The notes beneath the pieces were generated by a model. That model was given only the letters and a program-made list of their open reading frames with translations, did not search any database and had not been told where the DNA came from. DNA of 64,000 nucleotides, taken from Candidatus Nomurabacteria bacterium. GTDB taxonomy: Bacteria > Patescibacteriota > Saccharimonadia > Saccharimonadales > VXPC01. This document shows, one piece after another, positions 1-64,000 of the stretch. Each line of letters opens with the position of its first letter. Within the stretch, counting starts at the first letter, position 1. A program made the translations under genes and the position numbers. The stretch covers positions 421,854 through 485,853 of the forward strand of contig JACKGQ010000001.1 in NCBI GenBank assembly GCA_020631905.1, written 5' to 3'.

Positions 1-380
1 TGGCTTCGGGTGAGTATGTTAATCGATACAACAAGCTCGAAGTTCAGAGAATTCAAGAAGATATCGATCGTGGCAATATGTACTATGGTGGTATCAAGGA
101 CATGGTAACTCTACCTGGTATCGTTTTTGTGTCCGATATGATTACCGATATCACGGCCATTCGTGAGGCCAACAAACTTGGTATACCGGTTGTTGCTATC
201 GCCGACACGAATACAGATCCAACTACTGTCAAATACCCAATCCCAGCCAACGACGATGCTATCAAGTCGATTGAGTTAATAACTGGATATATTGTTAAGG
301 CGATTGAGCTTGGTAAGGCCAGCAGCAAAGCTGCGCCATCAGCAACCAAAGAAACCGAAGCCAAAGAGGGGGACAACTAA
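1..380 (+). CDS. rpsB: 30S ribosomal protein S2, C-terminal part (gene starts upstream of the window)
   Basis: The reading frame is open from nt 3 to the TAA at 378-380. GIKDM...PGIVFVSD...EANKLGIPVVAIADTNTDP...YPIPANDDAIKSI matches the conserved C-terminal half of S2. TAATG overlap with tsf. Confidence 0.93.
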   Translation, partial: ASGEYVNRYNKLEVQRIQEDIDRGNMYYGGIKDMVTLPGIVFVSDMITDITAIREANKLGIPVVAIADTNTDPTTVKYPIPANDDAIKSIELITGYIVKAIELGKASSKAAPSATKETEAKEGDN

Positions 381-979
381 TGGCGAAAATCGACATATCG
401 GAAGTTAAGAGATTGCGCGAGTTAACAGGTGTCGGCATAACTGATGCCAAGAAAGCTCTCGAAGAAACCAATGGCGATTTCGACAAAGCCCTCGAAGCTA
501 TGCGCGTAAAGGGACTTGCAAAGGCCGATAAGCGCAGTGAGCGCGAGGCTCGTAATGGTGTGGTTGGTAGCTATGTTCACAGCGATCGGATTGGTGTAAT
601 TGTCGAAGTTAATTGCGAGACCGACTTTGTGGCTCGTAACGAAGAGTTCACTAGTTTTGTTAAAGATGTAGCCATGCATATCGCCGCGAGCAGCCCGCTG
701 TACGTAACCCGCGAAGAAGTACCGGCCGATGTAGTTGCCAAAGAGCAAGCACTAGTCGAAGCCGAGCTCAAAGAGAGCGGCAAACCCGCCGAAATGATTG
801 CCAAAATAGCCGAAGGCAAGATGGACAAATGGTACGATCAGGTATGTTTACTAAACCAAGCTTATATTAAGAATCCCGATCAGACGGTTGGAGACTATCT
901 TAAAGAGCGCATTGCTAAACTAGGCGAGAACATCGTTGTCCGCCGCTTTAGCCGTATTCAACTTGGCGAAGTCGAATAG
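380..979 (+). CDS. tsf: Translation elongation factor Ts (short ~200-aa form)
   Basis: N-terminal UBA-like EF-Ts signature (VKRLRELTGVGITDAKKALEETNGDFDKALEAMR) and TDFVARNEEF core. Canonical rpsB-tsf order. Confidence 0.93.
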   Translation: MAKIDISEVKRLRELTGVGITDAKKALEETNGDFDKALEAMRVKGLAKADKRSEREARNGVVGSYVHSDRIGVIVEVNCETDFVARNEEFTSFVKDVAMHIAASSPLYVTREEVPADVVAKEQALVEAELKESGKPAEMIAKIAEGKMDKWYDQVCLLNQAYIKNPDQTVGDYLKERIAKLGENIVVRRFSRIQLGEVE

Positions 980-998
980 ACTAAGCCTCAGCACCGCC

Positions 999-1027
999 AA
1001 AAAGACCCATATATTTGGGTCTTTTTG
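999..1027 (+). terminator. Rho-independent terminator after tsf
   Basis: AAAAAGACCCA (999-1009), loop TATATT, TGGGTCTTTTT (1016-1026). The 11-bp stem has A and T tracts on both sides. Confidence 0.8.
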
Positions 1028-1060
1028 CTATGAAATTAAAAAAGTTCATATGATGCTCGA

Positions 1061-1093
1061 AATTTAATTTAAATTTAATTTAAATTAAATTTA
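1061..1093. repeat. A/T-only quasi-palindromic element, copy A
   Basis: AATTTAATTTAAATTTAATTTAAATTAAATTTA. 1061-1092 matches 24299-24330 at 31 of 32 positions. Confidence 0.9.
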
Positions 1094-1292
1094 TAACCAG
1101 CGCACAAAACACTAATTAAACGTGCGGTTATTGGTAGTGGTTAAGTAACAGTAGGGGAGGTGGTGCGGTCTTTGGAGAGAAGTTACAGTTAACTTTTTAA
1201 AACGCAAAGCTTTCCACCCATTTCTTTTATTTATGTACAGACAAACAATCCCTACCTTTTTCTAGAAAAAGGTAACAAAAAGCTTCTCAGCC

Positions 1293-1326
1293 AGAACTAG
1301 ATCTTAGATCTCGGATCTTAGAGCTA
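1293..1326. repeat. Heptanucleotide tandem array (AGATCTT family), solo intergenic copy
   Basis: AGAACT AGATCTT AGATCTC GGATCTT AGAGCTA. Same unit and orientation as the array at 4178-4210. Confidence 0.85.
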
Positions 1327-1638
1327 ACTCACATACTTAAGCTCAGTAAGCTTGCTAATCTCGGGTTTGGGTTCATAAAGATCCGTTTAGGTTTATCTGA
1401 AAGTTTAAGTCAATCTTATACTTCTGAGGACTACCAGGTTAGCGATAGCTAAACTTTCCGCAAGAACAGATTTAAACTTATAGATAAAACTAGTAGTGAT
1501 CTTCATTCTACCCAAGAGCTTTTGTAATACTTTTGGCGGGCAAAAGTATTAAAGATACATTTTCGCTTTACATCCGCTAGCTAGCGGAAAGCTCATCAGT
1601 TACAGTTTAACTGTAATAATGTATTCACAAGGAGAACA

Positions 1639-1683
1639 CTGCCACCGGCTCATTCGCTATTGCTAGCGAAGAGCCGGTGGCAG
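1639..1683 (-). terminator. Long GC-rich hairpin downstream of the GC-rich minus-strand gene
   Basis: CTGCCACCGGCTC (1639-1651) pairs perfectly with GAGCCGGTGGCAG (1671-1683). An inner TTCGCTA/TAGCGAA pairing extends the stem. It lies 6 nt after the stop at 1690. The downstream U-tract on the minus strand is only moderate. Confidence 0.6.
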
Positions 1684-1689
1684 GTGCAG

Positions 1690-2202
1690 TCACGAGGCGG
1701 TGATGTCGCCTCGACTGTTGTGGCTGCGGTCGAACAGGTTGGCCACGTTCGAGCCGTATTGGGCCCGCAGCTGGTCCCGCAGGTCGGTGTCGTTTGTCGG
1801 ACGGATCTTGCGTAGCGCAGCACTGTTTACCTGGCCGTTCATCAGCTGCCGGCGACGCTCGCTGAGCACCTGCCAGAGCTGCCGCCCGGCGGCGCTGACG
1901 CGCGTCGGCTGGATCACGGTCATACGACCGAAGATCAGCCAGAGCACGCCGGCAATCGCCAGACGCTGCAGTGTCAGCTCGCCGATGTCGGTGGCGCCAG
2001 TCAGAAGCGGACTCCACTCGGGCATGGGCTGGTAGGTCCAGTCTGTGGCGTAGTCGAGCAGCGCCCAGGCGGCCACGAACTTCCACGCTTCGTGGAAGAG
2101 CATCGCCAGCGTGCTGAGCACGCCGAAGATATAGATCATCGCAGTGACGGCAGCCGCCACTGCGATGATCAGGAACTCGGGGCCTGTCAGCAGGTCGAGC
2201 AT
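1690..2202 (-). CDS. Hypothetical membrane protein encoded on a GC-rich island (170 aa)
   Basis: ATG is preceded by AAGGAG (2210-2215) with a 7-nt spacer. Two or three predicted TM helices at the N-terminus and a charged C-terminal half. G+C is visibly far above the flanks. Two other long ORFs overlap it, as expected in GC-rich DNA. Confidence 0.7.
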   Translation of the reverse strand: MLDLLTGPEFLIIAVAAAVTAMIYIFGVLSTLAMLFHEAWKFVAAWALLDYATDWTYQPMPEWSPLLTGATDIGELTLQRLAIAGVLWLIFGRMTVIQPTRVSAAGRQLWQVLSERRRQLMNGQVNSAALRKIRPTNDTDLRDQLRAQYGSNVANLFDRSHNSRGDITAS

Positions 2203-2364
2203 GGTGTTTCTCCTTGTGGTGTGCGTCGACGGGTAGGCAAGACGCCCAACCTCACTAATCGAACAAACATATTATAGCACAAAGTAATAAAAAAGTAAAT
2301 CAGTGCACTAATTTCGATAGGTAAAATGCCATAGCTCTAGACTATGCAAAGCCTTAAACAAACA

Positions 2365-2393
2365 TTGACAAACCGTAAAGCTTATGCTAATAT
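2365..2393 (+). promoter_or_regulatory. Sigma-70-type promoter for the 357-aa orphan gene
   Basis: TTGACA (2365-2370), 17-nt spacer, TAATAT (2388-2393), with TGC immediately upstream (extended -10). Confidence 0.65.
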
Positions 2394-2468
2394 GTATGCA
2401 TACTTATTACATACAAAAAGTATTAAACAGTTAAGCAAAAAATAAAAAGAAATTTTAGGTAAGCAAAA

Positions 2469-3542
2469 ATGAGCGAAACAGCACCACAATCTAACTACGA
2501 ACAAGAACTCGACAAAGCCATTGGAGACATGGCAGGATTCGATCAGCATCGAAGGGCTGGTTTTGCGCCGGGTAGGTTCGATAATAGGGGTTTTGGCAAT
2601 GTCTATGCAGATGCGAGTCAGGACGCCAGCACACTAACATATGGCGACATTACGGGTGGTGAGGGGCAGCCTAAAATTGTAGGAGATTTGTATTTAGCAC
2701 ACACTGACAATGCTGGCTACGGCTATGATCACGACATACTAGTAGACAGAAGTGGTGGGAGTGGCGCAACAGTCGATGAATATGTTGCAAAACACGACGG
2801 CGACGTAACTATCGAGCGGATTGATCGTAACACCGGGCAGACAGTTTATGAATCAAAATTATCCGGCGAGAAGGCGGCCAAAGCTAAAGAAATTTTAACC
2901 CGATTAGCACTACGCTATGCGAACGAAAAAATCGAAGCTTCCAACGACCCTGAGTTAGTTCAAAAATATGTCGACGAAGCATTCGAACATGTTGAAGCCC
3001 AAGTTGAAGATGAACGTAAAGACTTGCGTAGTGGTGACGAAAAACAAATCCGGGCGGACGCACTTTTGTATCCCGAGACTCATCATTTAGCAAAGCTTGA
3101 GGAAAACGACGCCCAGTCATGGGGCCGTGAGATAGCTTATGTGTTAAAAGAGGATCCACTATATATAGAGCGAGCTTTGCCTCAACTCGAGGCGGCTAGC
3201 CCAGAGACCGTCGAACAGCTCAAGGATATGATAAAAAATAAACTACGACTTCAGCGAGCTGCCAAATATACGCTGAGTAGACACAAAGAGTACTCTACAG
3301 CTAGTCAGCTGTATAGCGTGCTCGAGCAGCTTGGGGTTAAAGTTGGTCGTTACGATAGGCTAAGTAACCCTGCACTCGAGTCTCAGATAAACGATCTTGC
3401 TACAAGGTTAAAGACAAACATGAAGGTTAGGCGCGTTCTCGAGGGTACATTTCGTTCAGCTTCGTCTAGAGTAAATTATCGTCGCCGAAATGCCCCAAGC
3501 AATCATCTGGCAAACGATAGCCCCACGCAGCTAGCCGCCTAG
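2469..3542 (+). CDS. Hypothetical protein (357 aa), acidic and helical, no signal peptide
   Basis: Long ORF with its own consensus promoter. I recognise no motif. Confidence 0.75.
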   Translation: MSETAPQSNYEQELDKAIGDMAGFDQHRRAGFAPGRFDNRGFGNVYADASQDASTLTYGDITGGEGQPKIVGDLYLAHTDNAGYGYDHDILVDRSGGSGATVDEYVAKHDGDVTIERIDRNTGQTVYESKLSGEKAAKAKEILTRLALRYANEKIEASNDPELVQKYVDEAFEHVEAQVEDERKDLRSGDEKQIRADALLYPETHHLAKLEENDAQSWGREIAYVLKEDPLYIERALPQLEAASPETVEQLKDMIKNKLRLQRAAKYTLSRHKEYSTASQLYSVLEQLGVKVGRYDRLSNPALESQINDLATRLKTNMKVRRVLEGTFRSASSRVNYRRRNAPSNHLANDSPTQLAA

Positions 3543-3619
3543 CGATCAACCAGATCTTAGCGAATTGCAAAGATTGTTCGTGCTATAATATTAGTCTATT
3601 AAGGAGTTATTTTGGTTTT

Positions 3620-4171
3620 ATGGATGGTCAACAATACGTAGTTTCTGCTAGTAAAAAGTTTAACGAGTCGGTCGAGCATTTCGAAGCCGAGGCCTCGAAA
3701 GTTCGAACTGGTAGAGCTCACCCGAGTATGCTCGACGGCATTATGGTCGAAGCTTACGGTACCGAAATGCCACTGATTCAGTGTGGTAGTATTAGCGTCC
3801 CCGAAAATACATTGCTCCAGATTACTCCATTCGATCCAAATAACATCCAGGCTATTAGTGCGGCAATTCGCAACGATCAACAGCTGGGCCTCAACCCAAG
3901 CGACGATGGTCGAGTTGTACGCGTGCCGGTACCGCCGCTAACTAGTGAGCGTCGTCAACAACTTGTTAAAGTGCTCAACGAAAAGAAGGAAGATGCCTTT
4001 ATTAGTATGCGTACATCACGCCATGACGCCCTAAAAGAAATCAAAGATAATGTGCCAAGCCAAGACGAAGCCAAGCGTCTCGAAACTCAAGTCGACGAAG
4101 CTATGAACAAAGCTAAAAACCAAATCGAAACTGTAGCCAAAACCAAAGAGCAGGAAATCCTTACAGTCTAA
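3620..4171 (+). CDS. frr: Ribosome recycling factor
   Basis: Full-length RRF pattern (KVRTGRAHPSMLDGIMVEAYG...PLTSERRQQLVK...). Confidence 0.93.
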   Translation: MDGQQYVVSASKKFNESVEHFEAEASKVRTGRAHPSMLDGIMVEAYGTEMPLIQCGSISVPENTLLQITPFDPNNIQAISAAIRNDQQLGLNPSDDGRVVRVPVPPLTSERRQQLVKVLNEKKEDAFISMRTSRHDALKEIKDNVPSQDEAKRLETQVDEAMNKAKNQIETVAKTKEQEILTV

Positions 4172-4176
4172 TTTCC

Positions 4177-4210
4177 TAGATCTTGGATCTTAGAGCTCAG
4201 AGCTTAGAGT
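4177..4210. repeat. Left arm: heptamer array and inverted repeat flanking the four-helix-bundle gene
   Basis: AGATCTT GGATCTT AGAGCTC AGAGCTT AGAGT. 4177-4195 is the reverse complement of 4570-4588 with one mismatch. Confidence 0.9.
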
Positions 4211-4567
4211 ATGTCGACCTACGATTATAAAAAACTAGAAGTCTGGCAGCGTTCCATGAAATTTGTAGTAGCAGTATATTCGGTGTGCGAAAAACTACCC
4301 GACTACGAGAAATATTCATTAGCAGATCAGCTTCGAAGAGCTAGCGTATCGATCCCGTCGAATATTGCAGAGGGACAAAAGCGTGCCAATAAAAAGGAAA
4401 CTGTTCAGTTTACTTATGTTGCCATTAGCTCGCTAGCAGAAGTTGAGACGCAGCTGATACTTGCAAGTAGACTTCACGGCGTAAAAACAGATGATTTATT
4501 AACAGAATGTGAGATAATTGGCCGCATGCTCACAGCACTAACAAACTCTTTGAAGAGGATAAAATGA
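4211..4567 (+). CDS. Four-helix-bundle protein (23S rRNA intervening-sequence protein family)
   Basis: Family-typical KKLEVWQ...A..VY......P..EKYSLADQLRRASVSIPSNIAEGQ....KE...F..A..SL.E..TQL pattern. 118 aa. Confidence 0.88.
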   Translation: MSTYDYKKLEVWQRSMKFVVAVYSVCEKLPDYEKYSLADQLRRASVSIPSNIAEGQKRANKKETVQFTYVAISSLAEVETQLILASRLHGVKTDDLLTECEIIGRMLTALTNSLKRIK

Positions 4568-5283
4568 GCCTCCAAGATCCAAGATCTAAGATCAAAGATC
4601 TAATTCCAAAGCATATTGGGATTATCTTAGATGGTAATCGGCGGTGGGCCGAAGAAAACGGTTTACCGACAATGGAAGGCCACCGAAAAGGTGCCGACAA
4701 TATCGAGTTCGTTGCCGAAGCCTTGTTTGATAAAGGTGTCGAGTATGTGTCTTTATTTGTATTTTCTACCGAAAACTGGAAACGGACTACCGAGGAAGTT
4801 GGCTATCTGATGAAGTTATTTGTAAAGCTGTTCAAAAAAGACAGCCAGCGTTTGATTGATCGAGGTTATCGAATTCTGTTTGCCGGACGACGTGATGGCA
4901 AGATTAACAAAGATATAAGTGAGGCAATCGAAGATCTCGAAGACAGTTCTAAAAATGGTAAGAATGGCACACTTGTTTTTTGCTTCAACTACGGCGGCAC
5001 AACCGAGATAGTCGATGCGGTTAAAGGTATTGTTGAGTCTGGCATAAATCCCGAAGATATCGATGAGCAAACATTGTCCGAAAACATGTATCAACCAGAA
5101 GTCCCACCAATCGATCTGCTGGTGCGGACAAGCGGCGAACAAAGAATCAGTGGTTTTCAGCTATGGCGAGCAGCTTATGCAGAACTGTTGTTTATTGATA
5201 AACACTGGCCAGATTTTAGTCCGGCCGATGCTACAATGATTATCGATGAATTTTCGGCGCGTAACCGGCGGTTTGGAGGCTAA
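4564..5283 (+). CDS. uppS: Isoprenyl transferase / undecaprenyl-diphosphate synthase
   Basis: HIGIILDGNRRWA, FSTENWKR and RTSGEQRISGFQLW motifs. The ATG overlaps the upstream stop (ATGA). Confidence 0.92.
   Translation: MSLQDPRSKIKDLIPKHIGIILDGNRRWAEENGLPTMEGHRKGADNIEFVAEALFDKGVEYVSLFVFSTENWKRTTEEVGYLMKLFVKLFKKDSQRLIDRGYRILFAGRRDGKINKDISEAIEDLEDSSKNGKNGTLVFCFNYGGTTEIVDAVKGIVESGINPEDIDEQTLSENMYQPEVPPIDLLVRTSGEQRISGFQLWRAAYAELLFIDKHWPDFSPADATMIIDEFSARNRRFGG
4570..4603. repeat. Right arm: heptamer array in inverse orientation, inside the first codons of uppS
   Basis: CCAAGAT CCAAGAT CTAAGAT CAAAGAT CTAA. It pairs with 4177-4195. Confidence 0.9.
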
Positions 5284-6468
5284 GTGAATATATTTCTGAT
5301 TATCCTTGGGCTTGTATTATTTCAGTTACTAGTAATACTGCATGAATATGGTCATTTTTTGATTGCCAAGCGCAATGGTGTAGATGTTGAAGAGTTTGGT
5401 TTAGGCTTTCCACCAAAGATTGCCGGCAAAACAATGGGCAAGGGCATCTTCCGGGGTTACTACACAATCAATTGGTTGCCATTGGGTGGATTCGTGCGCC
5501 TTAAAGGCGAAAACGATAATGCAAAGGGTAAGCGTACCTATGGTGGATCGAGCTTAAAAGTCAAAGCAAAAATTATTCTTGCTGGTGTAGCCGTTAACTA
5601 CATAATTGCCGTAATTTTATTTACGATTCTTGCCGCCGTCGGTATCCCTAAACTCCTGCCTCTAGAGCCAATCACAACCGACCAACAGTTCACCGTGGCG
5701 CGCGATACAAAGATTATCGACCAGCGGACTTACATTAACTATGTCGACAATAATTCGCCGGCGGCAATTGCCGGAGTCGAACAGGGCGATAAGCTGTTAA
5801 AAATTGGCGAGACCCAGATCAATAGCTACGAAGACTTAAAAGCCACAACTCCGCTTTATGCTGGGCAGACGGTGAATGTTGTCCTCGAGCGAGGTGGCAC
5901 CGAACTCGTAAAACCGGTAAGCTTTATAAGTGAAGACGAGCATAGTCAAAGTGTTCAAGAATTTGACTCATGTATGACGAGCGGCGCGACAGATTGCGCT
6001 ACCCCGAAAGGCTATTTTGGAGTGCTATCACAAGATTTTGTACTCCAGCGAAGCACCTGGTCGTCACCGATCACAGGCGTTGTCTTGAGCGCTCAGTATA
6101 CAAAAGTCACTTTTCAAGGAATATGGCACGCAATTAGTGCACTTTTTAGCGGCAACACTCAAGAAGCCGAGAACTCGGTGGCTGGTCCGCTAGGTATATT
6201 TTTTGTAATCAAGCAGAGCGCTAATTATGGGCTAAGATTCTTACTGATGTTTATTGCCACGATATCTCTAACCCTGGCGATTATGAACAGTCTGCCGATT
6301 CCGGCTCTAGACGGTGGCCGTCTAATGCTCACAGTCTTGTTTAGAAAAGTGCTTAAAAAACCTCTTACAAAAAGCCTCGAAGAGCGAATTGTCGGCTCGA
6401 GTATGGCTGCATTGTTGGCATTAATGCTATTAATCACGATTGTCGATGTCCGTAGATTCATTCTATAA
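5284..6468 (+). CDS. rseP: RIP (site-2) zinc metalloprotease RseP/RasP family
   Basis: HEYGHFLIAK (HExxH) in TM1, a central PDZ-like segment, and a C-terminal NLLPIPALDGG-like motif (NSLPIPALDGG). GTG start. Canonical position after uppS. Confidence 0.9.
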   Translation: MNIFLIILGLVLFQLLVILHEYGHFLIAKRNGVDVEEFGLGFPPKIAGKTMGKGIFRGYYTINWLPLGGFVRLKGENDNAKGKRTYGGSSLKVKAKIILAGVAVNYIIAVILFTILAAVGIPKLLPLEPITTDQQFTVARDTKIIDQRTYINYVDNNSPAAIAGVEQGDKLLKIGETQINSYEDLKATTPLYAGQTVNVVLERGGTELVKPVSFISEDEHSQSVQEFDSCMTSGATDCATPKGYFGVLSQDFVLQRSTWSSPITGVVLSAQYTKVTFQGIWHAISALFSGNTQEAENSVAGPLGIFFVIKQSANYGLRFLLMFIATISLTLAIMNSLPIPALDGGRLMLTVLFRKVLKKPLTKSLEERIVGSSMAALLALMLLITIVDVRRFIL

Positions 6469-7162
6469 ATCCAAGAAGTTCTTTGCACTAGTAACCGTGT
6501 TAACTGCGACTGCAATCTATTTTGTTGGTCAGTTTGTAGCCGCATTTGTATATTTAGCACTGACCAAAAACCAGCAAGTCGACCAGCTCGAGCCTTGGCA
6601 AACAACAGTTATCAGCCTAGCTTTTGGAGCGACTATTCTCGCCTGTATTTATTTAATTCTTAGAAGGCACGCCAAAACTCTTGCGGCGATGGCTCATAAA
6701 CTGGGTATACGTAAGCCGACCAAAGAAACTTTTACTTATGCCTTACTAGGTTTTAGTGCCTACTTTGTGATCTTCTTAACCATAAGTATAGTCTTATCGC
6801 ATTTTCAGCTAGTCGACTTAGAGCAAGCTCAAAAAACTGGTTTTGAGAATGTTTCGCAGCACAGCTTAGATATAGTTTATGCATTCTTAACTTTAGTGAT
6901 AATCCCACCGTTTGTAGAAGAAGTGTTGTTTAGGGGGTTTTTGTTTCGTCGCCTCAAGGGCTTAGTAGGGGTAGTTGCGGCTGCACTAATTACTAGTGTT
7001 TTATTTGGAGTTGCACATTGGCAGTGGAATGTCGCCATCGACACGTTTGTGTTGTCGATGGTAATGATTTACGTTTTGCAGATACACGACAATCTGGTGG
7101 TAACAATGTTGATGCATATGCTCAAGAATATCTTGGCATTTCTAGTTATATTTCATGTTTAG
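6440..7162 (+). CDS. CPBP (CAAX/Abi) family intramembrane protease
   Basis: EEVLFRGFLF, FGVAHW and HMLKN motifs in a polytopic membrane protein. The start is uncertain: the ORF overlaps rseP by 29 nt and an alternative ATG lies at 6446. Confidence 0.8.
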   Translation: MSMSVDSFYKSKKFFALVTVLTATAIYFVGQFVAAFVYLALTKNQQVDQLEPWQTTVISLAFGATILACIYLILRRHAKTLAAMAHKLGIRKPTKETFTYALLGFSAYFVIFLTISIVLSHFQLVDLEQAQKTGFENVSQHSLDIVYAFLTLVIIPPFVEEVLFRGFLFRRLKGLVGVVAAALITSVLFGVAHWQWNVAIDTFVLSMVMIYVLQIHDNLVVTMLMHMLKNILAFLVIFHV

Positions 7163-7219
7163 CAACCTTTGTTTTTAAATGATATCTGATTTATACTTTC
7201 GATAAGTGGTTATACAAAT

Positions 7220-8929
7220 ATGAGATACAGTAAAGCATTTGGTAAAACATCTAAAAACGAGGGTACCGACCTAAGTGTAAAGTCGCACCGTTTATTAGTG
7301 CAGGCAGGATATATTCGGGAGTCGACAGCAGGCCGCTATTACTTACTCCCGCTAGGCATAAAAGTGCAACATAAAATCATCGCGATTATTAAAAAACATA
7401 TGGATCAGGCTGGAGCACAACAACTCGTTACACCAACACTGCACCCGCTAGAGCTCTGGCAAGAAACTAATCGAGATAATGCAGCTGGTTACGAACTGAC
7501 CTATGTTACTGATCGTCGAGGCGCAAAGTTTGCGCTTGGGGGCACAGCCGAAGAAATGATTGTCGATCTAGTGCGTAAGTTTAATATAAGCTACAAAGAT
7601 CTACCTTTTAATGTCTATCAGTTTAGCTTGAAGTTTCGCGATGAAATGCGCGCTCGAGGTGGTTTATTGCGAGTTCGCGAATTTACCATGAAAGATGCTT
7701 ATTCGTTTGGTAACGAAGAGCAATTCGAAGAAACTTATCAGACGATGCGCCAGACATATACAGATATTTTTAAAGAGCTGGGGCTCGAGACAGCAGTCGC
7801 AGAAGCCGATAGCGGTTATATCGGGGGCGAGTATTGTCATGAGTTTATCGCCGATGCCGAAGTGGGAGAGAGTACCTATTACACCGATGGTGAATATGTA
7901 GCTCACGAAGATGTTGCAGTCTTTGAACTCGAACCGCTTAATCTAGAAGAACCAGAAGCTGAGCTGAAAGAAGTTGACGCCGAGCGCGGTACAACTATGC
8001 AGGACGGTGCTGCAATGCACAATCTGCCGATGTGGCAGCAGATCAAAGATGTGATGTATGTAGACGAGGCCAATAATCGCTATATTTTAGCGGTTATACG
8101 GGGAGATTTTGAAGTTAACGAAACCAAGTTGATGCGAGGCTTGGGCCTGCACAATCTACGACTGGCCAACGAAGAAGAAATACGCGATGATATAGGTAGC
8201 GAACCCGGCTTCATTTCGCCGGTAAAGATATCTAAAACAACAAAATCTGGTCGACAGCTAATTGTTGTCGGCGACCCAAGCTTAAAAACTGTTAAGAATG
8301 CGTATGGCGGGGCCAATAGCAAAAATCGCGATTTGCTTAACATTAATTTTGGGCGCGACTATCAGTTAGATCAAGAGTTTGATATCGCCATGGCCCAAGC
8401 AGGCTTTAAGGCAAAATCTGGCAAACCTCTAGAAATGCGAAAAGGTGTAGAGGTGGGCAATATTTTTCAGCTTGGCTACCATTACTCAAACTTAATGAAA
8501 AATGCCGAGTTTACAAATCAACAAGGCTTTCGCCAGAAGTACTACATGGGTTGTTATGGGATTGGGGTTGAACGCACACTAGCTACAATCGCCGAAGTAT
8601 ACGCCGATGAGCATGGGCTTGTCTGGCCGGCGAACGTAGCTCCATACGAGGTTTATCTTGTAAGTATTGGCGATATACAAGACCGAGCCGATGATGTTTA
8701 TGAGCAACTCACTAAAGCCGGAATAGATGTACTCTACGACGATCGCGATGTGCGGCCAGGCGAAAAAATGGCCGACGCGGATTTATTAGGTATACCGATA
8801 CGGCTCGTAATTAGTCCACGGAGCCTAGAAAGTGATCAAGTAGAAGTAAAGCTGCGCACCAGTGCTGAATCCGAACTTGTCGAGCTTAAATCATTAATCA
8901 AACATATACATCAACTGCTTTCAAAGTAG
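7220..8929 (+). CDS. proS: Prolyl-tRNA synthetase (bacterial type with insertion/editing domain)
   Basis: Class II motifs (FRDEMRARGGLLRVREFTMKDAYSF; GCYGIGVERT) and a C-terminal anticodon-binding domain. 569 aa. Confidence 0.92.
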   Translation: MRYSKAFGKTSKNEGTDLSVKSHRLLVQAGYIRESTAGRYYLLPLGIKVQHKIIAIIKKHMDQAGAQQLVTPTLHPLELWQETNRDNAAGYELTYVTDRRGAKFALGGTAEEMIVDLVRKFNISYKDLPFNVYQFSLKFRDEMRARGGLLRVREFTMKDAYSFGNEEQFEETYQTMRQTYTDIFKELGLETAVAEADSGYIGGEYCHEFIADAEVGESTYYTDGEYVAHEDVAVFELEPLNLEEPEAELKEVDAERGTTMQDGAAMHNLPMWQQIKDVMYVDEANNRYILAVIRGDFEVNETKLMRGLGLHNLRLANEEEIRDDIGSEPGFISPVKISKTTKSGRQLIVVGDPSLKTVKNAYGGANSKNRDLLNINFGRDYQLDQEFDIAMAQAGFKAKSGKPLEMRKGVEVGNIFQLGYHYSNLMKNAEFTNQQGFRQKYYMGCYGIGVERTLATIAEVYADEHGLVWPANVAPYEVYLVSIGDIQDRADDVYEQLTKAGIDVLYDDRDVRPGEKMADADLLGIPIRLVISPRSLESDQVEVKLRTSAESELVELKSLIKHIHQLLSK

Positions 8930-9052
8930 TTTTTTGGTTGTATAAAATAAAGCTGTACAACCGGCATTTGCTAGTGTAGACTGAAGCGCTAATAAACTAC
9001 TTTGAGCCAGATACGTGGGGACATCGCTGAGTTGTTAAATAGGAGTATTATT

Positions 9053-9508
9053 ATGAATAAACAGTTTCACTTAACCAAAGACGGAATCGAAGAGCTAAAT
9101 GCAGAAATCAAGCAGCTGATGAGTCGGCGAGTGGAAATCGCCGAAGCTATTAATATTGCGCGCCAACAGGGCGACTTGTCCGAGAATGCCGAATACACTG
9201 CTGCAAAATCCGACCAAGAACGTACTGAAAAGCGAATTGCCGAAATCGATCACATCCTAAAGAACGTGGCAGTTATTAAGCAGCGTAAATCCGACAAAGT
9301 TGTGCTAGGTTCGGTGGTTGAATTAAAAAATGCAGAAGGTAAAGCCACTTTTACAGTTGTCGGGACAGTTGAGGCTGATCCGCTTTCTGGCAAAGTAAGC
9401 GATGTCTCGCCAATCGGTAGTGCACTTTTGGGTAAATCAGTTGGTGATGACGTCGAGATCGTCTTGCCGAGCAAAACCAAGAAATATAAGGTCGCAAGCA
9501 TCAGCTAG
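9053..9508 (+). CDS. greA: Transcription elongation factor GreA
   Basis: LTKDGIEEL...GDLSENAEYTAAK coiled-coil followed by a C-terminal FKBP-like domain. AGGAG (9041-9045) lies 7 nt upstream of the ATG at 9053. The ORF track extends to a TTG at 9002. Confidence 0.9.
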   Translation: MNKQFHLTKDGIEELNAEIKQLMSRRVEIAEAINIARQQGDLSENAEYTAAKSDQERTEKRIAEIDHILKNVAVIKQRKSDKVVLGSVVELKNAEGKATFTVVGTVEADPLSGKVSDVSPIGSALLGKSVGDDVEIVLPSKTKKYKVASIS

Positions 9509-9530
9509 CGGTTATAGTTTTTGTATTACT

Positions 9531-9556
9531 TAGACCAGCTAGCAGTAGCTGGTCTA
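9531..9556 (+). terminator. Hairpin after greA (possible terminator)
   Basis: TAGACCAGCTA, loop GCAG, TAGCTGGTCTA: a perfect 11-bp stem. The T-tract is weak. Confidence 0.45.
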
Positions 9557-9588
9557 TAAAGTTTAAGTAAGGTAGAATAAGGCGAACT

Positions 9589-11550
9589 ATGGCAACACTC
9601 AAAGAATATCGAGACGAGCAGTTAGCAAAAGTATCAAGACTACGCGAAATGGGTATAGATCCGTATCCAGCCAAGAGCTTTCGCGATACTCAGGTTTCTG
9701 AAATCATTAACAACCCAGAATCAAAGATGGGCCAAGGTGTCTGTATAGCCGGTAGGTTAGTTGCACATCGTCAGCACGGCAAGGTTCAATTCATCGACCT
9801 AGAAGATTCCGGGGCCACAATCCAGGTGATAGTGCACGATGGCTCACTCCAACCAGAGTATCCAAAAGGCTTACTTGGTTTTGCAGATCTAGGCTTATTA
9901 ACGCGAGGTGATTTTGTAGAGGTAGCTGGGGTAGTAGCCAACAGCCAAACCGGTCAACTCTCGATCGAGGCCAAAGGCGTGCGCATATTAACCAAAGTAC
10001 TCCGACCACTGCCAGACAAGCTCGACGACAAAGAATCACGCCTACGCCGACGTTACCTCGACATGGCGGTTAACCCAGAAGTTCGTGAGCGATTTGTTCG
10101 TCGGAGCAAGTTTTGGCAAGCAACTCGTAATTTTTTAAACGGTGAAGGTTTTACTGAAATCAATATTCCTGTACTCGAGCATACGACTGGTGGGGCAGAT
10201 GCCAACCCATTCGTAACTCATATGGACGCGCTTGGCGAAGACTTTTATCTGCGGATTAGCCATGAGTTGCCACTCAAGCGGTTACTGGGAGCTGGTTTTA
10301 CTAAGGTTTACGACATAGGCCCACGCTTCCGCAACGAAAACTATAGTGATGAACATTTACCCGAACATGTAGCTATGGAATGGTACTGGGCTTATGCCAA
10401 CTGGGAAGATGGCATGCAACTAACTCAGAGAATGGTGCGCTACATTGCCGACAACACTTGGGGAACCCGCCAATTTACGCTAGCCAACGGTATGCAAATC
10501 GATCTAGGCGCCGACGATCAAGATTGGCCAAAAATAAGTTTTGTTGGCTTACTCCAAGAAAAATATGGTCTAGATGTGCACACATGCAGCCTCGAAGAAG
10601 CAGTAGCCAAACTCAAAGAAGTTGGTGGCGAGGTCGAGAAAGTCGAAAACCGCAGCCGGGTAATCGATAAACTTTGGAAACTCGAACGCATTAAAATTGC
10701 CGGGCCGGCATTTCTGATTGAAGTACCTGATTTCTTGCAGCCGCTCGCCAAACTCAACAATTCCGACAACCGTTCAAGTGAACAGTTCAACCTAATGCTG
10801 GGTGGCAGCGAAGCTTGCAAAGCATATAGTGAGCTTAACGATCCGCTAGATCAATATGGTCGGTTTGTGCAGCAACAGCAGATGCGTCAGGCGGGTGACG
10901 ACGAGGCGATGATGATGGATGTCGACTTTGTCGAGATGCTCGAGTATGGCATGCCGCCGGCATGTGGCTATGGCAATAGCGAGCGATTATTTTGGATGCT
11001 CGAAGGTGTAACCGCCCGCGAAGGTGTCGTGTTCCCACAACTTCGCAGGGAAGTTGACGAGACAACTAAGGGCATTTACCCCGAAGTATATGCTGCCGAT
11101 GGTTTGCTCGCCAATGCCAGTGGCCGCGAGCAGGACTTTACCAAAAGGATAGTCGCGGTGGTCAACAAGCAACTAGAGTCATGGCAAGTAGCCAACACGG
11201 CCGCCCATATGAGCGCCTACCATGCTCACAAAATGGCCAAAGACGAATTTGATAGTGGTGAGTTTTTTGTAACAAAAGATAACCACATGTTGCCCCGCAA
11301 CAGCCAGCACCCAATCCTTATCAAGAAAGCCGAGCTCAAAGAGCTACACAAGCTGTACAACAAAGCCAAAGAAGCAGGTATCCGGCTGCATGTATTTATA
11401 AAAGAGATGATCGATACAAATAGTGATGCCGAGATAGTTGAGTCGCTCAAATATCAAACAATCGACGAAGTAGTAATCTATGGTATCGCGCTGTATGGCG
11501 AAAACGAAACGGTCAATAATCTAACTAAGCATTTCCAGCTCTGGAACTAA
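9589..11550 (+). CDS. lysS: Lysyl-tRNA synthetase (class II) fused to a C-terminal DUF2000 / PTH2-like domain
   Basis: OB-fold N-terminus and class II core (FRNENYSDEHLPEH.MEWY; GYGNSERL). The LysRS body ends near VVFPQLRRE (about aa 490). An extra ~140 aa from about nt 11125 (KRIVAVVNKQLESWQVANTAAH...IYGIALYGENETVNNLTKHFQLW) resembles DUF2000. Confidence 0.88.
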   Translation: MATLKEYRDEQLAKVSRLREMGIDPYPAKSFRDTQVSEIINNPESKMGQGVCIAGRLVAHRQHGKVQFIDLEDSGATIQVIVHDGSLQPEYPKGLLGFADLGLLTRGDFVEVAGVVANSQTGQLSIEAKGVRILTKVLRPLPDKLDDKESRLRRRYLDMAVNPEVRERFVRRSKFWQATRNFLNGEGFTEINIPVLEHTTGGADANPFVTHMDALGEDFYLRISHELPLKRLLGAGFTKVYDIGPRFRNENYSDEHLPEHVAMEWYWAYANWEDGMQLTQRMVRYIADNTWGTRQFTLANGMQIDLGADDQDWPKISFVGLLQEKYGLDVHTCSLEEAVAKLKEVGGEVEKVENRSRVIDKLWKLERIKIAGPAFLIEVPDFLQPLAKLNNSDNRSSEQFNLMLGGSEACKAYSELNDPLDQYGRFVQQQQMRQAGDDEAMMMDVDFVEMLEYGMPPACGYGNSERLFWMLEGVTAREGVVFPQLRREVDETTKGIYPEVYAADGLLANASGREQDFTKRIVAVVNKQLESWQVANTAAHMSAYHAHKMAKDEFDSGEFFVTKDNHMLPRNSQHPILIKKAELKELHKLYNKAKEAGIRLHVFIKEMIDTNSDAEIVESLKYQTIDEVVIYGIALYGENETVNNLTKHFQLWN

Positions 11551-11596
11551 AAGCCTAAGCTTTCAATATATACTGTTTTGGTATAAAATATAAGTT

Positions 11597-12343
11597 ATGT
11601 CAAGAGAGCATGATGAACATATGCCCGAGCAGTCAGGTCACGATCACGATGTCGATGATAGATTGCCTTGCGCCGATCAACACCAGCATCAACACGACCA
11701 TGCCGAGGCCGGCCATAGCCATAGTTTGTCCGATATCACGCTCGATGAAGCCGAAGGCCACTTACGAGATGATGCAAGGGTTCTGAGCGCAGTTGGCGGT
11801 GCGGCTGTTGTTAGCGAAGCAGTCGGTTTGTCGTATCTAAAAACAGTTTTTTCGCTGGGGGGTGAAGATGCCTGGTGGGTAATTCGTAATGCTCGCAAAG
11901 CCTGGCGCAATGAAACAGGTAACCGCTGGCGAAAACTAAATGCTGCTTTCCAGGCAAGCAAAATATCTTTAGCTACAGTTGTGGCAGTTTCGGCATTTGC
12001 CGCACCGGTTGTCGAGTACATGGTCGACCACTCGCCGAAGCTTGCGACCACTGGTGTTTTTTGTGCTGCCGCAACTGCAACTTCCACAGTCGCACTAATC
12101 GAAGATGCCCGAAATGATCGCCTAAATCATGTGCATACAGACATAGCAGAAATGCACGCGCGCCAGTTTCGCACAGAGGGCATAATTGGTACGTATGTTC
12201 TTGGTTTTGCAGGCTACGAACTTATTGGTAATGGCAACCCAATCTATATGGCAATTGTCGGCGGCACAGACTGTTTATGGACAGGCTTTCGTAGTTGGCG
12301 ATATGTTTCTAGAGTTTCTGAGCTGCACAATCAGACACGATAA
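11597..12343 (+). CDS. Hypothetical membrane protein with a His/Asp-rich N-terminus
   Basis: 13 His in the first ~55 aa (HDEHMPEQSGHDHDVDD...QHQHQHDHAEAGHSH), followed by several hydrophobic helices. Confidence 0.7.
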   Translation: MSREHDEHMPEQSGHDHDVDDRLPCADQHQHQHDHAEAGHSHSLSDITLDEAEGHLRDDARVLSAVGGAAVVSEAVGLSYLKTVFSLGGEDAWWVIRNARKAWRNETGNRWRKLNAAFQASKISLATVVAVSAFAAPVVEYMVDHSPKLATTGVFCAAATATSTVALIEDARNDRLNHVHTDIAEMHARQFRTEGIIGTYVLGFAGYELIGNGNPIYMAIVGGTDCLWTGFRSWRYVSRVSELHNQTR

Positions 12344-12411
12344 TTAGCCAGCTAGTAATACAGATGAGTTTAATGTAAACTATTATTCGAATTAAGGGGA
12401 TATTATTAATT

Positions 12412-13368
12412 ATGGCTTCGTCCAAACGTACGACTACTAAAAAACCTAGCACAGCACGACCAAAAGCTGCCAAAAAACCAGCTGCGAGCAAGACAGCCGC
12501 TGTCAAAACAACTTCTAAAAAACCAGTTGCAAAAACGGTAGCAAAAAAAGTAACCAGCAAAACAACTGCTACTAAGGTAGCAAAACCTGCAGCTAAAAAG
12601 AAAAACGCTACAGATAAGTTTATGCAACTAAAACAGTGGAACCTAGCCCTAGGTGTACTTCATGCTGCTCAAGCAGTAGCGGTGTTTTTACTGGCCAAGG
12701 ATTTCCGAGTGCCTTTTAGAACAGAATATCTAACGTTTAACGAAGCTACACAGAGTTTAGAGTCGGCTTCGCGTTTGCTATTCGAACTACCGCTAGCTTG
12801 GCTAATTGTGGCCTTTTTCGCGATGAGCTCGATAGCCCATTTTGTAATTGCCGGACCTTGGTTTAAAAAATATAAAGCTGATTTAGAAAAAGGTATGAAC
12901 CGTGCTCGCTGGGTAGAGTACGCTGTAAGCGCCAGTACGATGATGGTCGCGATCGCAGCATTAGTTGGTGTAGTTAGTTTACCACTAGCCTTTAGCATGT
13001 TTGCATTAACTGCAGTCATGAACTTACTTGGTTTAGTTATGGAAACGCACAATCAGGGTCAAGCCAAACCAAATTGGCTGAGTTATTGGGTTGGCACAAT
13101 TGCCGGCTTAGTACCTTGGCTTGTTGTTGCCAGCTACTTTGTTAGTAACTGGTTTTATGGCAGTGGCAATCCGCCAACCTTTGTTTACATTATTTTTGTA
13201 AGCATTTTTGTAGCCTTTAGTAGTTTTGCAGTTAATATGTGGTTGCAGTACAAAAAGAAAGGCAAGTGGGCCGACTATCTTTACGGCGAAAAAGCCTATA
13301 TGGTTCTTAGCCTTGTTGCCAAAAGCGCCTTAGCTTGGCAAATATTTGGCGGTACTTTGCGCCCATAA
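12412..13368 (+). CDS. Heliorhodopsin, with a possible Lys/Ala/Thr-rich N-terminal extension
   Basis: aa 74-318 match heliorhodopsin along the whole length (GVLHAAQ; IAHFVI; RWVEYAVSAS; GLVPW; GEKAYMVLSLVAKSALAWQIFGGTL). Schiff-base Lys304 is at nt 13321-13323. The alternative start at M71 (nt 12622) would give a canonical-length protein. Confidence 0.88.
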   Translation: MASSKRTTTKKPSTARPKAAKKPAASKTAAVKTTSKKPVAKTVAKKVTSKTTATKVAKPAAKKKNATDKFMQLKQWNLALGVLHAAQAVAVFLLAKDFRVPFRTEYLTFNEATQSLESASRLLFELPLAWLIVAFFAMSSIAHFVIAGPWFKKYKADLEKGMNRARWVEYAVSASTMMVAIAALVGVVSLPLAFSMFALTAVMNLLGLVMETHNQGQAKPNWLSYWVGTIAGLVPWLVVASYFVSNWFYGSGNPPTFVYIIFVSIFVAFSSFAVNMWLQYKKKGKWADYLYGEKAYMVLSLVAKSALAWQIFGGTLRP

Positions 13369-13435
13369 ATATAGAGGATTATCTGCGGGTTAATGTAAGT
13401 TATTCAGGACATTATCTTTCTAAAGAGCGGTTTTA

Positions 13436-14071
13436 ATGCAGAGATTTGCAGCTTTCGATATCGATCAGACGTTGTATGCGGGTACGCTAGCACATGATTT
13501 TGTTATCGAACTTATCAATCATGGCGTAATTCCGAGCGATCTAGAAGAGGTCCAAAAATATTTTACTAACACCTCGGATGAGGCACTAGTAAACGCACTC
13601 CAGCAAGCACAAAGTTTAGGCCAGATGTCGTTCAAAGATTATGTTCAGGTGGGCATAGATACGGCTGTGAGCGTCGCCATTAATACTAATCGTGCCGTCT
13701 ATGACCTAATGCACAAAGCATGGGCAGTCGACGGCATGACAACCATTGCCATCTCGACTTCTCCGTATGCGGTCGTCAAACCATTTTGCGATAATGTTGG
13801 TCCATTTGAGTTTGTGATCGCGCCGATGGCTCAGAATATCGATGGATTTGTTGGACCAAGATCGATAATTCGTGCATCGGAGAGAACAAAAGGCGAGTGG
13901 CTACAGGGTTTGATTGACCTTTTTGGTTTTGTTTTAAAAGATAGTATTGCGATTGGTGATTCGGCTACAGACATAAGTATGCTTGAGCTTGTCGAGCGAC
14001 CAATAGCCTATCGCCCAACGCCAGAACTTCGCCAGGTTGCCGAGGCTCGAGCTTGGGAGATCTGGAACTAA
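13436..14071 (+). CDS. HAD-superfamily hydrolase (subfamily IB-like)
   Basis: Motif I FDIDQTL (DxDxT), motif II ISTSP, and motif IV GDSATDISML. Confidence 0.8.
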   Translation: MQRFAAFDIDQTLYAGTLAHDFVIELINHGVIPSDLEEVQKYFTNTSDEALVNALQQAQSLGQMSFKDYVQVGIDTAVSVAINTNRAVYDLMHKAWAVDGMTTIAISTSPYAVVKPFCDNVGPFEFVIAPMAQNIDGFVGPRSIIRASERTKGEWLQGLIDLFGFVLKDSIAIGDSATDISMLELVERPIAYRPTPELRQVAEARAWEIWN

Positions 14072-14079
14072 TTTCATAT

Positions 14080-14133
14080 AAAAAGAGAAAACCCCGGCCA
14101 ACGAGTGGCCAAGGGCTCTCTAGTTGGTCGGGG
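14080..14133 (-). terminator. Rho-independent terminator of the small minus-strand membrane gene (also closes the convergent HAD gene)
   Basis: On the minus strand, CCCCGACCAAC...GTTGGCCGGGG is followed by TTTTCTCTTTTT. An inner GGCCA-ACGAG-TGGCC hairpin is present. The sequence is related to 39458-39520. Confidence 0.7.
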
Positions 14134-14449
14134 CGTTGCGGTGTTCGCGAGCGTACTTCGATAGCAGGTAGAACATAATTCCAAGTCCATACCATGCACA
14201 GAAGAACATAGCTGCGCCGAACAAGTTTGATTCCGCAAGGCCTCCAAGGTAAACCGCAACCCCGAGCGGGATAAACGGTATGAAAGTGAACAAGAACAAG
14301 ATCCACGAAATACCGTAGGTAAGCCTCCAGGGCAAACTACAGCCTTCCGCGTCTTTCGAATGCTGCCAGATGATGAAACAGAACAACCCCACCACCAGAA
14401 ACAGGGCGACGATGTCCATTACCATATCCCAGATTTCTGAGGTGGTCAC
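14120..14449 (-). CDS. Small hydrophobic protein (~109 aa, 3-4 TM)
   Basis: GTG at 14449 with AAGGAG 7 nt upstream. The ORF track extends to 14476. It has its own terminator. Confidence 0.65.
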   Translation of the reverse strand: MTTSEIWDMVMDIVALFLVVGLFCFIIWQHSKDAEGCSLPWRLTYGISWILFLFTFIPFIPLGVAVYLGGLAESNLFGAAMFFCAWYGLGIMFYLLSKYAREHRNAPTN

Positions 14450-14541
14450 GCGAAATCTCCTTTTGTAAAAGAACACCTAAGCAGTAATTCTACACAATAT
14501 TGGAGCAGGGTAAAGCACGAGCTTTATTTAAACTAGTTGAT

Positions 14542-15129
14542 TTATTGACCGAAGAGCTCTTGAGCATATTCGACGTTAGCATCACGCACTGCCGTCTGAC
14601 AATCAAAATAGATATTAGGTCCTGCAGACATGCCGCAGGCTACATTTCCCATATATTCCTCGGAAAATCCCAACTTTCCATGTGGCTTATCAGATTTTGT
14701 AAATTTAGCATTTTCATCAATATATTTCGTAAATGTATTGTATTGTTGGGCATCTGATTCCGGGTAGGTGATTGTTAGATAGCATATTTGATTGCCTCCA
14801 TACTTTTCCTGTGTAATTCCGCAAGAGTTAGTAAACTCAGCATCAGCTGATATGGATGAGTTTGTAAAATCAACTAATTCATTAAAGTCTCTGAATAGGT
14901 TAGTCATAAAACGGCGATTCTGCCAATCGTCGTATTTACCATTTAGCCATATACTCAAAGGTATAAACAAAAGTAATATAAAAAAGCTAACCAGTTTATG
15001 TTTAAAGGCTAAGCTAACAACTTTATGCAGCATAGAGACGTTACTGGACTGCTTTGAGACTACTTTTGGGGTAGCTTGCTTGCTGGCTGGAGTTTTCTTT
15101 TTCGGAGTAGTTTTACTTGCTCTGGGCAT
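14542..15129 (-). CDS. Hypothetical membrane-anchored protein: Lys-rich N-terminus, one TM helix, Cys-containing extracytoplasmic domain
   Basis: MPRASKTTPKKKTPASKQATPK tail, a single TM helix (LVSFFILLLFIPLSIWL), and 4 Cys in the exported domain. It starts 12 nt after the upstream SGNH gene. Confidence 0.7.
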   Translation of the reverse strand: MPRASKTTPKKKTPASKQATPKVVSKQSSNVSMLHKVVSLAFKHKLVSFFILLLFIPLSIWLNGKYDDWQNRRFMTNLFRDFNELVDFTNSSISADAEFTNSCGITQEKYGGNQICYLTITYPESDAQQYNTFTKYIDENAKFTKSDKPHGKLGFSEEYMGNVACGMSAGPNIYFDCQTAVRDANVEYAQELFGQ

Positions 15130-15141
15130 AGATTAAGTATA

Positions 15142-18090
15142 TTACTTATGCTTATTTACAGCAAAAGTAACTCCTACCATAGCACCAAATAAACCTAAGA
15201 CAATTAGAAACAGCATCCAATTATGCCCAGCTAATTTGTTGTCGGTGCTTGTGTCGCTATTTTCAGGATTGGCTATTGTTTGGTTGTCGGACTGAGCACC
15301 TAATACCTTGGTGCTTTTATTTCCTGCTGTAGATTTCGCGGAATTAGCAGCTGAAACTCCTGCAGCAAACAGTTGGGTGACTTTATTTGTAAGGGATAGA
15401 GCCGGAGTTATGACCGACACATCGCGCTGTGGTTTTAGATTGCTAGGGTCGGCTGGGTCGTCGTTATTACCACTATTACCATGCAGTTTTTCGGCACCAA
15501 CATTAAGGTCGCAGATATCATCGATGCCGTCTCTATCGGTGTCTTGACCGGAGTTGGGTACAAGTATGCAACTATCTATTGTGTCGACTATCCCATCGCC
15601 GTCAAAGTCTTGCTGGTCGAAACCAAGCAGAAAACTATCGATGTATTGGTGCTTTTTGCCATAGATATCGACTGCATCAATAACTATCTCATGGCTACCA
15701 GGCTCTAGGTTGTCTGGCAGTGAAAAGCCGACTGTTAGCTTTCCGAGCGTATCTACTTGCCCGGAAAATACAAGCTGCGGGGTAGAGTGTACGTATACAT
15801 CGACCACCGAGCCTGGCATTAACCCAGTGATTTCTTTGGAGATCTGGCTAGGAGTACCTGGATCTGGATAAGTTAGCTTTAATGGATCAATACTGTATTC
15901 ATCTGCCAAGGCTTCGACGACGGCGTCGCGAGCATCATTTCCAAAGACAACTGAGTCGGGCAATGGTGTAGGCGATGCAGTTGGTTCGGGCATCGGCTGG
16001 GTTAGATTGCTGGTAGCTAGGAGGATTTGTGACTCATATAATTGGTGGCCTAACTGGTTTGGGTGGTACGAGCTGTTACCAATACACTCGGTCGGACAGA
16101 GTCCAAATAAATCTGTATCGGTCTCGATATCTAGCCCATTCACTGCGATTAGACCAGGGTCCTTATTCGAACACAGCCAGTAGCCGTTAAAAGTATCTTC
16201 GACATTAACATAAAATACCCCAGCTTCGTCGGCGGCGGCTTTAATAATCTGGTTGAGGTACTTGGTGGTATTAAAAATAAATTCTCTCTCTGTCGCGTTA
16301 AATAGCACTCCGATGTGGCAATCGTTGGCAGTCGGGCTGGTGATTGTTGGGTAGCCAAGAATATATATACGACTCTCCGGAGCACTTTGTTTGAGCTTTA
16401 GATAGGCCTTAACTAGTTTTGGTTTAACTTTGGCAATTCGGACAATTGTCTGTGCATGTTCAGCTGTGCCGGGCTCGGCTTGCGGACAAGTACCCGGACT
16501 GCTCGGAAAGATACAAGCTTGAATGAAATCCGAGAAGAATGCATCGTTCCCACCGATACCTAGGGTAATTTGTTCGGGGTTACTATAGCCTTTACGGTTC
16601 AAATTGTCTGGTAATAAACCGGGGTGTAAAAAACTTTCTTGGGTAGATATTCCTGATTGCCATTCCTCCATGAGGCTGGATGCACTAAAGCGGTACTGAT
16701 TATTCGTAGAAGTGAACTCTTCTTGTGTACCATCACTCTGCTTTTCGCCAAGCGGGCTTCCAATAATATTGTGAGTTTTGGCACCACTGCAGGCAACCGA
16801 ATGAAACAAACCATCTGCTGGCGGTTGGCTTGAATTGTCTAGCAGGTATCCAAGTTCCATCGCCAGAAGGTAAGAGTAGCTTTTGCGGGAAATATGGCAC
16901 ATATTACGTTCCGCATAGGTACTAATATCACCCTTCTCATCTGTGCCTGGCTCGTAGTCATAGGCGCCTTCGCCGCTAGAGTAGCTATCTCCCATAGCCA
17001 GATAACCTTCTGCACCGTTCGGTTCGCCCAAAGAATTGGCCCGACTAGCAGGGTAGAACTCTAGCCGAATATTCTGGCCTGTAGCTGGGTTGGTGCGATC
17101 ATGAATAAAACGTAGCCCATCTGGGGTTATCCACGAGCCTAAAGATTTAGTGTAGTTACTAGTATAAGGTACTAAATCTGCAGCGCTATTGTAACTCGGC
17201 ACACAAGTTGCCGGCAGGTTGGCGAAACCGTTACTCGGCCAGTTGCCATCGGAGTACGAAGTACACAATGTTAGGTCGTAAACTACTGGTAGCCCGCTAT
17301 CTACTACAACATATCGACCATATGAGTCGACGTTAATATCGAGAAACGGCATAGTTGTTGACTTGCTAATTGCAAATGGGGTGTAGCTACGCGTTTGTAG
17401 ATCTATCATTGCAAAACCTTGTCCATAAACCATTACCGCTGCGTAGCGTCCGTTAGCCGAAAACCAGATGCCCTGAAAACTCAATACCACGTATTGATTA
17501 TCGGAATACCTATAAGCATCTGTAAAACTAGCTGGGTCGACTGTAAAACCTTTTTGTTCAAGCGCTGACACACCACTGCCGATTGTGCGAGTAGTAAATT
17601 TGCCATTTGTGCCGGCCTTGAAACCAGAATTAAAACTTAGATAACGGGCGTAGGTTATACGTGGATAGGGCTGAAGATAAAGATAACTATCACTATTCGG
17701 GGCAAACCATAAATCACCTTGAGTATTGCGCAGCTCATACATTTTTTCGGGAGTATCGAGGTCTGGCGCCCAGAAACCCGGCCAGTGATAACCAGCGTTG
17801 CTTCGAGTTAAGCAATAGTCGCCAAGTGGTTGGAGAATCTCCTCGGTAGTATTGGTGTATTTGTAGGAGATGAGCGGGCTATTTTGGGTTTCGATTTCTT
17901 TAAGCAAAACCTTATTGGTGTCGAAGTAGGCACATGTCCCCATCTCGCGAGTATCTGGATTAGATGGGAAATCAATCTGTCGATTGATAACTGTGTCATT
18001 CCATTCACTGGCTGCTTGTAAAGTAGAAGGCAGGGAAATATAGGTTATAACAAAGAATAAGACTAAACCAAAAAACCTCGCACCTCGCAT
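15142..18090 (-). CDS. Large surface-anchored SGNH/GDSL hydrolase with thrombospondin-type-3-like Ca-binding repeats (982 aa)
   Basis: Signal peptide (...PSTLQA/AS). GDS block (YLAMGDSYSSGEG), GxND block (GIGGNDAFF), and a C-terminal catalytic region (SSYHPNQLGH). Asp-rich repeats DFDGDGIVDTIDSC...DTDRDGIDDICD. S/N/T-rich stalk, then a C-terminal TM helix ending in NKHK. Confidence 0.82.
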   Translation of the reverse strand: MRGARFFGLVLFFVITYISLPSTLQAASEWNDTVINRQIDFPSNPDTREMGTCAYFDTNKVLLKEIETQNSPLISYKYTNTTEEILQPLGDYCLTRSNAGYHWPGFWAPDLDTPEKMYELRNTQGDLWFAPNSDSYLYLQPYPRITYARYLSFNSGFKAGTNGKFTTRTIGSGVSALEQKGFTVDPASFTDAYRYSDNQYVVLSFQGIWFSANGRYAAVMVYGQGFAMIDLQTRSYTPFAISKSTTMPFLDINVDSYGRYVVVDSGLPVVYDLTLCTSYSDGNWPSNGFANLPATCVPSYNSAADLVPYTSNYTKSLGSWITPDGLRFIHDRTNPATGQNIRLEFYPASRANSLGEPNGAEGYLAMGDSYSSGEGAYDYEPGTDEKGDISTYAERNMCHISRKSYSYLLAMELGYLLDNSSQPPADGLFHSVACSGAKTHNIIGSPLGEKQSDGTQEEFTSTNNQYRFSASSLMEEWQSGISTQESFLHPGLLPDNLNRKGYSNPEQITLGIGGNDAFFSDFIQACIFPSSPGTCPQAEPGTAEHAQTIVRIAKVKPKLVKAYLKLKQSAPESRIYILGYPTITSPTANDCHIGVLFNATEREFIFNTTKYLNQIIKAAADEAGVFYVNVEDTFNGYWLCSNKDPGLIAVNGLDIETDTDLFGLCPTECIGNSSYHPNQLGHQLYESQILLATSNLTQPMPEPTASPTPLPDSVVFGNDARDAVVEALADEYSIDPLKLTYPDPGTPSQISKEITGLMPGSVVDVYVHSTPQLVFSGQVDTLGKLTVGFSLPDNLEPGSHEIVIDAVDIYGKKHQYIDSFLLGFDQQDFDGDGIVDTIDSCILVPNSGQDTDRDGIDDICDLNVGAEKLHGNSGNNDDPADPSNLKPQRDVSVITPALSLTNKVTQLFAAGVSAANSAKSTAGNKSTKVLGAQSDNQTIANPENSDTSTDNKLAGHNWMLFLIVLGLFGAMVGVTFAVNKHK

Positions 18091-18129
18091 TGCACATATA
18101 TTGTAGCAAAGCTTAAGCGCCTATGGCAG

Positions 18130-19875
18130 TTATTCTATGAAACCACCAGATTGATGTTGCCAGAGCTCGTAGTAAAGACCTTTTTCCTCGAGCAATTCGG
18201 CGTGGGTACCGTCCTCGACAATCCTGCCATCGTCCATAACCACAATTCGATCCATATGCTTTAATGTGCTTAGTCGATGTGCGATAACTATACTGGTTCG
18301 ACCCTTCATAACGGTGTTTAAGGCTTTCTGAATGTGGGCTTCACTCTGGCTATCGAGGGCACTGGTAGCCTCATCGAAAAGTAAAACCGGCGCATTTTTG
18401 GCTAAGGCTCGTGCGATAGCTACTCGTTGACGTTGACCTCCAGATAGCTTTATACCTTGGTCGCCGACAACCGTGTCCAGACCTTTGGGTAGGTCTTTTG
18501 CGAACTCGTCTACGTATGCTTGTTTAGTAACCCGCACAAGTTCTTTTTGATCGAGTTTGCTCGAGCCGTAGATGATATTATCTTTAATACTTCGCCTAAA
18601 TAGAGAGGGCTCTTGAGGTACATAAGCGATTACTTTGCGTGTGTTCGCCGAACCTAATTTGTCGATATTTACACCTGACATATAAATGTGCCCGTTGGTA
18701 GGTTCGTAGAGCCTAAGCAAAAGTTTGGTTAGGGTGGTTTTTCCCGATCCGGACTTGCCGACAATACCAACTTTTTGTGAAGCAGGGATTTCTAGATTAA
18801 TCGATTTTAACGATTCGGTGTTTGAGTCTGGATACTGGAAGTCTAGGTTATTGATACTAATAGACACTGGGCCTGCAGGTAACTTTTTACTTGTTTTTGG
18901 TTCTGAGACTTTCTGATATTTCTCTTCAACTTCGTCGAGGCCGGTGGCAAGGCTAGTTTCTTCGCTAAAGTTTCTGATAAAGTGAGAAATATTATTAACA
19001 TTGCGAGTTGTCATAGCTACATAAGACTGGAATAACACATATGTACCAATGGTTATGTCGCCGCGTACAAAAAACCATAAACCAATGATGACGAAAAGTG
19101 CTTCTAGGGCAAAGCCACTAAACTGGACAATCATTTGCTGGCGTACAGCATAAAAGGCCCGAATAAAGCCAACTTGCCATTGTTTTCGACCAACCTCTAG
19201 TAGTCTTTCTAATTCTCGGGTCTGTGATTGTTGCTGTTGTACAAGCTCGGCATTTTGAATTGTGTCGGTCAGCTCTGTACCCCAGTCGTCGAAAGCTTGG
19301 TTAGAAGTTTTATTGATCTCGACTCGCTTGCGCGCAAACCAAATTAAGAGAATGCTTGCTGGTATAAACACACCCAAATAGATAAAAGCGAAAGTTATAC
19401 TCTTTGAGGCAATCACACCAATCGTGATAATTGTGGTAATGATGATGTTAATTAACGACTCGGATTCGATTCGAAAAACATTTATATACGAGGCTTTGCG
19501 GTTGCCTTTTAGCTGTAGGTCGCCTTTACCGTTGTCTACCAAGGCAGCGTAGGGCAAGTTATGAATTTGAAAGACACCTTTAGCACGCCGTTCCAAACCA
19601 AATTTTTTGTTAAGTATCACATCGGAGCGTCTAGAAATTGAGTAGAGAGCAAAAACTAAAGCCGACAAGCCGACCGAAAGACCAGCTAAGAACTTCCACT
19701 TGCCGGACAAACTGCCATTTGCCGCCGAATCGATTATATATGCCGACATAAGTGGGATAGCCTGAGACGAGATAACATTAGCTGGAACAGATAGGTAGAA
19801 ACCTATCGTATGCAGCTTTTCGGCCCACATATCTTTTAACACATCTTTGATAAGGTTTTTTAAGTGATGGTTCAA
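18130..19875 (-). CDS. ABC exporter, fused permease and ATPase (MsbA/type I exporter-like)
   Basis: Six-TM N-terminal domain. Walker A GKSGSGKTT, signature LSGGQRQR, Walker B LLFDEATSALD. Confidence 0.9.
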   Translation of the reverse strand: MNHHLKNLIKDVLKDMWAEKLHTIGFYLSVPANVISSQAIPLMSAYIIDSAANGSLSGKWKFLAGLSVGLSALVFALYSISRRSDVILNKKFGLERRAKGVFQIHNLPYAALVDNGKGDLQLKGNRKASYINVFRIESESLINIIITTIITIGVIASKSITFAFIYLGVFIPASILLIWFARKRVEINKTSNQAFDDWGTELTDTIQNAELVQQQQSQTRELERLLEVGRKQWQVGFIRAFYAVRQQMIVQFSGFALEALFVIIGLWFFVRGDITIGTYVLFQSYVAMTTRNVNNISHFIRNFSEETSLATGLDEVEEKYQKVSEPKTSKKLPAGPVSISINNLDFQYPDSNTESLKSINLEIPASQKVGIVGKSGSGKTTLTKLLLRLYEPTNGHIYMSGVNIDKLGSANTRKVIAYVPQEPSLFRRSIKDNIIYGSSKLDQKELVRVTKQAYVDEFAKDLPKGLDTVVGDQGIKLSGGQRQRVAIARALAKNAPVLLFDEATSALDSQSEAHIQKALNTVMKGRTSIVIAHRLSTLKHMDRIVVMDDGRIVEDGTHAELLEEKGLYYELWQHQSGGFIE

Positions 19876-20003
19876 ACCACGTACTCCTATGTTAAGACTA
19901 TCAAATAGTACAGTTTTATATTAAAAAAACAATTCTTGATTTTTGCAAGCATATCTGCTACACTGTAGTCACAATCATCAAAACAAAAGCTCAAACATTA
20001 AAA

Positions 20004-20687
20004 ATGCATAGGTTTTATATTCCATCAGAAGATCGTGAACTCCGCCAAGAGTTGTGGATCGACGATAAAGAACTGGTCCACCAGTGGCAAAAAGTGCTGC
20101 GCTTTAAGGAAGGTGACGAAGTTGCCTTGTTCGACGAAGAGTGCGAAAAGCTTTACAAAATCGATAGGGCAGAGCCCAACGCCTACCGCTTGCAGCATGT
20201 GACCGATTTAATGCGTAAAATTCCTGCTAAGCACGTTTATTTATTTTGGAGTTTACTTAAAAAAGATAAAAACGACTGGGTAATCCAAAAATGTACCGAA
20301 CTGGGCGTGAGTAATTTTGTGCCAATTATTAGCGAACGGACAGAAAACAACCAATTCGATATCGAACGATCGCGTAAAATCGCGATCGAAGCCACCGAGC
20401 AATGTGGTCGAAGCGATATTCCGACGATTCATGAACCGATGAGTCTTGAGCAAGCAATCGGTACATATATAGATAAGCTGGCACTGTACTACACTCATAT
20501 GGAAGCTGACGATGTAGCTGACTCAACCGAAGATAAGCTTGGAGTATTAGTCGGTCCTGAGGGTGGCTGGTCTGATGCAGAGCTAGAGAATTTTAGACAA
20601 GCTGGCCTAAAAAGTATTCAACTTGGAAACTTTGTCTATCGAGCAGAAACAGCATCTATCGTGGCTACAAGTAAGCTCATCAACTGA
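20004..20687 (+). CDS. rsmE: 16S rRNA (uracil1498-N3)-methyltransferase
   Basis: MHRFYI start, PUA-like N-terminus, and SPOUT C-terminus with GPEGGWS. Confidence 0.85.
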   Translation: MHRFYIPSEDRELRQELWIDDKELVHQWQKVLRFKEGDEVALFDEECEKLYKIDRAEPNAYRLQHVTDLMRKIPAKHVYLFWSLLKKDKNDWVIQKCTELGVSNFVPIISERTENNQFDIERSRKIAIEATEQCGRSDIPTIHEPMSLEQAIGTYIDKLALYYTHMEADDVADSTEDKLGVLVGPEGGWSDAELENFRQAGLKSIQLGNFVYRAETASIVATSKLIN

Positions 20688-20755
20688 TTATTATTTACTA
20701 CCAGACCTAAAAATAAGTCGGCACTTTAGGCTGATGCAAGACAATTTGCTAGACT

Positions 20756-21535
20756 ATGTTTATGAGTTATCAACGATGGGAGAGAGCTGCCTACCAGCCT
20801 GGTCAGACGAGTGCTTACAAGCTGAGCCGAAGTCGGATTGAGCTGTTTACCCAGTGTCGGCGTTGTTTCTGGCTAGATGAAAGGCTCAAGATTAAGCGGC
20901 CATCGAGCCCACCGTTTTTGTTGAACTCGGCGGTCGACGAACTGCTAAAGAACGAATTCGACAGCTACCGGAGTAAAGGCGAGCAGCACCCATGGCAGAT
21001 AGAGTTTAAGGTACCGGCCAAGCCATTTGCTCACAAAGACCTCGATAAATGGCGCCACACTTTTACAGGCGTACAAACTGTTCATAAACCAACCAATTTA
21101 CTGATATTCGGAGCAGTTGATGACGTCTGGATTACAGAAAAAGGCGAGCTGATTGTGGTTGATTACAAAGCCACCGCCAAAGACAAAGAGATCACCGATC
21201 TTGATCCGTTGGGTGGTTGGCACGATAGCTACCGTCGACAAATGGAAGTATACCAATGGCTGCTACGTCAGAATGGCTTTGAGGTCAGTAATACTGGCTA
21301 CTTTGTATACGCAAATGGGATTGCCAAAAACCCTAGTTTCGAAAACAAGCTAGAGTTTCGAACAAACATCTTTCCATATGTCGGTGACGCTACTTGGGTC
21401 GAGCCAACGCTCAAAGAAATTAAAGCTTGTCTCGAAGCCGATATGCCAGTTAACGCCGAAGCCTGTGAGCACTGCAACTATGTAGCATCGCGCCTAAAGC
21501 TGACTTTCGAAGCCTTAAAAACCAAGAAAACTTAG
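20756..21535 (+). CDS. PD-(D/E)XK nuclease family protein with Cas4-like cysteines
   Basis: GAVDDV...VVDYK (D...D/ExK) and RQMEVYQW (QxxxY). N-terminal CRRC and C-terminal C-x12-CEHC cysteines. Confidence 0.72.
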   Translation: MFMSYQRWERAAYQPGQTSAYKLSRSRIELFTQCRRCFWLDERLKIKRPSSPPFLLNSAVDELLKNEFDSYRSKGEQHPWQIEFKVPAKPFAHKDLDKWRHTFTGVQTVHKPTNLLIFGAVDDVWITEKGELIVVDYKATAKDKEITDLDPLGGWHDSYRRQMEVYQWLLRQNGFEVSNTGYFVYANGIAKNPSFENKLEFRTNIFPYVGDATWVEPTLKEIKACLEADMPVNAEACEHCNYVASRLKLTFEALKTKKT

Positions 21536-21587
21536 ATTTAATTTTTGGGTTATTAGCGATATTATTTAGCTCAACAAGGAGGGTTTA

Positions 21588-21926
21588 GTGATACCCGAAA
21601 AACGCCCAGGTGCGCAGCAGCTGAACATACATCAGATTATCGACTGGGTTTTGAGTGATTGTTGCCTAAACACGGCCTCGGCGGGCTTACTGATCGACCT
21701 GGTCAGCGATCGATACGATCCAGACGCCAAAGCCAATCAGTATCCAGAAGGATTCCGGCGTGTAGCTGACTGGTTCCTGGCAGGAGCAATCGCTGCATTA
21801 GGAGAGTCTCCGGAAACGGTCGAATTTGCTCGAGCTGAAAGAGTTAGACAGGTTCTCCGAAAAGTCTCGGTAGAGCTTGGCCCCGACAGCGATCTGGCGC
21901 GGACACTTTATGCAGCAAACGTCTAA
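21588..21926 (+). CDS. Hypothetical protein (112 aa)
   Basis: GTG start with a strong AAGGAGG RBS. No motif recognised. Confidence 0.6.
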   Translation: MIPEKRPGAQQLNIHQIIDWVLSDCCLNTASAGLLIDLVSDRYDPDAKANQYPEGFRRVADWFLAGAIAALGESPETVEFARAERVRQVLRKVSVELGPDSDLARTLYAANV

Positions 21927-22008
21927 ACAACTGGTGTAGGTTCAATTTGTTAGATGGTTGATATCTTATGAGAATGATATAATTTTTGCAGAATAACTAG
22001 GAGTAATT

Positions 22009-22509
22009 ATGAAATCAACCGAGCAAAATCCTCAACCTCAAACAGCCCCGCAGCCAGCCCCAGAGAATCCAACTGCGCCACAACCTGTTCAATATGTTGT
22101 AACCCAAGAATCGCTAGACGGCATAGGTGGTTGGCTACTATTCTTTATGGTTGTTTTTGCTCTAACTGGTTTAGGCTACATCACAACCTTCTTTGCGGTG
22201 TTAGAAGAAGGCGTCGACAACACCAACAACTTGTTAGCCATGGTATTCTCGCCGATTATTGCGATTCCTGCGATTGCCGCTGTGGTACTGATGGCTCTAC
22301 GCAAGAAAATAGGTGTCTACGCGTCTTTCTTAACCCTAGCTGCGAGTGCTATATATGCGGTCTTAAATGTAATCGTTGCCAGTAACGATGCCGATAATCC
22401 GAGCCTGGCTGTAACTGTAAGTTCGGTCATAACCATTCTTGTAGTCTTTGGCTTGTTGGGGCTCTATTTCTTTGCCTCCAAACGAGTTAAGCAGACTCTA
22501 ACCAAGTAA
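22009..22509 (+). CDS. Membrane protein (DUF2569-like), Pro/Gln-rich N-terminus
   Basis: GIGGWLLFF motif at the start of the first of four TM helices. Confidence 0.6.
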   Translation: MKSTEQNPQPQTAPQPAPENPTAPQPVQYVVTQESLDGIGGWLLFFMVVFALTGLGYITTFFAVLEEGVDNTNNLLAMVFSPIIAIPAIAAVVLMALRKKIGVYASFLTLAASAIYAVLNVIVASNDADNPSLAVTVSSVITILVVFGLLGLYFFASKRVKQTLTK

Positions 22510-22572
22510 TACTAACAAAATCTGTAAATGATGAGTTCACTAGGCTTGTCTAATGGGAGTATAATGTAAGTA

Positions 22573-23859
22573 ATGCTAGATATTGATTTTATCCGTAATA
22601 ATACCGAAATTGTAAAAACGGCTGTAGCAAATAAAGGTGCGAGCGTAGATATAGGCGAGTTACTTGAGCTTGATCAGACAAGGCGCGGTTTAATTACCCG
22701 AATCGACGAGCTGCGCGCCGAGCGCAACAAGGTGGCCGACCAGATGAAAGGTGGCAAGCCGGATCAGCAACTTATCGACCAAGGCAAAGAGCTAAAAGAT
22801 CAAACTGCCAAACTCGAAGCCGAACTTGAGCCGTTGTTGCAAAAGTTCGACGAAATGCTGTACGCCGTACCGAATATGCCAAGCGATGACACTCCAGTCG
22901 GCGACAGCGAGGCTCAAAATGTAATTACTAAAACTTGGGGCGACAAACCAAGCTTTGATTTTACGCCAAAAGCCCACTGGGAAATGCCTCAGTTTATCGA
23001 CGAAGAAAGGGCTGTGCGCATAAGTGGTGCACGGTTTGCGTTCTTGAAAAATGGGCTAGTAAAACTCCAGTTCGCTTTATTGCAATTTGGGTTGGATACG
23101 CTGACATCGGAAGATACTATTAGCAAAATTGCTGCCGAGGCTAACCTGAAAGTGTCGGCCAAGCCATTTATCCCAATGCTCGCTCCGATGATGCTGCGGA
23201 CCGACGCCTACAAAGCGACTGGCCGACTCAAGCCAGAAGAGGTTACTTTTAAACTCGCCAATGACGACCTATGGCTAACCGGTAGCAGTGAACACGCACT
23301 GTGTGCCTATCATTTGGGTGAGACTCTCGATGAGGCAGACTTGCCACTCCGCTATGTTGGCTACAACACAGCCTTTAGGCGTGAAGTAGGTAGCGCTGGC
23401 AAAGATACTCGTGGGATTATTCGTCAGCATCATTTCGACAAGCTCGAGATGGAATCGTTTACGACTCCCGAAACATCCCGTGCCGAACACGAACTACTAA
23501 TTGCGATTCAGGAATATATTATGCAAAGCCTAGGTATGCCATACCAGCTGGTGCTTAAGTGTACTTTCGACCAAGGAGGTCCAAACATTCGTGGGTTAGA
23601 TGTTGAAACTTGGATGGCCGGGCAGGGGACATACCGCGAAACCCACACTGCCGATTATATCGGCGACTATCAATCTCGAGGACTCAACACAAAATACAAG
23701 ACTTCTAATGGCGAAAAACTCTTAGTCCATACAAACGATGCGACTGCCACTGCTCAGCGAACTCTAGCTGCAATACTTGAGAATAACCAGACTGCAGACG
23801 GCCGAGTTAAAGTACCCGAAGTCTTGCGTAGCTACATGGGAGGCGTTGAGTATATCTAA
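22573..23859 (+). CDS. serS: Seryl-tRNA synthetase
   Basis: N-terminal coiled-coil arm and class II motifs (FRREVGSAGKDTRGIIRQHHFDKLE; TNDATATAQRTLAAILEN). Confidence 0.92.
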   Translation: MLDIDFIRNNTEIVKTAVANKGASVDIGELLELDQTRRGLITRIDELRAERNKVADQMKGGKPDQQLIDQGKELKDQTAKLEAELEPLLQKFDEMLYAVPNMPSDDTPVGDSEAQNVITKTWGDKPSFDFTPKAHWEMPQFIDEERAVRISGARFAFLKNGLVKLQFALLQFGLDTLTSEDTISKIAAEANLKVSAKPFIPMLAPMMLRTDAYKATGRLKPEEVTFKLANDDLWLTGSSEHALCAYHLGETLDEADLPLRYVGYNTAFRREVGSAGKDTRGIIRQHHFDKLEMESFTTPETSRAEHELLIAIQEYIMQSLGMPYQLVLKCTFDQGGPNIRGLDVETWMAGQGTYRETHTADYIGDYQSRGLNTKYKTSNGEKLLVHTNDATATAQRTLAAILENNQTADGRVKVPEVLRSYMGGVEYI

Positions 23860-23900
23860 ATGGTTATAACGGATGATGTAAATAAAAGGAGGATCATAAA

Positions 23901-24263
23901 ATGATCGAAAAGATGGAAATAACTAGCATCAAGACAGAAGTTAAGCCAGACCTTGAAAAGTACATCAACAAGAAGATAGGTCGGTTAGATAGATTCCTGC
24001 CTAGGCATGCTCGGCGGAGTGCTCATGCCCAGGTAACCTTAAGGGAGTCGGGCCGAGGTAAGGTGCGCAATCTAATGTGCGAGGTTACTCTAAATATTCC
24101 GGACAAGGTTCTGACTGCCAAAGAAACCAGTACGAACATGTTTAGCAGTGTTGATATTGTCGAATCAAAATTAACTACCCAGCTTCGCAAATACAAAGAC
24201 ATGCACACCAGTGGTCGGAGTAAGCGCTTAGCGCGTAAAGTAGTTGGCAGATTTCGTCGCTAA
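23901..24263 (+). CDS. hpf: Ribosome hibernation-promoting factor / RaiA (short form)
   Basis: S30AE-family pattern (L..YI.KK..RL.RF........V.L...........EV.L......L.A.E...NM..SVD....KL..QLRKYK). Confidence 0.8.
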   Translation: MIEKMEITSIKTEVKPDLEKYINKKIGRLDRFLPRHARRSAHAQVTLRESGRGKVRNLMCEVTLNIPDKVLTAKETSTNMFSSVDIVESKLTTQLRKYKDMHTSGRSKRLARKVVGRFRR

Positions 24264-24297
24264 TTATAGATAAGATTTCCTGGAGTTGGTACGTGCT

Positions 24298-24331
24298 AAA
24301 TTTAATTTAAATTAAATTTAAATTAAATTTC
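24298..24331. repeat. A/T-only quasi-palindromic element, copy B
   Basis: AAATTTAATTTAAATTAAATTTAAATTAAATTTC. 24299-24330 matches 1061-1092 at 31 of 32 positions. Confidence 0.9.
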
Positions 24332-24472
24332 AAGTCGGTTGCTAGTTCTTACATTTTTTTACTTATATAATCTCTGCTTATTTTGGAATAACTTATACGT
24401 ATGAATTAATTCAGATTCAATATGCTATTTGCTATAGTTTATCCATGACGGGTTGGGAGAAGGTAGGTAAGA

Positions 24473-25441
24473 GTGAGTAATTTTCACGAAACAAGAAGAG
24501 CAGCAGACAAACAGCGAGTAGCTGATATAGCTGACGGTAAAGTCGGTGCCAGTACGGGCGACCCACTCTTAGATGCTCTGGCTGTGGCGGTTGGGCCGAG
24601 GTTATTCGAGTCGGAACCGCGAGCCGAACGATTACTAGAGCGCTATAATCGGCTTTGTCAATTAGCTGTCCCTGGAAAAGTCTTAACAATTGTCTTTAAC
24701 GATTTCCCGGCTAGATTAATTAATTGCACAGGTTTCGGAGCAGAGCCGAGATATAACCATCGACACTTAATAACATGTGCCTCGATTCTATGTGGGGGAG
24801 AACTAGAAGTTGATGCGACACGCAGACTTCCGATCGCAGTTAAAGCAGATTGCTTGGCAATGCTAAACTTCGAAAAACAGACAGATGAGTCATCGAGATA
24901 TATCGACGGTCGTCCTAATTACGTAGGCTTAACTGGTAGCCAGTCTGGTTTGCGTCCTGTGGTCGAGGAATTTGCCGAGACGGGTATTTTGCCAGTAATC
25001 AATTACATAGAACGAGACGAACACACCGATATATTCTCACCAACTGTATATGCAGAAGGCTCGAGTCGGGGGTCATTTTTGCCCGTACATTTCGAGACTG
25101 ACGAAACACTACCGTTGTGGCTCAAGTCCGTTTCTAATTCCACGATTTTAGAAATACTAAGACTCAGGCGCGGAGCAGCTTTACCAAACCTCGAAAGCGA
25201 TTTCGTAGAAAAAACACTCAGTCGAGGTGTTCTTGAGGCGGAAACACAACGCCGAGAACGACTAGATAGAGTACATACGGCTCGTGATCGGGTAGAGCAA
25301 GCCGAAGACCGCTTGACACTACTTCAAGGCGAATTAAAACTGGCGATGCAAGAACTTAGTTCGCAGGAAGTCGTAACACTCGAACTGGAATCCCTTCGAG
25401 CCGACTATGGTTTAGACAGGCAGACTTTGAATGAAGATTAA
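24473..25441 (+). CDS. Hypothetical protein (322 aa) with a C-terminal coiled-coil
   Basis: Long ORF with a GTG start. The C-terminal ~80 aa are heptad-like (RERLDRVHTARDRVEQAEDRLTLLQGELKLAMQEL). No family recognised. Confidence 0.65.
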   Translation: MSNFHETRRAADKQRVADIADGKVGASTGDPLLDALAVAVGPRLFESEPRAERLLERYNRLCQLAVPGKVLTIVFNDFPARLINCTGFGAEPRYNHRHLITCASILCGGELEVDATRRLPIAVKADCLAMLNFEKQTDESSRYIDGRPNYVGLTGSQSGLRPVVEEFAETGILPVINYIERDEHTDIFSPTVYAEGSSRGSFLPVHFETDETLPLWLKSVSNSTILEILRLRRGAALPNLESDFVEKTLSRGVLEAETQRRERLDRVHTARDRVEQAEDRLTLLQGELKLAMQELSSQEVVTLELESLRADYGLDRQTLNED

Positions 25442-25524
25442 TTTGCTGTAAAATATAATGGATTGTCGGACACCGGTGGGGGGATTCAGACTTGTTCAGT
25501 ACGTACTAACTAAGAGGGAATAAA

Positions 25525-28122
25525 TTGAAAAAAGTATTAAAGCGGGTACTCGGCGACCCAGAAGCAAAAACACTCAAGCGCTATAACAAGAAAGTCAAAG
25601 AGATTAACCAGCTCGAGGCCGGAGTCAAAAAACTTTCAGATACTAAACTCAAGGCAAAAACCGAAGAGTTTAAAAAAAGACTAGCCAAAGAATCGCTAGA
25701 TGCCTTGCTACCGGAAGCTTTTGCTGTTGTTCGTGAAGCCGCTTACCGGGTGATTGGCCAACGCCACTTCGATGTTCAGCTGGTTGGTGGAATGACTTTG
25801 CACGAAGGTAAAGTTGCCGAAATGCGCACAGGTGAAGGTAAAACGCTAGTTGCAACCCTACCACTTTATTTAAACGCCCTAACCGGCAAAGGTGCCCACT
25901 TAGTTACGGTTAACGATTATCTTGCCAGAATCGGCGCTGGTTGGATGGGTCCTGTTTATGGTTTCTTAGGGATGAGTTTGGGTGTAATTATGCCCGACGC
26001 CTCTTTTGTGTATGACGCAGATTACGACAACAAAGAGGCCGACGACCCAAGGTTTGCTCATTTGCGACCGAGTACTCGCCAAGAGGCATATGCCGCCGAT
26101 ATAACCTACGGCACAAATAATGAGTTTGGTTTTGACTACCTGCGCGACAACATGGTTCGCGATGCCGATCAACTGCGTCAGCGCGGTTTACATTATGCTA
26201 TTGTCGACGAAGTCGACTCAATTTTAATCGACGAGGCTCGCACGCCGTTGATTATTAGCGCCCCGAGCGTGACTAGTGGCAATATGTACCAGCAGTTCTC
26301 GAGGGTTGTAAAACAGCTTAAGCCAGAGCATTACGAAAAAGACGAAAAACGCCGAGCGGTTGTATTAACCGACGAAGGTGTCGAGAAGGTCGAGAAAATC
26401 CTTGGCATCAAAGGACTCTACAACACCGAAAACATCCGCACTATTTATCATCTCGAGCAAGCGTTGCGTGCTGAGACCTTATTTATTCGAGACAAAAACT
26501 ATGTCGTAACCAAAGACGGCGAGGTTGTAATTGTCGACGAATTTACTGGCCGGTTGCTAAAGGGCAGGCGCTATAACGAAGGCTTGCACCAGGCTATCGA
26601 AGCCAAAGAGGGAGTCGAAGTTCAGGAAGAGTCGATGACTCTAGCCAAGGTTTCTTTCCAGAACCTGTTCCGACTTTATGAAAAGCTTGCAGGTATGACT
26701 GGTACAGCCAAAACCGAAGAAGAAGAATTCCAGCAAATCTACGATCTCGACGTGGTGGTTATCCCAACCAACAAGCCAATCGTGCGTAAAGATCATCCAG
26801 ATGTAATCTATAAAACCGAAGCTGCTAAATTCAGAGCAATCGTTAAGAAAGTATCAGAGCTGAATAAAAAAGGTCAGCCAGTCTTGCTAGGTACATCGAG
26901 TATCGAAAAAAACGAACACCTGAGTGGGTTACTTAATAAGGCAGGTATTCAACATCAAGTCCTCAATGCAAAAAATAATCTTTCCGAAGCCAAGATTGTT
27001 GCCAAAGCTGGCACAAAAGGTGCGGTTACTTTAGCTACCAACATTGCTGGTCGTGGTACCGACATTGTTCTCGACGCAGATGTTCGCGAAAAGTTAGGTG
27101 GATTGTACGTAATCGGTACCGAACGCCACGAATCTCGCCGTATCGACAACCAGTTACGTGGTCGATCTGGTCGTCAGGGTGATCCAGGAGAGAGCCAGTT
27201 CTATGTAAGCACCGAAGACGACATTATGCGGATATTCAACGGCGAGCGAATTGGTTCGCTGATGGGTCGCATGAAACTCGACGAAGACACACCAATCGAA
27301 ATGCGTGTATTGGGTCGAGCGCTCGAGGCCGCTCAGAAAAAAGTCGAAGGCTTTAACTTTGATAGTCGAAAAAATGTTGTTCAGTACGACGACGTCATGA
27401 ACAGACACCGTCTGAGTGTCTATAACACTCGCCGTAAGCTACTCGAAGACCAAGACGTGAGTGCCAAGATAAAAGAATTTATCGAAAGCGAAGCAGTCGC
27501 TTTAGCTAGTTTGCCTGGCCAAGACGACGACTATGAGCGCCAGATTGTGCATGTCTTTCCTTTTGACGAGCCAACACTCGACAGGTTATTCGATGCCGAA
27601 GCCGACAAATTTGCTCAGGTTCTTACTGTCGAAGCACTAGAGCTTTATGCCGCCAAAGAAAAAGTATTTTCCGACAATATATTGCACGAAATCGAGCGGG
27701 ATATCTACTTCCAGATTTTAGACAACTTATGGATGCAACACCTAGAAAACATGGAGCATATGCAACAAGGTGTGCAGTGGCGAAGTGTTGGTCAGCGCGA
27801 TCCGCTAGTCGAGTATCGTCGCGAGGCTCAGATCTTATTTGATATCATGCAGCAAAACTTACGTCACGAAGTTGTTCGGTCGTTAATGCACGCCCAACCA
27901 ATTGAGCAAGCACCAAGTCAACTTCACGAAACCGAACTCACCCGAGCTGCCAGGGGATCGGTCGAGAACGCTGGTCAGATTATTGACGGCGAAACACTTA
28001 GTGAAGCCGACTTTAAAGCTACTGCCAAGAAAGAAGAAGTCGAAGCCCATAAGAAAGCTAATAAACGCAAAGTTGCTCGCAAAAAAGAGCGCCAAAACAA
28101 GAAAAAAGCCCGCCGCAAGTAG
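25525..28122 (+). CDS. secA: Preprotein translocase ATPase SecA
   Basis: MRTGEGKTLVATLP, VDEVDSILIDEARTPLIIS, TNIAGRGTDI and LRGRSGRQGDPGES motifs. Lys-rich C-terminal tail. TTG start. Confidence 0.95.
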   Translation: MKKVLKRVLGDPEAKTLKRYNKKVKEINQLEAGVKKLSDTKLKAKTEEFKKRLAKESLDALLPEAFAVVREAAYRVIGQRHFDVQLVGGMTLHEGKVAEMRTGEGKTLVATLPLYLNALTGKGAHLVTVNDYLARIGAGWMGPVYGFLGMSLGVIMPDASFVYDADYDNKEADDPRFAHLRPSTRQEAYAADITYGTNNEFGFDYLRDNMVRDADQLRQRGLHYAIVDEVDSILIDEARTPLIISAPSVTSGNMYQQFSRVVKQLKPEHYEKDEKRRAVVLTDEGVEKVEKILGIKGLYNTENIRTIYHLEQALRAETLFIRDKNYVVTKDGEVVIVDEFTGRLLKGRRYNEGLHQAIEAKEGVEVQEESMTLAKVSFQNLFRLYEKLAGMTGTAKTEEEEFQQIYDLDVVVIPTNKPIVRKDHPDVIYKTEAAKFRAIVKKVSELNKKGQPVLLGTSSIEKNEHLSGLLNKAGIQHQVLNAKNNLSEAKIVAKAGTKGAVTLATNIAGRGTDIVLDADVREKLGGLYVIGTERHESRRIDNQLRGRSGRQGDPGESQFYVSTEDDIMRIFNGERIGSLMGRMKLDEDTPIEMRVLGRALEAAQKKVEGFNFDSRKNVVQYDDVMNRHRLSVYNTRRKLLEDQDVSAKIKEFIESEAVALASLPGQDDDYERQIVHVFPFDEPTLDRLFDAEADKFAQVLTVEALELYAAKEKVFSDNILHEIERDIYFQILDNLWMQHLENMEHMQQGVQWRSVGQRDPLVEYRREAQILFDIMQQNLRHEVVRSLMHAQPIEQAPSQLHETELTRAARGSVENAGQIIDGETLSEADFKATAKKEEVEAHKKANKRKVARKKERQNKKKARRK

Positions 28123-28239
28123 CCTGTGGTTCAGAGTCCAGAGTTCATTGTAGGCGGAAGAGACCTGACATGTAAATCGCATCTGAAAATCATTATCAAG
28201 CCTATGCTTTGAGCAAATATCTACTAAGAGTAATATAGA

Positions 28240-28953
28240 GTGATGATTGATTATATTCCTTATAGAAGTAGGTCTAGCCACACGCAGCGTAGGCTGGTGC
28301 GTGGCGACACCGCACATAGTCGTAGTCAACTAAGGGTGGAGTTTCCGACACATGTTGTTGCTCGGCGAAGCTTTTCTGGTGCAAACACACAGCCAACCGA
28401 TGCCTCGATTGCACCGGTAGAAGTTGTTGGGGCTAGCAAGAACACTGCTGATTACAACGCCATTGGTTCGGCTGTTGTTGGCATGGAAGATATGCATATG
28501 CCAGTTATAGATTTGGACTACAGTCTTATACTGCATCGATCGGGGCGTCGTCAAGCGTTAGAGCTACGCGGTGCCGGTATTGGCTATAGTGCCAGAGCTG
28601 GTATTTTTATCCGCGAGGTAGTTGCCGACCTCGGTTTAGGAGATGTAGAAATTTTGACAGATACTGTGGGTAGGCTTAGGGGGGGAAGTTATCATACTAG
28701 TCACAGTAAGATTATTACTGGTCTTCGCTGGGTTGTCGGTGAAGATGTAGACATGTCAGTTGTTAGTTCGACCAACCACTCACATCTATATATACATCAA
28801 CCAGTAAGAGGTTCTGATAATAGTGACTTACTCACCGAACTAGCTAATGTTGGTGTTGTCAGTCAGAGGTATCTAGATATTGCCACTTTTTGTACGATGG
28901 GTGTAGTCCGAACTCCATGGGAGAAAAAAGCAACCAAGCACCTGGGCTCGTAA
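28240..28953 (+). CDS. Hypothetical protein (237 aa; start uncertain, alternative ATG at 28483)
   Basis: Long ORF. The N-terminal ~80 aa are low-complexity and may not be translated. No confident family assignment. Confidence 0.55.
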   Translation: MMIDYIPYRSRSSHTQRRLVRGDTAHSRSQLRVEFPTHVVARRSFSGANTQPTDASIAPVEVVGASKNTADYNAIGSAVVGMEDMHMPVIDLDYSLILHRSGRRQALELRGAGIGYSARAGIFIREVVADLGLGDVEILTDTVGRLRGGSYHTSHSKIITGLRWVVGEDVDMSVVSSTNHSHLYIHQPVRGSDNSDLLTELANVGVVSQRYLDIATFCTMGVVRTPWEKKATKHLGS

Positions 28954-28985
28954 TCAGAGCTAAATAGTTGTGAAAAAGTTTACAT

Positions 28986-29014
28986 TTTACAAAAACACAA
29001 CCTGTGCGTAATGT
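28986..29014 (+). promoter_or_regulatory. Sigma-70-type promoter for the 395-aa orphan gene
   Basis: TTTACA (28986-28991), 17-nt spacer, TAATGT (29009-29014). AAGGAG RBS at 29026-29031. Confidence 0.55.
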
Positions 29015-29040
29015 TATTAAAAATTAAGGAGTTAATCTAA

Positions 29041-30228
29041 GTGAGTTACCATGCCGAAGTTGGCAGGATTAGCCACGAACTGGCTGCAGATATCCCGCTT
29101 GTAAATGTTTTTGGAGCAATTGAAAAAGCTATTTACAGATGTAGAAACGAGCAGTGGTTGAATCATGGCCCAGATCATATCCTGAACATAGCCATCCATT
29201 ATTTATTAGAGAATGGTGATGAGTTGGCACAACAAAAAGCCCTAGAGTTGCTGCGGATTGAGGCACTGCTGAAGCCGAGTCTTGATACGGCAGCTAGCCA
29301 CTCAGTTACGGCCAAAGATACTCTATTCGAAAGCCTAGAAATGCCAGAAGTTGCCTACAAACTATTCGAGATTGCCGGCCAGCATATTGTAGGAGTCGCA
29401 ACCGCAGAAGAGTATACAACTGATCCATTGTTGATCTATGCATTTGGGGAAGTGCTTATGAGAGCCGAAGACTGTAGCCAAGACGCCATAGATCAGCTTG
29501 GCTTTGTGCCTAGGATTATTGGGCGCGAGCTAATAGATTCTGCAAGGATTGCAATCAAACAAAACCCAGATAGTAGTTTTTACGAAGTTAATCCTGGTTT
29601 GGCAATGATCGTTTCTACCCAAAGACAAGTAGATTTTGCGTTAGCTCAGGAAGCCAACGATCTGATTACAGACATATATTGGAAAACCTACGATTTAGTA
29701 CCACCAGTACCAGTAGATTATTCTGGGTTGTTGGCCGATAAAGACAAATTCCAGAGCGGACCAATCCAAGCAATTTTAGAAATGCAAGATTCGGACAATT
29801 ACACTGACAAGATAAAAGGGATAGAAGAGTGGGGGCGGATACTAGCAGAAACAAGAAACGATCTCGAGAATCTCGGCCTTGGTCAACTTGCTACATTCAG
29901 AGATCTAGCCTCTAGAGCTATAGAACGAATATTAGCGATCCGGGCCGATTATTTTAAACTAGGTGAACGAAGTCGAGGTTACGATAGCCGACCACGAGAC
30001 GAGGCCTGGTTAGTCGCTTTCGCCGGACACAACTTGGCACTATCGCATATGGTATCGTATGGACAGACAGCTTATAACTCGAGTTTATATTTTACTACAA
30101 TTGCCAAAGAGCTTGGCCGATTAGGTGATAGAAAAGCATTGCTCCGGATGTTCAAACATGCCGATGGTTTTAGCGAAGAATTTAAAGCGACGCTACTTGA
30201 GCATTTCAATCGGGCTAATCAGGGATAA
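29041..30228 (+). CDS. Hypothetical all-helical protein (395 aa)
   Basis: Long ORF with a GTG start, an AAGGAG RBS and its own promoter. No motif recognised. Confidence 0.7.
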   Translation: MSYHAEVGRISHELAADIPLVNVFGAIEKAIYRCRNEQWLNHGPDHILNIAIHYLLENGDELAQQKALELLRIEALLKPSLDTAASHSVTAKDTLFESLEMPEVAYKLFEIAGQHIVGVATAEEYTTDPLLIYAFGEVLMRAEDCSQDAIDQLGFVPRIIGRELIDSARIAIKQNPDSSFYEVNPGLAMIVSTQRQVDFALAQEANDLITDIYWKTYDLVPPVPVDYSGLLADKDKFQSGPIQAILEMQDSDNYTDKIKGIEEWGRILAETRNDLENLGLGQLATFRDLASRAIERILAIRADYFKLGERSRGYDSRPRDEAWLVAFAGHNLALSHMVSYGQTAYNSSLYFTTIAKELGRLGDRKALLRMFKHADGFSEEFKATLLEHFNRANQG

Positions 30229-30281
30229 TCCACATGCCAATATTTGGCTTAATCTTATAAAAGTGATATAATATATTTATA

Positions 30282-31340
30282 ATGATAAATCGTGAGCGTC
30301 GTCGAGAGCGACTAAAAAACATTGCTGTTGCTACTTGGGCGCTAGCGGCTTTTGGGATGCGCTACTGTACCGAACATGAAGATAACAAATCGCTAACCTA
30401 CGGATACGATGTAGAAGTTGATCAAACGTCTTTAGGCGAGCCGTTATCAGCGGAGTGTCAAGTCATGGTAAGCGAGGCTATCAACGATCTCGAACAGATC
30501 GCTGCCGAACGACCCGAAGAGCTATGGATTGACGTCGATCGACTTGGAAATACTTATCCGCTAGACATTTCCATAGACATAGGTCGGGCAAAGTCACGCG
30601 AACAAATAATCGAGTTGCTAGAGAAAGCTTTTCCCGGAGTGGTCTTTCGGGTAGAGCCAAATCCTTACTCTCCAGATAGTATTAGACAACTAGAACCACC
30701 AAGTATACAAGACACAAGAAATTTTGCAGAAGGCTATTTGGCGGCAATGTCTTCGGTTCCAGCCGAGCTATATCGCCAGACAATTCATACCGACGTGTAC
30801 TATTGGCCAACATATGATCCAGATGTACAAGATAACGAAACCAATCTTCGTCTTGGTGGTTTCGTTCAGCACAGACCTAAATCGGACCAAGCGACGATGA
30901 CGATTGGTGTATATAATAACGTCCAAGACTACGCCGATACCGTTGCTCATGAATTCGCACACGTAGTATTGATGAGCTACGAAGACCTTGCCCCAGATAA
31001 CCGAGAACGAATTGCCGAGTTATTTACTTGTGCCCAGCCTTCGGACTATCCGTACGGATACAGTCAGCTACAAGCACTTTTTGATAATGGCGCTATCACA
31101 AACTGTGATTTTAGTGATGGTTCGAGATGTGTACATACAAGTTGGTACGGCAACTCTAGCTATATCGAAGACTTCGCCGAAATATACATACCACATCGTG
31201 GTCAGACAAATAATTTTTGGTGTCACCCGGAGGGAGCAGAGACTAAGCCGCCGATTAACTCTAGACTAGATGTCAAACTGATTGCCACTATCTTGGCATT
31301 TGCCGGAGTCGACAGTTCGGGCATTCTAGCTCTAGGTTAA
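30282..31340 (+). CDS. Putative zinc metalloprotease (HExxH, gluzincin-like), 352 aa
   Basis: TVAHEFAHVV (HEFAH at nt 30948-30962), plus a downstream YIEDFAEIY that could supply the third-ligand Glu. N-terminal hydrophobic segment after a basic start. Confidence 0.65.
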   Translation: MINRERRRERLKNIAVATWALAAFGMRYCTEHEDNKSLTYGYDVEVDQTSLGEPLSAECQVMVSEAINDLEQIAAERPEELWIDVDRLGNTYPLDISIDIGRAKSREQIIELLEKAFPGVVFRVEPNPYSPDSIRQLEPPSIQDTRNFAEGYLAAMSSVPAELYRQTIHTDVYYWPTYDPDVQDNETNLRLGGFVQHRPKSDQATMTIGVYNNVQDYADTVAHEFAHVVLMSYEDLAPDNRERIAELFTCAQPSDYPYGYSQLQALFDNGAITNCDFSDGSRCVHTSWYGNSSYIEDFAEIYIPHRGQTNNFWCHPEGAETKPPINSRLDVKLIATILAFAGVDSSGILALG

Positions 31341-31423
31341 TACAGGCATAGCCGGCTCAAGCTACTACACACAGCCAGCCATCGGGTCTAGTTATCCGAG
31401 CATAACTCTTATATACTTAACTT

Positions 31424-31825
31424 ATGGATTGTGTATTTTGCAAAATAGTCGACGGGGAAATACCTAGCTACAAAGTCTACGAAGACGATAGCGTCTATGC
31501 ATTTCTAGACATCAACCCGACGACAGTCGGACACACCCTAATTGTCCCTAAATTTCATACCGAGGATTTCACAACTGTTGCCGATGCAGTCTGGGCAAAA
31601 ATGCTCCCGGTAGCTAAAAAACTCGCCGATCGCTACCAAAAAGTACTCGGTGCAGATGGCTTTAACTTATGGAACAATGCCGGTGAGGCAGGTGAACAAG
31701 TGATATTCCATTTTCATCTTCATTTACTTCCGCGCTACAAAGACGACGGTATTCGGCTAGCACAGCCAGCCGACAAAACCATCGACGTAGCGGCTACTCA
31801 TGCCAAAATTGGCCAAGTAGCTTAA
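31424..31825 (+). CDS. HIT (histidine triad) family protein
   Basis: CVFCKI zinc-ribbon-like start and the HFHLHLLPR histidine triad. Confidence 0.9.
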   Translation: MDCVFCKIVDGEIPSYKVYEDDSVYAFLDINPTTVGHTLIVPKFHTEDFTTVADAVWAKMLPVAKKLADRYQKVLGADGFNLWNNAGEAGEQVIFHFHLHLLPRYKDDGIRLAQPADKTIDVAATHAKIGQVA

Positions 31826-31895
31826 CATCTGGTCGCAACTCTGTTAGACTAGCCTGCAATTGTTTTATTAACTAACTTGCGAGAGGGCAATTAGC

Positions 31896-33182
31896 TTGAA
31901 ACACACTGTTCGACAGGTACAGCTTAAAAATGGTGCACGTGGTCTACTCGTACATGTGCCGGGGGCTCAGGTGATGAGCTTCGATTTGAACTTCCGGGCA
32001 GGCGACTATTTGTGTAGCGAAGATAAGTGGGAACTAGCTCATGTAATGGAACATCTAGTGCTAGGTGCTAACCAAAAACACCGCAGCAGCAACAAGTTCA
32101 ATCGTGTGCTCGAAGAAAACGGCGCCTACTCGAATGCAGCCACTGGAGCTTATGACATAGACTACTATGCCGAGTGTGCCGATTTTGAGTGGGATCGAAT
32201 CTTTGATCTGATGATCCTGGCAATTTCTAGGCCTCTGTTTCTAGAAACAGAGTTTACTGCCGAAATGGGTAACGTTAACGAAGAGCTTACTCAACGCTCG
32301 AATAATTATGCAGCTGTGTTAGCGCAGTCTGTGCGCAAAGCCCTAGGATTCATGGGCTATACCTACAAAGCAGGCTTAGAATCGATGTCAAAAATCCAGC
32401 TAGATGATGTTAGGACTTTTCATAAGCTAACTCACTTTACGCGTAATATGCGATTTATTATCAGTGGTAACATCCGGGGTCGGAGTGACCAGATTATTAG
32501 CAAGCTCGAAGCAATTAGTTTACCAGAAGGCGATTCCAACCGTCTGGAATTACCAGAAGAAGTTGGTAGCGGCAAGTGTGATCAGCTGTATTTAAACTAT
32601 AAAAATGTACCCAATCTGTATTTCACACTCGAAAGTTTGCATCAGAAAGTCTTTACAGAGCCAGAAATCGATGCTGCAAATGTGGTTAACCATATTCTAA
32701 ATGTTGGCTATACTTCGAAGATATTTGGTAAGGCTCGCGAGCAGGGAATAGTCTACGATTTGAGTTCTAGCTCGTATTCGACCAAAACAACCAGTGGCTG
32801 GGGAATCGATGGTCAAGTTTCGCGCGATAACGCACCGAAGCTATTTGCGCTAATTGCCAAAGAAATTAAAAAGATCTTAACCGATGGAGTGGATTTGCGA
32901 GATCTGCAGCATGTTAAAAAAAGTGCAATTGGCGGGTATCACATGAGTGCACAGACAGTATTCGGTACTGCCAACGGCTACGCCAACCGCTTTTTCTGGG
33001 ATGACACGGTGATCCCATACGATTCCTATCCAGAGAGAATAAATTCGGTTACGCGTGAACGCGCCCAGGATGCTTTGCAGAAACTATTTGCCGACGAGAG
33101 CTGGATGGTTGGTTTCTTGGGTACAGCCAGCAAAGAAGAGCGCGAGAACCTTTGTAGTACAATAGCTACCATATGGCATTAG
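31896..33182 (+). CDS. M16 (pitrilysin/insulinase) family peptidase
   Basis: HVMEHLV (HxxEH) and the downstream NAATGAYDIDYY motif. TTG start. Confidence 0.8.
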   Translation: MKHTVRQVQLKNGARGLLVHVPGAQVMSFDLNFRAGDYLCSEDKWELAHVMEHLVLGANQKHRSSNKFNRVLEENGAYSNAATGAYDIDYYAECADFEWDRIFDLMILAISRPLFLETEFTAEMGNVNEELTQRSNNYAAVLAQSVRKALGFMGYTYKAGLESMSKIQLDDVRTFHKLTHFTRNMRFIISGNIRGRSDQIISKLEAISLPEGDSNRLELPEEVGSGKCDQLYLNYKNVPNLYFTLESLHQKVFTEPEIDAANVVNHILNVGYTSKIFGKAREQGIVYDLSSSSYSTKTTSGWGIDGQVSRDNAPKLFALIAKEIKKILTDGVDLRDLQHVKKSAIGGYHMSAQTVFGTANGYANRFFWDDTVIPYDSYPERINSVTRERAQDALQKLFADESWMVGFLGTASKEERENLCSTIATIWH

Positions 33183-34264
33183 CTGATTTACATAAAGAGA
33201 TACTTGAGCTGCAAGCTCAGGTTAAAGCTGCCACTAATAAACTAGAGATTGAGCCAAAGCTTGCCGAGCTAAAATCTATCGAACTCGATATGCAGTCGCC
33301 AAACTTCTGGTCGGATAACGAACGAGCCCAGAAGCAAGCCAAGCAGAAAAGCCTACTAGAAGAAAGTACTATTGCATGGGTTGGGTTACTATCGTCGCTT
33401 TCAACTCTCGAAACACTTGCCAAAGAAGGCGACAACGATGAAACTGAACTGCGTCAACTGTTTGAGCAGGACCAAGCTCAGTTCGAAAGTTTAAAACTCG
33501 AGCTACGATTTGCAGGACCATACGACAATTTTGAAGTTGTTTTAAGTATTTTTGCTGGAGCCGGCGGCACCGATGCTCAGGACTGGGCCGAAATGCTGTT
33601 ACGGATGTATGTGCGTTGGGCCGAAAAAGAAGGCTTAAAATCTGAGTTGCTCGAAGAATCTAGAGGTGATGAGGCTGGCATAAAAAGCGTGAGTCTAAAA
33701 ATATCTAACGGTAAGCATATTTTTGGAAGACTAAAGGCTGAGCATGGAGTCCATCGGCTGGTGCGCCTGAGCCCGTTCAATGCCGACAATCTACGCCAAA
33801 CTAGTTTTGCCAAAGTTGATGTTATTCCGCTGATCGACGAGCCAGACAAAGTCCAGATTAACCCCGACGACCTCAAAATAGATGTTTATCGGAGCGGTGG
33901 CAAAGGTGGCCAAAGTGTAAATACGACCGATTCGGCGGTCCGGATTACGCATTTACCAACAGGCATAGTCGTGGCGATTCAGAACGAGCGTTCACAGATT
34001 CAAAACAAAGATACAGCCATGCAGATCTTGCTCTCTAGACTGGCACAGCTTCAGGCCGAACAGCACGCCGAAAAACTTAGCGACTTAAAGGGGCCAAATG
34101 TCTCGGCCGAGTGGGGTAACCAAATTCGTAATTACGTATTACACCCTTATAAATTAGTTAAAGACACGCGAACCGGCCACGAAAGTAGCGATCCAGACAA
34201 AGTCCTCGATGGCGGGCTGAATGAATTTATCGATGCCTATCTGGCCGAAAATCTAGGTGAATAA
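33173..34264 (+). CDS. prfB: Peptide chain release factor 2 (single uninterrupted frame)
   Basis: SPF tripeptide (RLSPFN) and GGQ (GGKGGQSVN). No in-frame UGA near codon 26. Confidence 0.92.
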   Translation: MALADLHKEILELQAQVKAATNKLEIEPKLAELKSIELDMQSPNFWSDNERAQKQAKQKSLLEESTIAWVGLLSSLSTLETLAKEGDNDETELRQLFEQDQAQFESLKLELRFAGPYDNFEVVLSIFAGAGGTDAQDWAEMLLRMYVRWAEKEGLKSELLEESRGDEAGIKSVSLKISNGKHIFGRLKAEHGVHRLVRLSPFNADNLRQTSFAKVDVIPLIDEPDKVQINPDDLKIDVYRSGGKGGQSVNTTDSAVRITHLPTGIVVAIQNERSQIQNKDTAMQILLSRLAQLQAEQHAEKLSDLKGPNVSAEWGNQIRNYVLHPYKLVKDTRTGHESSDPDKVLDGGLNEFIDAYLAENLGE

Positions 34265-34322
34265 TCGGCTAACTATAGTCTAGAAAGCAGAGCTCGACTC
34301 CTGTATAATAACGCTTACATTT

Positions 34323-35015
34323 ATGATTTTGTTAGACAGGGTAAGCAAGTCTTTTGGAAAGAAAAAAGGAGAGGCCTTAAAGAAGGTTACTCTACATGTT
34401 GAGCCAAAAGAGTTTGTAATTATTGTTGGGCCGAGTGGCGCCGGCAAAAGCACCTTACTCAAGCTGTTAACCCGCGAAGAGCGGCCAACTACCGGTAAAA
34501 TTGTGGTTGGCGGTATCGATTACGATAAACTTCGTGACCGAGACATCGCCAAGCTCCGGCGTAAAATCGGGGTTGTGTTTCAAGATTTTAAACTCCTCCC
34601 CAATAAAAGTGTCTTCGAAAATGTGGCTTTTGCACTGGAGATAACAGGCGCCAGCAACAAAGAAATACAATATACCGTGCCGAAAGTTTTAGACATTGTT
34701 GGGTTGAGAGGTAAAGAGCAGAGTATGCCATACGAGTTGTCTGGTGGAGAGCGCCAGCGAGTGGCAATCGCGCGGGCAATTGTGCGCCAGCCTAGAATTC
34801 TAATTGCTGACGAGCCTACGGGCAACCTAGATCCGAAGCATGCATGGGATGTAGTTAAAGTTCTGGAAAAAATCAATAAATACGGAACCACAGTAGTATT
34901 AACTACCCATAATCAACAGATTGTCGACAAACTTAAACGGCGAGTTGTAACTGTCGAAGACGGCCAGATTATTTCCGACCGAGCACATGCGAGTTACCGG
35001 GCAGGTGAAGCATGA
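34323..35015 (+). CDS. ftsE: Cell-division ABC ATPase FtsE
   Basis: GPSGAGKST, LSGGERQRVAIARA and ILIADEPTGNLD motifs. Followed by ftsX with a 4-nt overlap. Confidence 0.9.
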   Translation: MILLDRVSKSFGKKKGEALKKVTLHVEPKEFVIIVGPSGAGKSTLLKLLTREERPTTGKIVVGGIDYDKLRDRDIAKLRRKIGVVFQDFKLLPNKSVFENVAFALEITGASNKEIQYTVPKVLDIVGLRGKEQSMPYELSGGERQRVAIARAIVRQPRILIADEPTGNLDPKHAWDVVKVLEKINKYGTTVVLTTHNQQIVDKLKRRVVTVEDGQIISDRAHASYRAGEA

Positions 35016-35941
35016 TGCGAACGCTGGCCAGAATATTCACAAATGGTGTCCGCGGATTTATTCGAAATTCTTGGTTGTCGATTGCGGCAACGGCTGTGAT
35101 GGTGGTGGCAATTAGCATTATTTTGATGGCTTTGGTTCTGAACACGACTGCCAAAAATGCAATTACCGAGCTTAATAAAAATCTAAAAACTTCTATATAT
35201 CTGTTCGATAACTCACCGGTCTCGGTACGTAATCAACTGCGAGCTGAACTTACTCGCCAAGATTTTGTGTCTACGGTGGACTATATCGACAAACAGATGG
35301 CACAGCAACGTTTCAACGATATATTTAGCGAAGAAGCCGGCATTACCGAAGGTCTCGAGATTACCGGAGGTGGAATTTTTCCGGAGAGCTTCGAGGTTAG
35401 CGTCAACGACCTAAGCCGCATAAAAGAGATCGAGACTATTGCTCAAAAAGAAGAGTACAAGAGTGTCGTCGATAAGATTTCTCTCGCAAAGACCGAAGCC
35501 GAAAAAACAATCGAACGGGCGCACGCTGCTCAGAAATTTGTAGTTCGGGCAGGTGTGATATCTTCTTTGGTATTTGCAGGTGTTTCAATTCTGATCATTT
35601 TCAATACTATTAGGATGGCGATTTTTACCCGTAGCGAAGAGATTCATATTATGAAACTAATCGGGGCAACCCCGAGCTATATTCGAGGACCATTCTTGGT
35701 TGAGGCCAGTATGTACGGCGTGATCGCAGGAATAATTGCATTCTTTGGCGTATATTCACTGATAGCTTCGATTGGTAGCAAGATGGCAACCCAGCCAGAG
35801 TTCGCAGCAACTTATACATATTTTCAAGAACCCTCGACAATCATCTTCTTGTTACTCTGCGCGATAACTGGTGGCATTTTGGTTGGCGTTATTTCGTCGA
35901 TGTTAGCAATGGAAAAACACCTAAGACTGAAGAATTGGTAG
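35012..35941 (+). CDS. ftsX: Cell-division permease-like protein FtsX
   Basis: TM1, a large extracytoplasmic loop, then three C-terminal TM helices. Position is directly after ftsE. Confidence 0.88.
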   Translation: MMRTLARIFTNGVRGFIRNSWLSIAATAVMVVAISIILMALVLNTTAKNAITELNKNLKTSIYLFDNSPVSVRNQLRAELTRQDFVSTVDYIDKQMAQQRFNDIFSEEAGITEGLEITGGGIFPESFEVSVNDLSRIKEIETIAQKEEYKSVVDKISLAKTEAEKTIERAHAAQKFVVRAGVISSLVFAGVSILIIFNTIRMAIFTRSEEIHIMKLIGATPSYIRGPFLVEASMYGVIAGIIAFFGVYSLIASIGSKMATQPEFAATYTYFQEPSTIIFLLLCAITGGILVGVISSMLAMEKHLRLKNW

Positions 35942-35946
35942 AATAA

Positions 35947-37164
35947 GTGTACCCAAATAATCCCTATAATAAGTCCAACAAAGCCGGTAGAAGTATTGCG
36001 ATTGGCTCGATATTGTTAGTTTTAATAACTACTTTCTTTGTCGGTGTTCTGGTTGGTCAGAACGATTTACTAACAAGCCATAACACTAGCGAAATATCTG
36101 AAAACTCTCAGCTACCCCAAGACCTCGACTATCAGAGCGTAGAAGAAATCTACGATATCGTGCGCAAAAACTACGACGGCGAACTCAGCCAGGCTAGCTT
36201 TATGGACGAACTCAAGCAGGCGATAGCTCGAGCAACAGGCGATCCTTATACAGAGTACTTCAATGCCACTGATGCCGAAGTATTTAACCAAGAACTAGAA
36301 GGAAAATTTACTGGCATTGGTGCCGAGCTTGGTAAACGCGACGGAAACCTGATCATCGTGGCACCGCTAGCTGGTTATCCGGCCGAGGCTGCAGGCCTAA
36401 AACCACTCGATGTAATCGCCAAGATCGACGACGAAGATGCCACCGGTCTAACCGTTTACGAGGCGGTTACGAAAATTCGTGGTGAAGTCGATACAGACGT
36501 CAAACTTACAATTGTACGTAATGGTAAAGAAGTGATTGATTTTACAATTACTCGTATGCAGATCGACGCTCCAAGCGTAAGTTATGAAATCCAAGATAAT
36601 ATTGGTGTAATTAAACTAAGCCAGTTCCAGGCCGATTCGGATGAGCTCTTAGACAAAGCTGCCGAAGAATTACTGAAAGCCGGAGTTGAAGGCATCATAT
36701 TGGATCTGCGCGGTAATCCTGGCGGCTATCTAGACCAAGCTCAAAAAATACTTGGCGATTGGCTAGATTCGTCGCAAGTTGCTGTCGAAGTTCGACGTGG
36801 TGGTAAGGTCGAAGAAAAGCTATATGCGACTGGCGATAGTGTCTTTGCGAATATCCCAACTGTTGTCTTGATTAACGAAGGGAGTGCGAGTGCTAGCGAA
36901 ATCGTGGCCGGCGCACTTCAAGATTATGGTGTTGCTAAATTAGTCGGCAAACAAACTTTTGGCAAGGGCAGTGTCCAAAATATAGATCAGCTAGATAATG
37001 GCCAGTTGCTGAAGATTACGACAGGACATTGGTTTACGCCAAACGGCAGAGGTATAGATAAAGAGGGGATAGCCCCAGATGTTGAAGTCGAGCTGACAGA
37101 CAAAGATTATGATGCAGGTCGTGACCCGCAGCTAGACAAAGCTCTAGAACTTATAAAGCAGTAA
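35947..37164 (+). CDS. S41 family C-terminal processing peptidase
   Basis: N-terminal anchor, PDZ domain, DLRGNPGG, LINEGSASASEI (Ser) and GKQTFGKGSVQ (Lys) motifs. GTG start. Confidence 0.88.
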   Translation: MYPNNPYNKSNKAGRSIAIGSILLVLITTFFVGVLVGQNDLLTSHNTSEISENSQLPQDLDYQSVEEIYDIVRKNYDGELSQASFMDELKQAIARATGDPYTEYFNATDAEVFNQELEGKFTGIGAELGKRDGNLIIVAPLAGYPAEAAGLKPLDVIAKIDDEDATGLTVYEAVTKIRGEVDTDVKLTIVRNGKEVIDFTITRMQIDAPSVSYEIQDNIGVIKLSQFQADSDELLDKAAEELLKAGVEGIILDLRGNPGGYLDQAQKILGDWLDSSQVAVEVRRGGKVEEKLYATGDSVFANIPTVVLINEGSASASEIVAGALQDYGVAKLVGKQTFGKGSVQNIDQLDNGQLLKITTGHWFTPNGRGIDKEGIAPDVEVELTDKDYDAGRDPQLDKALELIKQ

Positions 37165-37565
37165 TAGTAATAATTTTTTGAAAGCTAAAGCTTCTGATTG
37201 CATGTAGCAATAAATACCATAGCCATTTTTGTGGGTAGTTTGGTATGATGTTGCGAGTTGGTATAACGCGCACGTGCTCGTGGCCAAAGTAGTGTAAAAA
37301 ATGATTTATGAACAAGCCTGAATGGCTAGAAGACAATTTTCTCTTGCTCAATGTATCGCTTCAGATACACTTCGCTCGACAGAGTTTGCTTCCATCTCAT
37401 TCATCCTAGCCCATAAAACATTCAATACACTACAATGCCCACATGTTTACCAGCGCTAAATATGGCAGAAGATGAAATAATCTTCGGTGGGTCTAACGCC
37501 CTCAAAGCCAAAAGCGCTATAACAAACACGTAAAGGCGCGTCTTTTTATTTTTTGGAGGTTATAA

Positions 37566-37829
37566 ATGAAACTGATTAACATTCGATTCTTCACTAAGAA
37601 CTCAGAACCAAGAACTCAGAACTCTCTGGCAGCAGGAGTTTGCGGTGCGTTTCCGGTAGATCTGAAAACCACGTATGAGGAGCTAGATTGGTTTTTCTTG
37701 GCGAGGAAGCTCCAAGGAGATGTAGATTGGCTACTTCGACTGAGCCCCACAGCCAAAAAAATCAAGCTAGCCCTCAAGCAAACTCAGAGTGCCGGGCTTT
37801 GCCTGGCAGCAGGAGTTTGCGGTGCGTAG
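37566..37829 (+). CDS. Possible 87-aa upstream ORF translationally coupled to pyrG (doubtful)
   Basis: GGAGG (37555-37559) lies 6 nt before the ATG. The stop TAG (37827-37829) overlaps the pyrG GTG (37822). The ORF contains both copies of the 25-bp repeat, read as LAAGVCGA each time. No family recognised. Confidence 0.3.
   Translation: MKLINIRFFTKNSEPRTQNSLAAGVCGAFPVDLKTTYEELDWFFLARKLQGDVDWLLRLSPTAKKIKLALKQTQSAGLCLAAGVCGA
37594..37625. repeat. Heptanucleotide tandem array (variant CNNAGAA unit)
   Basis: CTAAGAA CTCAGAA CCAAGAA CTCAGAA CTCT. It directly abuts direct-repeat copy 1. Confidence 0.8.
37626..37650 (+). repeat. 25-bp direct repeat, copy 1 (decoy RBS and GTG)
   Basis: CTGGCAGCAGGAGTTTGCGGTGCGT is identical to 37803-37827. 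Here the GTG (37645) opens only a 4-codon ORF (M-R-F-R-stop). Confidence 0.9.
37803..37827 (+). repeat. 25-bp direct repeat, copy 2 (carries the pyrG RBS and start)
   Basis: Identical 25-mer. AGGAG at 37811-37815, then a 6-nt spacer, then GTG at 37822. Confidence 0.9.
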
Positions 37830-39429
37830 TTCTCAGAAATACATAATTGTCACTGGCGGGGTAATATCTGGTAACGGCAAAGGCATAACCAGCGCCAGTA
37901 TTGGTGCCTGTCTAAAGGCGCGAGGAGTGAAGGTGAATATGCTGAAATTCGATATGTACCTAAACGTCGATGCGGGTACACTCAAACCAGGCAAACATGG
38001 AGAAGTCTTCGTAACCAAAGATGGTGCCGAAACTGACCTCGACCTTGGTCATTACGAACGTTTCTTAGATACCGAGATGACTCACAAAAGCTCAATTATG
38101 CAGGGGCGAATTTTAAAAGAGATAATCGACAAAGAGCGGTCTGGCGGCTTTAAAGGGGATGATGTACAAGTCTTGCCGCATGTAACTAACGCCATACAAG
38201 ATAAAATTCTCGAAGCTGCCGAAGGCTTTGATGTGCAAATGGTTGAGCTTGGTGGTACGGTTGGAGACTACGAAGGCATGGCGTTTGTCGAAGCGGTACG
38301 TCAGTTTGCCCACAGGGTCGGCCGCGAGAATATCATCTATGTCCACGTCGTTTATTTGCCTTACTTAGAAGTAAGTAACGAAATCAAAACCAAGCCTGCT
38401 CAAAATGCCGCCCGTGACTTGCGGAGTATTGGTATAAACCCAGACTTTTTGGTTGCGCGCTGTGAACACGCCCCGCAATCAAACACCATTTTTAAACTCA
38501 GTTTATTTACAGATATACCCGAAGAACGCATCGTGGTCTTGCAAAACGCCTCGACGGTTTACGAAGTGCCTCTAACGCTCGAAAAGCGAGGTATGGCCAG
38601 TGAGATAGCCCGGAAACTTGGAGTCAAACATCAACCAGATTTGTCTGCCTGGAAAACAGTGGTTAGCTCTGCCAAGAAGCAATATTCCAAGACAGTAAAA
38701 ATCGGCATGGTCGCCAAATATCTAGACAATCTCGATACCTACATGTCAGTTACCGAAGCCCTAAAAGCAGCTGCCTGGAGCGAAAAAGTTAACCTCGAAG
38801 TAATTTGGGTAAATGCCGAAGAGATCGAAAAGCTTAATCAGCGCGAGTTGGCTCTAGAGCTCATGAAATATCATGGTATTTTGGTTCCAGGAGGCTTTGG
38901 TGAGCGGGGTATCGAAGGCATGATTGCCACAGCCAACCAAGCTATCCATGCTAAAATTCCGTATTTTGGTATTTGTCTTGGCTTGCAAGTTGCCACAATC
39001 GCGTTTGCCCGCAATCAAGGTTTAGTACGAGCAAACTCTAAAGAATTCAACCCAAAAGGTGATCAGCTGGTGATTTCGACTATGCCTGGTCAAGAAGGTA
39101 AGGAAATGACTGGCGGCACGATGCGCCTAGGTAACTACCCCTGTGATTTAACCAAAGGCTCGTTAGCCGAGCAGCTATATGGCAAGCCTAAGATCGTCGA
39201 ACGGCATCGGCATCGGTTTGAATTCAACCCAGAATATAAAGACATGCTTGTAGCAGCTGGACTGAAAATAACTGGTATATGCCCAGAAAACGGACTTGCA
39301 GAAATTATTGAGCTTGGCGACCATCCATATTTTATTGGCTGTCAGTACCACCCTGAGTTTTTGTCGCGCCCAACCCGACCACATCCGCTCTTTAGTGGAC
39401 TAATCCGAGCGGCTAAGAAACGCACCTAA
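37822..39429 (+). CDS. pyrG: CTP synthase
   Basis: KYIIVTGGVISGNGKGITSAS N-terminus, GATase domain with GICLGLQ and HRHRFEFN. I prefer the GTG at 37822 because of its RBS. The ORF track starts at the GTG at 37789. Confidence 0.93.
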   Translation: MRSSQKYIIVTGGVISGNGKGITSASIGACLKARGVKVNMLKFDMYLNVDAGTLKPGKHGEVFVTKDGAETDLDLGHYERFLDTEMTHKSSIMQGRILKEIIDKERSGGFKGDDVQVLPHVTNAIQDKILEAAEGFDVQMVELGGTVGDYEGMAFVEAVRQFAHRVGRENIIYVHVVYLPYLEVSNEIKTKPAQNAARDLRSIGINPDFLVARCEHAPQSNTIFKLSLFTDIPEERIVVLQNASTVYEVPLTLEKRGMASEIARKLGVKHQPDLSAWKTVVSSAKKQYSKTVKIGMVAKYLDNLDTYMSVTEALKAAAWSEKVNLEVIWVNAEEIEKLNQRELALELMKYHGILVPGGFGERGIEGMIATANQAIHAKIPYFGICLGLQVATIAFARNQGLVRANSKEFNPKGDQLVISTMPGQEGKEMTGGTMRLGNYPCDLTKGSLAEQLYGKPKIVERHRHRFEFNPEYKDMLVAAGLKITGICPENGLAEIIELGDHPYFIGCQYHPEFLSRPTRPHPLFSGLIRAAKKRT

Positions 39430-39457
39430 ATTAAGGAATAGACCTATACTTGTCCAT

Positions 39458-39520
39458 AAACGAGAAAACCCCGAGCCCCACGAGAGGGCTCTAGGGGGCT
39501 CTCAATCGTGGTTTCGGGGT
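39458..39520 (-). terminator. Rho-independent terminator of the 60-aa minus-strand gene; sequence-related to 14080-14133
   Basis: On the minus strand, ACCCCGA...TCGGGGT is followed by TTTTCTCGTTT. An inner GAGCCC-CACGAGA-GGGCTC hairpin is present. It shares GAGAAAACCCCG...ACGAG...GGGCTCTC...TCGGGG with the other copy. Confidence 0.65.
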
Positions 39521-39528
39521 GTGGTAGA

Positions 39529-39711
39529 TCAGAAAAAGACGAGTAACACGCCGGCTAAAACGGTCACGATGATCATGATCGCAACCACCGACGTAACGAA
39601 CCAATAATCCTTACTCTTACGCGTCTGCTTGTTTTCGGAAACAAGCAAGATTGTCAGCATCAAGCCCATCAGAAGGCAAAGAATGCCAATAGTAATGTCG
39701 AAAACTTTCAA
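39529..39711 (-). CDS. Small hydrophobic protein (60 aa, 2 TM)
   Basis: TTG start with a weak AGGA RBS. Two clear TM helices and a dedicated terminator. Confidence 0.45.
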   Translation of the reverse strand: MKVFDITIGILCLLMGLMLTILLVSENKQTRKSKDYWFVTSVVAIMIIVTVLAGVLLVFF

Positions 39712-39867
39712 CTGTCCTACCTTATAAAAAGTGGTTGCTCCACTACATACGCACCATGCGCAGTAACATGATTATATAATAAAGTAATGTATGCAGCAAA
39801 GTGTATTTTGATTAATGTGCCTACGTCTAGTTATTTCTGTTTTTAATCCGATTAACGTGGTATATTA

Positions 39868-40251
39868 GTGCTTATGGATAAGCAGAAAAAAGTACTTTTT
39901 GTAGAAGATGACAATGGCCTAGCAGCCGTATATGTAACCAGGCTCGAAGCCGAAGGCTTTAATGTTCGTCGTGTCGAAAACGGCGAAGAGGCCTTAGCAG
40001 CCGCGCTCGAATACAAGCCTGACATTGTATTGCTCGATGCAATGATGCCTAAGGTAAGTGGATTCGATGTTCTCGATATTTTGCGCAACACCCCAGAAAC
40101 TGCCAATTTGCGGGTAATAATGCTTACTGCACTTAGCCAAGATAGTGATAAGCAGCGAGCCCAAGAACTGGGTGTCGACGATTACTTGGTCAAATCTCAA
40201 GTGGTTATTGCCGATGTCGTCGAACGAATCAAACACCATCTTGGCATCTAG
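39868..40251 (+). CDS. Stand-alone response-regulator receiver domain (CheY-like)
   Basis: All canonical residues are present: VEDD, LLDAMMP (phospho-Asp), MLTAL (Thr), YLVKS (Lys). The start is either GTG at 39868 or ATG at 39874. Confidence 0.88.
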   Translation: MLMDKQKKVLFVEDDNGLAAVYVTRLEAEGFNVRRVENGEEALAAALEYKPDIVLLDAMMPKVSGFDVLDILRNTPETANLRVIMLTALSQDSDKQRAQELGVDDYLVKSQVVIADVVERIKHHLGI

Positions 40252-40274
40252 ACTCAAGAATTGACTCAGGTAAC

Positions 40275-40303
40275 TTGTAATATCAGTATAAAAATGCTAT
40301 AAT
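40275..40303 (+). promoter_or_regulatory. Sigma-70-type promoter for the 118-aa membrane protein gene
   Basis: TTGTAA (40275-40280), 17-nt spacer, TATAAT (40298-40303), with a TGC extended -10. Confidence 0.6.
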
Positions 40304-40354
40304 ATCTTGGTACTGGAAAGTATCCAGTGTTCTTCGAAAAACAAGGGAACTGAG

Positions 40355-40711
40355 ATGGACGAAGCTACGATTATCACTTTGGTGTTGTTCTTGCTGGCAC
40401 TGGCTTTCATTTCCGGCTACGGCGCTGGACTGGTACTGAGCGAGACGCCGAACAAGCGTCCGAACAAGTATGTCCATGCGTTGTATGCCATGACGGTCGG
40501 ATTTGCGACCGCTGCGTTCGCGATTCGTTTCGACTACAAAAACCTTGAGATCGGCAGCTACTTGTTGCTGGTGCTTGGGTTTGGACTGATTTCAGTATGG
40601 TCTATCAAGGTCGTGGCGTTCGGTACCAACGCTTTCAAGGGTTGGGGATTGATCTGGCAGTTTGGCTATTTCGTCGTCGGCTTGCCGGCGCTGATGGTGG
40701 CGCTTGCTTAG
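40355..40711 (+). CDS. Small hydrophobic protein (118 aa, ~4 TM), G+C above the flanks
   Basis: I prefer the ATG at 40355 because the ORF-track start at 40307 lies at or upstream of the predicted transcription start. Followed by two hairpins, including a canonical terminator. Confidence 0.65.
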   Translation: MDEATIITLVLFLLALAFISGYGAGLVLSETPNKRPNKYVHALYAMTVGFATAAFAIRFDYKNLEIGSYLLLVLGFGLISVWSIKVVAFGTNAFKGWGLIWQFGYFVVGLPALMVALA

Positions 40712-40804
40712 GTGACTACTTGTTTTTGATATAGAGGGGAGCACATGGCTCCACCCAGGTTGAGGTTAGCTGGCAAGACTAGCACTTGAACCTCCCTGGG
40801 CTTT

Positions 40805-40838
40805 AGGGCTTGAGATTTCTCAAGCCCTATTATTTTTT
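40805..40838 (+). terminator. Rho-independent terminator
   Basis: AGGGCTTGAG, loop ATTT, CTCAAGCCCT, followed by TATTATTTTTT. Confidence 0.85.
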
Positions 40839-40853
40839 GCTATAACCATAACC

Positions 40854-40882
40854 TTTACAAAAACGCATAAACATGCTAATAT
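40854..40882 (+). promoter_or_regulatory. Promoter of the 499-aa orphan gene (member of a duplicated promoter module)
   Basis: TTTACA, 17-nt spacer, TAATAT, with a TGC extended -10. About 50 bp are ~85% identical to 42411-42460. Confidence 0.65.
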
Positions 40883-40911
40883 TTAAGATGTAAATATCTA
40901 AAAACAAAAAA

Positions 40912-42411
40912 ATGCATAACATCGACTCAGATCCCACCTTAACCGTTCCAAGTAGTTTGGTGGAGTTGCGTGAGCAAAGGCACAAACGAACTGCCGAAGC
41001 AGCTCTGGCTCAATTTAAATCTAAGCTTCAAGACGTGGCCGACCCATATATTGGTATTGGCTTGTTAGAAGGTACGGTTGAACGTGGTTCGACTACCGAC
41101 GAGTACACGGTATTTTCGAAAACAAAGGTCATTCTGGGCGAGCTCGGTATGGATGTCGACAGCTTTTTAGAAGGAGACGATGACAGCGCAAAGATCGAGT
41201 TACTAGGCAGCAATTTTGTGGCGAGTAAGCTCGGACCGCATGGGTTTAGCCTTAGGGTAGTCGAAAGGCCTGATTCCGGAGAGTTCAAAGCAAAGTTAGC
41301 TGCAAAAGTCGAAGGACTGCCAGTATTGACAGCCTGTAATGAGCTACTTGCCAAAGGTGACATCCGTGAAGAGCAGGTGGTCGAAGCCAAGATAACCGAT
41401 AGACTCGAGCAACTTTGGATACTCGAAGCTATGTTGGATGTGACTTTGGACAAAGAAGATAAAGACCTGCAATTAGAAGCTGCACTAGACCGGGCAATGG
41501 CCGATGGCGCCAAACTTACCATGGAAAACAAAGATGGCAGTCGTATCTATCGGCGCTGGAATAGCTTCATCGAGCTCGGAGTCTGGATTCGACCTGGTAA
41601 AACTGGCGAAGAAATAGTTGGTTTGTCGGCGCGGATGCATGACCAGGCAAATCAAGAATATCTAAATCAAAATGTATATGTAACCGTAGAGCCACTAATC
41701 GAAACTTCTGAGGCAGAGTCGTTTTTTGCCGAGTTGGAATACCGTGGACTAGAGTTAGCCGATGAAATAAAATGGGTTCTCACTAACCCGGGGCAGTCGA
41801 ATCGCTACGGAGGCCCATACACTCTGATGAGCCGCGAAGTCGCGAAATGGGTCATGGAAGGCGGGGTAGATGAATATAGATTGGCTAAAATTTTTAAATT
41901 CGATAGTGATGCCTACCTAGGCACAATAGATGCCCTAAAATCAATAAATGTAGATGTACTCGGTGAAGGCTTTGCAACACTTGTTGGGTTGATGCAAGAC
42001 TGTCTCGAGCCAACAGGACAGGGTTTACCAGCGATTCATGCCACTAATATTAGAGGCGAAATAAAAGAAGGTGCATGTGCAGATATGGCTACTTATTACC
42101 TTAGAGCAAAACTCAGAGAAACTAATATTGGACAAGACAGTAATCATGTGCCTGCTTGGCACAAATTAAATGAAGGTGTAGAAACAGTTATTACCAAAGA
42201 GCCGGCGAGTATCAATGGTATCAAGGTACCTCCAGGTGCTTTACTGAAACAACAGGCGGATGGTGGGTACTTACTCCAGCGATTAACACCTTGGGCGCTC
42301 GGGCAGTCAGAATCTCGATGGCAAGTTTTTGGTGCGGAACTCCAAAAAGCAGCCTCACTGGGTAACACATTCCATAACTTGAGCGCTATAGCAACTAGAT
42401 ACTTGGTATAA
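40912..42411 (+). CDS. Hypothetical protein (499 aa), no signal peptide
   Basis: Long ORF with its own promoter. No motif recognised. Confidence 0.75.
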   Translation: MHNIDSDPTLTVPSSLVELREQRHKRTAEAALAQFKSKLQDVADPYIGIGLLEGTVERGSTTDEYTVFSKTKVILGELGMDVDSFLEGDDDSAKIELLGSNFVASKLGPHGFSLRVVERPDSGEFKAKLAAKVEGLPVLTACNELLAKGDIREEQVVEAKITDRLEQLWILEAMLDVTLDKEDKDLQLEAALDRAMADGAKLTMENKDGSRIYRRWNSFIELGVWIRPGKTGEEIVGLSARMHDQANQEYLNQNVYVTVEPLIETSEAESFFAELEYRGLELADEIKWVLTNPGQSNRYGGPYTLMSREVAKWVMEGGVDEYRLAKIFKFDSDAYLGTIDALKSINVDVLGEGFATLVGLMQDCLEPTGQGLPAIHATNIRGEIKEGACADMATYYLRAKLRETNIGQDSNHVPAWHKLNEGVETVITKEPASINGIKVPPGALLKQQADGGYLLQRLTPWALGQSESRWQVFGAELQKAASLGNTFHNLSAIATRYLV

Positions 42412-42419
42412 ACATAAGC

Positions 42420-42448
42420 TTTACAAAATAACATAAATATGCTAGTAT
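42420..42448 (+). promoter_or_regulatory. Promoter of the 510-aa transglutaminase-like gene (second copy of the module)
   Basis: TTTACA (42420-42425), 17-nt spacer, TAGTAT (42443-42448), with a TGC extended -10. Confidence 0.6.
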
Positions 42449-42473
42449 TTATGATGTAATAAGAAAAATAAAT

Positions 42474-44006
42474 ATGTCTACAACTATAGAAAAACCAGTC
42501 GGCGCACCTTACGACCAAGATGAAACTAGTAGTTTTGATATGAACTACACCCAAGCCGCCCCAAGGCGTGCCAATGAAATCGGTGCAGCTCGCTTATTTA
42601 GCTATAGAGTAGTTGATGGCCAGAGGGTTGAATACTTTGCAGATCGACCGACGGTTAATCGTAATACTTTTCCTATCGAAGGCCATGTCGATGTTAGAAA
42701 CTGGAATACACGCAATACCGAACACGAATTAGTCGGCATTGCAACAGTTATCGATAGCCAAGGCGAATATGCCGATGCCTATGCCAGGCTGTACGACTCG
42801 TTCCAAGACGAACTAGGCGCAGGAATCAAAGATGTAGATATTGCCAAAGCCGCCTATCAGACAGTCCTAAAAAATATCAAGTATGACTTAACAGCGACCG
42901 AGCAAACATATAAATTTGTCCGAGACAATCCCGATACTGGTGTGAGCAACAGGGTAGATCTGGGAGAATATATCGATCAGGGTTATGGTGTGTGTAACGA
43001 AATGATGCTGATGGCTGGCTGGATTCTTGGGGAAGCAGCTCAGAGAGGTCAAATGAGTAGTGGCGTCAAAGTCTCTTGCCATATTAATCAAGAAACTAAA
43101 GCGTATATGGGCGCTCACGCTTGGGTGCGAGTTACATTGCCAACTGGCGAAGTTTATATTGCCGATCCTGCCCAGCACTTTTTCGGGACGCTAGAGCAAG
43201 CACTAGAAGATAAGCAACGAGGTGAGCAGCGCTGGGAATACTTTACCGATAAAGGTGAGCGCGATCGCTACAGGGCTAAGCTGGCTGGCAAAGCAACGAC
43301 TACTCAGGTCGAAGTAACGCCAGATGCAGATCCTGATAAGCTCAAGATAATTCAGACCAATGGCCGGTTTTATGGACTCAAACGAGACGGTAAGCTAATA
43401 AGACACATGGAGCCAGTAAATTATATAGTTAAAGATGGAAAAGTAATTGTCCATCTTATGGTTAAGGAAGAAGGCAGGAACGTCGACGACGCTGCAATCT
43501 TCTGCGCTTTGCCGTTAAAAGAATTTATTGATCTTCAGCCACCAGGTGTAATGCGCGAACAAGCCGAAGCCGATTACAATAATTTTATGTCAAATACGCG
43601 CGGTAAGAGCGATACTAAAGAGGTTCCTCGGCCAGAGATTACCTCTGAGACAAAATTACAGGCCGAAATTAGAGATCAAATTGCGGATGTTGAAGCTGAG
43701 CTCGCCAAGGTAGAGGGGGAGTATCAGCAACTACAGACTATGGCCGGCAATCACTTGAATGCTTTAGAGATGGTCGGCTTATACATGGCTCGGAAACGTG
43801 ACGCACAGGCTCGTGATGACGGCCAAATGTCTAACGATATGGAGAGAGAAGCCGGAAAATACTACCGACAATTACCTAGGGAATTGCAAAATCAGTGGCA
43901 GAGATTCTGGAATCTTTCGACCGAGATCGAAGCGTATCAACAGCGAATAGTTGAGCTACGAGCTCAATATAAAAGTAGCGGCCTAATTGCGAGTGTACCC
44001 AGATAG
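42474..44006 (+). CDS. Transglutaminase-like cysteine-protease-fold protein with a C-terminal coiled-coil (510 aa)
   Basis: The Cys-His-Asp triad has family-typical context and spacing: GYGVCNEMMLMAGW (C174, nt 42993-42995), GAHAWVRV (H215), YIADPA (D231). The C-terminal ~130 aa are coiled-coil-like. Confidence 0.72.
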   Translation: MSTTIEKPVGAPYDQDETSSFDMNYTQAAPRRANEIGAARLFSYRVVDGQRVEYFADRPTVNRNTFPIEGHVDVRNWNTRNTEHELVGIATVIDSQGEYADAYARLYDSFQDELGAGIKDVDIAKAAYQTVLKNIKYDLTATEQTYKFVRDNPDTGVSNRVDLGEYIDQGYGVCNEMMLMAGWILGEAAQRGQMSSGVKVSCHINQETKAYMGAHAWVRVTLPTGEVYIADPAQHFFGTLEQALEDKQRGEQRWEYFTDKGERDRYRAKLAGKATTTQVEVTPDADPDKLKIIQTNGRFYGLKRDGKLIRHMEPVNYIVKDGKVIVHLMVKEEGRNVDDAAIFCALPLKEFIDLQPPGVMREQAEADYNNFMSNTRGKSDTKEVPRPEITSETKLQAEIRDQIADVEAELAKVEGEYQQLQTMAGNHLNALEMVGLYMARKRDAQARDDGQMSNDMEREAGKYYRQLPRELQNQWQRFWNLSTEIEAYQQRIVELRAQYKSSGLIASVPR

Positions 44007-44013
44007 CCGGTGA

Positions 44014-44286
44014 CTATTCGACGATAACTTCTGTGCGTGGAGCGGTTTTGCCGGTGAAACGACGAACGTTGCGAGTGTTGAACTTAACTACACCGTCTTT
44101 AGCGGCATGAATCGAGAAATTACGGGCCATGTAAGTGCCTTCGCCTGAACGTTTGGTAGCGCCTACCTGACGAACGATGATATCGCCAGTTTTGACAGCC
44201 TGGCCAGCAAAACGCTTAACACCAAGCCGTTTACCAGCGGTTTTTTTGGTGTTTTTGGTACTTCCTTGGCCTTTAACCTTTGACAT
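44014..44286 (-). CDS. rpmA: 50S ribosomal protein L27
   Basis: KGQGSTKN..K.AGKRLGVKRFAGQAV..GDIIVRQ.G pattern. 90 aa. Confidence 0.92.
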   Translation of the reverse strand: MSKVKGQGSTKNTKKTAGKRLGVKRFAGQAVKTGDIIVRQVGATKRSGEGTYMARNFSIHAAKDGVVKFNTRNVRRFTGKTAPRTEVIVE

Positions 44287-44298
44287 CGACTTACTTCC

Positions 44299-45567
44299 TT
44301 ATTTTCTTACTAAAACTAATAATTCTCGCGCAACAACTTGGCCTGGCCTGTGGTAGATCAGATCTTGCCGACGAGCATGTTTAAAATCTAGCCGATTATA
44401 GCCGAATTCCTCGAGAGAGTCAAGTAGTGGCAAGTGCTTGAAACTGGAGCTTAGATCTTGGAGCTTAGATCTTGGAGCACTTACTGCCCAGGCAGGGACA
44501 GCTATGCACATCCGAGTGCCAGATCTGGTTTGGGAGGCTAAGTTGCGCAAGAATTGGCTAAGCAGGTGATTTACATTGGTTATGTTTTGTTCGAGCTGTT
44601 CCAGCTCGGGCAGCTTAAAGTAGGCTTCGCCAAGAAATGTCTCGCAGGCAACAGCGCCGATCTCTGGTTTGGCTGAAACCGGTTGGTTAACATCTTTTAA
44701 GAAATCTAGCCAGTTAGCCGAACAGGCATCAGCAGGTTCGTAAGTTGTGTGGCCACCTTCAGGTACAATCGATGATGTTAACTTTTTGTTGGCCCAGATG
44801 CCATTGTCGGCGGCCATCTTAACCATTCGCGGCTCAAGGTCGGTGTTCGCCCTATAGGCTAGACCCATTAAGTACGCTTCGATGTTTATGACGCCAGTAC
44901 CACAAAAAGGATCAAGGAGGTATTCGTCGGATAAATCTTCGAGTTTAGGGCAGGCAAGATTGATGATGATTTGGGCTAGTTTGGGTGGCAACATGCCGAC
45001 TTTTGCGTCGCGGGCTGGACGGGAACGATCGCGGTAAGTATAGGCGTCGAGGTCTTGGATAGCGACAGTTTGGGCAATGATTGTCTGATTATCCCGCCGA
45101 ACAAGACAAAGCTCCCAGCCTTTCGAGTGGAGTTTGTTGTGCAGAACCTGAGCGTCGTTTAATGTTTGGCTATAGGTTGGGACAAGCCGGACGTTTCGTC
45201 CGGTACGTTTAACTGCTTTTTTGATGTTTAGGCCAAGTTTTTCGATCTGTTTCTGGCCAAAATCTAGACCGTAAACAGATACACCAATCGATAATTTTCC
45301 TTCGGGCCACTGCTGCACATGTTCGACGCAGGCAACAGCCAAGAACTTTTCTATATCGGCTAATTTAGTGGAGTCGAGAACAGTTAAGACTTTGGCAAGT
45401 TTAGTACTACCACCGAGTCGATAAAATGGAACTTGTCCGGACTCGATGTCGAGCAGGGCAATTTGACCGAATGTATCAGCGATCGCCGCGTCTCCAAAAA
45501 GGCTCTCGAGCTCGGCGAGGCTAAGTTTTGGTTGTCGACCCAAAAATATAATTGTTTGGTAGTTCAC
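44299..45567 (-). CDS. Class I SAM-dependent methyltransferase, Trm11/UPF0020-like (putative RNA guanine-N2 MTase)
   Basis: MLPPKLAQIIINLA followed by LDPFCGTGV (SAM motif I). I prefer the GTG at 45567, which gives MNYQTIIFLGRQPKLSLAELE. The ORF track extends to a TTG at 45642. Confidence 0.7.
   Translation of the reverse strand: MNYQTIIFLGRQPKLSLAELESLFGDAAIADTFGQIALLDIESGQVPFYRLGGSTKLAKVLTVLDSTKLADIEKFLAVACVEHVQQWPEGKLSIGVSVYGLDFGQKQIEKLGLNIKKAVKRTGRNVRLVPTYSQTLNDAQVLHNKLHSKGWELCLVRRDNQTIIAQTVAIQDLDAYTYRDRSRPARDAKVGMLPPKLAQIIINLACPKLEDLSDEYLLDPFCGTGVINIEAYLMGLAYRANTDLEPRMVKMAADNGIWANKKLTSSIVPEGGHTTYEPADACSANWLDFLKDVNQPVSAKPEIGAVACETFLGEAYFKLPELEQLEQNITNVNHLLSQFLRNLASQTRSGTRMCIAVPAWAVSAPRSKLQDLSSSFKHLPLLDSLEEFGYNRLDFKHARRQDLIYHRPGQVVARELLVLVRK
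44446..44480. repeat. Heptamer array inside the methyltransferase CDS (perfect 14-bp unit repeated twice)
   Basis: GGAGCTT AGATCTT GGAGCTT AGATCTT GGAGCAC. Confidence 0.9.
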
Positions 45568-45610
45568 TTCAAATAAGTATAATTGACTGCAGTCGAATAA
45601 GGAATCAAAC

Positions 45611-46666
45611 TTGAAAAGCTCCAGAATTAAACTATTTATCAACCTGTTGACCTTTGTTGCACTTGGAGCATTGATATTTTTCTCGAGAGCTCAAATTAGC
45701 GATGCCCTACATCAACTAAAAGAACTGAGTGTTGGCTTTTTGGTGCTACTCGTGCCGACTCAGCTGGTTAGCTACTACGCAATCGCCCAACTATACTATT
45801 CTTACTTTAAGGCCACCAATACGCTGGAAAAACTAACTCTTAAAGAAATGTATTGGATTAGTTTAGAGCTAAACTTTGTGAACTGTGCATTTCCGAGCGG
45901 TGGCTTGAGCGGCTTCTCGTTTATGGGTTTACGTCTGCAACCCTATGGCATACCGGTGGCGGCGACCACACTCTCGCAGATAATTCGTTATTTTATGACT
46001 TTTATAAGTTTCTTGGTGCTATTAGCCGCAGGCACGCTTTTTTTGGCTTTTGGTAACCATGTAAACGGTATTGTCTTGTTGGTAAGTAGCGGAGTCTTTT
46101 TTGTGACGGTAACCGGCACCTTGATTGTCGTCTATATTATTAGTAGCGAACATCGGATTAAGTCGTTCATGCTGTCTTTACCAAAGACAATCAACTGGAT
46201 TCTACGGAAAGTTGGTCGGAGGTCTGGGTCGTACTCGATTAATCTTAATAGGATTGAGCGAGTTTTTTCGGAGTTACATAGAGATTACTTACTACTAAAA
46301 AAGGACCCAAGCATACTCAAGCGACCATTCTTGTTTGGGCTAATGACAAACGCATGCGAGGTCCTGACAGTTTACTGGGTATTCTTAGCGTTCGGTTCGC
46401 CTGTAAATCCTGGAGCAGTAATTTTGGCTTATGCAGTGGCCAACATGGCATCGGTGATTTCAATTTTGCCGGGAGCTGTTGGCATGTATGAGTCGCTAAT
46501 GGTTTATGTGGCAGCAGCGGCTGGTTTGTCGCGGGGGTTATCGATCTCGGCAACTTTAGTATACCGAGTGTTTATGCTGTTAATTTTCGTACCTTTTGGA
46601 GCAGTTCTTTATCAAATGTCAGCAAATCGACGCAAAACGCAAAATACCCATACTCTAGATGGATAA
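45611..46666 (+). CDS. Polytopic membrane protein, LPG-synthase-TM / UPF0104 (flippase-like) family
   Basis: Eight or so TM helices. The N-terminal pattern (K.........L.....L..F......I...L) is typical of the family. TTG start with an AAGGA RBS. Confidence 0.6.
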   Translation: MKSSRIKLFINLLTFVALGALIFFSRAQISDALHQLKELSVGFLVLLVPTQLVSYYAIAQLYYSYFKATNTLEKLTLKEMYWISLELNFVNCAFPSGGLSGFSFMGLRLQPYGIPVAATTLSQIIRYFMTFISFLVLLAAGTLFLAFGNHVNGIVLLVSSGVFFVTVTGTLIVVYIISSEHRIKSFMLSLPKTINWILRKVGRRSGSYSINLNRIERVFSELHRDYLLLKKDPSILKRPFLFGLMTNACEVLTVYWVFLAFGSPVNPGAVILAYAVANMASVISILPGAVGMYESLMVYVAAAAGLSRGLSISATLVYRVFMLLIFVPFGAVLYQMSANRRKTQNTHTLDG

Positions 46667-47765
46667 CATAGTTTTGAGCCCGGCAGATTTTGTGGCGCTG
46701 ACCAATCAGACGCTTGAGTTTGCCATGCCTTTTGTAACCATCGAAGGCGAACTAGCCGAATTTAAGATTCGAAAAAACCAGTGGGTATATTTTAAAGTAA
46801 AAGATGACTACGCCAGCGTGGACTGTTTCGGAACAGTTTTTATGCTGCCAGGGCCGCTAGAAGACGGGATGATGATAAGAGTCAGTGGCCGCCCCAGACT
46901 ACATGAACGATTTGGCTTTAGTTTTTCGGTGCAGTCGATTATGCCGGCAGGCGAGGGAAGTCTAAAAAAAGCTTTTGATTTACTCAAAGCCAAGCTAACC
47001 ACCGAAGGCTTGTTCGATACACTTCGTAAGCGTAGTTTGCCGTATCCTCCAGACACAATTGGAGTCGTTACATCGGCCGAAGGAGCGGCGATTGGTGATT
47101 TTTGTAAGGTTTTGCAAGCACGTTGGCCGTATGCTCAAGTTATTTTAAGAGATGCTTTAGTCCAAGGCGAAAAGGCTCCAGATTCGGTAGTCGCTGCCAT
47201 TGATGCTTTTAATCGAGATAGTCAACTTGCGGATGTACTGGTGATAATTCGTGGCGGCGGCAGTTCCGAAGACCTAAGCGCGTTTAACGATGAAAGAGTT
47301 GTTCGAGCCGTAGCTGGCAGTCGGATTCCTACGATGGTCGCCATTGGCCATGAACAAGACGAGTCGCTTGCCGAACTTGCGGCTGATGCTCGTGCTAGCA
47401 CACCAAGTAATGCAGCCGAAATGCTAACACCGAGCATAGTTTCAGAAAAGCAAATTTTCGCTGAATATGTAAAATTCCACCGAACGGTATTGAGCCAACT
47501 CAAAGACAGACTAAAGCTGGAGTTGTCGACATTTAGACAAAGATTGACCAACAGTAATCGTCGGATACTTGATGCCGAGACCTACACGCTGCAGGCATAT
47601 CGCAAATCTTTGCAACTACTTGACCCCAAACATGTTTTAAAACGTGGCTATGTTATAGTCCGGAGTCGAGGCAAGTTAATTAAAATGAGTCACCAGCTAA
47701 ATAACGGACAAGCTATTAGCTTGCAGTTTTATGATGGCCAGAAAGATGCAATAATAAAGCCATGA
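46659..47765 (+). CDS. xseA: Exodeoxyribonuclease VII large subunit
   Basis: N-terminal OB fold, then VITSAEGAAIGDF and IRGGGSSEDLSAFNDE motifs. Confidence 0.9.
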   Translation: MDNIVLSPADFVALTNQTLEFAMPFVTIEGELAEFKIRKNQWVYFKVKDDYASVDCFGTVFMLPGPLEDGMMIRVSGRPRLHERFGFSFSVQSIMPAGEGSLKKAFDLLKAKLTTEGLFDTLRKRSLPYPPDTIGVVTSAEGAAIGDFCKVLQARWPYAQVILRDALVQGEKAPDSVVAAIDAFNRDSQLADVLVIIRGGGSSEDLSAFNDERVVRAVAGSRIPTMVAIGHEQDESLAELAADARASTPSNAAEMLTPSIVSEKQIFAEYVKFHRTVLSQLKDRLKLELSTFRQRLTNSNRRILDAETYTLQAYRKSLQLLDPKHVLKRGYVIVRSRGKLIKMSHQLNNGQAISLQFYDGQKDAIIKP

Positions 47766-47941
47766 CAAAACGGAGTTATGCAGAAATTAAAAAAGAGCTC
47801 GAAGCCGTCTTAGACTGGTTTGAATCTGCGGATATTGATTTGGATGAAGCAATTGCAAAGCACGACCAAGCTCAACGCTTAATCGACGAATTAGATGCAT
47901 ACCTAAAGCAGACCAGTAAAAAATTGATCCAGAAATCATGA
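47762..47941 (+). CDS. xseB: Exodeoxyribonuclease VII small subunit (59 aa; below the ORF-track cut-off)
   Basis: My own translation is MTKRSYAEIKKELEAVLDWFESADIDLDEAIAKHDQAQRLIDELDAYLKQTSKKLIQKS. ATGA overlaps with both neighbouring genes. Canonical position after xseA. Confidence 0.8.
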   Translation: MTKRSYAEIKKELEAVLDWFESADIDLDEAIAKHDQAQRLIDELDAYLKQTSKKLIQKS

Positions 47942-48420
47942 TCTATATTTTGTTAACGTTAGCAGGCCTAACTATTTGTTTCGCTTTCGTATTATTAATT
48001 GGGGCACCATATTTACCGACCGGAAAAAAACAGATTGAGCAGGCTTTAACGTTGTTAGATTTGCGGCCTGGTCAGACTTTATACGAGCTGGGTGCAGGGA
48101 GCGGGGGCTTGACTTTAGCTGCCGCTAAGCAAGGTATTCATGTAACTGCTTACGAAGTTAATCCAATCTTGGTGTTGGTACTCAAGTGGCGATGTCGCAA
48201 GTTGAAGCATGTAAATATAGTTAATAAAAATTTCTGGAAAGCAAACCTGCAGCCTGCAGATGGCATTTATGTATTTTTACTCGACAGATTTATGAGTGCT
48301 TTGGATGTCAAGATAAGTAAGCAGGCAAAAGCCGGAACAAAACTAGTTAGCTATACATTTAAGATTCGAGATAAAAAGCCTGCCAAAACGCTTGGACCAA
48401 TGTACTTATATGAATATTAG
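47938..48420 (+). CDS. Small class I SAM-dependent methyltransferase with an N-terminal TM helix
   Basis: LYELGAGSGGLTLAAAKQG (motif I) and acidic E in TAYEVN (motif II). Confidence 0.7.
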   Translation: MIYILLTLAGLTICFAFVLLIGAPYLPTGKKQIEQALTLLDLRPGQTLYELGAGSGGLTLAAAKQGIHVTAYEVNPILVLVLKWRCRKLKHVNIVNKNFWKANLQPADGIYVFLLDRFMSALDVKISKQAKAGTKLVSYTFKIRDKKPAKTLGPMYLYEY

Positions 48421-48464
48421 ACTACTGGTCTGCCAAAAGAGCTTATGGTAAGATATGCTCTAAG

Positions 48465-49133
48465 ATGAAGCGACTCAACGATTCCAGCCAGGGTAGCGTA
48501 CAGGTTATTCTACTTATTCTGTCAACGAGTCTACTGGTCTTTTCGTTAATTTTTGGCTTTTGGGCATTTGCAAGTCGCCAAGATTATAAAAATAATGTCG
48601 ACAAAAAAATCGATGCAGCAGTCGAATCCGCAAAAGCCGACCAGAAGCTAGAAGACCAAGCTAAATACGACGAAGAAGCGAAGTCGCCATATACTAGCTA
48701 TACTTCTAGTGAGAGCCTTGGGTCTGTAGAGTTAACTTACCCAAAAACTTGGGACGCCTACATAGTTGAAGACGCCGACAGTAGTAATAAACCGGTTGAT
48801 GCATATTTTAACCCAGGCTTTGTACCTGGAGTTAGTACTGGCTCATCGTATGCATTAAGGTTTGAGATTATCGACTCAACTATCGACAAAGAACTTAGTC
48901 CATTCAACAGCAAAGCTACAACTGGGTCGGTGACCGTCAAGGCTTATCGGCCAGCCGCTGTCAAAAATGCTCGAGCTGGCTACCGTATTGATGGAGAAAT
49001 CTTTACGAATCGCCAAGGTAGCTTGGTTCTAATTCCTGTACGCGACAAAACACTCGAAATCTGGACCGAGCAAGAGAAATACGTCAAAGATTTTGAAAGT
49101 ATTATTTTAGCCAATTTGAGCTACGTGCCGTAA
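48465..49133 (+). CDS. Hypothetical membrane-anchored exported protein (222 aa)
   Basis: A single N-terminal TM helix followed by a beta-rich domain. No family recognised. Confidence 0.65.
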   Translation: MKRLNDSSQGSVQVILLILSTSLLVFSLIFGFWAFASRQDYKNNVDKKIDAAVESAKADQKLEDQAKYDEEAKSPYTSYTSSESLGSVELTYPKTWDAYIVEDADSSNKPVDAYFNPGFVPGVSTGSSYALRFEIIDSTIDKELSPFNSKATTGSVTVKAYRPAAVKNARAGYRIDGEIFTNRQGSLVLIPVRDKTLEIWTEQEKYVKDFESIILANLSYVP

Positions 49134-49143
49134 AGTCTTATGT

Positions 49144-49869
49144 TTGCAGACAGAATCTAAAGGCTTTAGAATAAATCTCAGCATGGAGGGTAACTTGTAT
49201 ACGCTAGGTGGCGTTCACAAATCTGAGGGTATTTATTTTTCGTTGATTTCTGAACTGCGAAATCCTATCTTAGAACTGAAACTTTTAGCAGAGGCTAGAG
49301 GCGATTTACAGGCAGTAACCTTAGCCAAGCAAACACTCGAGCTATTTGACGGCTTTTTATTTTTGAACGATGTTACATTTTCTGGCGATCAGCTTCAATT
49401 GGTACCGTGTAATTTGGCATCGGAAACCGATGATATTTTGCATGGTTTGGAGCCACTTGCGCGAATCTATGACATTGGCTTGAAGCGTTCTAGTACAAAA
49501 GCTCGCGTTAATGCGGCTCTAGATAAACAAGCATATGCACACGCCACTCACGGTTTGGTATATGGGGCGATTACTAGTCTGCAAAACAAACCAGGTAGTA
49601 TAATTCAAATTCATACCAGCGGCGGCAATACCCCCAGTCTAAGAGTATTTTCGCCAGATTTAGAGCATGCAATCGAACCTCAAGCATCTGGTAGACTCAA
49701 ACATATGCCATTACCTCAGAGTGATGGGATCGGCAGCGGCTTTACTTTAGCGAAACTACTATTTCAGCAGCTGGGTAGTAAACTGAAATACACGAATAAT
49801 CAGTTTGGTCATGGGGTGAGTGCTGGATTTATGCCAACCAAACAACTTTCGCTGGTAGATATAATTTAA
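49144..49869 (+). CDS. Histidine-kinase-like protein lacking the phospho-acceptor His (degenerate DHp + HATPase-like)
   Basis: The H-box-like FSLISELRNPIL has Ser where SHELRTPL has His. The C-terminal GIGSGFTLAKLLFQQLGSKL resembles the G2 box. TTG start. Confidence 0.55.
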   Translation: MQTESKGFRINLSMEGNLYTLGGVHKSEGIYFSLISELRNPILELKLLAEARGDLQAVTLAKQTLELFDGFLFLNDVTFSGDQLQLVPCNLASETDDILHGLEPLARIYDIGLKRSSTKARVNAALDKQAYAHATHGLVYGAITSLQNKPGSIIQIHTSGGNTPSLRVFSPDLEHAIEPQASGRLKHMPLPQSDGIGSGFTLAKLLFQQLGSKLKYTNNQFGHGVSAGFMPTKQLSLVDII

Positions 49870-49871
49870 GT

Positions 49872-50246
49872 ATGAAATTACTGGTAGTCGATCAGAGTAC
49901 GGTGGTGCGCAGTTTCTGCTCTAAAACTATCGAGGAACTTGGGCATCGGGCATATACCGCCAGTAATAGTCATCTGGCAATAAAGCTCTTGGATGAAAAT
50001 ATAATTGATGGCTGTATTATCAATGCCCATCTACCCGGCAACAGTGGACTTGAACTGATCTATGAGATGCGTAGCTATAAGGATTTGGCAGACCTACCAA
50101 TCACGCTTATGGCAGAAGATAAGATCGCTCGAGATTTCGCTATCCAACTCGATAAACTAAAAGTAGTAACAATAATTCAGAGATCGGAATTATCGGAGTC
50201 GACCTTAGCTAGGGTTGTAGCAGTAATGCAGAATCGGGCAGCATGA
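49872..50246 (+). CDS. Pseudo-receiver domain protein (phospho-acceptor Asp replaced by Asn)
   Basis: Receiver-fold pattern with VVDQ in place of DD, IINAHLPG in place of LLDxxMPG, LMAE in place of MLTA, and IQRS in place of TKP. Confidence 0.6.
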   Translation: MKLLVVDQSTVVRSFCSKTIEELGHRAYTASNSHLAIKLLDENIIDGCIINAHLPGNSGLELIYEMRSYKDLADLPITLMAEDKIARDFAIQLDKLKVVTIIQRSELSESTLARVVAVMQNRAA

Positions 50247-50917
50247 ATTACGTCGTAGACAAGGCGATAGTGCTTGGTAGAATTAACTACGGCGAGGCCG
50301 ACAGGATAGCCACATTAATTTGTGAGCAGACAGGTAAGGTGACAGTCTTAGCAAAAGGTGTTCGGCGGCCAAAAAGCAAACTCGCCGGCGGTTTAGAAAT
50401 TTTTAATATCAACGAAATTACCTATATTCCGGGCAAAAAAGATATTTCAACCTTGGTCTCTTCGCGTTTACAGAAACCCCACCACAAGCTTGTGCAAGAT
50501 TTTACTGCTAGTCAGAAAGTATTCGAGGCCTTTAAGTGGTTGAATGGTCATCTAGAGGCTGGCACAGGGGCGGAATACTATAGCTTGCTGGCAGGTATGT
50601 TGGAGTTGGCCGAATCGAACCCTAATTTAGCGATGATCTGGTTCTACATGCGAGCGCTAGAGCAGTCTGGCCACAGCATAAATCCGTTTCATGATCCTAG
50701 TGGCAACAAACTAACCTCTGCCCAAACCTATGCCTTCGATTACGACTCATCAGTATTTGTACCAAAAACCGATGGGGAATATAGTCAAGAAGATATAAAG
50801 CTGTTACGACTAGCCTTGGGTTTGAGTATCGAAGATTTTGCGCGAATAGGTTTAAGCGATAAACAAGCTGAGCGAATTCTGCTCTTAATTAATCGATCAC
50901 TTCAACTCAACTTTTGA
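50243..50917 (+). CDS. recO: DNA repair protein RecO
   Basis: N-terminal OB-fold pattern (A.VL.R..YGEADRI.TL....GK...LAKG.RR.KSK). Confidence 0.85.
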   Translation: MNYVVDKAIVLGRINYGEADRIATLICEQTGKVTVLAKGVRRPKSKLAGGLEIFNINEITYIPGKKDISTLVSSRLQKPHHKLVQDFTASQKVFEAFKWLNGHLEAGTGAEYYSLLAGMLELAESNPNLAMIWFYMRALEQSGHSINPFHDPSGNKLTSAQTYAFDYDSSVFVPKTDGEYSQEDIKLLRLALGLSIEDFARIGLSDKQAERILLLINRSLQLNF

Positions 50918-50970
50918 GTAGCCCATTTAGCGCTAGAGTTATCGATTGCAAACCGGTATACTTTGGTGTA

Positions 50971-52257
50971 ATGAGTGAAGTTAGCCTAGAAGACATTGTT
51001 AGTTTATGTAAACGCCGTGGATTTATTTTTCAGGGCAGTGAAATTTATGGCGGTCTGGCCGGTACTTGGGATTACGGACCACTTGGTGTTCAGCTTAAAA
51101 AGAACCTAACCGATCTATGGTGGAAGACCTTTGTGGAAAGCCGCGAAGATATGGTCGGTGTAGATGCAGCAATTCTAATGAACCCCAAAACCTGGCAGGC
51201 GAGTGGCCATGTCGATACTTTTACCGACCCGCTTGTAGAGTGTACTGAATGTCGCGGCCGATTCCGTGCGGATCACCTAGAAGGTTCAAAATGCCCGAAC
51301 TGCGGTAAAGAAAACACAATGAGCGAACCACGAGCCTTCAATATGATGTTTAAAACAGCAGTTGGTCCAGTCGATGACGGTGAGTCAGTGTCTTATCTTA
51401 GACCAGAGACAGCTCAGGGTATCTTTACCAATTTTAAGAATGTAGTCGATACGCTTTATCCGGATGTGCCATTTGGAATCGCCCAGATTGGTAAGGCTTT
51501 CCGCAATGAAATTAGCCCGCGTGATTTTGTTTTCCGAAGCCGTGAATTCAACCAAATGGAAATTGAATATTTCGTACACGAAAATGATTGGCAAAATAAG
51601 TTTGAACACTGGCGTACAGATATTAAAGCTTTCTTAGCGCAAGCTGGTGTCGACACTGACAAAGTTACCGAACTAGAAGTGCCAGAAGATGATCTGGCTC
51701 ATTACAGCAAGCGGACTATCGACTACGAATTCGAATACCCACACGGTAAAGACGAACTACTTGGTCTGGCTTATCGAACCGACTTCGACCTGCAAAATGT
51801 GGCTCGTGAGTCTGGCAAGAATGTGGAATACCGGCCAAAAGACGGTGGGTCTGCATATGTGCCGCATGTTATCGAGCCAAGTTTTGGAGTCGAGCGGCTA
51901 GTTATGGCTGTGCTAGTAAGTAACTACAAGGTCGACGAGCAAAATGGTGAACAGCGGGTTTATCTAAGCTTGCCAGAGCATATTGCCCCAGTCCGTTATG
52001 CTGTCAGCCCACTGCTCAAAAACAAGCCCGAGCTGGTCGACAAGGCCAGGGAAGTCTACAAGATGCTCAAAACCAAATACGGCAATGTGATGTGGGACGA
52101 CAATGGTAATATTGGTAAGCGCTACCGCCGCCAAGACGAGATTGGCACACCATACTGCGTAGTTGTCGACTTCGACACCATTGAGAAAGACGGCCTTGTA
52201 ACCGTCCGAAACCGCGATACTCTCGAACAAACCCGAGTTAAACCTGAGGATATTTAA
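50971..52257 (+). CDS. glyQS: Glycyl-tRNA synthetase (dimeric class II type)
   Basis: RRGFIFQGSEIYGGLAGTWDYGPLGV, YLRPETAQGIF and QIGKAFRNEISPR motifs. I prefer the ATG at 50971. The ORF track extends to a TTG at 50914. Confidence 0.92.
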   Translation: MSEVSLEDIVSLCKRRGFIFQGSEIYGGLAGTWDYGPLGVQLKKNLTDLWWKTFVESREDMVGVDAAILMNPKTWQASGHVDTFTDPLVECTECRGRFRADHLEGSKCPNCGKENTMSEPRAFNMMFKTAVGPVDDGESVSYLRPETAQGIFTNFKNVVDTLYPDVPFGIAQIGKAFRNEISPRDFVFRSREFNQMEIEYFVHENDWQNKFEHWRTDIKAFLAQAGVDTDKVTELEVPEDDLAHYSKRTIDYEFEYPHGKDELLGLAYRTDFDLQNVARESGKNVEYRPKDGGSAYVPHVIEPSFGVERLVMAVLVSNYKVDEQNGEQRVYLSLPEHIAPVRYAVSPLLKNKPELVDKAREVYKMLKTKYGNVMWDDNGNIGKRYRRQDEIGTPYCVVVDFDTIEKDGLVTVRNRDTLEQTRVKPEDI

Positions 52258-52259
52258 TC

Positions 52260-52889
52260 TTGAAAATCACTAAGCTTGGTCACTCGTGTGTATTGGTTAA
52301 GGCAAACGGCTTGGTAGCCTTGTTCGACCCAGGTGGTTGGGCAGAACGCGAACTAATCGATGCTGTCAAACATGTTGATCGGATTGTTTACACTCACGAG
52401 CATGGTGATCATTTCGATGCGGACATACTTAAGAGTTTGTTAGTAAAGTTTCCGCAGGCGCACATTGTCTGTAACCGCGAGATTGCTGGGCTCATCCAAG
52501 CGGCTGACATAACAGCTATGGTGCGCGAGGAGACCGATTGCACGCGCAAGTTTGAGTCACCCCACGAATGTTTGCCAGTACCAGGCAGCACACCACCAGC
52601 CGAGAATGGTTATCACTTCCAAGGCGAGTTTACTCACCCCGGCGATAGCCAAAGCTTTAAAGAGACCAAAAAGGTGTTAGCCATGCCGTTTATTGGCCCG
52701 TGGGGCAAAACTGGCGACTCGATCGACAAAGTCTTAGAGCTCAAGCCAGAGTACGTTTTGCCAATACACGACTGGCACTACACTGAAGAGGCTAGGCAGT
52801 GGCTCCAAAGTCTACTAAAAAGCGTTTTTGAGCCCGCTGGGATTAAACTGCTTACGAATGTTAACGGTCTTGAGCAGAGTATTGAATAA
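52260..52889 (+). CDS. MBL-fold metallo-hydrolase
   Basis: THEHGDHFD (HxHxDH) motif. TTG start. Confidence 0.8.
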   Translation: MKITKLGHSCVLVKANGLVALFDPGGWAERELIDAVKHVDRIVYTHEHGDHFDADILKSLLVKFPQAHIVCNREIAGLIQAADITAMVREETDCTRKFESPHECLPVPGSTPPAENGYHFQGEFTHPGDSQSFKETKKVLAMPFIGPWGKTGDSIDKVLELKPEYVLPIHDWHYTEEARQWLQSLLKSVFEPAGIKLLTNVNGLEQSIE

Positions 52890-52962
52890 TTATAATTTTA
52901 CTTGACATGTATACCAATGGTAGTATACTAACGGTATACAATAAATTATTAAGGAGTATTGA

Positions 52963-53835
52963 ATGAGTGGCGTGTCGTCCGAATCGTTATTAAAGTCGTC
53001 TTGGTCTATCTTAAAAGCTGATACAAGGATTTTAAAAACCCAACTCGTAGGGTTTTTAGTTATGACGCTACTAGGGGTAGCGATGGTAGCTGGGGTATTT
53101 CTGTTAGGTGATCTGACCATTAGCAGAGATGAGTTTGCTTTTGCTATGACACCAGCCTCGATAGTGTTTTATTTTGCGATGTATATAGCCATAACATTCG
53201 CAAGTTCGGTTGTTCAAGCGACCGTACTCGCATATTCATTAGCTAAATTTCGTAAACAAAAGCTAACAGCTAGCGAAGTTTGGAGCCAGGTAAAGCAGTC
53301 AATGGCCGGTTTGGCATTATTTTCGTTGCTAACTGCTACGATTGGTCTAGCTCTCCGATTACTCGAAGAGAGATTGCCTTTAGCTGGCAAAATCGCGACA
53401 TGGATCTTCGGCGCTATTTGGGCAATAGCTTCGATGTTCTCAGTAGCAGTAATTGTCGATAAAAAAGAGACCGACCCAATCGAAGCGACCAAAGAGTCTG
53501 CAAAAGTCATCAAAAATACTTTTGGGTCAAACGTTCGGGTTAATCTTGGCCTAACTAGTTTAGCCTTGCTAGGAGTGCTAACGGTGGTGGTTACCGGAGG
53601 CTTAGCTAGCGTCGGACTATTCTTAGTCGCCGAAGCAGCAGGTGTTGCTGGCATAGTTCTATCCTTTATAGCCTTGCTCGGATTACTCGTGGTAGTCTCG
53701 ACATTATCTGGCATTATCAAGGCTGGTTTGTATGAATATTCGGTAAGCGGTAAATCTCCCGCAGAGTTTAACGAGAACTTGCTTAAGTCTGCTGTTACTC
53801 AGAAGAAAGCTAGAAAAGCATTTCGCTGGAGCTAA
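52963..53835 (+). CDS. Hypothetical polytopic membrane protein (290 aa)
   Basis: Six or so TM helices. It directly precedes a PadR regulator (5-nt gap). Confidence 0.65.
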   Translation: MSGVSSESLLKSSWSILKADTRILKTQLVGFLVMTLLGVAMVAGVFLLGDLTISRDEFAFAMTPASIVFYFAMYIAITFASSVVQATVLAYSLAKFRKQKLTASEVWSQVKQSMAGLALFSLLTATIGLALRLLEERLPLAGKIATWIFGAIWAIASMFSVAVIVDKKETDPIEATKESAKVIKNTFGSNVRVNLGLTSLALLGVLTVVVTGGLASVGLFLVAEAAGVAGIVLSFIALLGLLVVVSTLSGIIKAGLYEYSVSGKSPAEFNENLLKSAVTQKKARKAFRWS

Positions 53836-53840
53836 GTCAG

Positions 53841-54206
53841 ATGCATTTAGACGAATACGAAGAAACACTTTTGACTGGCTGGGAAGAGACCTACAAAAAA
53901 AGTCAGTTAACCTTGTGGACACTTCTAGCTTTGAAAGATGGCCCTAAATACATGAATGATATTAAGGAGTTTATTGAAGAGGCCACAGATAAGAAGCTGA
54001 CAGTCGATGATAAAAGCATGTATCGGGCTTTACGAAGATTCAACGAGATTGGGCTAACAATCTACACAGAACAAGAGTCAGCTGGAGGACCCAAGCGGAA
54101 ACTGCTCGAACTCTCAGCTTCTGGTAGGAAAGTCTTAGATAATTTTATCTATCGCAACATCACTAGCATTATTAATCACCCAAAGAATAAACATCTGTTT
54201 ACATAG
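53841..54206 (+). CDS. PadR family transcriptional regulator
   Basis: Winged-helix PadR pattern (LLALKDGPKYMNDIKEFIEE......DKSMYRALRRFNEIGL......ESAGGPKRK.LELSASGRKVL). Confidence 0.82.
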   Translation: MHLDEYEETLLTGWEETYKKSQLTLWTLLALKDGPKYMNDIKEFIEEATDKKLTVDDKSMYRALRRFNEIGLTIYTEQESAGGPKRKLLELSASGRKVLDNFIYRNITSIINHPKNKHLFT

Positions 54207-54221
54207 TGCTACAATACAGTC

Positions 54222-54842
54222 ATGAATAAGCTTATGCATTTGATTAAGCGTTGTTGGCGGGCTAGCAGGCAAGGGCACCGGATTAATTATGTAGTGATTG
54301 GAATTTTGCTGGGTTTAATCTCTGGGTTCTATCTTTTCCATCGAGAGTCGAGTGTCGATAAGCGGTTGCGAGAAATTGCCGAAGCTTCGTATCCGGATGA
54401 CAGCAATAAACAGCGCCAAGCTCTGCGGGAATTTAGAGACAGTCTCGATGAACTTTATAGTTTTTCACAGAATGGTGGCGTTGAACAGGCGAGGCTCGAT
54501 GCCCTCGACGCCGAAGGCAAGAACGATATTAATACCATCTATTCTGTATTAGAGTCTGGTTTCGCTAGTAATGGATATTATCCCGGTGAAGTTAATCAAA
54601 CCAATCTGGACGGCATTGCATATGAAGCACTTGTCGACAAAACCGGCAACTTAATTGCAAGCGAGTATACGCTCGAAGATAGCGAGCCATTCAATACTTT
54701 TGGTAGCCAGGCTCCGGAACCTCGTTATCGTTATGCCGGTTACGACTGCTTGCCACTTCAAGAAGTAGTTGCTTGCCAACATTATGTTTTGTTTGCTTGG
54801 TTGGAAAGTGGTAATATCTATACCAAGAAATCAATCAACTAA
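54222..54842 (+). CDS. Hypothetical membrane-anchored protein (206 aa)
   Basis: Basic N-terminus, one TM helix and an exported domain. No family recognised. Confidence 0.6.
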   Translation: MNKLMHLIKRCWRASRQGHRINYVVIGILLGLISGFYLFHRESSVDKRLREIAEASYPDDSNKQRQALREFRDSLDELYSFSQNGGVEQARLDALDAEGKNDINTIYSVLESGFASNGYYPGEVNQTNLDGIAYEALVDKTGNLIASEYTLEDSEPFNTFGSQAPEPRYRYAGYDCLPLQEVVACQHYVLFAWLESGNIYTKKSIN

Positions 54843-54854
54843 TTTTTCAAAACA

Positions 54855-55460
54855 ATGCTAAATAAAGTAATCCGACGTAAGCAGCCTAAGGGTAACTTTG
54901 CTTTTATTGATAGTCAAAACCTTAATCTGGGGGTTCAACGTATCGGCTGGAAGATGAGTTGGCGTAAATTGCTCGAGTATTTACAAGCCGAGCACGGTGT
55001 AACCAAAGCTTTTTTGTTCATTGGCTACATGCAGGAAAACGAGGATCTTTACAAGCAAATGCATGAAATTGGCTACCACGTGATTCTCAAGCCAACCTTG
55101 GATATGTTCGAAGAAGTTGCTAAAAAGGAAGACAAAGACATTAAAGGTAATTGTGACGCCGACTTAGTGCTCGAGGCTATGAAGCAGTGGCCGAACTATC
55201 AGAAGGCGATTATTATTTCTGGGGATGGTGATTTTTACGGCCTAATTGAGCATCTGGCTGAAAAGAATAAGCTACTAAATGTGATGGTGCCAAACTGGCA
55301 ATACTCGAGTTTGCTAAAAGACTTTGAGAAGTATATCGTACGAGTCGATAAGCTCCAGAACCGACTCCAGCACTACGACAAAAGAAAACCCAAAACCAAA
55401 TTTAGGCATACACAGAAAAAGCAACGGCCTAACAATAGTCAAAACCGCAACAAAAACTAG
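54855..55460 (+). CDS. NYN (LabA/PIN-like) domain protein with a basic C-terminal tail
   Basis: FAFIDSQNL, GNCDADLVLEAM and IISGDGDFYGLIEHL conserved acidic motifs. Confidence 0.78.
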   Translation: MLNKVIRRKQPKGNFAFIDSQNLNLGVQRIGWKMSWRKLLEYLQAEHGVTKAFLFIGYMQENEDLYKQMHEIGYHVILKPTLDMFEEVAKKEDKDIKGNCDADLVLEAMKQWPNYQKAIIISGDGDFYGLIEHLAEKNKLLNVMVPNWQYSSLLKDFEKYIVRVDKLQNRLQHYDKRKPKTKFRHTQKKQRPNNSQNRNKN

Positions 55461-55505
55461 GCTAGTTTTGTGCTAAGATGACACCCAGATTGTGATGGGT
55501 AAATT

Positions 55506-57020
55506 ATGAAACAAACAGAGGCTTTAGCTATCTTGGAGAGTGGTCCAAGTGTTTTGTTAACTGGTGCAGCTGGCACCGGCAAAACATATGTGTTGCGTGA
55601 ATTTATCGAGCGTGCTCGGCGTCGTGGCAAAGTAGTCGCGGTTACAGCCACAACCGGGCTTGCTGCTACACATCTGAACGGTAGTACTATCCACGCCTGG
55701 AGTGGTATAGGGATTGCCGATGAGTTTCTACCGCAAACTATCTCAAAATATAGTAAAAGTCGTATCGAACAGATAGAGTCCGCGGATATTTTAATAATCG
55801 ACGAGATAAGTATGTTACATGACTTTCGGCTCGATATGATCGATCATGTGACACGTAAAATCCGTGACAGTGATGAACCATTTGGGGGTCTACAGGTAGT
55901 TCTCTGTGGTGACTTCTACCAACTACCACCAGTCAATCGGAGTGACAGCCGCCAGGGTGGTTTTGTAACCAGTTCAAGGGTTTGGCAAGACCAGGTGTTT
56001 GAGGTTTGTTATCTTGAGGAGCAGTATCGCCAAGCTGGTGACGAGCTGTATGCCGCCATTCTAAATGGTATTCGGGCCGGCAAATTAAAACGATCTGAGC
56101 TAGAAGCTTTGATGCAGCGTACAAAATCGATCGCCGATCCTTGGCAGGCTTCGACAAAATTATTAACCATTAATGTCGACGTTGATAGCATTAATATGGC
56201 AGAGTTACAAAAACTCGAGGCAGACTCGCGTGAGTTTGATATGCAGACGACTGGTGGCAAACAATATGTTGAGACACTCAAAAAATCTTGTTTAGCCAAC
56301 GAAACACTGGTTCTTAAAGTCGGTGCAAAGGTGATGTTTATACGTAACGATCAAGCAAAGAGATACTCAAATGGGACTCTGGGGGAAGTGACAGAATTCG
56401 AGCCCTACACCAACTATCCAGTAGTGAAACTCAAGTCGGGCAAGACCATCACAGTCACCCCCGACACCTGGGAATTAGTCGATGGCGAAAAAAAGCGAGC
56501 CAGCCTTACCCAGATTCCGCTTCGATTGGCTTGGGCAATAACTGTCCATAAAAGTCAGGGCATGACTCTAGATTCCGCTCAAATTGATCTGAGTAAAGCC
56601 TTTGTTGAAGGTATGGGATATGTCGCTTTATCTCGAGTACGCTCGTTAGAGGAGCTGTATTTACTGGGAATCAACGGTCGTGCGTTACAAGTAAGTCCTG
56701 AAGCAATTCAGATCGACAATACTTTACGTCAAGCAAGTCAATCTGCTTCACGACGCTTTAAACAAGCTATCGATAACTGGCAAGCAGACATACCAGAAGC
56801 ATCGGAAACAGCTGTGAAGGGAAGTTGGGCAGAAAAGCTTACGAAGATGCGCCAGAAATACCCGAACGCATACAAGCCTTGGAAAGAGGCCGAAGACGGT
56901 CAGCTCCTAGAATTGTTTGGTGAAGCAAAAAGCATTAAGCATATTAGTCAGCAGTTAGGCCGCCATCCCGGGTCGATTAAAGCCCGACTCAAGAAACACC
57001 TTGGAGAAGACATTTTGTAG
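55506..57020 (+). CDS. PIF1/RecD-family SF1B DNA helicase with a C-terminal HTH-like tail
   Basis: Walker A GAAGTGKT, IIDEISML, GDFYQLPPV and ITVHKSQGMTLD motifs. Confidence 0.88.
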   Translation: MKQTEALAILESGPSVLLTGAAGTGKTYVLREFIERARRRGKVVAVTATTGLAATHLNGSTIHAWSGIGIADEFLPQTISKYSKSRIEQIESADILIIDEISMLHDFRLDMIDHVTRKIRDSDEPFGGLQVVLCGDFYQLPPVNRSDSRQGGFVTSSRVWQDQVFEVCYLEEQYRQAGDELYAAILNGIRAGKLKRSELEALMQRTKSIADPWQASTKLLTINVDVDSINMAELQKLEADSREFDMQTTGGKQYVETLKKSCLANETLVLKVGAKVMFIRNDQAKRYSNGTLGEVTEFEPYTNYPVVKLKSGKTITVTPDTWELVDGEKKRASLTQIPLRLAWAITVHKSQGMTLDSAQIDLSKAFVEGMGYVALSRVRSLEELYLLGINGRALQVSPEAIQIDNTLRQASQSASRRFKQAIDNWQADIPEASETAVKGSWAEKLTKMRQKYPNAYKPWKEAEDGQLLELFGEAKSIKHISQQLGRHPGSIKARLKKHLGEDIL

Positions 57021-57024
57021 ATTA

Positions 57025-57073
57025 TATACACTACTGGTAGTGTAGTGCGCGACCTATACACTACTGCTAGTGT
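57025..57073. repeat. Two copies of a 19-bp internally palindromic box, 30 bp apart
   Basis: TATACACTACTGGTAGTGT (57025-57043) and TATACACTACTGCTAGTGT (57055-57073). Each contains ACACTAC-TG-GTAGTGT arms. Confidence 0.85.
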
Positions 57074-57120
57074 CTGTGGATAAGTTGACAAAGTTTTTCA
57101 GCTATTTATCAGATTTTAGG

Positions 57121-57173
57121 TTGCAGTGGGTAGTCGTGGGTAGTATAGTGGTGCTAGTGGGTAAATGTGGGTA
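57121..57173 (+). promoter_or_regulatory. dcw-cluster promoter overlapped by an array of MraZ-type GTGGG boxes
   Basis: GTGGGTA at 57126, 57136, 57157 and 57167, plus a degenerate GTGGTGC at 57148, with ~10-bp phasing. TTGCAG (57121-57126), 17-nt spacer, TATAGT (57144-57149). Confidence 0.75.
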
Positions 57174-57229
57174 ACTACATTGAAAATAAAAACCACTAAA
57201 AACAAAATCAGGAGCAAGGAGTTCTAAAA

Positions 57230-57592
57230 TTGCCACAAAGCGTAGACTACTTCGAGAGAAAGCTCGACGACAAACGTCGTTTGACTATTCCTGCGAATGT
57301 CCGCGCCGAGTTTGCTGATGGTTATGTGATAACCAGAGGCTTTGGTGAATACTTGCACTTGTACCCTAAAAAAATCTGGGACCAAGAGGTCGAAGCAGCC
57401 TTGCAGGGAAGTATCCTTGACGAGCGTGTTGCAGACCTAAACGTCCAATTCAGGATGGGCAAAAGCGAAGGTATGCTCGATCAGAAACAAGGTCGAATTA
57501 CATTTGAACAACACCAACTTGAATTTGCCAAGATTGAAGGCGATATGCACGCAGTGCGAGCCGGCAAATACTGGCGGGTAAGTAAGAGCTGA
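57230..57592 (+). CDS. mraZ: Transcriptional regulator MraZ (short, 120 aa)
   Basis: Two SpoVT/AbrB-like half-domains (LDDKRRLTIP and LDQKQGRITF). TTG start with AAGGAG 8 nt upstream. Confidence 0.85.
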   Translation: MPQSVDYFERKLDDKRRLTIPANVRAEFADGYVITRGFGEYLHLYPKKIWDQEVEAALQGSILDERVADLNVQFRMGKSEGMLDQKQGRITFEQHQLEFAKIEGDMHAVRAGKYWRVSKS

Positions 57593-57956
57593 TTTGTTAT
57601 AAAGCACATTAACAAGATGGCGTTGTCGATTAAAAAAATCGATAGCTAAACACGACTCGAGATCAGCGAATTGGCAGTCAGCCGGAGTATCGGGGTACTT
57701 CGTTATCAAAACCCTTGCACCTTCCAATAAACACCTCCCAAAACTCCACCTCACACATAAATCTCTCTTTCGTGGACCCACTCGCATACTTTTTGCTTTG
57801 CGTATTTTCAAAAAACGCATATAAATATCTGTATGATGAGCCACGAAATTACAAAAACAAAAACAGTTCAAAATAAAAAGTTGACTGCTGATTCGGTGAC
57901 CTTGCAAAAACAAAAATTAAATCAAGACAACACCGAGATAAGTCATCGAGGTCAAA

Positions 57957-58829
57957 ATGTCTGATTCAAAAATAAACAATCATATTCCGGTTCTATTGAA
58001 CGAAGTTGTTGAATATCTGAAGCCAAAAGCGGGCGAGAGGTATTTAGACTTAACTGCTGGTTATGGTGGGCACGCGTCGGCGATAATCGCTAGAACTGCT
58101 GCACCCGACCAAGCAACCTTGGTTGACCGAGATATGAACGCTGTGCAAGCATTAAACCAAAAGCTGCCAAAATCGAAAATTGTTCAAGCTAATGCGGCTG
58201 AGTATCTAACTGATAGTCTAGACGTAGCTTATGACATAATTTTGGCGGATATTGGTGTATCGTCACCGCACATAGATGTAGCGAGTCGTGGTTTTAGCTT
58301 TATGACTGAGGGTCCGCTAGATATGCGCATGGATCAGAGTCAGCAATTAACAGCTGAAACGGTAGTCAATGCGTTTTCGGAAGTGGAGCTGGCAGATATT
58401 CTGTATACCTATGGCGACGAAAAATTTAGCCGACGTATTGCTCATGAGATCATAAAGAATCGACCATTGTATAAAACGACCGAACTAGCTGGAATCATTC
58501 GAGGCTGTTTAGGTACACGTAAAAGCGCACACCCAGAAGCTCGCAGTTTTCAAGCATTACGGGTATTCGTAAATGACGAAATTAGACAGCTCGAAGTAAT
58601 CTTGGCGCAAGCACCTTTCCGACTCAATCCGGGAGGCAGGTTAGGGATAATCAGCTTCCATAGTCTTGAAGATAGATTAATTAAGCAAAAGTTTAGTGAA
58701 CTTGGTCAAAATACATATGATAGTCAGTACCGTTTACTGACAAAAAAACCGATATCGCCATCTAACATTGAAATAGTTTCCAATCCGCGGGCTCGCAGTG
58801 CAAAGCTGAGAGTTCTGCAGCGAAAATAA
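57957..58829 (+). CDS. rsmH: 16S rRNA (cytosine1402-N4)-methyltransferase
   Basis: HIPVLLNEV, DLTAGYGGHA, DIGVSSPHID..SRGFSF and ISFHSLEDR motifs. Confidence 0.92.
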   Translation: MSDSKINNHIPVLLNEVVEYLKPKAGERYLDLTAGYGGHASAIIARTAAPDQATLVDRDMNAVQALNQKLPKSKIVQANAAEYLTDSLDVAYDIILADIGVSSPHIDVASRGFSFMTEGPLDMRMDQSQQLTAETVVNAFSEVELADILYTYGDEKFSRRIAHEIIKNRPLYKTTELAGIIRGCLGTRKSAHPEARSFQALRVFVNDEIRQLEVILAQAPFRLNPGGRLGIISFHSLEDRLIKQKFSELGQNTYDSQYRLLTKKPISPSNIEIVSNPRARSAKLRVLQRK

Positions 58830-58926
58830 AAACAAAAGGGGCATGTATGTCGATTCACGTAAAAGACATGTCGCACCGTGAACAGCGTATCGACGTCCGA
58901 CGCGGTCGCTAGTCACGAAGCCCGAC

Positions 58927-58951
58927 GGGAACACCTAAAATAGGTGTTCCC
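58927..58951. other. Perfect 11-bp-stem hairpin in the rsmH-ftsL spacer
   Basis: GGGAACACCTA, loop AAA, TAGGTGTTCCC. No adjacent U-tract on either strand. Confidence 0.7.
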
Positions 58952-58979
58952 ACCAAAACAAACACAAAAAGGATAATTA

Positions 58980-59318
58980 ATGACCTACGCCAGTCTTGCT
59001 GCACAAAGAAGCAACTACATACGCCATCAGAATACTGTTAGTTTTTCCGGCAACAAAACAAAACTCGGTCCGATCAGCAACTTTGTTGTCTTGCTAGTTT
59101 TGGCATGTCTGTTGGCAGTAATCTACTTATCTCAGGTAATTAGGACTAACAACTACAGCTATAGCTTAAATGCACTCACAGAGCAGAAATCTAACCTCGA
59201 AAAAGACACCGCCGCGCTAGAAGTTCAGTCGGCGCGATTACAGTCAATTGAACGCATTAGTGATAGCCAAGTAGCTGCAAATTTGGTTGAGCCGAGCGAC
59301 GTAAAACTGATAAACTAG
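58980..59318 (+). CDS. ftsL: FtsL/DivIC-like cell-division protein
   Basis: 112 aa with a single TM helix followed by a coiled-coil. Canonical position between rsmH and ftsI. Confidence 0.6.
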   Translation: MTYASLAAQRSNYIRHQNTVSFSGNKTKLGPISNFVVLLVLACLLAVIYLSQVIRTNNYSYSLNALTEQKSNLEKDTAALEVQSARLQSIERISDSQVAANLVEPSDVKLIN

Positions 59319-59330
59319 TCTGCGCGCGCT

Positions 59331-61049
59331 ATGAACAGTCGAACCCAGACAGCTAATGCCAATGGCCGCTTAAAACTATTCGGTCTTTTTTTGGTTGTGT
59401 TAGGGGCAGTATTTGTTGTTAGGCTATTTTATTTACAAATTATCAAAGGCTCTGAGTACCGTAGTGCTGCAGATGCTAGCCAGGTAAAATCACTAGAGAT
59501 ACCTGCCAAAAGAGGTGATATCTATGCTTATAGTGGCAGCGAAAGAGTTCCGCTAGTTTTAAATGAACGAAGATGGCTAGTGTTTGCTGACTCGCAATTT
59601 ATCGATGATATTAATGGATTAGTCAACCGGCTCAGTGAGTATGGTATAGACCTTTCGGATTCACAGAAAGCCCAGCTAGAGGATGGAAGTCGGTACGTAG
59701 TCTTGGTTAAAGATTTCAACGATCAACAGAAGAGTCAGCTACAAGCTGCAGAGTTCACTGGTATATATTTTCAGGAAAGATCTGTCAGAGCATATGCAGA
59801 AGATTCACTTGCGGCACAGGTGCTGGGTTTTGTTAATGCTGATGGCCAAGGTCAATATGGTATAGAAGAGTTACTTGCTAATGAGCTCACTGGTACACCA
59901 GGCAAACTCAAGGCGATTACCGATTCTCGAGGTATACCGCTGGCTTTCGAGGAAAGTAATATCGATATTGCCCCAGTTGATGGCCAGGATGTAACTCTGA
60001 CCATAGATGTTGGTGTTCAGAAACTTGTTGAACACGCAGTTGCCGATGAGGTTGACAGAACAAATGCCAGAGGTGGCACCGGAATAGTTATGGATGCTGA
60101 CACAGGTGCAATATTGGCAATGTCTAACTATCCTAGTTTTTCACCAGCTGCCTATAATCAGGTCGAAGACATTAGTTTATTCACCAATAACACAATTAGT
60201 TCGGCAATCGAACCGGGTTCGGTGATGAAAGTACTAGTGGCGGCAACAGTACTAGACAAGGGGCTTGTCGGCACAGAGTACGAATACTACGATCCCGATC
60301 AGGTTGTGCTCGATGGTTCGGTGATTAGAAATGCGATTGATTATGGCGCCCAAACACGCAAAATCGAAGACATACTGATCAGTTCACTTAATACTGGTTC
60401 GGTTCATTTACTTCAGGTTATGGGTGGTGGGGAAGTTAATCAACAAGCCAGGACCACCTACTATGACTATTTAGTTAACCACTTTGGCTTGAGTAAACTT
60501 ACAGGGGTCGAGTTGCAAAATGAAGCCAGTGGTCAGATTTTTGGCCCAAACGAAGGCTATGGGCTAAATATTCGTTATGGCAATATGACATTTGGCCAGG
60601 GGCTAACAGTTACACCGATTCAGCTCGCCACGGCCTATTCGAGCATATTTAATGGCGGTACACGCATGAAGCCGTACATAGTTTCTGCGATTGGCCAAAC
60701 CCAGACTACACCTGTCGTTGCTCAGTCTAGCGTACTGAGCCCGTCGGCAATTGAGCAGTTGCGTGAATTAATGCGACGCATGGGTGTCCATAAATATGGT
60801 GATGTCCAATACGCTGGCCTAGAGATATCAGGCAAAACAGGCACTGGTCAGATAGCTAACCCAGATGGTGGATACTACGATGATCAGTACACTGGTACAT
60901 TTGCAGGCTACATAAAATCATCTGATAAAACTTACGTAATAGTTGTGACAATCGATCGACCTGATGTGCGATTTGCGGGAACCGATGCAGCCGCACCGGT
61001 CTGGAAAGACGTTGTTAAAGGTATGATTAACACCGGCAAAGTCGACTAA
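59331..61049 (+). CDS. ftsI: Class B penicillin-binding protein (septal transpeptidase)
   Basis: N-terminal anchor and dimerisation domain. SxxK (GSVMK), SxN (SLN) and KTG (GKTGT) motifs. Confidence 0.9.
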   Translation: MNSRTQTANANGRLKLFGLFLVVLGAVFVVRLFYLQIIKGSEYRSAADASQVKSLEIPAKRGDIYAYSGSERVPLVLNERRWLVFADSQFIDDINGLVNRLSEYGIDLSDSQKAQLEDGSRYVVLVKDFNDQQKSQLQAAEFTGIYFQERSVRAYAEDSLAAQVLGFVNADGQGQYGIEELLANELTGTPGKLKAITDSRGIPLAFEESNIDIAPVDGQDVTLTIDVGVQKLVEHAVADEVDRTNARGGTGIVMDADTGAILAMSNYPSFSPAAYNQVEDISLFTNNTISSAIEPGSVMKVLVAATVLDKGLVGTEYEYYDPDQVVLDGSVIRNAIDYGAQTRKIEDILISSLNTGSVHLLQVMGGGEVNQQARTTYYDYLVNHFGLSKLTGVELQNEASGQIFGPNEGYGLNIRYGNMTFGQGLTVTPIQLATAYSSIFNGGTRMKPYIVSAIGQTQTTPVVAQSSVLSPSAIEQLRELMRRMGVHKYGDVQYAGLEISGKTGTGQIANPDGGYYDDQYTGTFAGYIKSSDKTYVIVVTIDRPDVRFAGTDAAAPVWKDVVKGMINTGKVD

Positions 61050-61068
61050 AGGTGATACAATAGCAGCC

Positions 61069-62196
61069 ATGAGTTCATTAGATCAGCAAATCAGTTTCTT
61101 TAATCAAATTACACGCTTTGACATCGTCAAATTACTAATTCCAACAATCGTAGCTTTTGCCGCAGGTATCTTGGTAACCCCACTTGTTACAAAGTACATG
61201 TTCAAGTACGAGCTCTGGAAAAAGAAAAGTGTGTCTCGTTCTGTTGATGGTAGGGCAGCTCCATTAACTCAGAAACTACATAACGACGAAGCCCGCAAAG
61301 TACCCCGGATGGGTGGTATGATTGTTGTTCTGGCGGTATTATTTACGACCATCGTATTTTGGATCTTATCGAAGGCAATCGATAGTCAGTGGACATTCGA
61401 GCTAGATTTCTTAAGTCGAGCCCAGACGCTCCTTCCGCTTACAGCACTTGTTGGCGGTTTCATTATTGGCGTAATAGACGACCTAGCCGTTGTTGGCAAA
61501 ATAAAAGCCACCCAAGGTTTATTGGGTAAGTACGTTGGTGGTGGTATTCCATTGAGAGTCAGGATAGGTTTTGTAGCGCTTGTTGGTCTATTCTGTGGTT
61601 GGTGGTTCTTTAGTAAATTAGGCTATGAATCGATTTATATTCCGTTTTCGGGGGATTTGCAGCTTGGCTGGCTGATTATCCCATTATTCGTAATAATCAT
61701 GGCTGCGACGTACTCGGGTGGGGTAATTGATGGTGTTGATGGACTATCTGGCGGGGTTATGGCGATCATCTTTACAACTTACGGCTTAATTTCATTTATG
61801 CAGTTTCGATTTGACCTAGCTACATTCTGTATGGTTATCGTGGGCGGCTTACTCGCGTTTTTATGGTTCAACATACCGCCGGCACGATTCTTTATGAGCG
61901 AAACTGGCATAATGGCTTTAACCTTGGCATTGAGCGTTGTGGCGTTCTTTACAGATACGGTTGTACTATTGCCAATCATAGGGTTGCCTTTGGTGGTATC
62001 AAGTGGTTCGGTGATTATTCAAGTAATATCTAAAAAACTAAGACACGGCAAAAAGATATTCCTGATTTCACCACTGCACAATCATTTTCAGGCAGCAGGT
62101 TGGCCAGCAGCAAAAGTTACCATGCGCTATTGGGTGATATCTCAGATTTCTGCGACCACCGGCTTTATAATTTTCTTACTTGGATACAAACTTTAA
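61069..62196 (+). CDS. mraY: Phospho-N-acetylmuramoyl-pentapeptide transferase
   Basis: Ten or so TM helices. GVIDDLA, IDGVDGLSGG and PLHNHF motifs. Confidence 0.9.
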   Translation: MSSLDQQISFFNQITRFDIVKLLIPTIVAFAAGILVTPLVTKYMFKYELWKKKSVSRSVDGRAAPLTQKLHNDEARKVPRMGGMIVVLAVLFTTIVFWILSKAIDSQWTFELDFLSRAQTLLPLTALVGGFIIGVIDDLAVVGKIKATQGLLGKYVGGGIPLRVRIGFVALVGLFCGWWFFSKLGYESIYIPFSGDLQLGWLIIPLFVIIMAATYSGGVIDGVDGLSGGVMAIIFTTYGLISFMQFRFDLATFCMVIVGGLLAFLWFNIPPARFFMSETGIMALTLALSVVAFFTDTVVLLPIIGLPLVVSSGSVIIQVISKKLRHGKKIFLISPLHNHFQAAGWPAAKVTMRYWVISQISATTGFIIFLLGYKL

Positions 62197-62218
62197 TGAA
62201 GCTGGTTCAGGCAAAATA

Positions 62219-63430
62219 ATGAATCGTGACTGGTGGGTATGGCCTGGTCCGAGTTCGCGTCGACACCAAGCAGATCGATCAATTTTCGTCACTACGCTAA
62301 TATTGTTGGTAATTGGCTTAGTGATTCAGTATGCTATCGGACCAGCGGTTACCGCCGGAACAGACGGAATATCACGAAACTTCTATTTCTATCGACACTT
62401 TGCTTCGATATTAATTGGTTTTGCTAGTTTATATATCGCCTGGAAAGTACCAATTAAGTCGTGGATTCGACTTAGTCCTTGGCTTCTGGCGGCCGGAGCG
62501 GCTTTAAGCCTGATAACTATCGCGATCGATGGTATCGCGAGTCGATGGATACAGATTGGTTTCTTTTCGTTCCAACCGGTAGAGGTGATTAAGCTAGCGA
62601 TGATATTGGGTGGGGCAGCTTTTATCCTACAAGCTCGACAAAATAACAATTTTACCTCTAGCTGGCGGCCGGTCAGCCAGTTGCTCTACGCACTAGTTGG
62701 TGCAACTTTTTTGGTGGTTATCTTACAGCGCGACTTCGGTTCTTGGTTTGTGATTGCAGCAGTTGTGATGCTGATGCTCTTCGTAGGTGGTTTTAGTTTA
62801 AAACTGTTTGGCATGGGAGTCCTGATAGCCTCATTACTAGCTAGTGTGTTTATATTATCGACGCCGTATCGTCGCGATCGTTTAAATACATTCCTAAATC
62901 CTCAGGCCGACTGCTCCGATGCCGGCTATCATGCTTGTCAGGCAGTAATTGGAGTTGGCTCGGGAGGTCTGTTTGGGCGTGGTATAGGTAAATCGGTTCA
63001 GGTCTATGGTTATTTACCAGAGGCTAGTAACGACTCAATATTTGCAGTCTATGCGGAAATCATTGGGTTTATAGGTAGTCTGTTGCTTTTGGCCTTATAT
63101 TATCGTCTGTTTAAATCAATTTATATCATCGCGCAACGTTCGGAGCTGCTACTCAGGCTAATTGCGGTAGGCATACTTACATGGTTTAGTCTGCAGTCGG
63201 CAATGAATATTGGGGCGATGATTGGCCTTTTGCCACTAAAGGGGATTACTTTGCCTTTTGTCAGCTATGGTGGATCAAGTCTGATGCTGGTAATGTTTGC
63301 AACGGGTATAATCTTGCAGATTTCCGCGTATACTGTATATAGCTATGAAAAAACAGAAGACAATACTCCTGGCAGGAGGCGGGTCAGGCGGACACGTTAC
63401 GCCACTCGCTACAATCGCCCAGGAAATTAA
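62219..63430 (+). CDS. ftsW: SEDS-family peptidoglycan polymerase FtsW
   Basis: FQPVEVIKLAMIL, LPEASNDSIFAV and LPLKGITLPFVSYGGSS motifs. I prefer the ATG at 62219. The 3' end overlaps murG by 86 nt. Confidence 0.88.
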   Translation: MNRDWWVWPGPSSRRHQADRSIFVTTLILLVIGLVIQYAIGPAVTAGTDGISRNFYFYRHFASILIGFASLYIAWKVPIKSWIRLSPWLLAAGAALSLITIAIDGIASRWIQIGFFSFQPVEVIKLAMILGGAAFILQARQNNNFTSSWRPVSQLLYALVGATFLVVILQRDFGSWFVIAAVVMLMLFVGGFSLKLFGMGVLIASLLASVFILSTPYRRDRLNTFLNPQADCSDAGYHACQAVIGVGSGGLFGRGIGKSVQVYGYLPEASNDSIFAVYAEIIGFIGSLLLLALYYRLFKSIYIIAQRSELLLRLIAVGILTWFSLQSAMNIGAMIGLLPLKGITLPFVSYGGSSLMLVMFATGIILQISAYTVYSYEKTEDNTPGRRRVRRTRYATRYNRPGN

Positions 63431-64000
63431 GCTCCAACGACCCGATCTGCAGTTAAGTTATATTGGTGCTTTTGGCGATAAAATTGCTTCTAAAATGCTT
63501 GTCGAATCTGACCTGGTTAACAACTATCATCGGATACTTAGCGGCAAATTAAGGCGCTATGAAGGCTTTTCTGGCTGGCAGAAACGTAAACTATGGAAGT
63601 CTTATCTGTATAATCTTCGGGATATTTTTGGTCTGAGCATTGGTTGTATCCAAGCAATTAGCCTACTTTTATTTAAGCGTCCGGCGTTAGTATTTAGCAA
63701 AGGTGGCTACCCAGCCTTACCTGTGTGTCTGGCGGCTCGGATTCTGAGAATACCAGTGATTACTCATGATTCAGATGCTACCAGTGGGTTGGCTCATCGA
63801 CCTGTCCGCGCTACGGCTAAACTACGTCTGTTTGGCGTAAAGCCAACTAGTTTGCAACCAAATTGGCGGTATGTCGGTGTGCCAATCAGTGTAGTTTACC
63901 AGTCTAAAATAAGCGCCCAGGAAGTTGAGGCGATTAAACAGCAGTACGGGATTACTTCTAAAGATTTTATTTTGGTAACTGGAGGTGGTGGGGGAGCGCG
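63345..64000 (+). CDS. murG: MurG-like glycosyltransferase (GT28), N-terminal part; runs off the 3' edge
   Basis: My own translation from the ATG at 63345 is MKKQKTILLAGGGSGGHVTPLATIAQEI...ITHDSDATSGLAHR... The frame stays open to the end of the window. G-loop GGSGGH. Canonical position after ftsW. Confidence 0.8.
   Translation, partial: MKKQKTILLAGGGSGGHVTPLATIAQEIKLQRPDLQLSYIGAFGDKIASKMLVESDLVNNYHRILSGKLRRYEGFSGWQKRKLWKSYLYNLRDIFGLSIGCIQAISLLLFKRPALVFSKGGYPALPVCLAARILRIPVITHDSDATSGLAHRPVRATAKLRLFGVKPTSLQPNWRYVGVPISVVYQSKISAQEVEAIKQQYGITSKDFILVTGGGGGA

Follow-up and report, generated by a model that had tools for sequence, protein, structure and literature searches.

The window, that is, the whole 64-kb stretch of DNA that was analyzed, was identical over 6.4 kb to contig JAGQMU010000049 of assembly GCA_020428525.1 (Candidatus Saccharibacteria; L001) and contained the gene order rpsB, tsf, a 2.6-kb accessory insertion, frr, a 118-aa open reading frame (ORF), uppS, and rseP. 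The product of this ORF was assigned to the S23p or 23S rRNA intervening sequence protein (IVP) family by its profile matches to PF05635 (E = 4.9e-34) and TIGR02436 (E = 7.5e-35) and by its match to the crystallized Xanthomonas protein XCC0516 (PDB 2GSC; E = 3e-21). Five imperfect tandem arrays of a 7-nt unit were found in the window, of which two flanked the IVP gene (arrays ii and iii, hereafter the left and right arms) and three were solo arrays (i, iv, and v; Table 1).

Table 1. Positions in the window of the heptamer arrays and of the genes making up the frr-IVP-uppS locus.
Feature	Position	Strand	Basis or context
Array i, AGATCTT AGATCTC GGATCTT AGAGCTA	1293..1326	+	Intact units at 1299-1326; 1293-1298 is a degenerate unit
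frr (ribosome recycling factor), upstream host gene	3620..4171	+	ORF; PF01765 in the identical contig L001
Left arm (array ii), AGATCTT GGATCTT AGAGCTC AGAGCTT AGAG, G/T-rich orientation	4177..4209	+	Sequence, inverted repeat with 4570-4602
S23p / 23S rRNA intervening sequence protein (IVP) gene, 118 aa, four-helix bundle	4211..4567	+	PF05635, TIGR02436, PDB 2GSC
uppS, downstream host gene	4564..5283	+	PF01255 match from residue 21
Right arm (array iii), plus strand CTCCAAGATCCAAGATCTAAGATCAAAGATCTAA, reverse complement of the unit family	4570..4603	-	Sequence, inverted repeat, fold
Array v, plus strand ACTAAGA ACTCAGA ACCAAGA ACTCAGA AC	37593..37625	-	87-codon ORF 37566-37829 upstream of pyrG
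Array iv, (GGAGCTTAGATCTT) x 2.4	44446..44480	+	Inside the minus-strand Trm11-like methyltransferase ORF 44299-45642

A family of five dispersed heptamer arrays had been proposed in the first-pass annotation, and all five were recovered where it had placed them or a few bases away. Tandem Repeats Finder identified a period of 7 or 14 at 1298-1322, 4571-4603, 37593-37624, and 44445-44478 of the window. Scoring of every position on both strands of the 64 kb against the pattern (RGAKCTH)x4 gave the maximum of 28/28 at 1299, 4178, and 44446 and 27/28 at 4574 on the minus strand, and array v at 37597 reached 23/28, a level not attained by any further array in the window. The 200 third-order Markov simulations of the window peaked at 24/28. 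The comparison of motif counts with shuffled controls that had been suggested earlier, run on the 64-kb window with a three-unit pattern and at most one mismatch, returned 11 matches, every one inside arrays i-iv, compared to zero in 100 dinucleotide-preserving shuffles, and the agreement of arrays ii and iv at 23/28 positions was reproduced. The Markov and shuffle controls therefore identified the five-array observation as real and far beyond chance. The RGAKCTY unit or a one-base variant was common to the five sites within 64 kb and the arrays are one genome-specific family of tandem heptanucleotide repeats. As in STRR-like families, the 7-nt unit was present in at least three to four tandem copies and at several dispersed positions of the window. 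A CRISPR array was ruled out, as the 7-mers are contiguous and without spacers compared to the 20-50-nt repeats and unique spacers of similar length in CRISPR, and neither known RNA families (Rfam) nor tRNAs were identified in the window.

The earlier proposal of five equivalent copies proved wrong for arrays ii and iii, which represent the left and right arms of a single inverted repeat. Positions 4177-4209 and 4570-4602 were reverse complements over 33 nt (82% complementary and 360 nt apart) that exactly bracketed the IVP ORF, and the cassette was co-oriented with both frr and uppS. The left arm started 5 nt past the frr stop codon and stopped 1 nt short of the IVP ATG, and the right arm began 3 nt after the IVP stop codon. 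The latter codon overlapped the uppS ATG (ATGA), and the right arm lay inside uppS where it was read as UppS residues 3-13 (LQDPRSKIKDL). Both arms were paired in the minimum-free-energy fold of 4165-4615, and the arm duplex had an energy of -35.9 kcal/mol compared to a shuffle mean of -11.7 (z = -7.5; 0/300 shuffles as good). The stem contained six mismatches, all of them non-wobble, and SD-like GGAG/AGAG units were present in the left arm with CUCC in the right arm. Scans for promoters and terminators around the cassette gave matches at chance level, with no promoter between frr and IVP, and no transposase or integrase was identified in or beside the cassette. A search of the window by tblastn with 120 homologues and an HMM scan covering every ORF down to a length of 25 aa revealed no second IVP gene or pseudogene, and comparison of the IVP plus two accessory ORFs with the PADLOC defense models gave no match. 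Among the candidates named in the first-pass annotation, the footprint or target of an IVS-like cassette came closest, as arrays ii and iii constitute the inverted repeats at the ends of this cassette.

Comparison of orthologous sites revealed full, empty, and decayed states of the cassette. IVP relatives with 58-75% pairwise identity were present in five other Saccharibacteria lineages (L006, L210, L212, L214, and L216), all with the order frr-IVP-uppS and with the gene flanked on either side by heptamer arrays that have a GATCT or GAGCT core. The arm duplex in the six lineages including the window ranged from -25 to -37 kcal/mol (z of -4.3 to -7.5), and 0/300 shuffles were as good in any of them. 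The site was empty in L249 and L250, in which neither cassette nor arrays were present, frr and uppS were separated by 15 nt, and the N-terminus of UppS was short and ordinary, such that the N-terminal extension encoded by array iii was missing from the UppS of these relatives. A decayed cassette was identified in L251, where both arms and the UppS extension were kept and the IVP was down to ~120 nt. The occurrence of empty, full, and decayed states at one site indicated that arms and ORF behave as one insertion unit, and the L251 example that IVP-less hairpins can derive from full cassettes. Mean identity among the six full cassettes was 64% for IVP compared to 60% for frr and 52% for uppS, indicating that the IVP is under constraint comparable with that of essential genes. 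The closest frr/uppS relatives of the window were the cassette-less L249 and L250 (60-64% identity), while the cassette-bearing lineages mostly had frr/uppS identities of 45-55% with the window (63% for the frr of L216) and yet IVP identities of 61-65%. This patchy distribution of the cassette is compatible with both lateral gain and loss. Array copy number was fixed, with identical arms in five independent samples of the species and four of a relative, which is a weak test as it covers near-identical strains only; ongoing slippage is thus not demonstrated by these samples.

The three solo arrays were situated in different contexts. Array i lay within the accessory insertion between tsf and frr, as had been reported, and this 2.6-kb insertion was missing in the relatives L006, L249, and L250. 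The array had 83% identity with the left arm and, over 24 nt, 92% complementarity to the right arm, and neither a local partner arm nor an IVP remnant was present in its vicinity. Array iv encoded an extra loop (APRSKLQDLSS) in the Trm11-like methyltransferase, representing a lineage-specific insertion of nine residues in a variable loop that was absent from 16 homologous methyltransferases, and its 14-mer GGAGCTTAGATCTT was also the left-arm motif of the orthologous cassettes L214 and L216. Array v had been placed in the leader of pyrG, and its position upstream of this gene was upheld but not the designation as a plain leader, since it sits in an 87-codon ORF; its minus-strand unit AGTTCTK was one base from AGATCTT. 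No convincing inverted partner was identified within 600 nt of arrays i, iv, and v, with the best candidate for array v matching 17/24 positions over the pyrG ribosome-binding site.

A protein-level repeat was ruled out as array iv is an insertion relative to the 16 methyltransferase homologues, and the reading frame shared by arrays iii and iv is forced, as the array is open in a single frame. The suggestion that the arrays are a DNA- or RNA-level feature rather than a product of protein-level selection was borne out by the absence of array iv from these homologues and of array iii from cassette-less UppS. Judged by sequence comparison, the solo arrays are lineage-specific additions at the nucleic-acid level that were probably copied from, or homogenized with, the cassette arms.

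The association of IVP genes with heptamer arrays extended beyond the window. It was analyzed in a metagenome set of 80 loci encoding IVP relatives (40-53% identity) by the maximum lag-7 self-similarity of 28-nt windows in the 130-nt flanks, with random positions in the same loci as background. Left flanks had a mean maximum of 0.70 and right flanks one of 0.74, compared to 0.45 in the background (Mann-Whitney p = 1e-21 and 1e-28, respectively), and a score of at least 0.8 was reached by 37% of left and 45% of right flanks versus 3% of background positions. Lags of 4-6 and 9-11 gave no periodicity signal in the flanks of the 80 loci. Stringent arrays were present at 48-54% of IVP gene ends versus 2.6% of background windows (~18-fold), and the median length of the arm arrays was 30-33 nt, i.e., 4.3-4.7 units. 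The unit differed in nearly every locus, including GTGGCTA, GGTTAAA, CAGTGGT, TTAGGGA, and AGTATGC, and in the printed flanks the downstream array was each time the reverse complement of the upstream array. A stem score of at least 14 was obtained for 54% of same-locus flank pairs compared to 1.7% of non-partner flanks. The arrays also displayed polarity relative to the gene, with the left arm being G+T-rich in 26/34 loci and the right arm A+C-rich in 31/38. Mismatches in the best stems, 72 in number, comprised 40 G·U, 31 A·C, and 78 of transversion type, such that the excess of G·U over A·C as a signature of the RNA strand (40 versus 31) was not significant.

The genes next to the IVP gene were mostly co-oriented with it (56/68 upstream and 47/59 downstream), with gaps of ~70 nt. 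An Rfam scan identified rRNA context in 0/20 related IVP loci, and in 2/60 loci the cassette was located between tRNA-Met and tRNA-Glu. The heptamer-arm pattern was repeated in the IVP flanks of an independent set of 26 IMG/VR viral-contig loci, and several of the viral (Bacteroidota-like) loci had a promoter-like TAnnTTTG motif between the left arm and the ATG. Where a locus had additional arrays over 300 nt away from the cassette, their unit was within one base of the arm unit in 22/41 cases, compared to 4.3% for the arms of other loci. Inverted heptamer arrays typically flank PF05635 genes on both sides, and their units are shared with other arrays of the same genome.

A scan for (RGAKCTN)x4 in one genome per GTDB species returned at least 120 loci. 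Among the matches listed were Acidobacteriota, Verrucomicrobiota, Planctomycetota, Bacteroidota, Cyanobacteria, Gammaproteobacteria, Streptomyces, and several CPR lineages. The 120 loci listed of at least 120 contained 290 heptamer arrays including 49 inverted pairs, mostly with short loops and without an ORF. An IVP gene was identified beside the array in 2/120 listed loci (L041 from Saccharibacteria and L084 from Verrucomicrobiales) using an HMM from close relatives that may miss distant ones. IVP flanks are array-rich but only these two listed arrays lay beside an IVP, indicating that an IVP typically has arms while most arrays are not next to an IVP. Co-transfer of the arm unit with the IVP was rejected for L084 and the window, which both have GGATCTT and yet IVPs that are merely 34% identical; the common unit is an artefact of the search pattern that selected it.

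S23p-type intervening sequences (IVSs) are defined by their place inside the 23S rRNA gene (helix 9, 25, or 45). The window cassette was similar to the S23p IVSs of Coxiella (helix 45), Leptospira, Brucella, and Haemophilus in having a sense-strand PF05635/S23p ORF in the loop. The Coxiella burnetii IVS includes an S23p ORF with 3-4 tandem GACAGAT heptamers just before its ATG and a 28-bp terminal stem that is cut by RNase III at the first repeat (PMC4990558). This type of IVS resembles the window cassette in its terminal inverted repeats, forming a stem of ~28-33 bp around the ORF, its tandem heptamers right upstream of the ATG, and its reliance on the host transcript (PMC4990558). Likewise, a four-unit GGGAATC-type array in Xanthomonas campestris lies 6 nt from bccP and over the start of the S23p gene XCC0516 (PMC4692102 supplement). 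In contrast to the IVSs, the window cassette was located between the protein-coding frr and uppS with no rRNA in the window or in 20 related loci, its right arm is translated as part of UppS, and its IVP is as conserved as frr while the Coxiella ORF is decaying and untranslated. The structural features of an IVS were thus present without the location inside 23S rRNA, such that the element is an IVS-like S23p cassette that resides in an mRNA operon and has arms built of heptamers as well as satellite arrays.

Dispersed heptamer families of unknown function include the cyanobacterial STRR, Xanthomonas GGGAATC, Nostoc GGGGAYT, and Beggiatoaceae TAACTGA repeats (PMC4692102; PMC4679880; bioRxiv 10.1101/2022.06.06.494920), and Geobacter metallireducens carries four copies of GGGACCG at 49 sites within and between genes (PMC2700814). 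The window arrays shared with the STRR, Xanthomonas, and Geobacter-type families a 7-nt unit in typically 4-5 copies, a genome-specific consensus, occasional inverted pairs, and many dispersed sites that are mostly intergenic with some within genes. However, in the reports on heptamer families the repeats are regarded as regulatory or G-quadruplex elements that stand on their own, without a link to S23p/IVP (PMC4692102; PMC4679880; PMC2700814). The window family further differed from those described by the palindromic core of its unit (GATC/AGCT) without a G-quadruplex and by its host having a reduced genome of 0.77 Mb. It also lacked the copy-number polymorphism between samples of STRR-like simple sequence repeats (SSRs), a weak test as it is based upon near-identical strains only.

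Further systems were similar to the cassette in part. The bAvd form of Avd is a distantly related four-helix bundle (PF22296 bAvd; E = 7.6e-6), but identity of the IVP with the Avd of DGRs was rejected, with NF033474 giving 29.4 bits versus a cut-off of 80 and the neighboring genes being frr, uppS, and rseP, where a DGR would have an adjacent reverse transcriptase along with TR/VR repeats. To our knowledge, DGRs have not been described as carrying heptamer arms. The attC, REP, and MITE elements resemble the cassette by having imperfect inverted repeats with small promoter-less gene cassettes and conservation of structure over sequence. An attC site consists of a single contiguous hairpin on the downstream side of its cassette and needs an integrase, whereas the window arms flank the ORF, are composed of tandem heptamers, and have no integrase nearby. 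MITE and REP elements are characterized by target-site duplications and multi-copy full-length units, compared to one full cassette and no IVP pseudogene in the window. Inspection by eye for a target-site duplication at this cassette gave a weak ATT(T)CC match, and with the solo arrays having no partner arm and no transposase being present, the REP/MITE reading put forward in the first-pass annotation was not supported.

The best overall explanation, given a probability of roughly 0.6, is that an IVS-type S23p cassette constitutes the core of the heptamer family and provides its arms and satellites. It is very likely that the arrays belong to an S23p/IVP cassette as its arms and satellites and that this follows a family-wide rule. 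How the arms act is more tentative, and the function proposed by analogy, in which they form an RNA stem that serves processing or controls translation, has slightly less than an even chance. In a read-through transcript of frr-IVP-uppS, the arms would pair into an imperfect stem of ~33 bp with the whole IVP ORF as its loop, and the start codons of IVP and uppS would both be at the top of this stem. On the model of the S23p-bearing IVSs of 23S rRNA, the stem would probably be an RNase III substrate or a translational gate, and uppS translation may be coupled to that of IVP via the ATGA overlap. No rnc signature was identified within the 64-kb window. The tandem-heptamer build would allow the arms to pair in several registers and could be maintained by slippage together with selection for complementarity, and the solo arrays i, iv, and v would be partnerless offshoots of the same unit family.

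Several observations bear on the RNA stem from the opposite side. The right arm is uppS coding sequence and cleavage of the stem would sever the uppS start from its body, which is a point against this function. The viral promoter-like TAnnTTTG motif is placed inside the left-arm boundary and, if transcription started from it, the RNA would not include the left arm, likewise arguing against an RNA stem. The neutral outcome of the G·U test, the solo arrays without a partner arm, and the location of most arrays away from an IVP also count against it.

A DNA-level mobile element is an unlikely alternative. In this case, an autonomous IVP cassette would have the arrays as inverted repeats at its ends, its non-autonomous MITE-like derivatives, footprints, or landing sites would be represented by the solo arrays and the IVP-less empty hairpins, and the arms would act as a DNA hairpin or cruciform in recombination. 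This alternative was supported by the patchy cassette distribution, with IVPs 61-65% identical though the host frr/uppS are more distant than in the cassette-less L249 and L250, and by the empty, full, and decayed states at one site, while the identical site in six lineages and an IVP about as conserved as frr are fitted equally well by vertical inheritance plus losses. A genome-specific unit common to arms and other arrays, the mostly short-loop and ORF-less inverted pairs (49 among the 290 arrays of the 120 loci listed of at least 120), the presence of IVP cassettes on viral contigs, and the absence of a G·U excess were also consistent with such an element. However, neither transposase nor integrase was present in or beside the cassette, no target-site duplication was evident beyond the weak match seen by eye at the window cassette, and the arrays were identical in five samples. 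We know of no mobility function for PF05635, which is a further point against mobility of the cassette.

Protein binding is a decidedly improbable explanation. A multimeric nucleic-acid-binding protein, for which the pentameric IVP or an OB-fold protein of the cold-shock type are possible candidates, would contact one heptamer per subunit, giving the arrays a regulatory or autoregulatory role on DNA or RNA. Array length clusters at 4-5 units, as it does in Xanthomonas and Geobacter (PMC4692102; PMC2700814), and the IVP homologue 2GSC is a homopentameric toroid (PMC4990558). The distant relationship of the IVP to Avd, a nucleic-acid-handling factor of DGRs, points in the same direction, as do the heptamer-binding partner postulated in Nostoc (bioRxiv 10.1101/2022.06.06.494920) and CspB, for which one heptamer per monomer is cited in PMC4679880. 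On the other hand, the IVP motif SIPSNIAEG..R was near-invariant while the heptamers differ completely between genomes, making sequence-specific recognition by a conserved surface unlikely, and the GGATCTT unit was common to L084 and the window despite IVPs of only 34% identity.

Neutral SSRs, arising and decaying without function through slippage that favors 7-nt units and with incidental proximity to the IVP, are highly improbable and this reading is largely refuted for arrays ii and iii. In its favor, no other class of long SSR is as over-represented in many bacteria as the heptanucleotides, for which an origin by slippage has been put forward (Mrazek et al. 2007, as cited in PMC4679880 and PMC4692102), and long pure arrays are common across phyla. 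However, slippage cannot give the reverse-complement pairing of flanks (54% versus 1.7%), and it explains neither the ~18-fold enrichment at IVP gene ends (48-54% versus 2.6% of windows), the strand polarity, nor the arms kept across lineages with housekeeping proteins only ~50% identical, and length polymorphism was not seen among near-identical samples.

The IVS-type S23p cassette as core of the heptamer family could be extended to a more speculative and improbable scheme, in which S23p/IVP cassettes are the autonomous core of dispersed heptanucleotide-repeat families in general. The pentameric IVP would be the postulated trans-acting partner with about one heptamer per subunit, explaining arrays of 4-5 units, the arms would seed or homogenize solo arrays and empty hairpins, and the IVSs of 23S rRNA would be an rRNA-resident minority.

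Over-represented heptanucleotide repeats and the purpose of the S23p/IVS-protein family and its intervening sequences are two decades-old puzzles without a mechanism, and STRR elements date from 1990. The window and ~106 related loci physically couple the heptanucleotide repeats with S23p/IVS-protein genes. The searchable literature, coverage of which is incomplete, contained no statement of a general IVP-heptamer link, i.e., of PF05635 genes bracketed by the genome's own repeat family, nor any that the cassettes are mainly in protein-coding operons. In the loci checked, IVP cassettes were located in protein-coding or tRNA operons and not in rRNA. Even a symbiont genome of 0.77 Mb keeps such a cassette, with an IVP as conserved as the ribosome recycling factor. 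For annotation, the odd N-terminal extension of UppS and the in-frame loop insertion of the Trm11-like methyltransferase are repeat-derived sequence.

Cassettes consisting of an IVP gene (S23p, PF05635, "23S rRNA intervening sequence protein") with heptamer arms were identified between tRNA-Met and tRNA-Glu genes at two metagenome loci (L160 and L180). The two tRNA genes were co-oriented at both loci and these are intervening cassettes within a tRNA operon. A decayed cassette was identified at the same frr-uppS site in L251. Its two heptamer arms were intact, as was the N-terminal extension of UppS, whereas only ~120 nt of the IVP ORF were left, making it a naturally occurring "empty hairpin" derivative.

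Coordinates of the cassettes, insertion, ORFs, and repeats
Feature	Location	Coordinates	Strand	Remarks
IVP cassette with heptamer arms	L160	187-907		between tRNA-Met and tRNA-Glu
IVP cassette with heptamer arms	L180	1230-1851		between tRNA-Met and tRNA-Glu
Decayed cassette	L251 (ENA ERZ25039524 contig_57368)	2347-2545		frr-uppS site
2.6-kb insertion	window	980-3619		between tsf and frr
ORF in tsf-frr insertion	window	1690-2202	minus
ORF in tsf-frr insertion	window	2469-3542	plus
25-nt perfect direct repeat CTGGCAGCAGGAGTTTGCGGTGCGT	window	37626-37650 and 37803-37827		context 37540-37850
AT-only palindromic tandem (AAATTTAATTT)x3	window	1060-1093 and 24297-24330		two loci, 23 kb apart

In four IMG/VR viral contigs (L235, L237, L244, and L245), TAnnTTTG was present downstream of the left heptamer arm, some 20-40 nt ahead of the IVP start codon. 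TAnnTTTG is a typical Bacteroidota promoter motif, and transcription from such a promoter would leave the left arm out of the RNA, which would count against a purely RNA-stem role in the hosts of these contigs. A figure legend of a large clustering study includes "23S rRNA IVP" among the proteins with novel CRISPR-array associations (PMC10910872). It may be that the heptamer arrays on either side of the gene were counted there as CRISPR-like arrays.

The solo heptamer array within the methyltransferase gene (array iv) was bordered by a 7-nt inverted repeat (AAGTGCT at 44431-44437 and AGCACTT at 44476-44482), the distal copy of which overlapped the methyltransferase codons for the conserved residues FKHL. 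The inverted repeat could be due to chance or could be a trace of the route by which the array was inserted. In the pyrG leader (folding z = -3.9), the variant array v was directly followed by the first copy of CTGGCAGCAGGAGTTTGCGGTGCGT, which would open a 4-codon ORF. The second copy, at a spacing of 177 nt, contained the pyrG GGAG ribosome-binding site and GTG start (37822), and both copies were covered by one 87-codon ORF (37566-37829).

The tsf-frr insertion, which the relatives L006, L249, and L250 lacked, comprised a 64% GC block (1621-2210) adjoining 35% GC sequence and included an 18-bp near-perfect palindrome at 2134-2170. Pfam and PADLOC searches returned no matches for either of its ORFs. 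A terminator hairpin was situated 3' of tsf (998-1027). A second small dispersed repeat family, the AT-only palindromic tandem, was also observed in the window.

Follow-up and report, generated by a model that had tools for sequence, protein, structure and literature searches.

The locus considered here raises the question of why one small gene of a Saccharibacteria genome is far richer in G+C than the DNA around it. In the window (the whole 64-kb stretch of DNA that was analysed), the 593-nt block at 1626-2218 contains 63.7% G+C against 44.8% for the whole (z = 6.6; mean 0.448 and sd 0.029 over 593-nt windows), bearing out by calculation an excess that a preliminary description had judged by eye. 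It is the richest 593-nt segment and the sole such island of the window, where the G+C of other 300-nt windows is at most 0.54. The same description took a pair of short inverted repeats as the limits of the block and proposed that they are the ends either of an imported cassette or of an invertible segment. The inverted repeat is real, but the high G+C continues to about 2255, approximately 40 nt past the right arm, hence this arm is not a block boundary. The GC-rich stretch matches the part of the transcript that is enclosed by predicted pairing, and the adjoining promoter (17% G+C) and hammerhead motif (36%) are host-like. All sequence data are metagenome assemblies, and the features discussed below are collected in Table 1.

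Table 1. Features of the GC-rich locus and its borders, in window coordinates.
Feature	Position	Strand	Remarks
Bidirectional hairpin terminator of the convergent tsf	1000-1025	.	Alignment of hairpin and U-run
Type III hammerhead ribozyme motif	1555-1624	-	Core, three helices, recurrence in L086 and L088
Hammerhead stem III	1624-1618 with 1561-1555	-	
Hammerhead H17 = A1617	1617|1616	-	Predicted cleavage
Hammerhead stem I hairpin	1616-1600	-	
Hammerhead core CUGAUGA	1599-1593	-	
Hammerhead stem II	1592-1565	-	
Hammerhead GAA	1564-1562	-	
Hammerhead A15.1	1561	-	Paired, A1561-U1618
Inverted-repeat 3′ arm (anti-SD) GUGUUCUCCUUGUG	1626-1639	-	Predicted to pair with 2218-2204
GC hairpin	1639-1683	-	13 perfect pairs (1639-1651/1671-1683); 45 nt, nearly palindromic; 7 nt past the stop codon
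CDS of the 170-aa protein	1690-2202	-	64.7% G+C, GC3 0.85; orthologues in L086 and L088
Near-perfect hairpin in the CDS	2134-2170	-	17 pairs (10 G-C); 18-nt arms, 94% complementary; TM1 coding region
Inverted-repeat 5′ arm CACAAGGAGAAACAC	2204-2218	-	Includes Shine-Dalgarno AAGGAG (2215-2210); core CACAAGGAGA invariant in L086 and L088
GC-rich 5′ UTR	2219-2264	-	58.7% G+C; hairpin ~2248-2234 and conserved CGACGCAC box; alignment, folding
Promoter of the GC-rich gene	2271-2299	-	-35 TTTACT, 17-nt spacer, extended -10 TGCTATAAT; consensus 10/12, TG present
Divergent sigma-70-type promoter	2365-2393	+	TTGACA, 17 nt, TAATAT; consensus 10/12; serves gene 2469-3542

Three ORFs longer than 100 aa overlap in the block on both strands, as described earlier and verified by ORF listing. 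The minus-strand ORF singled out in that description is the true gene, since its G+C at the three codon positions (0.63, 0.46 and 0.85) follows the signature of the coding frame in GC-rich DNA, while the GC3 of host genes in the window is 0.42-0.49; its Shine-Dalgarno (SD) sequence indeed lies 7 nt ahead of the ATG at 2202. The N-terminal half of the product is hydrophobic according to hydropathy, and its C-terminal half is helical and rich in Arg. Of the N-terminal transmembrane (TM) helices announced earlier, the hydrophobic segment itself is clear, while the number that can be claimed is one to three. The AlphaFold (AF2) model built from two sequences is all-helical, with a pLDDT of 57 and a pTM of 0.24, which makes it too weak for a fold search.

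The gene is rare, being confined to a few Saccharibacteria; it evolves fast and encodes a membrane protein. Neither the 170-aa protein nor its orthologues nor the neighbouring proteins of the gap match Pfam, PHROGs or PADLOC, and no homologue was found among 5.8 billion protein clusters. When 1.84 billion representatives were scanned exhaustively with HMMER, the syntenic Saccharibacteria copies alone were returned, and a profile search from the two-sequence alignment added no further family members. In total, across about 15 billion proteins, phages and plasmids, the relatives amount to two distant orthologues (24-36% identity): P0003 of L086 (36%, E 1e-22) and that of L088 (24-35%). The proteins of the three lineages have 170, 171 and 188 aa, with a hydrophobic N-terminal and a charged C-terminal half.

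The promoter of the gene is nearly invariant across the three lineages and host-like in composition (16.7% G+C); transcription would start at about 2264, and the hairpin of the 5′ UTR is predicted in all three mRNAs. The upstream block ...TTAGCATAAGCTTTAC..TTGTCAATG with the divergent promoter is likewise conserved in L086 and L088. The gene served by this promoter was considered as a member of the module and rejected, the genes at the same position in L086 and L088 being non-homologous. At the other end, read-through transcripts of the module probably stop at the terminator of tsf, and the equivalent terminator of L088, AAAAAACCUCCC...GGGAGGUUUUUU, is located 2 nt after the hammerhead. A consensus promoter scan inside and beside the gene, with non-consensus promoters outside its reach, revealed no antisense RNA promoter, and inspection of the three ORF sequences by eye gave no conserved AT-rich box.

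Recent import from a high-GC organism, an actinobacterial host or its phage, would account for strongly atypical composition and codon usage in a gene that has not yet ameliorated, with the repeats as cassette ends. The module is missing from close relatives (L090, L091, L092, L094 and L096) and from most GTDB Saccharibacteria, in which tsf is directly followed by frr, and the gene content of the tsf-frr gap varies from lineage to lineage, both of which fit an import. However, no homologue exists outside the syntenic Saccharibacteria orthologues: tblastn against 50,697 phage records, the phage origin suggested in the preliminary description, and against 72,556 plasmids gave nothing even at E <= 1. 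Furthermore, the module occupies this one site in three lineages (the window, L086/L087 and L088) whose EF-Ts is 84% (L086/L087) and 80-81% (L088) identical to that of the window. Both orthologues have 61% G+C in hosts of 44-45%, and the three copies have a GC3 of 0.85, 0.80 and 0.82, against 0.28-0.49 in host genes. The copies are as diverged as their hosts; synonymous differences are saturated in tsf, frr and uppS (pS 0.73-0.82), and the GC-rich gene itself has a pS of 0.59 and a third-position identity of 0.44. Because the orthologues stay GC-rich despite this saturation, the high G+C has been maintained and is not an import residue. In addition, the GC-rich block runs past the right arm, and no integrase, att site or target duplication was found. 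The window contains no tRNA or tmRNA, hence no tRNA-linked integration site. The imported cassette is accordingly given up here, as very unlikely. An insertion sequence or MITE was also considered and dropped, the sole ORF encoding a membrane protein and CACAAGGAGA being confined to the two arms within the 64 kb; no direct repeat is formed by the bases beside them (GTATT / GTGTG).

The repeats themselves are as first described: perfect over 11 nt (1626-1636 / 2208-2218) and 14/15 nt long with one indel, the right copy including the ribosome-binding site (RBS). A search for further copies, which had been proposed for the genome and was run on the 64-kb window, found CACAAGGAGA at both arms only. 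A perfect 11-nt inverted repeat occurs in 3 of 8600 comparably spaced zone pairs of the window, and among its 66 ORFs of at least 120 aa, this gene alone has a complement of at least 10 nt between the SD zone and the 3′ flank. In the relatives, too, the gene comes with the repeat, so that the gene without the repeat, a refuting condition of the preliminary description, is not what they show; this argues that the repeat is functional. The three loci share one frame, namely the extended -10, the SD arm CACAAGGAGA, the ORF, a GC hairpin, the anti-SD UCUCCUUGUG and the hammerhead, and all elements other than the ORF are conserved while the protein retains merely 24-36% identity. The core of the 3′ arm, UCUCCUUGUGAA, is invariant in the three lineages.

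SD-carrying inverted repeats at both ends, together with long stop-free frames on the opposite strand, are what an invertible DNA switch would require. A site-specific recombinase would flip the 590 bp enclosed by the 14/15-nt repeats, so that the RBS stays promoter-proximal and the expressed strand is swapped, and the inverted junction would join the left flank …AATGTATT plus arm to CATGCTCGACCTG. Some known switches have repeats equally short, those of fimS being 9 bp. Against a switch, a single orientation is present in all 9 contigs seen of the three lineages (the window, L001-L005, L086, L087 and L088), no recombinase is encoded in the gap of any lineage, and the promoter lies outside the repeat. 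Past the left arm, the plus strand enters the GC hairpin and offers no start codon at RBS distance; the open frames of the opposite strand differ in relative frame among the three loci, and a strand-specific ribozyme motif lies just outside the distal arm. Contigs L004 and L005 break at 1668, away from the arms; a structural variant was rejected as the cause, for the break is at the centre of the 45-nt near-palindrome, where in our reasoning assemblers are expected to stop. An invertible segment, the second proposal of the preliminary description, is therefore extremely unlikely.

Since both arms are invariant, they are without covariation, and sequence alone cannot separate RNA pairing from a role at the DNA level. 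The evidence nevertheless points to the RNA level, as SD:anti-SD pairing, rather than to a recombination site. The SD:anti-SD helix is part of the predicted MFE and centroid folds of all three mRNAs, in which it closes the whole ORF, with arm duplex energies of -21.6, -20.6 and -19.8 kcal/mol. Inside this domain, the perfect 13-bp hairpin noted earlier after the gene is present and lacks a following T-run, hence it is not a canonical terminator; L086 and L088 have structurally equivalent GC hairpins of different sequence. The hairpin within the TM1 coding region appears in both the MFE and centroid folds and contributes to the unusual degree of structure of the mRNA. By eye, L086 has a shorter hairpin at the equivalent position. 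Compared with dinucleotide shuffles, the three mRNAs fold with z = -13.2, -4.8 and -5.45, folds of 650 nt being unreliable in detail. Compared with synonymous-codon shuffles, the CDS alone gives z = -5.3, -2.8 and -2.9, against +0.7 to -1.4 for four host genes.

Directly beyond the anti-SD, all three loci carry a type III hammerhead motif (L086: 10582-10650, core CUGAUGA; L088: 2188-2122, core CUGACGA; H17 = C in both). All core nucleotides are present in the three lineages, with Watson-Crick closing pairs 1.1-2.1, 10.1-11.1 and 15.1-16.1 and stems of 6, 5 and 7 bp. In the alignment of the three sequences, 94.4% of the cells are paired and four double changes are distributed over all three helices, against 24-49% and none in slid-partner controls; the covariation score was equalled in 24 of 500 shuffles, a test of low power with three sequences only. 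A descriptor search of 975 kb matched at these module loci alone, once per locus, and a second, upstream ribozyme, as needed for a circular RNA, was rejected on this count. A candidate pairing between loop I and the stem II loop, UAUG:CAUA, was seen by eye in L088 only.

Rfam 15 recognised no hammerhead family in the window, L086 or L088, either at the gathering threshold or, with stretches of roughly 100 nt, at E <= 10, and no other credible family in the three; a penalty on stem II, which is long and bulged, may be the reason. A pattern scan of JGI metagenomes for the anti-SD with the hammerhead gave no match, and for the hammerhead alone a single one (L093), in a 31% G+C genome that is Bacteroidota-like by composition. 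The latter was judged a chance match, as its stems I and II are poor and a GC-rich gene is lacking. Three pattern scans of viral contigs gave no match, and the literature searched holds no link between hammerheads and Saccharibacteria.

The missing Rfam call and the lack of covariation in the arms leave room for an old resident gene whose RNA features are incidental, located in a gap that is a hot spot of gene turnover. Its G+C would then stem from GC-biased gene conversion, the site being a recombination hot spot, or from an ancient import, the 3′ arm would be due to chance or related to termination, and the motif would be inactive or unrelated; any GC-rich sequence, moreover, folds stably. 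However, the excess structure persists against dinucleotide and synonymous-codon shuffles, in which composition is kept, the ribozyme has compensatory changes in all three helices, and the chance rate of the 11-nt inverted repeat is about 3/8600. In addition, conservation extends over the 12-nt anti-SD block and the entire hammerhead, in contrast to the hairpin beside them and the ORF, which have become nearly impossible to align. Incidental RNA features are thus considered unlikely.

Building on the computed composition, synteny, conservation of all elements, ribozyme covariation and excess structure, we propose that the locus encodes a ribozyme-trimmed, translationally locked and stable mRNA, and that it is a small accessory module of a narrow Saccharibacteria subclade in the variable tsf-frr gap. 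We regard this proposal as having an even chance of being correct. The host-type extended -10 promoter would drive a GC-rich, highly structured mRNA for the fast-evolving small membrane protein, and transcription would continue through the GC hairpin and the anti-SD into the type III hammerhead. Self-cleavage, predicted 9 nt past the anti-SD (1617|1616), would remove the ribozyme and the terminator and leave a 2′,3′-cyclic phosphate end. The anti-SD UCUCCUUGUG could then pair with the SD region CACAAGGAGA, which lies 560 nt upstream, closing the ORF into one domain and hiding the RBS. Through this pairing, which would have to occlude the SD in vivo, the mature mRNA would be compact, nuclease-resistant and translationally locked until some trigger leads to the opening or trimming of the 3′ arm. 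The high G+C may be kept by selection for stable RNA structure rather than persist as a foreign residue. An argument against the lock is that a 3′ element occluding the SD cannot prevent translation while transcription proceeds.

A stronger version of this proposal, which we consider unlikely, is that the locus represents a novel type of module under RNA control. Here a genomic hammerhead would have a defined task, trimming a coding mRNA that is then locked by its cyclic-phosphate-capped 3′ anti-SD as a GC-rich, nuclease-proof and silent molecule. If true, it would provide a ribozyme-matured dormant mRNA for a toxin, should the product have any toxicity, or for an effector in an ultra-small epibiotic bacterium, and selection on RNA structure would be so strong as to keep the G+C of a coding gene 19 points above that of its genome.

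With its type III hammerhead, its strong self-structure and a single orphan ORF in about 650 nt, the locus also recalls viroid-like and Obelisk RNAs. It could thus derive from, or still act as, an RNA-first element, a viroid-, retrozyme- or Obelisk-like replicon or a retroelement that was copied into DNA and whose protein is encoded by the ORF, and the patchy distribution of the module among close relatives would fit such an origin. However, there is one ribozyme per locus, which makes unit-length excision or circularisation impossible, and the predicted fold is branched, not rod-like. The chromosomal site is constant and the promoter is that of the host; moreover, there is no reverse transcriptase nearby, no second copy of the module in the window and no paralogue in protein databases. 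An RNA-first origin has, in our view, a very low probability.

If the trimmed and locked mRNA is real, the locus gives a candidate role to its hammerhead, the formation of a 3′ end beside the anti-SD that closes the mRNA. The roles of the hundreds of hammerheads in bacterial genomes are still open (PMC3088659, PMC6155905), and the locus provides a minimal context of a single gene with a concrete, testable role. The gene would also be a rare case in which selection at the RNA level has altered codon usage over an entire gene. The locus further warns against reading every marked local excess of G+C as foreign DNA when horizontal transfer is detected from composition, for here the excess has outlasted saturating divergence and overlaps with surplus mRNA structure. 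Finally, Saccharibacteria, whose accessory biology is little known, gain a fast-evolving family of orphan membrane proteins and a predicted ribozyme that had not been annotated.

Compared with known systems, the locus resembles the fimS and hin switches in its short inverted repeats around a segment of about 0.6 kb, and differs from them by the lack of a recombinase, a promoter outside the segment and the single orientation seen. With horizontally acquired genes it shares a G+C about 19 points above the genome, a variable gap and a patchy distribution. Unlike these, it has no donor homologue, three orthologues retain its anomaly although synonymous sites are saturated, and its limits coincide with those of a structured transcript domain and not with integration junctions.

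At its full length, the mRNA of aapA1 is stable and inert owing to an 11-bp helix between its 5′ and 3′ ends, in which the SD is sequestered until 3′ processing activates the molecule (PMC5416894). Similar to the mRNAs of hok/Sok and aapA1/IsoA1 (PMC5416894, PMC9841398), a long-distance 5′-3′ helix of about 11 bp over the SD is predicted here, and, as for hok and aapA1, the mRNA is predicted to be compact and stable and encodes a hydrophobic membrane protein. However, type I toxins have 30-50 aa (below about 60), whereas the 170-188 aa found here are three times the typical size; the consensus promoter scan found no promoter for an antisense antitoxin RNA, and the G+C is extreme relative to the genome, unlike in hok/Sok and aapA1/IsoA1. 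Furthermore, 3′ processing by the ribozyme would leave the anti-SD in place, whereas trimming by an exonuclease takes it away.

Published bacterial hammerheads occur mostly in prophage contexts, often as several ribozymes that flank genes, and their role is unknown (PMC3088659, PMC6155905; Perreault et al. 2011, De la Pena et al. 2017). The motif described here agrees with the bacterial type III hammerheads in its core CUGANGA...GAAA, its three helices with an open stem III, its U16.1-H17 cleavage site and its location beside an ORF with no known function. In contrast to the published examples, it is single, lies 3′ of one chromosomal gene and abuts an anti-SD, in Saccharibacteria.

The GC-rich segment at 1626-2218 reaches 63.7% G+C against 44.8% overall (z = 6.6, 593-nt windows) and is a unique anomaly in the window, where the next richest 300-nt window stands at 0.54. 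The proposal that the minus-strand ORF is its gene (hereafter the GC gene, encoding 170 aa) is borne out by G+C values of 0.63, 0.46 and 0.85 at codon positions 1, 2 and 3, the true-frame pattern for GC-rich DNA; GC3 of host genes lies at 0.42-0.49. An AAGGAG is indeed found 7 nts upstream from the ATG, and the 13-bp perfect hairpin is confirmed downstream from the stop codon; it lacks a U-tract. The inverted repeat, formed by an arm containing this Shine-Dalgarno (SD) sequence and a 3′ arm (anti-SD), is perfect over 11 nts and extends to arms of 14 and 15 nts with one indel. Its 10-nt core has no other occurrence in the 64 kb, and an 11-nt inverted repeat was found in 3 out of 8600 comparably spaced zone pairs. 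The claim that the arms delimit the block needs correction at the right arm, where the GC-rich stretch runs about 40 nts further into the 5′ UTR.

The window sequence is matched exactly by independent NCBI, ENA and Logan assemblies. One further contig (L001, ENA ERZ28655749, 951 nts) matches positions 2504-2053 exactly, then continues into unrelated high-GC DNA with LpxH-like and cyclophilin-like fragments (by eye), which suggests a proteobacterial source. The most probable reading is a chimera that arose during assembly within the GC gene; the contig gave rise to the spurious protein P0002. Two independent short contigs (L004 and L005) both end at 1668, the centre of the 45-nt near-palindromic post-stop hairpin, a candidate structural variant that was interpreted instead as an assembler break at the palindrome.

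The 170-aa protein has no match in Pfam, PHROG or PADLOC, nor by tblastn (E <= 1) in 50,697 phage and 72,556 plasmid records, and among 5.8 billion protein clusters it retrieves only itself and one chimeric fragment. When 1.84 billion representatives were scanned exhaustively with HMMER, P0003 was the one real relative to emerge (171 aa, 36-37% identity, E 1e-22). Its gene lies in the tsf-frr gap of another Saccharibacteria contig (L086/L087), whose housekeeping proteins are 80-88% identical to those of the window, in the same orientation as the window copy; inversion of the DNA between the repeat arms, as once proposed, is poorly supported. Sampling of close relatives via EF-Ts homologues added L088 as a third member; here the site carries an ORF of 188 aa that shares 24-35% identity with the other two. 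The site is empty in five close relatives. Among these are L090 and L091, with an EF-Ts that shares 86-87% identity with its L088 counterpart. Given the few carriers and the empty sites in near relatives, the module (the GC gene and its flanking conserved elements) is rare and patchy, and always at the tsf-frr site.

In most bacteria, pyrH is located between tsf and frr. In most Saccharibacteria retrieved, frr directly follows tsf with a spacing of 15-90 nts, while in the window this spacing is 2.6 kb and includes the GC gene. The remaining gap genes are wholly different among the three lineages (window, L086, L088), with no recognisable domain or recombinase in any of them. In other Saccharibacteria (L009, L010, L013, L017, L019, L038, L039 and L050), this gap is occupied over 0.3-3.6 kb by lineage-specific genes that are unrelated and have an ordinary G+C content; it looks like a general accessory-gene hot spot in the phylum.

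In a comparison resting on three sequences, all metagenome assemblies, identity among the lineages is 24-36% for the GC-gene protein versus 78-84% for EF-Ts. This fast divergence, the patchiness and the ever-changing neighbours would, speculatively, fit an accessory, conflict-related role. The GC gene has 61% G+C and a GC3 of 0.80-0.82 in L086 and L088, in loci of 44-45% G+C. Synonymous differences between the window and L086 are saturated in tsf, frr and uppS (pS 0.73-0.82); for the GC gene, pS is 0.59 and third-position identity 0.44, where random identity at its composition is roughly estimated at about 0.37. A neutral import should by then match host GC3, which it does in none of the three lineages, arguing that the composition is maintained rather than inherited from a donor. 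Hence the recent import of a GC-rich block, for which the preliminary description had speculatively suggested a host or host-phage origin, is poorly supported, as these searches found no donor family and GC3 was kept through saturating divergence. The extent of high G+C matches that of the structured, enclosed portion of the transcript, and host-like values are seen in the promoter (17% G+C) and the ribozyme motif (36%).

Alignments of the three loci revealed near-invariant blocks flanking an ORF diverged almost past nucleotide alignment.

Features of the window locus and equivalents in two related lineages (window coordinates unless stated)
Feature	Coordinates	Sequence or context
rpsB (3′ part)	window start	gene call
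tsf	380-979	gene call
frr	3620-4171	gene call
GC gene	1690-2202	minus strand
SD arm	2204-2218	CACAAGGAGA; 5′ UTR, after a small hairpin and then box CGACGCAC (alignment of three loci)
GC hairpin		3′ of stop codon; sequence different in each lineage
3′ arm (anti-SD)	1626-1639	invariant block UCUCCUUGUGAA, 3′ of GC hairpin
Conserved element, 67-70 nt (hammerhead motif)	1624-1555; L086 10582-10650; L088 2188-2122	starts 1-2 nt beyond UCUCCUUGUGAA
Bidirectional promoter block	2300-2468; L086 9810-9930; L088 2880-2960	conserved in three lineages
GC-gene promoter		TTTACT-17-TGCTATAAT; upstream bidirectional region
Divergent-neighbour promoter		TTGACA-17-TAATAT; upstream bidirectional region
Perfect AT palindrome	1060-1093	spacer 1026-1554
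24-nt inverted repeat	1388-1411/1469-1492	spacer 1026-1554
11-bp hairpin	1525-1551	spacer 1026-1554
IVP/bAvd-like gene	4211-4567	PF05635, E 5e-34
33-nt inverted repeat	4177-4209/4570-4602	82% complementary; brackets IVP/bAvd-like gene
GGATCTTAGAGCT-type motif sites	1299-1325, 4185-4197, 4582-4594, 44446-44472

The gene driven away from the module encodes 357, 293 and 354 aa in the window, L086 and L088, respectively, with no detectable homology among the three and no Pfam domain. In L088, its -10 box lies about 7 nts upstream from the ATG given in the annotation, so either the mRNA may be leaderless or the start may have been called wrongly.

Judged from its sequence, the conserved 3′ element is a motif with the canonical layout of a type III hammerhead. 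On the gene's strand, it reads AUACAUU-A/UUACAG-UUAAA-CUGUAA CUGAUGA GCUUU...AAAGC GAA AAUGUAU, in the order stem III strand, U16.1, H17, cleavage site (slash), stem I hairpin, CUGANGA core, stem II closed by G10.1-C11.1, G12-A13-A14 and A15.1 stem III strand. L086 and L088 (core CUGACGA) share this layout. Pairing of stem cells across the three hammerhead motifs is 94%, with four double-sided changes (U-A/C-G and C-G/U-A in stem I, U-A/C-G in stem II and in stem III), versus 24-49% pairing and no double change in slid-partner controls. Across 975 kb of DNA from Saccharibacteria and other sources, a simple descriptor matched these loci alone; it gave 4 minimal hits on three shuffles of the whole set. 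Rfam detected no hammerhead family at any of the three loci, even at E <= 10 on about 100-nt stretches. Stem II is unusual in being long and bulged. In L088, a textbook intrinsic terminator directly follows the motif, hence transcripts must include the putative ribozyme. A viroid-like or retroelement origin of the module is historically possible, but is opposed by the single ribozyme motif per locus, the branched predicted fold, the fixed chromosomal site and the lack of a reverse transcriptase.

JGI metagenomes gave a single hit for the hammerhead pattern (L093, contig LLBY010001848.1, 2032-2099, minus strand), located downstream of two small lipoprotein-like ORFs in a contig of 31% G+C, Bacteroidota-like by composition. 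Its stems I and II pair poorly, and it probably arose by chance, the alternative being a degenerate hammerhead.

The transcript was folded from about 2264, a start inferred from the promoter, to the predicted ribozyme cut at 1617. Folds of long RNAs are approximate. The window transcript reaches -326 kcal/mol, where its dinucleotide-shuffled versions give -261 +/- 5 (z = -13.2), and both the MFE and centroid predictions join the two repeat arms, enclosing the whole ORF. The same closing helix is predicted in L086 (fold z = -4.8) and L088 (z = -5.45), with arm duplexes of -19.8 to -21.6 kcal/mol. Among the 66 window ORFs of at least 120 aa, only the GC gene has a complement of at least 10 nts between SD zone and 3′ flank. 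Compared with synonymous-codon shuffles holding protein, codon usage and GC3 constant, the three coding regions are significantly more stable (z = -5.3, -2.8 and -2.9), while four host genes give non-significant values of +0.7 to -1.4, so that selection on mRNA structure can be seen at synonymous sites. Weighing against the RNA features being incidental are the shuffle tests, the compensatory changes, and the fact that the anti-SD and ribozyme motif are conserved beside diverged sequence. The high G+C could owe something to GC-biased conversion at a recombination hot spot, which leaves the excess structure unexplained. In the proposed mechanism, the host promoter would yield a GC-rich mRNA and the hammerhead would cut 9 nts past the anti-SD, removing ribozyme and terminator and leaving a cyclic-phosphate end; the anti-SD would pair with the SD region and lock the message.

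The spacer that separates the tsf terminator from the hammerhead motif is unusually long, non-coding and AT-rich (34% G+C); its equivalent is about 235 nts in L086, aligning weakly, and almost absent in L088 (about 50 nts). A dispersed motif, GGATCTTAGAGCT and its variants, has 7 matches versus 1.25 expected by chance, including one pair in this spacer and a tandem run at 44.4 kb. Beyond frr, the window contains an IVP/bAvd-like gene, uppS and rseP. The repeat bracketing the IVP/bAvd-like gene is composed of AGATCTT/AGAGCTT heptads, and its right arm reaches into the beginning of uppS, where the codons are not conserved. Because uppS immediately follows frr in L086, L088 and other relatives, the IVP/bAvd-like gene is a second single-gene insertion with bracketing inverted repeats, near the first.

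The predicted fold-back architecture is similar to that of the aapA1 and hok mRNAs. In aapA1, an 11-bp 5′-3′ helix sequestering the SD, high stability and activation by 3′ processing were shown experimentally (PMC5416894), as was the fold-back logic of hok (PMC9841398). However, substantial differences exist: the module's protein is 170-188 aa long and its C-terminal half is charged, a promoter scan detected no antisense RNA promoter at the GC gene, and processing would leave the anti-SD in place rather than remove it. By analogy, the module may thus resemble these systems in mRNA architecture, without being classed as a type I toxin-antitoxin. Bacterial hammerheads occur mostly near prophage genes, with unknown function (PMC3088659, PMC6155905), and in the literature searched no paper connected Saccharibacteria with hammerheads, or type I toxins with natural ones. 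Bacterial hammerheads and long-distance SD sequestration in type I toxin mRNAs are each already known singly; what appears to be new is the combination of a single 3′ hammerhead motif adjoining an anti-SD with a whole ORF within a hyper-structured domain, its G+C kept 16-19 points over that of the genome through saturating divergence.

What the first reader, a model, noticed from the sequence alone, without database searches (positions are those of the whole stretch)
4177..4603. rRNA-IVS-like cassette (four-helix-bundle ORF closed by a 19-bp stem) inserted in the frr-uppS mRNA operon
A 118-aa four-helix-bundle protein sits exactly between frr and uppS. This family was first described as the ORF carried inside 23S rRNA intervening sequences. 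The gene is bracketed by inverted arms. TAGATCTTGGATCTTAGAG (4177-4195) is the reverse complement of CTCCAAGATCCAAGATCTA (4570-4588) with one mismatch, including 15 contiguous bp. In a frr-uppS transcript, this stem would close a ~375-nt loop containing the entire ORF. That is the architecture of rRNA IVSs, which RNase III excises. Both arms are arrays of a 7-nt unit: AGATCTT GGATCTT AGAGCTC AGAGCTT on the left and CCAAGAT CCAAGAT CTAAGAT CAAAGAT on the right. The right arm has been co-opted as uppS codons 2-13 (MSLQDPRSKIKDL precedes the conserved PKHIGIILDGNRRWA). The uppS ATG overlaps the cassette stop (ATGA). An IVS-type element living in an mRNA operon would be unusual. If it is processed, cleavage could uncouple or down-regulate uppS.
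Basis: partly seen in the sequence, partly recalled or inferred. Interest (0 to 1): 0.66.

Follow-up and report, generated by a model that had tools for sequence, protein, structure and literature searches.

The report
IVS-like gene cassette inside frr operon
A small gene of unknown function sits between two housekeeping genes of a Saccharibacteria genome, closed off by a hairpin of 7-base repeats just like the pieces cut out of some ribosomal RNAs; the same design surrounds most sampled genes of this family, linking them to the unexplained 7-base repeats common in bacteria.

Summary
A 118-aa four-helix-bundle (FHB; PF05635/TIGR02436) ORF at 4211-4567 lies between frr and uppS. It is bracketed by inverted arrays of tandem heptamers (4174-4209 and 4570-4603) that close a long-range stem. 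The uppS ATG overlaps the FHB stop, and the right arm encodes the UppS N-terminal tail.

The cassette is old, not a fresh insertion. At least six other Saccharibacteria lineages carry an intact FHB with paired arms directly after frr, and one more keeps a decayed remnant. 77 of 80 related species have empty sites without arrays.

The design is general in my sample. Of 83 FHB loci, 60 have significant inverted arms, nearly all with period 7 but with very different unit sequences. 60 of 70 lie behind a co-directional gene, and none was seen in rRNA.

The experimentally studied Coxiella 23S IVS has the same anatomy: tandem heptamers before the ATG, a 28-bp stem and RNase III cleavage. The IVS-like reading therefore holds, but an mRNA location looks common for this family, not unusual.

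RNA processing here is inferred, not shown. Arrays of the same unit also occur alone in the genome, once as an in-frame insertion in a methyltransferase. This hints that FHB proteins and orphan heptamer repeats belong together.

The parts
3581..3589 (+). TGCTATAAT extended -10-like motif 31 nt upstream of the frr ATG. It is the probable promoter of the frr-FHB-uppS unit.
   Evidence: No such motif lies between the frr stop and the uppS start, and no terminator-like site lies on the + strand in 3400-5400. Promoter function is inferred.
3620..4171 (+). frr (ribosome recycling factor), the upstream host gene
   Evidence: PF01765, E=2.1e-50
4174..4209 (+). Left arm, an array of about 4.5 tandem heptamers (TAGATCT TGGATCT TAGAGCT CAGAGCT TAGAG). 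It starts 3 nt after the frr stop and ends 1 nt before the FHB ATG. The core stem half is 4177-4195.
   Evidence: The array is conserved in orthologous cassettes.
4211..4567 (+). 118-aa four-helix-bundle protein (PF05635 / TIGR02436), a homologue of Xanthomonas XCC0516
   Evidence: Pfam E=4.9e-34. TIGR02436 scores 119.5 bits against a cut-off of 24. PDB 2GSC matches by sequence at E=3.1e-21. The AlphaFold model has pLDDT 94.7 and four helices, with TM 0.90 to 2GSC.
4570..4603 (+). Right arm, an array of about 4.5 heptamers (CTCCAAG ATCCAAG ATCTAAG ATCAAAG ATCTA) complementary to the left arm. It is read as uppS codons 3-13. The core stem half is 4570-4588.
   Evidence: The same arrangement occurs in L007, L176 and L177.
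4564..5283 (+). uppS. Its ATG overlaps the FHB stop (ATGA), and its 13-aa variable N-terminal tail is encoded by the right arm.
   Evidence: PF01255, E=3.2e-72. N-termini of relatives are compared.
1299..1326 (+). Solo array of the same heptamer family (AGATCTT AGATCTC GGATCTT AGAGCTA), intergenic after tsf. It has no partner arm and no FHB remnant.
44446..44480 (+). Solo array of the same heptamer family (GGAGCTT AGATCTT GGAGCTT AGATCTT GGAGC). On the minus strand it forms an in-frame 9-aa insertion (within ..SAPRSKLQDLSS..) in a variable loop of a Trm11-like methyltransferase.
   Evidence: The alignment with 17 homologues is.

Best explanation
The segment 4174-4603 (430 nt) is an intervening-sequence-type cassette. 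It consists of a four-helix-bundle (PF05635/TIGR02436) gene tightly enclosed by two inverted arrays of about 4-5 tandem heptamers. It lies in the intercistronic space of a frr-to-uppS transcription unit of a Candidatus Saccharibacteria genome.

It is an old, vertically inherited and frequently lost resident of this position, not a recent arrival. It has become entangled with its host: uppS now starts inside it (ATGA overlap), and the UppS tail is encoded by the right arm.

When the operon is transcribed, the arms can pair into a 19-33-bp helix that loops out the whole ORF. The helix buries the nucleotides just upstream of the FHB start and lies directly after the uppS start codon.

By analogy with the one member of this cassette class that has been studied experimentally (the Coxiella 23S rRNA IVS), this helix is most likely a substrate of RNase III. 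Cleavage would sever frr mRNA from the downstream message and would leave both the FHB and uppS reading frames untranslatable. Ribosomes translating FHB would melt the helix and, through the ATGA overlap, hand over to uppS.

**Shown:** the protein family and fold; the arms, their periodicity and complementarity; conservation with compensatory change in orthologues; empty sites; the prevalence of the design across the sampled family.

**Inferred:** co-transcription, formation of the helix in vivo, RNase III cleavage and its consequences.
For: **Anatomy.**

**Orthologues.** An intact FHB sits directly after frr, with inverted heptamer arms, in L007, L010, L013, L064, L176 and L177. Their Frr proteins are only 50-62% identical to each other where compared.
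- RNAalifold on seven of these cassettes recovers the closing helix of 25 pairs.
- 83.9% of cells are paired, against 78.9 +/- 1.3 in shuffles (0 of 500 reach it).
- The covariation score is 0.168 against 0.109 (1 of 500 reach it).
- Slid registers pair at only 18-50%.
- L064 uses a different unit on both arms (AGTTCT / AGAACT), and L061 uses GGGCAAA / TTTGCCC.

**Family-wide pattern.**
- 60 of 83 unique FHB loci have significant arms. Period 7 is the best period in 48 of the 55 that could be assessed.
- The MFE fold pairs at least 70% of the left arm with the right arm in 52 of 60 loci. The helix is worth a median of about -14 kcal/mol.
- Median arm length is 31 nt, cassette length 458 nt and ORF length 120 aa.

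**Experimental precedent.** The Coxiella IVS is 428-444 nt with a 28-bp stem. Three to four tandem heptamers sit immediately 5' of the S23p ATG. RNase III cuts in mid-stem, at the first repeat (PMC4990558).

**Transcription context.** The gap after frr is 39 nt. There is no terminator-like site and no TGnTAnAAT motif between frr and uppS. FHB genes follow a co-directional gene in 60 of 70 sampled loci.
Against: - No RNA data exist for this organism.
- Mismatches in the arms are G:U-type as often as A:C-type (59 versus 58), so nothing shows that pairing is selected specifically in the sense RNA.
- No RNase III gene lies in the 64-kb window, so its presence in this genome is not verified.
- RNase III cleavage inside uppS codons would inactivate a gene that is normally needed, which demands that cleavage be partial or regulated.
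- A plain stem does not explain three features: the conserved period of 7, the conserved AG(T/G) core of the units, and solo arrays of the same unit elsewhere.
Confidence: 0.55

Rival explanations
1. The heptamer arrays are primarily the ligand of the FHB protein itself. The homopentameric toroid would read tandem heptamers (about one unit per protomer) in RNA or single-stranded DNA, and its own gene is flanked by them as autoregulation or packaging into an RNP. Solo arrays of the same unit elsewhere would then be further targets. Pairing of the two arms would be part of the recognised structure, or would compete with binding.
For: - Arms are a median 31 nt, or 4.4 units.
- Left-arm units share an AG(T/G) core: AGT occurs in 26 and AGG in 15 of 57 units.
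- The left arm is G-rich on the sense strand in 50 of 60 loci (p=1e-9), an asymmetry that a bare helix does not need.
- The unit (A/G)GA(T/G)CTT is conserved in lineages whose Frr is only 50-60% identical.
- Solo arrays near FHB genes match the arms' unit within one mismatch in 28 of 50 cases, against 3.5 expected.
- The window has two such solo arrays.
- The gene for XCC0516 (2GSC) starts inside one of 186 GGGAATC arrays of Xanthomonas campestris.
- The homologous Avd pentamer contacts one RNA stem-loop with all five protomers (bioRxiv 10.1101/2023.10.23.563531).
Against: - No binding data exist for any non-Avd member.
- A single-strand reader would not need the second arm to be inverted.
- Units differ widely between genomes whose FHB proteins keep the same invariant residues.
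- Co-inheritance of a gene and its arms would also produce matching units.
Confidence: 0.2
2. The arms are DNA-level terminal inverted repeats of a small mobile or formerly mobile element. They matter for insertion, excision or recombination, with the FHB protein perhaps as a mobility factor, and any RNA hairpin is a by-product.
For: - The distribution is patchy and scattered over the Frr tree.
- A related cassette sits at a different junction, between uppS and rseP, in L061. Others sit behind other genes in L178 and L179.
- Arrays occur solo, including as an in-frame insertion in a coding loop.
- G:U and A:C mismatches are symmetric.
- Mobility was an early hypothesis for IVS elements (discussed in PMC4990558).
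Against: - There is no transposase or recombinase domain, and the protein is a 118-aa helical bundle.
- No target-site duplication is seen on inspection of the window or its orthologues.
- There is only one copy in 64 kb.
- frr-linked FHBs form one Saccharibacteria-specific clade, with divergence like that of Frr, which fits vertical descent.
- The arms stay complementary over that depth even where they are coding.
Confidence: 0.15
3. The helix acts only as a translational gate, without cleavage. It occludes the FHB ribosome-binding region and the start of uppS, so that uppS translation is strictly coupled to FHB translation.
For: - The left arm ends 1 nt before the FHB ATG, and 0-6 nt before it in most orthologues.
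- The right arm starts 3 nt after the uppS ATG.
- ATGA or TAATG overlaps are conserved in window, L007, L176, L177 and L064.
Against: - In the wider family the left arm ends a median 22 nt before the start codon, and downstream genes are often convergent or absent, so gating of a downstream gene cannot be the general role.
- Coxiella shows that cleavage does occur in this class.
Confidence: 0.07
4. The ORF is the accessory protein (Avd) of a diversity-generating retroelement.
For: There is a weak match to bAvd-like and Avd models and a shared fold: PF22296 E=7.6e-6, and TM about 0.79 to 4DWL. DGRs are common in CPR bacteria (own knowledge).
Against: - The Avd equivalog NF033474 scores 29.4 bits against a cut-off of 80.
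- The neighbouring genes are tsf, two unknowns, frr, uppS, rseP, a CPBP protease and proS. None carries a reverse-transcriptase domain.
- No template/variable repeat pair was seen.
Confidence: 0.01
5. The arms are chance simple-sequence slippage products with no relation to the ORF.
For: Heptamer tandem repeats are the commonest intergenic short repeats in prokaryotes (bioRxiv 10.1101/309039).
Against: - Paired, inverted arrays flank the ORF in 60 of 83 loci.
- Arrays are absent from 77 empty sites.
- Period-7 or period-14 arrays number 189 per 257 kb around FHB genes, against 26 per 489 kb in FHB-less loci.
Confidence: 0.01

Closest known systems
ORF-carrying 23S rRNA intervening sequence of Coxiella burnetii (and Leptospira), encoding S23p
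   Same: - The protein family is the same (PF05635).
- The size is the same: 428-444 nt, against 430 nt here.
- The termini are complementary and close a stem around the whole ORF (28 bp, against 19-33 bp here).
- The 5' arm is built of tandem heptamers that end at the ATG.
- Decay by internal deletion of the ORF is seen in some strains, as in L021 here (PMC4990558).
   Different: - The host RNA is a protein-coding operon (frr-uppS), not helix 45 of 23S rRNA.
- The heptamer unit differs: (A/G)GA(T/G)CTT here, GACAGAT in Coxiella.
- The downstream host gene starts inside the element.
- RNase III excision is shown for Coxiella but not here.
- The ORF here looks intact and conserved, whereas the Coxiella ORF is thought to be unexpressed and decaying.
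XCC0516 of Xanthomonas campestris (PDB 2GSC) and the GGGAATC heptamer repeats of xanthomonads (Rehm et al. 2015, PMC4692102)
   Same: - The proteins are 40% identical over the structural alignment, with TM 0.90.
- The gene lies directly behind a housekeeping gene (accB/bccP).
- A four-unit heptamer array overlaps its annotated start.
- Arrays of the same unit are dispersed in the genome, and some are arranged as inverted pairs.
   Different: - The units are G-rich and were studied as G-quadruplex formers. The unit here has no G-run.
- The published work did not connect the repeats with the FHB gene.
- I could not read the Xanthomonas locus itself, so a right arm there is not verified.
Avd, accessory protein of diversity-generating retroelements (PDB 4DWL; RNP 8UB7)
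   Same: It shares the four-helix-bundle fold, and Avd forms a pentameric barrel. The Avd pentamer binds an RNA stem-loop with all five protomers.
   Different: There is no reverse transcriptase and no template/variable repeats here. The Avd model scores below its cut-off. Sequence identity in the structural alignment is 12-16%.
Orphan heptamer tandem repeats of bacteria (TAACTGA in Beggiatoaceae and cyanobacteria, PMC4679880; Nostoc GGGGAYT; cyanobacterial STRR)
   Same: These are short arrays of 2-6 or more heptamers, mostly intergenic. They often end just upstream of a start codon, are occasionally in frame inside ORFs, and use a genome-specific unit.
   Different: Those arrays were described as direct repeats without an enclosed gene and without a link to FHB proteins. 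Whether they depend on FHB genes is untested.
RNase III processing stems that flank 16S and 23S rRNA in the primary transcript, and intercistronic RNase III sites of phage T7 early mRNA (own knowledge)
   Same: A long-range or local double-stranded RNA in a polycistronic precursor is cut to separate functional units.
   Different: Those stems are not built of tandem heptamers and do not enclose a dedicated protein gene.

Membership tests
ORF-carrying rRNA intervening sequence (Coxiella/Leptospira S23p type) | Encodes a PF05635 (23S_rRNA_IVP / S23p) protein | tested here: met
   Pfam E=4.9e-34. TIGR02436 scores 119.5 bits. 2GSC matches at E=3.1e-21.
ORF-carrying rRNA intervening sequence (Coxiella/Leptospira S23p type) | Complementary termini form a stem of about 20-28 bp that loops out the whole ORF | tested here: met
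   Arms of 19-33 nt at 82-95% complementarity. The MFE fold closes them. The consensus helix has 25 pairs in 7 orthologues.
ORF-carrying rRNA intervening sequence (Coxiella/Leptospira S23p type) | The 5' arm is made of tandem heptamers ending at the ORF start (described for Coxiella) | tested here: met
   The array 4174-4209 ends 1 nt before the ATG. The Coxiella description is in PMC4990558.
ORF-carrying rRNA intervening sequence (Coxiella/Leptospira S23p type) | Located inside a 23S (or 16S) rRNA gene, replacing a helix loop | tested here: not met
   No Rfam family, including rRNA, reaches threshold in the 64-kb window. The flanks are frr and uppS.
ORF-carrying rRNA intervening sequence (Coxiella/Leptospira S23p type) | Excised from the precursor by RNase III without religation | not testable with these tools
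   This needs RNA-end mapping or an in-vitro cleavage assay.
TIGR02436 / PF05635 four-helix-bundle protein family | Scores above the curated cut-offs, has a four-helix-bundle fold and carries the conserved S-IPSNIAEG motif | tested here: met
   The model has pLDDT 94.7 with helices at 10-27, 37-57, 61-89 and 94-116, and TM 0.90 to 2GSC. Invariant residues are P49 S50 N51 I52 A53 E54 G55.
TIGR02436 / PF05635 four-helix-bundle protein family | Homopentameric toroid | not testable with these tools
   Only a monomer model could be made. The pentamer is known for 2GSC and Avd from the literature.
Diversity-generating retroelement (Avd component) | Reaches the Avd equivalog score and has an adjacent reverse transcriptase with a TR/VR pair | tested here: not met
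   NF033474 scores 29.4 bits against a cut-off of 80. No neighbour within about 5 kb carries an RT domain.
DNA transposon / MITE | Terminal inverted repeats | tested here: met
DNA transposon / MITE | Target-site duplication, a transposase (or many near-identical copies for a MITE) | tested here: not met
   No consistent flanking direct repeat is seen in the window or orthologues. No transposase domain is present. There is a single FHB copy in the window.
Dispersed bacterial heptamer tandem repeats | Arrays of at least two tandem heptamers with a genome-specific unit at several loci | tested here: met
   Four four-unit arrays of the (A/G)GA(T/G)CTT family occur in 64 kb, against about 0.5 expected for arrays of two or more units.
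Anti-phage defence systems (PADLOC models) | Matches a model of a known or candidate defence protein | tested here: not met
   No PADLOC hit at E<=0.01

The most novel reading that the evidence does not exclude
PF05635 four-helix-bundle proteins and tandem heptamer arrays are two halves of one widespread system. The pentameric protein would recognise arrays of about five heptamers, in RNA or single-stranded DNA. Its gene travels as a hairpin-closed cassette that settles in transcribed regions: rRNA, tRNA operons and mRNA operons. The genome-specific heptamer arrays that are the commonest unexplained intergenic repeats of prokaryotes would be its dispersed targets or footprints. The frr-uppS cassette would then be one instance, and its solo arrays at 1299 and 44446 would be others.
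Probability: 0.25. Interest if true: 0.88.

Novelty: new variant of a known kind. Interest (0 to 1): 0.72.

Why it matters
Two old puzzles meet here.

- **The IVS ORF.** The ORF carried by some 23S rRNA intervening sequences has had no function since the early 1990s (own knowledge).
- **Heptamer repeats.** Tandem heptamer repeats are reported as the most abundant intergenic short repeats in prokaryotes, with 'no clear clue' to their role (bioRxiv 10.1101/309039; PMC4692102, PMC4679880).

The evidence gathered here shows that most sampled genes of this family are enclosed by inverted heptamer arrays. This is the same anatomy as the one IVS whose RNase III processing was mapped. The evidence also shows that such cassettes commonly sit in ordinary operons.

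This makes both puzzles testable with simple experiments: RNase III cleavage, protein-repeat binding, and a genome census. For Saccharibacteria specifically, it suggests that an essential cell-wall gene (uppS) has become dependent on a resident selfish-looking cassette for its start codon and its transcription.

I found no paper in the searchable library that states the family-wide link. That is absence of evidence, not proof of novelty.

Tried and rejected
- **RNA genes.** Rfam at gathering threshold and ARAGORN found no RNA gene in the window. The element is not in or next to rRNA or tRNA.
- **Paralogues.** phmmer of the FHB against all six-frame ORFs of the window found no paralogue.
- **Solo arrays as decayed cassettes.** hmmsearch with filters off found no FHB remnant beside the solo arrays at 1299, 37600 or 44450, so they are not obviously decayed cassettes.
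- **Partner arms.** No partner inverted arm was found for the solo arrays.
- **RNase III gene.** The RNase III signature motif is absent from the window's ORFs. This is uninformative about the rest of the genome.
- **Sense-RNA selection.** The G:U versus A:C mismatch asymmetry test gave 59 versus 58 and is inconclusive.
- **Target-site duplication.** TCTAATT(T)CC occurs on both sides in the window, but nothing comparable occurs in L007, L010, L176 or L177. Rejected.
- **Displaced uppS promoter.** Only 7 of 45 empty-site spacers contain TGnTAnAAT. This is too weak to claim.
- **Defence system.** No PADLOC hit.
- **DGR Avd.** Rejected.
- **Strain variation.** Six assemblies of the same organism from different samples are identical over frr-uppS. 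I therefore saw no strain-level variation in heptamer copy number of the kind reported for Coxiella.
- **Exceptions to the design.** Two finished cyanobacterial plasmid loci (L180, L181) lack a clear inverted pair, consistent with the roughly 28% of loci without significant arms. A third (L182, between cas10/cmr2 and cmr3) has AGGAGAT / ATCTCCT arms.
Full report
**1. What is in the sequence**

frr (3620-4171), a 118-aa ORF (4211-4567) and uppS (4564-5283) lie head to tail on the + strand. Pfam assigns them to RRF, 23S_rRNA_IVP (PF05635, E=4.9e-34) and prenyltransferase.

The small protein has these properties:
- It reaches TIGR02436 ('four helix bundle protein') with 119.5 bits against a cut-off of 24.
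- It matches the solved Xanthomonas protein XCC0516 (PDB 2GSC) at E=3.1e-21.
- It models with pLDDT 94.7 as four long helices that superpose on 2GSC at TM 0.90. More distant matches are BT_0352 (2RLD) and the retroelement protein Avd.

The ORF is bracketed by TAGATCTTGGATCTTAGAG (4177-4195) and its reverse complement with one mismatch (4570-4588). The arms extend to 22 nt at 91% or 33 nt at 82%. Both arms are arrays of a heptamer, (A/G)GA(T/G)CTT on the left and its complement on the right.

The minimum-energy fold of 4160-4620 closes this stem (z=-2.66). With a shuffled right flank, the complementary score never exceeds 10, against 16 observed. The uppS ATG overlaps the ORF's stop (ATGA), and uppS codons 3-13 are the right arm.

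**2. Transcription context**

A TGCTATAAT motif lies 31 nt upstream of frr (3581-3589). There is none between frr and uppS, and another lies just before rseP (5229-5237). No terminator-like site lies on the + strand between 3400 and 5400. Co-transcription of frr, the ORF and uppS is therefore likely, but it is inferred.

**3. The organism and the orthologous loci**

The exact protein is found in a Candidatus Saccharibacteria MAG (GCA_020428525.1) and in five other assemblies whose frr-uppS DNA is identical to the window's over the parts they cover.

Its closest relatives (50-69% identity) mostly sit in the same place:

| Arrangement | Loci |
|---|---|
| frr-FHB-uppS | L007, L176, L177, L064 |
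| frr-FHB-rseP (no uppS at the locus) | L010, L013 |

Every one of them has inverted heptamer arms around the ORF. In window, L007, L176 and L177, the right arm is read as the UppS tail M(S)IQDPRSKIQDL. This holds even though the Frr proteins of window and L007 are only 50% identical.

RNAalifold on seven cassettes returns the closing helix as the main consensus element (25 pairs). On that alignment:
- 83.9% of cells pair. No shuffle of 500 reaches this, and slid registers give 18-50%.
- The covariation score is 0.168 against 0.109 (1 of 500 shuffles reach it).
- L064 has changed the unit on both arms (AGTTCT / AGAACT).
- A pseudogenised copy at a different junction (L061, between uppS and rseP) uses GGGCAAA / TTTGCCC.

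**4. Empty sites and decay**

I fetched the frr locus of 80 species-representative genomes by similarity to Frr (53-62% identity; nearly all labelled Saccharibacteria or Saccharimonadales). 77 have no FHB. One has an intact cassette (L064), one has the L061 pseudogene, and one has an internally deleted remnant that keeps both arms (L021).

Arrays of the arm type occur in these loci only next to FHB sequences. In empty sites, frr and uppS are separated by -1 to 56 nt. UppS has 9-22 residues before its DGNRRW motif, and none is heptamer-coded.

FHB-positive lineages are scattered over a neighbour-joining Frr tree. However, the frr-linked FHBs fall in one clade of 29 of 104 sequences. That clade contains no member of a broad metagenomic sample. 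Their divergence (47-64%) is like that of Frr (50-62%). The simplest history is an old acquisition in Saccharibacteria, followed by vertical descent, frequent loss and occasional relocation (L178 and L179). The same junction hosts unrelated small genes in other lineages (L067, L027).

**5. The design is common across the sampled family**

A metagenome scan with an alignment of 50 FHB proteins returned 80 further loci at 40-53% identity. Together with the loci already held, this gave 83 unique loci with both flanks:
- 60 have a complementary pair of arms that beats all shuffles. The best period is 7 in 48 of the 55 arms long enough to judge.
- Period-7 self-similarity is 0.46 both upstream of the start and after the stop, against about 0.27 for every other period from 3 to 12.
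- Units differ widely (AGTGGTC, AGGGACT, GTAGGCA, AGTACCG, GAGTCCC, GGTTTAT and others), but the two arms of a cassette match each other.
- Median arm length is 31 nt (4.4 units), cassette length 458 nt and ORF length 120 aa.
- The MFE fold pairs at least 70% of the left arm with the right arm in 52 of 60 loci.
- Period-7 or period-14 arrays number 189 in 257 kb of these loci, against 26 in 489 kb of the FHB-less Saccharibacteria loci.
- FHB genes lie behind a co-directional ORF in 60 of 70 cases with an upstream neighbour, at a median gap of 74 nt.
- In two loci the gene lies between two co-directional tRNA genes.
- None was seen in rRNA. Rfam was run only on the 20 loci with a missing or distant neighbouring ORF; the others are flanked by long ORFs.

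A finished plasmid shows the same thing between cas10/cmr2 and cmr3 (L182, AGGAGAT / ATCTCCT arms). Published annotations place FHB genes between cmr3 and cmr2, between gmk and nadD, and directly behind accB.

**6. Link to the true intervening sequence**

Warrier et al. (PMC4990558) describe the Coxiella 23S IVS as follows:
- Three tandem GACAGAT heptamers plus a degenerate fourth lie immediately upstream of the ATG.
- The heptamer copy number varies between strains.

That anatomy is the anatomy found here. The window's cassette therefore works like, and is evidently homologous to, an ORF-carrying IVS. It fails one defining feature of that class, residence in an rRNA gene.

**7. Properties a plain stem does not explain**

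- On the coding strand the left arm is G-rich relative to C in 50 of 60 loci (p=1e-9).
- Its unit contains AG in 43 of 57 cases, AGT in 26 and AGG in 15.
- Mismatches within arms are G:U-type and A:C-type equally often (59 versus 58), so there is no signature of selection acting specifically on the sense RNA.
- Arrays also occur alone. In the window these are at 1299-1326 (intergenic) and 44446-44480. The latter is an in-frame 9-aa insertion in a variable loop of a Trm11-like methyltransferase, absent from 17 homologues.
- Across the metagenomic loci, solo arrays match the unit of the nearby FHB arms within one mismatch in 28 of 50 cases, against 3.5 expected.
- In Xanthomonas campestris, the XCC0516 gene begins inside one of 186 GGGAATC arrays whose function is unknown (PMC4692102).
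- FHB genes on plasmids are found mostly in Nostoc, Calothrix and relatives. These are among the organisms in which heptamer repeats were first described (own knowledge for STRR).
- Two surveys state that heptamer repeats are the commonest intergenic short repeats and have no known role.
- The homologous Avd pentamer binds an RNA stem-loop with all five protomers.

**8. Mechanism**

The best-supported account has three parts. The cassette is transcribed as part of the frr-uppS RNA. Its arms pair. The helix is then handled as in Coxiella, that is, cut by RNase III.

Cleavage would separate frr from the downstream message and would disable both FHB and uppS translation. Ribosomes translating FHB would open the helix and pass on to uppS through the ATGA overlap.

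The rivals are:
- The arrays are the ligand of the FHB pentamer.
- The arms are DNA-level terminal repeats of a mobile element.
- The helix is a translational gate without cleavage.

These are not mutually exclusive with the main account, and the data above keep the first two alive. Avd of a retroelement and chance slippage are rejected.

**9. Novelty**

The protein family, its presence in rRNA IVSs, its presence in assorted operons, and bacterial heptamer repeats are each known. In seven full-text searches I did not find two statements:
- that FHB genes outside rRNA carry the same hairpin of inverted heptamer arrays as the IVS;
- that FHB genes and dispersed heptamer arrays share units.

The library lacks most subscription-journal papers, so this may be described elsewhere.

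**10. Limits**

- All loci other than the window come from MAGs or metagenome contigs, except the plasmids and a few complete genomes.
- The 80 metagenomic loci are the best matches among the first 600 pattern hits, not a random sample of the family.
- Arm detection was ungapped, so 72% is a lower bound.
- The NJ trees are rough.
- No RNA or protein experiment underlies any mechanistic step for this locus.

Noticed in passing
window 44446-44480 (minus-strand ORF 44299-45642): A 4.7-unit array of the same heptamer family as the FHB arms forms an in-frame 9-aa insertion (within ..SAPRSKLQDLSS..) in a variable loop of a Trm11-like methyltransferase. The insertion is absent from all 17 aligned homologues. 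The encoded peptide resembles the arm-encoded UppS tail.
   Followed up: yes
window 1299-1326: A solo four-unit array (AGATCTT AGATCTC GGATCTT AGAGCTA) lies in the long non-coding stretch after tsf. It has no inverted partner and no FHB remnant nearby.
   Followed up: partly
window 37566-37829: An array of a different heptamer (AGAACTC, the unit of the L064 and L178 arms) lies at 37593-37622, inside an 87-aa ORF upstream of pyrG. It is followed by a perfect 25-nt direct repeat (37626-37650 and 37803-37827, 177 nt apart). This looks like a duplication or insertion scar at the pyrG start.
   Followed up: partly
window 1600-2250: A high-GC island (63-67%, against a 44.8% window average) holds a 170-aa minus-strand ORF (1690-2202) with no Pfam hit. 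A TGCTATAAT motif lies just upstream of it on the minus strand (2271-2279). It looks like foreign DNA between tsf and frr.
   Followed up: no
window 2469-3542: A 357-aa ORF between tsf and frr has no Pfam family. Together with the GC island, it replaces the short tsf-frr spacing seen in relatives such as L007.
   Followed up: no
window 1060-1093 and 24297-24330: Two copies of an AT-only 11-mer tandem and palindromic array (AAATTTAATTT, about 3 copies each) lie in intergenic DNA.
   Followed up: no
window, 12 sites (e.g. 54207-54215, 61053-61061, 40295-40303): TGnTAnAAT motifs occur at the chance count overall, but by eye nearly all sit about 5-35 nt upstream of ORF starts. Several are so close that the mRNAs would be leaderless.
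   Followed up: no
window 12412-13368: A heliorhodopsin gene (PF18761, per the precomputed annotation of the identical locus L001).
   Followed up: no
L067 3528-3947; L027 2028-2360: The frr-uppS junction of other Saccharibacteria holds unrelated small genes: a 139-aa soluble protein and a 110-aa membrane protein. Both start on the frr stop (TAATG) and have no heptamer arms. The junction is a general landing place.
   Followed up: partly
L146 1231-1850; L126 187-906: An FHB cassette lies between two co-directional tRNA genes, that is, inside a tRNA operon.
   Followed up: no
L116 584-676: An inverted pair of GGGGAAT arrays sits only about 30 nt apart with no ORF between them. This 'empty hairpin' uses the same unit as the arms of the FHB gene 1.3 kb away.
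   Followed up: no
L021 3563-3750; L061 5332-5868: Two decaying cassettes. L021 keeps both arms around an internally deleted ORF. L061 has an in-frame stop in the FHB and GGGCAAA arms, and lies between uppS and rseP instead of after frr.
   Followed up: yes
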